The notes beneath the pieces were generated by a model. The model saw only the letters and a program-made list of their open reading frames with translations. It did not search any database and was not told where the DNA came from. Shown here in pieces: positions 1 through 9,841 of a DNA stretch of 9,841 bases. The position numbers and the translations under genes are program-made. Position 1 is the first letter of the stretch. Every line of letters begins with the position of its first letter. The DNA lies in contig CDRNVI010000246.1 of NCBI GenBank assembly GCA_977017575.1, forward strand, positions 1 through 9,841, read 5' to 3'. The stretch is from Paramoeba atlantica (taxonomy: Eukaryota; Protista; Discosea).

Positions 1-475
1 CGTTGCTATCCCTATATGTATGTAAAATATCATACATAAGAATCAATAAGATCTATTTCGTCTCCTCTTTCATCCTTTTAACATAGCAAGACTAATCTAT
101 ATTATATAATTATTATTCAACTTTTTTAATTATATTTTATCTGCTTGAACACCATAGTTCGATAAAAAATAAATAAAAAGATGAATAAATAACTAAAAAA
201 TAAAGATAGACAAGAACAAGAATAGTTTAGTTTAATTCCGTGTTAAATCCTCAATCCTTAAGTCGGATTTGTCACTCCATATACGATCAAACTTTATTTA
301 CTTAAATTTTTACAAAGATAGTAAAATTAAAAGTATAAAGATGATCTAGCTCACCAGTTTTATTTAAATTAAAATCTTACACAATGATTTTATATTTATA
401 AACTACTCGCTTCCATCGACCCTCGACTTTGTTGAAGTTTAAGTTTTTGAGTTTACGATATTAAAGAGAAAAAAA

Positions 476-621
476 ATATTATTGCGCTCTATTGGTGGGG
501 CTTTCGTTAAATTATTAAAAGCTCAACGTCATTGTTCGCGTTTTACGTTACACTCCACAAGCTAAACAAGTGCGTTCTGCCTTAATAATCACTACCCCTC
601 ACCAAAAGGTCGCAATAATAT
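476..621 (+). other. Long imperfect stem-loop / multibranch domain (also at 5085-5230; partial in copy 3)
   Basis: atattattgcg 476-486 pairs with cgcaataatat 611-621. ttggtgggg 492-500 pairs with cctcaccaa 597-605 (one G.U on +). attattaa 511-518 pairs with ttaataat 582-589. aacgt 525-529 pairs with acgtt 545-549. Confidence 0.6.
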
Positions 622-789
622 ATGTTTTTAGCGTTTAAGATCTGGAGACCATTTTCAAAATAGAAAATGTCAATCGCTTTTTTCTTACGCAAGTACGTCA
701 AAAAAATCGTTTTTCTCCATGAGCTAAAACGAGTTAGTTCGATCGGGCTTTTTTTGATGCTTTTTTTGGATCGCAGCTTCAACAAAAAA

Positions 790-1910
790 AAATTTCCGCT
801 GCTGTTTTCCAACAAAGAAAATTATAAAAAAATAATTTTGTTGTTGTCAAATACGATCTTTTAAAATATAAAATTTTTTTTATCGTTATAAATTTTATTC
901 CGACATAAATTTGTTGGAAAAGTAACAGTAAAAAGTTGTTAATGAAAAAAAAATAAATTCATTAACAACAACGTTGATGAAAAATAACAATCAACGCTGT
1001 TAAATTTCCAACAAAATAATGTCAGAAAAAAATTTCTGCCGAAATAATTTAGCTGATTAAATTTTTATCACGACAAAAATATTTTTTTGTTGATCAATTA
1101 AATCGTTATTAACAAAAAAGTTATAACGCTGTTAATTTTCCAACATAAAAATTTTTTATCTCTCAAAAAATATTTTTTGATGTTCAAAGTTATCGTTTGA
1201 TAACAAAAAAGTTATAACGCTGTAACTTTTCCAACAAAAAAAATTTTTTTTCGTGTTAAAAATTATTTTTGATCAATAAAAATTATTTTCGATGTTCAAA
1301 TTCATCGTTTGATAACAAAAAAGTTATAACGCTGTTAATTTTCCATCAAAAATTATTTTTTTTGCTTCAAAAATTTTTTTTAACATAAAAATTTATAATG
1401 ATGATTACAAAATAAGTGTTGCAACTCAAAAAAGTTGTTTAACACTGTTAATTTTCCATCAACATCATAATTTTTATTTAAAAATTTTAATCAAAATCAA
1501 TTTTATAAACATTTTTTGTAAAAAAATTAAAATTTTTACTGGAAAATTACGGTGAGATGCATAAAAATTAGATTTAAACATAAATTTATGCAAACTACCG
1601 TTTAATTTCCAACAAAATTTAAATTTTTTTCATTCAAAAATAGATTTTTTTAATTTTTCGCCGACAAAATTGAAAAAAAATTGAATTTTCATTCAAAAAG
1701 TTGTAAAATTGAGTCTCAGGATGAAAAAGTGGAAAAAGACCACATTTTATCAATTCGACGCTAAATTAGCAAAAAATTTCAATTTCTACACCTAAATGAC
1801 TGTAGAAATTGGTGTTTTCCTACAATTTTGTGGAAACTCCTGACAAACACTGCTAAATTTCCAACAAAAAGTCAATTTGCAGGTGCTGCCCGTGGATTTT
1901 CCAACAAAAT
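790..1910 (+). repeat. Degenerate subrepeat ladder built on (aac)gctgtt..ttcca(a/t)caaaa (also ~5400-6517)
   Basis: Exact 22-mer aacaaaaaagttataacgctgt at 1111, 1202 and 1314 (periods 91 and 112), with a degenerate copy near 1427. ttcca(a/t)ca motif near 807, 1006, 1138, 1229, 1341, 1454, 1607, 1859 and 1899, plus one inverted copy (ttgttggaa) at ~911. Confidence 0.85.
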
Positions 1911-1919
1911 ACTAGCAAA

Positions 1920-2545
1920 ACTACTCAAAATGCTATTTTTCCGGCAGAAAACCGTCAAAATCTGCTTTTTCTGGGCAGGAATGACAAAAACGGCCCAAAA
2001 AAGGCCCTGTCATTTTGCCCAAAAACGCAGTATTTTTTCCTGTTCTGGCCTGCAAATTAGCGGATGTCCAAGTGCCCCAAAAAAAGTGACTTGGACTCCG
2101 AGCCGACTCGAAAAGTCGTATTTTCCGGCAGAAACGAAAAAATATGCCACATTTTGTCCGACGATTATTTACAACTTTTTCTCGCATCCCATCATAGCGA
2201 TTTTGCGGATCTGCAAGTTGGGAGGGAACCAACTGCATTTTTTGGCCGTTTTGAACCCGTTTTGTAAAAAATCGCATATATAAACTCCATAATTTCCCCT
2301 CAGAAATCTGCCACTTTTGGACGCCAAAAAGTGTTTTGCAGAATCTCGAGGGCAAAATAGGAGTTTTTTGACCCGATTTTGTGAACAAAACTGGCATCAA
2401 AAACTATTCCAAATGCTCCAATCCGAATTTCAGCTATTGAACACTAAAAATGCTGAAAATCGCTATTTCGCACTGGAATTCCGCCAAAACTCCTTTTCAA
2501 TGCGTATTTTGGGCGAGAAAATCGTGAATTTTATAATTTTTAAAC
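1920..2545. other. Phased An/Tn tracts with ~10-bp period in a GC-richer island (PATC-like / bent DNA); also ~6527-7152
   Basis: A/T runs start at 1927, 1936, 1948, 1957, 1966, 1986 and 1997, and at 2446, 2456, 2466, 2477, 2486, 2494, 2507, 2518, 2527 and 2536, separated by G/C-rich spacers. Confidence 0.7.
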
Positions 2546-2829
2546 TTTTTTTTGTATAATTTATCATTTTTAGCGCGGATTTGTATAATTTCTCGCATAA
2601 TTTATTAGTTTTATAGCGTTGTAGTTAAAATTTTCATAATTTTATCATCAAAGTCATCATTTTTCTATAATTTCAAACAAAATTATTAAAAAAAATGTTG
2701 TCTCAGACGAAAAAATTGCATGAAAGTTGTTAAACAACACTAAAACTAAAAAAATATCCCGCAGAAATTAAAAAACCGTGATAAAAATTTATAAATTCAA
2801 AAGAAAAATTTAAAAATCTTAAAAATTTA

Positions 2830-2873
2830 TGATGAAATCATCTTCTTTGTACCAAAATCAGATGTAAACATCA
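2830..2873 (-). repeat. Truncated inverted copy of module-A core forming a mini-hairpin (also 7437-7480)
   Basis: Shares atcttctttgt(a/t)ccaaaatcagatgt with the inverted modules at ~3262-3287 and ~7876-7901. Closed by tgatg/catca. Confidence 0.75.
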
Positions 2874-3219
2874 AAAAATTTTTTTAAAATCACTAGTTGA
2901 AACCATCGTCTATGGTTTCTTTTGTTAATGATCAATGTTTTCATTTCATTCATAACATTTTCACGTTAACTTCGTTCAACTAACTTGAATTTTATTAAAA
3001 TTATGATTCATAAAATAATTTTTTCATTGCTAAAAATAAAACCGCAATGGAAATTATTATGAAACAAGTTTTAATAATTCAAACTTAAGTTTGAACTCGA
3101 GTTATAAAATTTTAATAACATTAATATATACTTTTAAATAACTTCTATAATTAATTCAAAAGAGAATTTATAATTAAGAACTTATAAAACTATATTTAAT
3201 GATTTAAAACTTAATAACT

Positions 3220-3327
3220 TGTTGTAATGTTTTCAATATAATAATATATTTACGATATATTATCTTCTTTGTTCCAAAATCAGATGTTGATTATCGTACA
3301 TTCTTATTACATGAAAACATAACAACA
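3220..3327 (-). ncRNA. Module A, inverted copy (putative structured hairpin; strand uncertain)
   Basis: 3275-3320 is the reverse complement of the module-A 5' arm. Stems: tgttgt/acaaca, atgttttca/tgaaaacat, taataa/ttatta, tacgata/tatcgta. Confidence 0.5.
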
Positions 3328-3463
3328 TAAAGAATACAATAGGCACTCCTTACATTTAAATGCCCTTAATATAATTTATCGATATATTTAATTACACAAA
3401 TAATTTAAAATATAATTTATAAAATATTAATAAAGTTCATGTAAAATGTAAGAAGTTACCCTA

Positions 3464-3609
3464 GTTTTCCTGGTATTGTGAGTATGTTTTCATGTAATAA
3501 ACATGTACGATAATCAACATCTGATTTTGACTCAAAGCAGAGTAATCATCGTTAAATATCGTTACAAAGTTATTACAAATAAAACATAAATCACTAATAA
3601 CAGGAAAAT
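3464..3609 (+). ncRNA. Module A hairpin, direct copy 1 (putative structured RNA)
   Basis: Core atgtacgataatcaacatctgatttt. Basal stems: ttttcctg/caggaaaa, gtga/tcac, tatgtttt/aaaacata, tgtaataa/ttattaca. Confidence 0.55.
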
Positions 3610-3820
3610 ATTAAATACAAAAATATTTAATAAACTTCGATGCAAAAAAGCATCTTGACAATCTCTGTGTTTTTGTTAAAAAAAATAGCGTAAAACTACA
3701 AAACCATATATATAAAATGAAAAGTGTATAAAAAAGAAAAGCATACACTTTGATACATTCAATCGAAAAATATCTCAATCATGTATCATTAATTTTAGTA
3801 TATATGGTAGGAGTTTTACC

Positions 3821-3960
3821 TTTACAGTGCTATTAGTCATGTTTTCATGTAATAAGAATGTACGATAATCAACATCTGATTTGCACTCAAAGTAGAGTAA
3901 TCATCGTTAAATATCAGTACAAAGTCATTACAAGAAAACTAAAGATTAAAGCACTGTAAA
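3821..3960 (+). ncRNA. Module A hairpin, direct copy 2 (putative structured RNA)
   Basis: Same core with one substitution. Basal stems: tttacagtgct/agcactgtaaa, ttagtc/gattaa (G.U), gttttc/gaaaac, tgtaat/attaca. Confidence 0.55.
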
Positions 3961-3961
3961 A

Positions 3962-3996
3962 TTGCACTAAGATTTCCTTCAGAAATTCAAGTGCAA
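3962..3996 (+). other. Module D hairpin (7-bp outer stem, AAG/TCA internal loop, atttc/gaaat inner stem)
   Basis: ttgcact-aag-atttc-cttca-gaaat-tca-agtgcaa. Siblings at 4074-4106, 8222-8254, 8257-8291, 8585-8617, 8620-8654 and 8728-8762 have covarying stems. Confidence 0.75.
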
Positions 3997-4073
3997 ATAT
4001 CCGCCCAACTTATAAAATATAAGTGGCGTCTATATATATTTTTTTATCGAAAAAAACGATAAATAAATAAAGA

Positions 4074-4106
4074 TCATGATAAGATTTCTACGAAATTCAA
4101 TCATGA
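4074..4106 (+). other. Module D hairpin
   Basis: tcatgat-aag-atttc-tac-gaaat-tca-atcatga. Confidence 0.75.
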
Positions 4107-4107
4107 A

Positions 4108-4127
4108 GCATACACTATAGTGTATGC
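4108..4127. repeat. Perfect 20-bp palindrome gcatacactatagtgtatgc (also 8764-8783)
   Basis: Self-reverse-complementary and identical in both copies. Confidence 0.95.
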
Positions 4128-4246
4128 AAATTATTACAAAAATAATAATTTTAAAATTTTTTCTTCGAAATTCAAAGAAGAATTTATTCGAAAAAAATAT
4201 AAATTTTAATGTTTTCGTGTTTAACTACAACTTAAATTTATATATA

Positions 4247-4700
4247 TTTCGTTAAATTAAGAGAATAATTAAACGAAACTGTTACTCGGCAAAAATAAGG
4301 GAATTTTTGAGTAACAGACCGTTCAAATTGAAAACAAAAAAACAATTTGCACGGCAATTCTTGGGGTTTTTACGCCTCACGGCTTCGTGATTGGACTAAA
4401 GAGCAGGAGCGAGAGCAAGAAAGTTTGCAGGGGTAGTTGAGTTAGCTATTCCCGGTGGAAGCTAACCTCGATTCTTTAGTCTTTAGTTGTGGTAATTTGG
4501 GATAGTGAAGTAAAATTTTTAAAGTTCACTATCGACAATTACTATTCTCTTTCATCTTTTGGCGTGCATTGCTAATTGATCCCAATAGACAATCACATTC
4601 AGAAATGATCGTTGCTATCCCTATATGTATGTAAAATATCATACATAAGAATCAATAAGATCTATTTCGTCTCCTCTTTCATCCTTTTAACATAGCAAGA
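4247..4700 (+). ncRNA. Putative structured ncRNA domain with compensatory substitutions between copies (equivalent 8903-9355); family unassigned
   Basis: Stems at 4247-4278, 4279-4317, 4319-4354, 4361-68/4578-85, 4371-76/4561-66, 4377-90, 4394-4402/4473-81, 4439-69, 4490-4544 and 4624-47. T4506-A4528 becomes C9162-G9184; G4492-C4542 becomes A9148-T9198. Confidence 0.6.
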
Positions 4701-7700
4701 CTAATCTATATTATATAATTATTATTCAACTTTTTTAATTATATTTTATCTGCTTGAACACCATAGTTCGATAAAAAATAAATAAAAAGATGAATAAATA
4801 ACTAAAAAATAAAGATAGACAAGAACAAGAATAGTTTAGTTTAATTCCGTGTTAAATCCTCAATCCTTAAGTCGGATTTGTCACTCCATATACGATCAAA
4901 CTTTATTTACTTAAATTTTTACAAAGATAGTAAAATTAAAAGTATAAAGATGATCTAGCTCACCAGTTTTATTTAAATTAAAATCTTACACAATGATTTT
5001 ATATTTATAAACTACTCGCTTCCATCGACCCTCGACTTTGTTGAAGTTTAAGTTTTTGAGTTTACGATATTAAAGAGAAAAAAAATATTATTGCGCTCTA
5101 TTGGTGGGGCTTTCGTTAAATTATTAAAAGCTCAACGTCATTGTTCGCGTTTTACGTTACACTCCACAAGCTAAACAAGTGCGTTCTGCCTTAATAATCA
5201 CTACCCCTCACCAAAAGGTCGCAATAATATATGTTTTTAGCGTTTAAGATCTGGAGACCATTTTCAAAATAGAAAATGTCAATCGCTTTTTTCTTACGCA
5301 AGTACGTCAAAAAAATCGTTTTTCTCCATGAGCTAAAACGAGTTAGTTCGATCGGGTGTTTTTTGATGCTTTTTTTGGATCGCAGCTTCAACAAAAAAAA
5401 ATTTCCACTGCTGTTTTCCAACAAAGAAAATTATAAAAAAATAATTTTGTTGTTGTCAAATACGATCTTTTAAAATATAAAATTTTTTTTATCGTTATAA
5501 ATTTTATTCCAACATAAATTTGTTGGAAAAGTAACAGTAAAAAGTTGTTAATGAAAAAAAATAAATTCATTAACAACAACGTTGATGAAAAATAACAATC
5601 AACGCTGTTAAATTTCCAACAAAATAATGTCAGAAAAAAATTTCTGCCGAAATAATTTAGCTGATTAAATTTTTATCACGACAAAAATATTTTTTTGTTG
5701 ATCAATTAAATCGTTATTAACAAAAAAGTTATAACGCTGTTAATTTTCCAACATAAAAATTTTTTATCTCTCAAAAAATATTTTTTGATGTTCAAAGTTA
5801 TCGTTTGATAACAAAAAAGTTATAACGCTGTAACTTTTCCAACAAAAAAATTTTTTTTCGTGTTAAAAATTATTTTTGATCAATAAAAATTATTTTCGAT
5901 GTTCAAATTCATCGTTTGATAACAAAAAAGTTATAACGCTGTTAATTTTCCATCAAAAATTATTTTTTTTGCTTCAAAAATTTTTTTTAACATAAAAATT
6001 TATGATGATGATTACAAAACCAGTGTTGCAACTCAAAAAAGTTGTTTAACACTGTGAATTTTCCATCAACATCATAATTTTTATTTAAAAATTTTAATCA
6101 AAATCAATTTTATAAACATTTTTTGTAAAAAAATTAAAATTTTTACTGGAAAATTACGGTGAGATGCATAAAAATTAGATTTAAACATAAATTTATGCAA
6201 ACTACCGTTTAATTTCCAACAAAATTTAAATTTTTTTCATTCAAAAATAGATTTTTTTAATTTTTCGCTGACAAAATTGAAAAAAAATTGAATTTTCATT
6301 CAAAAAGTTGTAAAATTGAGTCTCAGGATGAAAAAGTGGAAAAAGACCACATTTTATCAATTCGACGCTAAATTAGCAAAAAATTTCAATTTCTACACCT
6401 AAATGACTGTAGAAATTGGTGTTTTCCTACAATTTTGTGGAAATCCCTGACAAACACTGCTAAATTTCCAACAAAAAGTCAATTTGCAGGTGCTGCCCGT
6501 GGATTTTCCAACAAAATACTAGCAAAACTACTCAAAATGCTATTTTTCCGGCAGAAAACCGTCAAAATCTGCTTTTTCTGGGCAGGAATGACAAAAACGG
6601 CCCAAAAAAGGCCCTGTCATTTTGCCCAAAAACGCAGTATTTTTTCCTGTTCTGGCCTGCAAATTAGCGGATGTCCAAGTGCCCCAAAAAAAGTGACTTG
6701 CACTCCGAGCCGACTCGAAAAGTCGTATTTTCCGGCAGAAACGAAAAAATATGCCACATTTTGTCCGACGATTATTTACAACTTTTTCTCGCATCCCATC
6801 ATAGCGATTTTGCGGATCTGCAGGTTGGGAGGGAGCCAACTGCATTTTTTGGCCGTTTTGAACCCGTTTTGTAAAAAATCGCATATATAAACTCCTTAAT
6901 TTCCCCTCAGAAATCTGCCACTTTTGGAGACCAAAAAGTGTTTTGCAGAATCTAAAGTGGAAAATAGGAGTTTTTTGACCCGATTTTGTGAACAAAACTG
7001 GCATCAAAAACTATTCCAAATGCTCCAATCCGAATTTCAGCTATTGAACACTAAAAATGCTGAAAATCGCTATTTCGCACTGGAATTCCGCCAAAACTCC
7101 TTTTCAATGCGTATTTTGGGCGAGAAAACCGTCGATTTTATAATTTTTAAACTTTTTTTTGTATAATTTATCATTTTTAGCGCGGATTTCTATAATTTCT
7201 CGCATAATTTATTAGTTTTATAGCGTTGTAGTTAAAATTTTCATAATTTTATCATCAAAGTCATCATTTTTCTATAATTTCAAACAAAATTATTAAAAAA
7301 AATGTTGTCTCAGACGAAAAAATTGCATGAAAGTTGTTAAACAACACTAAAACTAAAAAAATATCCCGCAGAAATTAAAAAACCGTGATAAAAATTTATA
7401 AATTCAAAAGAAAAATTTAAAAATCTTAAAAATTTATGATGAAATCATCTTCTTTGTACCAAAATCAGATGTAAACATCAAAAAATTTTTTTAAAATCAC
7501 TAGTTGAAACCATCGTCTATGGTTTCTTTTGTTAATGATCAATGTTTTCATTTCATTCATAACATTTTCACGTTAACTTCGTTCAACTAACTTGAATTTT
7601 ATTAAAATTATGATTCATAAAATAATTTTTTCATTGCTAAAAATAGAATCGCAATGGAAATTATTATGAAACAAGTTTTAATAATTCAAACTTAAGTTTG

Positions 7701-7823
7701 AACTCGAGTTATAAAATTTTATAAATTTAAATTATAATTTCAATCATTTCTATAATTAATTCAATAGAGAATTTATAATTATGAAACTATGAAACTATAT
7801 TTAATGATTTAAAATTTAATAAT

Positions 7824-7953
7824 CCCTGTATGTGTTCTTTATGTTTTCAATGTCTGATGATATGTTCGATATATCATCTTCTTTGTACCAAAATCAGATG
7901 TTGATTATCGTACATTCTTATTACATGAAAACAAAAAAGAACATACAACAGGG
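7824..7953 (-). ncRNA. Module A, inverted copy in unit 2 (strand uncertain)
   Basis: 7889-7932 is the exact reverse complement of 8097-8140. Basal stems ccctgt/acaggg, tgttcttt/aaagaaca and tgttttca/tgaaaaca; the outer two differ from unit 1. Confidence 0.5.
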
Positions 7954-8077
7954 AAATACTAAGATACTTTAATAACTATTATGTATATAAATTGATCGAA
8001 TATATAATTACAAAAATAATTTAAAATATTCAATAATATTAAATATATATAGTTATTAAAGTGATCTTGTATCCTAG

Positions 8078-8220
8078 TTCATGTCGATTCTTTTAGGTTT
8101 TCATGTAATAAGAATGTACGATAATCAACATCTGATTTTGACTCAAAGTAGAGTAATCATCGTTAAATATCAGTACAAAACTTATTACAAAGAAAACAAC
8201 TAATAAAGCATCGACATGAA
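8078..8220 (+). ncRNA. Module A hairpin, direct copy 1 in unit 2
   Basis: Same core. Basal stem ttcatgtcgat/atcgacatgaa (11 bp perfect), plus gttttc/gaaaac, tgtaataag/cttattaca and tgtac/gtaca. Confidence 0.55.
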
Positions 8221-8221
8221 A

Positions 8222-8291
8222 TTCTGCTAAGATTTCTACGAAATTCAAGCAGAAAATTACACTAAGATTTCCTATAGAAATTCAAGTGTAA
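8222..8291 (+). other. Two tandem module D hairpins (8222-8254, 8257-8291)
   Basis: Outer stems ttctgct/agcagaa and ttacact/agtgtaa. The AAG/TCA loop and atttc/gaaat inner stem are retained. Confidence 0.75.
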
Positions 8292-8440
8292 ACAAACATT
8301 AGTATTGCAAAAACAATCTATGTTTGTATTAAAAAAAACACATCTAGAACAATATAATATAAATCAATAAAAATATTTAATTACAAAAATAATATAAAAT
8401 ATAATTTATAAATTTATTATTAAAATGATCTAGATGAACA

Positions 8441-8583
8441 TATTCCTGGGTATTCTAATGTGGTTTTCATGTAATAAACATGTACGATAATCAACATCTG
8501 ATTTTGACTCAAAGTAGAGTAATCATCGTTAAATATCGTATAAAGTTTATTAATAATAAAACCACAAAGGAATCCAAGGAATA
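8441..8583 (+). ncRNA. Module A hairpin, direct copy 2 in unit 2
   Basis: Same core. Basal stems tattcct/aggaata, attc/gaat, tgtggtttt/aaaaccaca, taataaac/gtttatta and tgtacgata/tatcgtata (G.U). Confidence 0.55.
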
Positions 8584-8584
8584 A

Positions 8585-8654
8585 TTATGCTAAGATTTAT
8601 ACTAAATTCAAGCATAAGATTGCACTAAGATTTCCTTCAGAAATTCAAGTGCAA
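8585..8654 (+). other. Two tandem module D hairpins (8585-8617, 8620-8654)
   Basis: ttatgct-aag-attta-tac-taaat-tca-agcataa (inner C-G replaced by A-T) and ttgcact...agtgcaa. Confidence 0.75.
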
Positions 8655-8727
8655 ATATCCGCTCAACTTATAAAATATAAGTGGCGTCTATATATTTAAT
8701 CATTACAAAAATAATGAATTAAATAGA

Positions 8728-8762
8728 TCATGATAAGATTTTTTACAAAAATTCAATCATGA
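8728..8762 (+). other. Module D hairpin
   Basis: tcatgat-aag-attttt-tac-aaaaat-tca-atcatga. The inner stem is changed on both arms relative to 4074-4106. Confidence 0.7.
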
Positions 8763-9265
8763 AGCATACACTATAGTGTATGCAAATTATTACAAAAATA
8801 ATAATTTTAAAATTTTTTCTTCGAAATTCAAAGAAGAATTTATTCGAAAAAAATATAAATTTTAATGTTTACGTGTTTAACTACAACTTAAATTTATATA
8901 TATTTCGTTAAATTAAGAGAATAATTAAACGAAACTGTTACTCGGCAAAAATAAGGGAATTTTTGAGTAACAGACCGTTCAAATTGAAAACAAAAAAACA
9001 ATTTGCACGGCAATTCTTGGGGTTTTTACGCCTCACGGCTTCGTGATTGGACTAAAGAGCAGGAGCGAGAGCAAGAAAGTTTGCAGGGGTAGTTGAGTTA
9101 GCTATTCCCGGTGGTAGCTAACCTCGATTCCTTAGTCTTTAGTTGTGATAATTTGGGATAGCGAAGTAAAATTTTTAAAGTTCGCTATCGACAATTATTG
9201 TTCTCTTTCATCTTTTGGCGTGCATTGCTAATTGATCCCAATAGACAATCACATTCAGAAATGAT

Positions 9266-9841
9266 CGTTGCTATCCCTATATGTATGTAAAATATCATAC
9301 ATAAGAATCAATAAGATCTATTTCGTCTCCTCTTTTTTCTTTTAAAATAGCAGGACTAATCTATATTATATAGTTATTATTCAACTTTTTTAATTATATT
9401 TTATCTGCTTGAACACCATAGTTCGATAAAAAATAAATAAAAAGATGAATAAATAACTAAAAAATAAAGATAGACAAGAACAAGAATAGTTTAGTTTAAT
9501 TCCGTGTTAAATCCTCAATCCTTAAGTCGGATTTGTCACTCCATATACGATCAAACTTTATTTACTTAAATTTTTACAAAGATAGTAAAATTAAAAGTAT
9601 AAAGATGATCTAGCTCACCAGTTTTATTTAAATTAAAATCTTACACAATGATTTTATATTTATAAACTACTCGCTTCCATCGACCCTCGACTTTGTTGAA
9701 GTTTGAGTGTTTGAGTTTACGATATTAAAGAGAAAAAAAATATTATTGCGCTCTATTGGTGGGGCTTTCGTTAAATTATTAAAAGCTCAACGTCATTGTT
9801 CGCGTTTTACGTTACACTCCACAAGCTAAACAAGTGCGTTC
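9266..9841. repeat. Tandem repeat unit, copy 3 (partial, runs off window)
   Basis: Matches 1..577 with a net 1-bp deletion and a few substitutions (e.g. 9331-9355, 9704-9710). Confidence 0.97.

What the first reader, a model, noticed from the sequence alone, without database searches (positions are those of the whole stretch)
3220..3960. Module A: family of ~110-145 nt hairpins with a near-invariant 26-nt core and fully exchanged basal stems
Seen: six copies (3220-3327, 3464-3609, 3821-3960, 7824-7953, 8078-8220, 8441-8583) share atgtacgataatcaacatctgatttt (one substitution at 3821-3960). Each is closed by a different complementary basal stem: ttttcctg/caggaaaa, tttacagtgct/agcactgtaaa, ttcatgtcgat/atcgacatgaa, tattcct/aggaata, tgttgt/acaaca and ccctgt/acaggg. 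Inner helices also covary (taataag/cttatta versus taataaac/gtttatta). The apical part from tgtac to gtata is 62 nt, pre-miRNA sized, with the conserved segment on the 5' arm. G.U pairs in direct copies favour the + strand. Inference: structure-selected precursors of one small RNA (pri-miRNA-like cluster) or a repeated protein-binding RNA/ssDNA domain. I do not recognise the family.
Basis: partly seen in the sequence, partly recalled or inferred. Interest (0 to 1): 0.9.

Follow-up and report, generated by a model that had tools for sequence, protein, structure and literature searches.

The report
Constant-arm hairpin family in a satellite repeat
Six long hairpin-forming modules that share one invariant 43-base arm sit in the fast-changing part of a very abundant, gene-free 4.6-kb tandem repeat; they may be sources of small RNAs, but nothing yet shows that they are transcribed, and replication errors could have built much of their pairing.

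Summary
Six copies of the 26-nt core exist against a chance expectation of 0. Each lies in a 108-146 nt hairpin (z -4.5 to -9.9) closed by its own complementary 9-24 nt basal arms.

Three corrections:
- The copies are not independent. They lie in two adjacent units of a 4.6-kb tandem repeat, as positional homologues and local duplicates.
- Wobble pairs do not favour the + strand (7 on the core-sense strand, 14 on the antisense strand, of about 300 pairs). ssDNA folds the same way.
- The "exchanged" stems are not stepwise covariation. A1 and A4 differ by matching ~9-nt indels in both arms, which needs reverse-complement (template-switch-like) copying. The inner helices show 0 of 33 double-compensated pairs.

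The strongest sign of function is arm asymmetry. The 43-nt arm is 43/43 identical between A1 and A4; the partner arm is 19/28 and the flanks 56-86%.

An inverted copy and a direct copy can also form a perfect 44-bp duplex.

Best reading (0.4): a dsRNA, small-RNA source like hpRNA/endo-siRNA loci, rather than a canonical miRNA cluster. Main rival (0.33): DNA-only palindromes of a satellite.

There is no Rfam match, no hit in the public collections scanned and no RNA evidence. An unchecked scan note reports the same 43-nt-arm family on another piece of this genome.

The parts
3220..3327 (-). A1: inverted-orientation hairpin module (core arm on the - strand), short 9-nt basal arms
   Evidence: core hit; fold (z -4.5/-5.4); arm ladder
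3464..3609 (+). A2: direct hairpin module, 22/24-nt basal arms
   Evidence: (z -7.5/-9.0)
3821..3960 (+). A3: direct hairpin module (core with one substitution), 20/21-nt basal arms
   Evidence: a different 5' basal arm is seen in another sample's contig (run X5)
7824..7953 (-). A4: inverted-orientation module, positional homologue of A1 in the next repeat unit, with a matching ~9-nt insertion in both arms
8078..8220 (+). A5: direct hairpin module, 19/23-nt basal arms
   Evidence: (z -8.1/-9.6)
8441..8583 (+). A6: direct hairpin module, 22/21-nt basal arms, partly homologous to those of A2
8098..8140 (+). Reference copy of the 43-nt constant arm. The same arm is at 3487-3529, 3842-3884 and 8464-8506 (+) and, reverse-complemented, at 3276-3318 and 7890-7932
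   Evidence: invariant columns of alignment A1; 43/43 identical between A1 and A4
3249..3555 (.). Larger inverted repeat made by A1 and A2 (73-nt arms, 84% complementary, perfect 44-bp centre, 161 nt between arms). The unit-2 counterpart is A4/A5, about 7877-8150
   Evidence: I1; whole-region folds
2825..2870 (-). Truncated relic of the A4-type apex with its own new lower stem; twin at 7432-7477
3113..4100 (.). Hypervariable ~1-kb cassette of unit 1 that holds A1-A3 and the short D hairpins; unit-2 cassette is about 7720-8700
   Evidence: self-comparison; lower depth than the constant part in run X1

Best explanation
Family A is a set of ~100-nt imperfect palindromic modules. Each is extended at its base by a copy-specific duplex of about 20 bp. 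The modules lie in the hypervariable ~1-kb cassette of a gene-free, very high-copy 4.6-kb tandem repeat.

One arm (43 nt) is held constant in every copy and in both orientations. The opposite arm drifts but stays largely complementary. The basal duplexes are replaced wholesale by reverse-complement (template-switch-type) copying.

The most likely working model is that the cassette is transcribed and the modules supply double-stranded RNA. Each module could fold locally into a 50-56 bp imperfect hairpin. Alternatively, an inverted copy could pair with a direct copy in a perfect 44-bp duplex. A Dicer-type enzyme would then make small RNAs dominated by the constant arm. This resembles hairpin-RNA / endo-siRNA loci more than canonical miRNA genes.

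Shown here: the anatomy, the fold stability, the one-arm conservation, the templated paired changes and the long-range perfect duplex. Inferred: transcription, processing, and any target or silencing role.
For: - Six copies of the core against 0 expected.
- All six fold far better than shuffles.
- Arm asymmetry between the positional homologues A1 and A4: core arm 43/43 identical, partner arm 19/28, left flank 110/128, right flank 74/132.
- Among the four direct copies, the first 75 inner columns have 5 variable positions, while the 26 columns of the 3' lower arm have about 11.
- The partner arms differ between copies, yet each still pairs with the same constant arm.
- The imperfect apex, with the same internal loops and bulges, is identical in all four direct copies although their flanks are only 60-80% alike.
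- A transcript spanning A1+A2 or A4+A5 folds into a long-range hairpin with an uninterrupted duplex of about 44-51 bp between the two core arms (-110.4 and -131.6 kcal/mol, z -11.6 and -15.1).
- The basal duplexes are 19-24 nt in five of six copies, about one small-RNA length. With the 43-nt arm, each hairpin arm is about three such lengths. This is numerology only.
Against: - No RNA evidence. The only RNA-labelled run of the same organism label laid nothing, and it is tiny.
- No strand bias in wobble pairs, 7 versus 14 of about 300.
- Single-stranded DNA gives the same folds with equal stability on both strands.
- No double-compensated pair in the inner helices.
- The paired multi-nucleotide changes can arise from replication template switching without selection (PMC8794818, PMC5453318).
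- The identity of the core arms could also be kept by gene conversion between nearby inverted and direct copies.
- Unchecked scan notes describe many other hairpin arrays in this genome. That could point to a genome-wide mutational habit rather than to many functional RNAs.
- The organism is not identified, so whether it has Dicer or Argonaute is unknown.
Confidence: 0.4

Rival explanations
1. These are DNA-only palindromes of a satellite. The hairpins are a by-product of replication template switching, which extends and repairs quasi-palindromes, together with gene conversion and unequal exchange in a high-copy tandem array. No RNA is made from them, or none with a function. The constant arm is a conversion island, not a selected sequence.
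For: - Nearly all pairs are Watson-Crick, both strands fold alike and ssDNA parameters give the same folds.
- A1 and A4 differ by matching ~9-nt indels in both arms. Basal arms of about 20 nt are replaced as complementary blocks while neighbouring flanks stay alignable. Independent point changes cannot do this, and template switching does it in one step (PMC8794818, PMC5453318).
- The whole stretch 2800-4620 is a chain of back-to-back hairpins.
- The repeat is gene-free and extremely abundant.
- Outside the cassette the units are 96-98.6% identical, so 43/43 identity between A1 and A4 is not surprising on its own.
Against: - A symmetric DNA process gives no reason for one arm to stay invariant while its partner changes at 9 of 28 positions.
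- Template switching should perfect the apex, yet the same imperfect apex is kept in four copies whose flanks have diverged 20-40%.
- A 43-nt island with the same limits in both orientations and in all six copies would be a fragile outcome of conversion alone. An unchecked note (s1-369789) reports the same arm on another piece.
Confidence: 0.33
2. It is a cis-acting hairpin or cruciform element. The constant arm is a binding site for a protein, presented in a stem-loop of single-stranded DNA or RNA or in an extruded cruciform. It would serve replication, segregation (centromere-like) or maintenance of this very high-copy, possibly extrachromosomal or organellar, repeat.
For: - Very high copy number, and the same DNA turns up in runs labelled as eleven other organisms.
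- The core works in either orientation.
- The surroundings are AT-rich and iteron-like, with 91-112 bp subrepeats.
- Hairpin stability is the same as ssDNA.
Against: - The apex is imperfect, with a 4-bp tip and several internal loops. By general knowledge of cruciform kinetics this disfavours extrusion from duplex DNA; I did not test it.
- No kinetoplast minicircle CSB-3 / universal minicircle sequence, even allowing two mismatches.
- No partner protein or origin signature could be examined.
Confidence: 0.15
3. It is a canonical pri-miRNA cluster. Each hairpin would be cut to a ~62-nt precursor and give one ~22-nt mature RNA from the 26-nt core.
For: The 5' arm is more conserved than the 3' arm. 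The apical part is of pre-miRNA size.
Against: - The conserved stretch is 43 nt, not about 22.
- The hairpins abut neighbouring hairpins with 0-1 nt linkers.
- Two of the six copies are on the opposite strand and give a perfect 44-bp antisense partner.
- The locus is a very high-copy satellite.
- No Rfam miRNA family comes near threshold.
- Unchecked scan notes suggest a euglenozoan-like protist, a group in which I know of no canonical miRNA pathway.
Confidence: 0.07

Closest known systems
Hairpin-RNA (hpRNA) / endo-siRNA loci made of inverted repeats. Examples are Drosophila hpRNA genes and the inverted-repeat and satellite (CIR147) siRNA loci of Trypanosoma brucei (recalled from the literature, not re-read here).
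   Same: Non-coding, repeat-derived long inverted repeats able to form tens of base pairs of near-perfect duplex. Located in tandem repeats. Copies in both orientations give built-in antisense.
   Different: No small RNAs have been observed. One 43-nt arm is invariant while the rest turns over. The local hairpins are imperfect, at 50-56 bp, with a copy-specific basal duplex. There is no sequence relation to any described locus.
Hairpins created and maintained by replication template-switch mutations (Monttinen and Loytynoja 2022, PMC8794818; Loytynoja and Goldman 2017, PMC5453318).
   Same: Multi-base complementary changes in both arms, new perfect stems next to an existing hairpin, and reverse-complement copies within a few hundred bases.
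   Different: That work describes a mutational mechanism, not a family or a function. It does not predict an invariant arm or a conserved imperfect apex.
Animal and plant miRNA precursor clusters.
   Same: Tandem hairpins with a better-conserved 5' arm and an apical part about the size of a precursor.
   Different: The conserved arm is twice the miRNA length. Copies lie on both strands, hairpins are back to back, the context is a very high-copy satellite, and there is no family match.
Guide-RNA gene cassettes of kinetoplast minicircles, for example the T. brucei cassettes flanked by 18-bp inverted repeats and the tandem gRNA-bearing kDNA of Trypanoplasma borreli (PMC9679448).
   Same: High-copy, AT-rich DNA with a constant part plus a variable cassette of similar size (~110-150 nt), bounded by inverted repeats.
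   Different: The logic is reversed here: the centre is constant and the flanks vary. There is no CSB-3 and no ScaI-type 1-kb repeat. A constant core cannot guide different editing sites.

Membership tests
canonical miRNA precursor | Match to a described miRNA family (covariance model at gathering score) | tested here: not met
   Rfam 15 at E<=1: only MIR3932 at 23.3 bits (threshold 150) over A4, and mir-2007 at 26.3 bits (threshold 100) elsewhere in the window
canonical miRNA precursor | Discrete ~22-nt mature and star reads with 2-nt 3' overhangs | not testable with these tools
   The one RNA-labelled run available laid nothing and is very small.
canonical miRNA precursor | Mature arm more conserved than the opposite arm | tested here: met
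   43/43 versus 19/28 between A1 and A4; 5 variable of 75 columns versus about 11 of 26 among the direct copies. The conserved stretch is 43 nt, not about 22
hpRNA / endo-siRNA inverted-repeat locus | Inverted repeat able to form a long, near-perfect duplex within one transcript | tested here: met
   73-nt arms at 84% with a perfect 44-bp centre. The MFE of 401- and 406-nt stretches uses this duplex
hpRNA / endo-siRNA inverted-repeat locus | Small RNAs from both arms that depend on Dicer and Argonaute | not testable with these tools
   No usable RNA data. The rest of the genome cannot be searched for Dicer or Argonaute genes from this window
template-switch-derived palindrome | Multi-nucleotide reverse-complement changes in both arms that single substitutions cannot explain | tested here: met
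   Matching ~9-nt indels in both arms of A4 relative to A1, and block replacement of basal arms between alignable flanks
MITE / foldback transposon | Conserved terminal inverted repeats at the element ends, flanked by direct target-site duplications | tested here: not met
   The ends are the variable part and the centre is conserved. No direct repeats flank any copy. Homologous sites in the two units both carry the module, but with different basal arms
C/D or H/ACA-like snoRNA | Conserved C (RUGAUGA) and D (CUGA) boxes, or an AGA/ACA box 3 nt from the 3' end | tested here: not met
   A UGAUGA string occurs only in A4 and is not conserved in A1. No Rfam snoRNA hit
kinetoplast minicircle / gRNA cassette | Universal minicircle sequence CSB-3 (GGGGTTGGTGTA) | tested here: not met
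   No match with up to 2 mismatches on either strand

The most novel reading that the evidence does not exclude
This would be a scaffold-plus-payload hairpin array. The constant ~100-nt apex is a recognition scaffold for a processing enzyme. The hypervariable ~20-bp basal duplexes are the payload: a diversifying set of small-RNA guides written by reverse-complement copying, carried in the fast-turnover cassette of a very high-copy repeat, and differing between units and between samples. In effect it would be a eukaryotic, repeat-borne library of shRNA-like guides.
Probability: 0.07. Interest if true: 0.9.

Novelty: new member of a known kind. Interest (0 to 1): 0.5.

Why it matters
If the modules are transcribed and diced, they would be an undescribed small-RNA source in what the scan's unchecked notes take to be a euglenozoan-like protist. 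Its design would be unusual: a constant 43-nt arm, built-in antisense copies and a rapidly rewritten basal duplex. It would also tie a very abundant satellite to RNA silencing.

If they are not transcribed, the locus is still a clear natural example of template switching building and rewriting long stems. It is a caution against reading "perfect compensation" as proof of RNA-level selection. That caution applies to the many other hairpin arrays noted in this genome.

Tried and rejected
- Rfam at permissive E-value: nothing relevant.
- tRNA scan: none.
- ORFs: only short, low-complexity frames.
- Exact-pattern scans for the core in the metagenome, prokaryotic-genome and viral collections: 0 hits.
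- A second pattern, from the GC-richer domain of the unit: 0 hits.
- Full-text paper search for six substrings of the core, as RNA and DNA on both strands: 0 papers.
- kDNA minicircle reading: no CSB-3. The Trypanoplasma borreli gRNA-bearing repeats and the maxicircle divergent-region descriptions do not match.
- snoRNA reading: the boxes are not conserved.
- Hammerhead-like CUGAUGA: present only in A4.
- MITE, or insertion into a pre-existing palindrome: no target-site duplications, and homologous sites in both units are occupied but carry different basal arms.
- Basal arms as copies of other parts of the unit: no 12-mer is shared elsewhere in the window.
- Column-wise covariation on a MAFFT alignment of all six copies: the basal arms have no positional homology, so it is uninformative.
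- Naming the organism: the run labels are coded and the scan notes give only hints (SL RNA, CRE/VIPER-like elements). A paper search for Prp8 inteins with spliced leader gave nothing useful.
- Findings look-up by sequence: blank.

Full report
**Setting.** The window holds 2.1 copies of a tandem unit of about 4.6 kb: 1-4609, 4610-9265, and the start of a third unit at 9266. The units are 96-98.6% identical outside a stretch of about 1 kb that barely aligns. The window is about 75% A+T. It has only short, low-complexity ORFs, no tRNA and no Rfam family at E<=1 apart from far sub-threshold miRNA-model noise.

In one run of the source organism's label, 617,872 of 3.48 million contigs lay on 6 kb of this window, with summed word depths in the millions. 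Pieces identical to the window also occur at low depth in runs labelled as eleven other organisms. The repeat is therefore extremely abundant. Its owner seems to travel as a contaminant, parasite or commensal, but I could not name it. Unchecked notes of this scan mention spliced-leader RNA and CRE/VIPER-like retroelements in the same genome, which hints at a euglenozoan-like protist. I used this only as a prior.

**The observation.** The 26-nt core occurs six times with at most one mismatch, against zero in 200 shuffles. There are three copies per unit. One is inverted (A1 3220-3327; A4 7824-7953) and two are direct (A2 3464-3609 and A3 3821-3960; A5 8078-8220 and A6 8441-8583).

Every interval folds into a single long hairpin of 38-56 bp on either strand, with z-scores from -4.5 to -9.9. 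It runs 43 nt (reference copy 8098-8140), with two variable positions in A2 and A6 and one in A3.

Outside the conserved inner ~90-100 nt, each copy has its own basal arms. They are 19-24 nt in five copies and 9 nt in A1. Each pairs with its own partner (scores 7-14) and not with the partners of other copies (mean about 4). No 12-mer of these arms recurs elsewhere in the window. Two truncated relics of the apex, each with yet another lower stem, lie at about 2825-2870 and 7432-7477.

**Corrections to the observation.**
- The six copies are not independent. A1 and A4 are positional homologues in adjacent units. The direct copies belong to ~360-nt sub-repeats whose upstream spacers still align.
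- The strand claim fails. Wobble pairs number 4 on the + strand and 10 on the - strand in the direct copies. Over all copies there are 7 on the core-sense strand and 14 on the antisense strand, out of about 300 pairs. This is compatible with an even split. With DNA parameters both strands give the same structure and nearly the same energy. Nothing tells RNA from single-stranded DNA, or one strand from the other.
- Classical covariation is almost absent from the conserved part. RNAalifold on the four direct inner hairpins finds 33 pairs, none changed on both sides.

**How the "exchanged" stems arose.** A1 and A4 share an upstream flank (110/128 identical). A4 carries about 9 extra bases in its 5' basal arm and a complementary ~9 extra bases in its 3' basal arm. 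Two independent, mutually complementary insertions are not credible, so one arm must have been copied from the other as a reverse complement.

The same holds for the ~20-nt basal arms of the direct copies. They are replaced as complementary blocks between spacers and inner modules that remain alignable. [quoted passage not shown] The basal stems therefore show a templated mutational process. On their own they do not show selection for structure.

I rejected insertion of a mobile module into pre-existing palindromes. Homologous sites in both units are occupied but have different basal arms, and there are no target-site duplications.

**What still needs function.** The two arms evolve at very different rates.
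- Between A1 and A4, the core arm is 43/43 identical, the loop 11/12, the partner arm 19/28 and the right flank 74/132.
- Among the direct copies, the first 75 inner columns have 5 variable positions. The 26 columns of the 3' lower arm, which pairs with the invariant 5' lower arm, have about 11.
- The partner arms reach pairing by different means: a perfect match, a bulge or a wobble.
- The imperfect apex, with identical internal loops and bulges, is kept in four copies whose flanks are only 60-80% alike. Template switching should tend to perfect it.

A symmetric DNA-level process does not predict this asymmetry. Purifying selection on one arm as a sequence does, with the other arm needed only as a partner. 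The neutral alternative is gene conversion confined to a 43-nt island. It is possible, but it needs the same sharp limits in all copies and both orientations.

**A second structure.** Because A1 and A4 are inverted, their core arm is a perfect 44-nt complement of the core arm of the next direct copy, within a 73-nt repeat that is 84% complementary overall. When 401 or 406 nt spanning both modules are folded as one RNA, the minimum-energy structure is not two local hairpins. It is one long-range hairpin with an uninterrupted duplex of about 44-51 bp (-110.4 and -131.6 kcal/mol, z -11.6 and -15.1). This checks an earlier unverified note of the scan. It gives a second reason for the arm to be invariant in both orientations. 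It also resembles a long-dsRNA, endo-siRNA source more than a pri-miRNA.

**Variation between units and samples.** In the deep run, the two cassettes of this window have roughly 0.75-2 million summed depth, against 5-12 million for the constant part. These particular cassettes therefore seem to be a minority among many versions. Summed contig depth is a crude measure, so this is only indicative. A contig from a differently labelled sample carries about a dozen substitutions in the 5' basal arm of A3 and then matches the core. That looks like yet another basal arm on the same scaffold, but its partner arm was not visible.

**Verdict.** The family is real and undescribed in the libraries I could search. 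I rank the readings as follows.
- **0.40:** a transcribed dsRNA, small-RNA source of the hpRNA/endo-siRNA kind, with a constant 43-nt arm.
- **0.33:** DNA-only satellite palindromes shaped by template switching and gene conversion.
- **0.15:** a cis-acting hairpin or cruciform binding site for maintenance of the high-copy repeat.
- **0.07:** a canonical miRNA cluster.

The most novel reading not excluded is a scaffold-plus-payload guide library in which the rewritten ~20-bp basal duplexes are the product (about 0.07). Transcription, processing and targets are all inferred. No RNA data could be brought to bear.

I place interest at 0.5. The anatomy is striking and the arm asymmetry is hard to explain neutrally.

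Noticed in passing
window 1-9841: The whole window is a gene-free ~4.6-kb tandem repeat. Units are 96-98.6% alike except for a ~1-kb hypervariable cassette. Depth in one run is in the millions. Identical pieces appear in runs labelled as eleven other organisms, so the owner may be a widespread contaminant, parasite or commensal.
   Followed up: partly
window 3962-3997, 4076-4107, 8222-8255, 8258-8292, 8586-8618, 8621-8655, 8729-8763: Short 'D' hairpins follow the direct A modules after a 1-nt linker. They have a conserved upper stem (GATTTC/GAAATT type) and internal loop, and a lower 7-bp stem whose sequence differs between copies but always pairs. This is the same constant-apex, variable-base logic as in family A.
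   Followed up: partly
window 4492-4545 versus 9152-9205: Two hairpins of the GC-richer domain differ between units by single compensated pairs (T-A to C-G, and G-C to A-T), among very few differences in that domain. Either selection on structure or arm-to-arm templated repair could explain this.
   Followed up: partly
window 800-2130 and 5400-6740: About ten same-strand copies per unit of a TTTCCAACAAAA-type motif, partly within 91-112 bp subrepeats. The layout is like iterons or spacer promoter/terminator repeats.
   Followed up: no
window 911-1050: Another very stable long hairpin in the constant part of the unit (z -9.7 on + and -8.1 on -), unrelated in sequence to family A.
   Followed up: no
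window 2800-4620: Almost the whole stretch folds as a chain of back-to-back hairpins with few unpaired linker bases, several of them perfect palindromes.
   Followed up: no
window 1956-2036 and 6563-6643 (- strand): A GC-richer hairpin gives a weak, sub-threshold hit to the mir-2007 model (26 bits against a threshold of 100, E 0.08). It is probably just a generic hairpin.
   Followed up: no
Read-laying output, places 3816-3840: Places in the difference table name the base that stands one position further right in the window sequence. There seems to be an off-by-one between that table and the window coordinates.
   Followed up: partly

Follow-up and report, generated by a model that had tools for sequence, protein, structure and literature searches.

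A stem-loop family with an invariant internal loop and covarying outer stems in the hypervariable hairpin cassette of a 4.6-kb AT-rich repeat

Integron attC sites and the light-strand origin of vertebrate mtDNA are recognised as folded single strands, by their pairing and their unpaired bases, and their stem sequence is free. Among RNA hairpins, the IRE, the histone 3′ stem-loop and the phage coat-protein operators are ~30 nt long and carry a conserved unpaired feature between helices, with stems that covary. Hairpin repeat modules in high-copy, AT-rich DNA are already known as well: in Volvox carteri mtDNA and ptDNA, short palindromic AT-rich repeats of 11–77 nt with 3–5 nt loops fill the non-coding DNA (PMC2670323). 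The guide RNA (gRNA) cassettes of Trypanosoma brucei minicircles are framed by 18-bp inverted repeats into modules of ~110 nt (PMC9202587), and diplonemid mitochondrial chromosomes combine a large constant region with a small unique cassette containing gene fragments (PMC3035467). Template switching in replication can make and repair stems in a single event, without any RNA selection (PMC8794818).

The DNA analysed here, a stretch of 9,841 nt from a Paramoeba atlantica assembly (the window), holds 2.1 copies of a 4.6-kb AT-rich unit, at 1–4609 and 4610–9264 with a partial third copy following. This tandem layout is uncertain, as a short contig could chain different circles through their common constant region. 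Outside a cassette of ~1 kb, identity between the two full units is 97% or more in most 100-nt windows, and the constant part makes up 3.6 kb of each 4.6-kb unit. The cassettes are placed as follows:

3100–4085, strand not applicable: hypervariable cassette of unit 1; between-unit window identity 39–85%; tiled by hairpins
7708–8740, strand not applicable: hypervariable cassette of unit 2; between-unit window identity 39–85%

A search of the window for tRNA and tmRNA returned none, and its open reading frames are short and of low complexity only, with zero Pfam matches; compared with Pfam, none of them encodes a recombinase or Rep protein. Word depths in one public run suggest that the unit is very abundant and its copy number very high: unit-specific pieces reach ~10,000–15,000, values with no single-copy baseline for scaling, and constant-region pieces stand at 25,000 each, an apparent ceiling, with a sum above 500,000. 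Across 7700–9270 the depths in that run cluster at multiples of 25,000 (25,000; 75,000; 50,027; 200,282), which resembles a per-contig ceiling, so the true copy number is understated. A total of 782 unitigs could be placed on 1.6 kb of window sequence, implying many cassette variants, in the hundreds. Parts of the unit are also present in public runs labelled with eleven other organisms, which suggests that its source is a widespread contaminant, associate or parasite, visible through its high-copy DNA.

Folded with a 160-nt span limit, the two cassettes reach −265 and −303 kcal/mol, against −141 and −148 kcal/mol for shuffles, and form wall-to-wall hairpins with linkers of 0–3 nt and 66–71% of their bases paired. 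The subject of this study is a family of seven short hairpins, termed D, all of which sit in the 3′ end of the cassette, near the point where between-unit identity returns (bits are scores from the covariance model described below):

3962–3996, + strand: D hairpin, 35 nt, long-loop; outer stem TTGCACT/AGTGCAA, loop CTTCA; 56.1 bits; 1 nt after the A hairpin at 3821–3960 and 0 nt before hairpin C
4074–4106, + strand: D hairpin, 33 nt, short-loop; outer stem TCATGAT/ATCATGA, loop TAC; 51.3 bits; palindrome B 1 nt on
8222–8254, + strand: D hairpin, 33 nt; outer stem TTCTGCT/AGCAGAA, loop TAC; 51.9 bits; 1 nt after the A hairpin at 8078–8220
8257–8291, + strand: D hairpin, 35 nt; outer stem TTACACT/AGTGTAA, loop CTATA; 55 bits; 2 nt after the D hairpin at 8222–8254
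8585–8617, + strand: D hairpin, 33 nt; outer stem TTATGCT/AGCATAA; innermost pair A–T, not C–G; 1 nt after the A hairpin at 8441–8583
8620–8654, + strand: D hairpin, 35 nt; same sequence as the copy at 3962–3996; abuts hairpin C
8728–8762, + strand: D hairpin, 35 nt; outer stem TCATGAT/ATCATGA; inner helix one pair longer (T–A)

The initial annotation had placed the family at 3962–4106, an interval that contains the first two copies; the remaining five belong to the repeat unit that follows. The core AAGATTT-N(3–12)-AAATTCA occurs seven times in the window, always on the + strand, where shuffles lead one to expect 0.04 occurrences. The fold of every copy comprises a 7-bp outer helix, a 2×2 AA/CA internal loop closed by G.U, and an A/U-rich inner helix of 5–6 bp that is capped by an apical loop of 3 nt (TAC) or 5 nt. 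RNA folding of all seven gives −7.3 to −11.5 kcal/mol (z −2.8 to −4.5), and DNA parameters give −5.0 to −7.8 kcal/mol for four of the copies. The earlier description of seven 33–35 nt hairpins with a fixed AAG/TCA loop, read on the + strand as a 2×2 loop with a G.U closure, is borne out: all copies are on the + strand, the loop never changes, and every copy folds as drawn.

The D alignment contains six distinct sequences with five distinct outer stems, all from one array. Every one of the 13 base pairs is Watson–Crick or the fixed G.U in every copy, so that 100% of pair cells are paired; six pairs have changed on both sides, none on one side only, and none is broken. None of 500 shuffles reached the covariation score of the alignment, and shifting the pairing partners abolishes the signal. 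The strong covariation, the five perfectly paired 7-bp outer stem sequences and the replacement of the innermost C–G pair by A–T (8585) and T–A (8728), all claimed in the initial annotation, hold across the seven copies. A covariance model, also proposed there, was built and separates the D copies at 51–56 bits from all else, the best other match scoring 17.5 bits. The core also turns up by chance in metagenome and viral contigs, and 144 such cases served as an outside control: flanks paired at 6/6 positions were seen in none of them, as against 7/7 copies in the window.

One further relative of D is found in each constant region:

4146–4181, + strand: degenerate D-like copy within the constant region; AAG replaced by AAA, loop longer; 16 bits
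8802–8837, + strand: second degenerate D-like copy in the constant region, identical to that at 4146–4181

The outer stem of this relative is paired at 5/7 positions and is unchanged in both units. Further instances with unpaired outer stems had been named beforehand as evidence against the motif; the degenerate copy touches on that case without being a clean example of it.

The modules around D have an ordered layout, with four large hairpins, termed A, and two further elements, C and B:

3464–3610, + strand: large A hairpin, ~140 nt; no D after it
3821–3960, + strand: large A hairpin; ~77-nt near-invariant 5′ arm and apex, exchanged basal stem; then D
8078–8220, + strand: large A hairpin, ~140 nt; D 1 nt on
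8441–8583, + strand: large A hairpin, ~140 nt; D 1 nt on
3997–4035 and 8655–8693, + strand: hairpin C, directly 3′ of a long-loop D
4108–4127 and 8764–8783, strand not applicable: palindrome B, perfect over 20 bp, 1 nt 3′ of the last D

In three of the four cases an A hairpin is followed by a single A residue and then a D hairpin, neighbouring D hairpins are 2 nt apart, and the next C or B module begins 0–1 nt after D, the long-loop D abutting C and the last D standing 1 nt from B. The orientation is single for 7/7 D copies and for 4/4 direct A copies. In other samples the long-loop D comes after A, in some cases directly and in others together with the short-loop D; the joints fall at module borders, and whole modules thus come and go. 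Inverted partial copies of A occur at 3227–3322, 7841–7936, 2840–2865 and 7447–7472, and a TG/GC dimorphism in the A apical bulge (8139–8140) is common in the population. The arm of palindrome B, GCATACACT, is shared with the 3′ arm of another cassette hairpin (3723–3751); to judge by such shared sequence, arms seem to have been copied between hairpins, as template switching would do.

The constant region has repeated features of its own. A motif close to CTGTTAATTTTCCAACAAAA is present in 9–11 copies per unit, at 780–1940 and 5390–6550, all on the + strand and ~40–250 nt apart, and several copies have a small hairpin just before them; it looks like a repeated protein-binding or initiation/termination signal of the constant region. 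The stretches 4300–4600 and 8960–9260, at ~40% G+C, are the sole ones with positive GC skew (+0.17 to +0.24). They carry the purine-rich run GAGCAGGAGCGAGAGCAAGAAAG together with long-range stems, and start ~200 nt 3′ of the last D.

D matches no described RNA family and no searched public contig collection. A cmscan against Rfam 15 (E ≤ 1, both strands) gave no match overlapping D and only three sub-threshold miRNA matches elsewhere:

1956–2036, − strand: sub-threshold miRNA match
6563–6643, − strand: sub-threshold miRNA match
7833–7943: sub-threshold miRNA match

The first two are the same kind of feature, a long, G+C-richer hairpin that scores 26 bits for mir-2007 against a gathering score of 100, and the match most likely reflects hairpin shape only. 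The initial annotation was correct that D does not fit the SECIS, IRE and histone stem-loop consensus, none of which Rfam finds over D, nor the K-turn, which needs a 3-nt bulge and tandem sheared G.A/A.G pairs: the D internal loop has A.A and A.C closed by G.U and no G.A pair. A hairpin like an intrinsic terminator is rejected on composition and context, since D has a G+C content of 20–34% and is followed by an A-rich linker or the next hairpin, with no T run. Exact matches to the invariant 24-nt A core and to a 27-nt G-rich constant segment were absent from metagenome, GTDB genome and viral contigs, and the D core alone gave only single chance matches with unpaired flanks in metagenome and viral contigs. 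None of the papers searched prints these sequences.

The distribution of changes within D is uneven. Counting base pairs and unpaired bases as units, 0/9 units vary in the core and 5/7 in the outer helix (P=0.005), and the core is unchanged over 16 nt while outer stems differ at up to 5/7 positions. The paralogous blocks 8220–8292 and 8583–8655, each with two D hairpins, are 88% identical with nine differing sites, six of which make up three restored pairs and three of which are in a loop or linker, leaving none in the bubble, as we call the AA/CA internal loop; restored pairing to this extent has a chance P of ~5e-6. In other samples the D hairpin at 8728–8762 is short of a single T (8744) and a single A (8748), both on the same contigs, and their joint absence makes the inner helix one pair shorter and yields the standard 33-nt geometry. 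No further difference was listed inside any D hairpin in the other samples, though neighbouring modules vary.

Several features bear on which nucleic acid is folded, and on which strand. G.U makes up 2.7–3.1% of pairs in + strand cassette helices, compared with 9% in shuffles, no wobble intermediate is seen in the D stems of the seven-copy alignment, and the folding z-scores of the two cassette strands are similar. G.U is a little more frequent on the − strand, but only because that strand is richer in G and T, so the G.U counts do not pick a strand. On the + strand, 52–56% of unpaired bases and 61–66% of hairpin-loop bases are A, and paired bases show no A/T bias; by their A-rich loops, the strands are not equivalent. 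For D itself the + strand, where G.U stacks against the inner helix, folds with slightly greater stability than the − strand. A site for a dimeric protein in double-stranded DNA would not need its variable positions to covary. The sole RNA-labelled public run yielded no transcript of the region, and this tiny run is too small for absence to be read from it. The initial annotation had proposed an RNA motif making protein or tertiary contacts. That reading is partly supported, in that the + strand loop is invariant and the core more conserved than the stems; its RNA nature and protein binding are putative.

Our leading explanation, which we hold tentatively, sees D as a stem-loop made of a clamp and a bubble, active in a single strand that is folded; this would most likely be + strand RNA and possibly displaced single-stranded DNA, and D would have a role at module boundaries. 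The recognised part would be the invariant, asymmetric AA/CA bubble with its G.U pair and the A/U-rich inner helix, while the 7-bp outer helix would need only to pair. We infer that D folds in vivo and that a factor reads the bubble. D would then serve as a boundary element of fixed geometry directly 3′ of the large A hairpins in a high-copy non-coding repeat, a role suggested by its position after them, and may mark or protect module ends as a processing site, a 3′-end stop or a factor-binding site. Templated DNA events probably supply the compensated variants, among which selection would keep those that are paired and that preserve the bubble and the geometry. We counted in favour of a folded + strand the full pairing, the core constraint, the paralog differences, the paired indel, the fixed spacing and orientation and the A-rich loops. 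Against it we counted the near-absence of G.U, the similar folding of the two strands, the transversion pairs, the availability of six sequences only, the lack of any transcript in the tiny RNA-labelled run, and the unchanged survival, in the constant region, of a degenerate copy whose outer stem pairs imperfectly.

It is possible, if on balance rather unlikely, that D has no function and consists of DNA-level palindromic repeats turning over in a hairpin-prone, AT-rich cassette. Template switching or arm-to-arm repair would keep the stems perfect, and the common core would reflect recent descent or nested copying into the loops of older hairpins. The cassette as a whole is tiled by near-perfect Watson–Crick inverted repeats on both strands, and its other hairpins behave as D does: the A hairpins have a looser 3′ arm and basal stems of ~20 bp that are wholly different in each copy yet paired, and three of the four have upstream an AT-rich hairpin of ~100 nt (3340–3463, 7956–8072, 8341–8436), both kinds following the same rule of a constant apex or interior above a basal stem that differs but pairs. 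For such a pattern nesting is simpler than point-by-point compensation. Covariation of the A hairpins could be counted by RNAalifold for their conserved part only, since no alignment of the basal stems is possible. Two of the three compensated changes between the young paralogs are C–G to A–T transversion pairs, and in blocks that are 88% identical these fit one-step DNA-templated events, template switching being documented to create or repair stems in one event (PMC8794818); organelle genomes do fill with nesting AT-rich palindromes of 11–77 nt with 3–5 nt loops (PMC2670323). Several features speak against functionless turnover. The bubble is intact in 7/7 copies although both flanking helices have been remodelled, and a single arm-copying event that fixed both helices of a hairpin would have erased it. 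The unchanged 16-nt core beside outer stems that differ at up to 5/7 positions, the one orientation and the fixed linkers beside A in all D copies, the strand-specific bias towards A in loops, and the paired indel that restores one fixed geometry likewise speak against it.

A more specific proposal, which we regard as improbable, is that the 4.6-kb unit is a novel kinetoplast DNA whose cassette is transcribed as a hairpin precursor and cut into small RNAs, with D as the end signal. Recognised by a protein behind each large A hairpin, D would signal an end or a processing site; where trypanosomes define guide RNA ends through antisense duplexes, the task would here fall to a hairpin in cis. By analogy, the AT-richness, the abundance and the division into constant part and cassette may be said to resemble gRNA-encoding kinetoplast DNA and diplonemid chromosomes (PMC9202587, PMC3035467). 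The minicircle CSB-3 dodecamer GGGGTTGGTGTA is absent from the window with up to three mismatches allowed, the cassette has no guide-like complementarity to the rest of the window beyond the partial inverted A copy, and papers on Trypanoplasma, Perkinsela and prokinetoplastid kDNA report no unit of this kind.

A role for D in recombination or replication, as a site recognised in folded single-stranded DNA like attC or a light-strand origin, is in our view quite improbable; such a site could drive the shuffling of modules. Stems made of Watson–Crick pairs only suit DNA hairpins, and four D copies are stable with DNA parameters; the hypervariable block has D at its 3′ edge, and the cassettes of other samples differ by whole modules with joints at module borders, but plain homologous recombination between repeats would give the same joints. 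The window encodes no recombinase or Rep protein, and an integron attC-like site is rejected because the R-box (RYYYAAC/GTTRRRY) is absent from D and no open reading frame has a Pfam match. The loops are too small for a priming site of the light-strand-origin type, and there are several D copies per unit rather than one. Lastly, AT-rich DNA does contain many weak inverted repeats, and a short contig may chain units across a constant region, but the notion that the seven hairpins are a product of chance or an assembly artefact can be dismissed, chance being ruled out by seven finds where 0.04 are expected, by the lack of paired flanks in all 144 control cores and by the 34-bit gap to the next covariance-model match. 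These sequences also recur in independent public runs whose labels name several organisms.

Should the hairpins have a function, D is a compact, undescribed recognition motif in which an invariant asymmetric bubble is held by a clamp of free sequence; as the motif is repeated thousands of times in what is apparently one of the organism's most abundant DNAs, finding its factor and processing pathway should prove easy. If the unit proves to be kinetoplast DNA, it would represent a new architecture with a testable model of how small RNAs are delimited. If instead the hairpins are only products of templated DNA events, they are a natural case of apparent covariation without RNA function, a known trap for the statistics of structure prediction.

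Compared with RNA hairpins that bind proteins, such as the IRE, D has no Rfam match and no K-turn G.A pairs and is not in an mRNA; compared with attC and the light-strand origin, it lacks the R-box, an integrase and a T-rich priming loop, and is present in several copies per unit. T. brucei minicircles are likewise AT-rich DNA with a conserved and a variable part, framing inverted repeats and an A-rich sense strand, and they are highly abundant, as word depth suggests for the unit; but there constant framing repeats enclose variable contents, whereas here the framing stems vary around a constant inside, and a 4.6-kb unit with a 3.6-kb constant part has no CSB-3 dodecamer. With diplonemid chromosomes the locus shares near-identical units of a few kb, a short distinguishing cassette, tandem subrepeats in the constant part and an apparently very high copy number; unlike them, its cassettes consist of hairpins only, with no open reading frame or Pfam match, and its units appear in tandem in the window rather than as single circles. 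Template-switch mutations can account for the perfect Watson–Crick stems and for one-step, multi-base compensated changes, but they are a mutational mechanism and not an element, and alone they leave unexplained a never-repaired bubble between remodelled helices (PMC8794818). In form D resembles the palindromic repeats of organelles, in Volvox carteri and sponge mitochondria, which are also AT-rich hairpins with 3–5 nt loops, nested or abutting, in high-copy DNA, and the cassette answers to their description of AT-rich hairpins of 11–77 nt filling non-coding DNA. In those families, however, the stems are the conserved part, whereas D has five different outer stems that covary, with only the bubble and inner helix in common, and its orientation and neighbours are fixed. 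The invariant asymmetric bubble, the freely covarying clamp stems and the fixed module grammar are what make D unusual among the hairpin repeats of AT-rich DNA.
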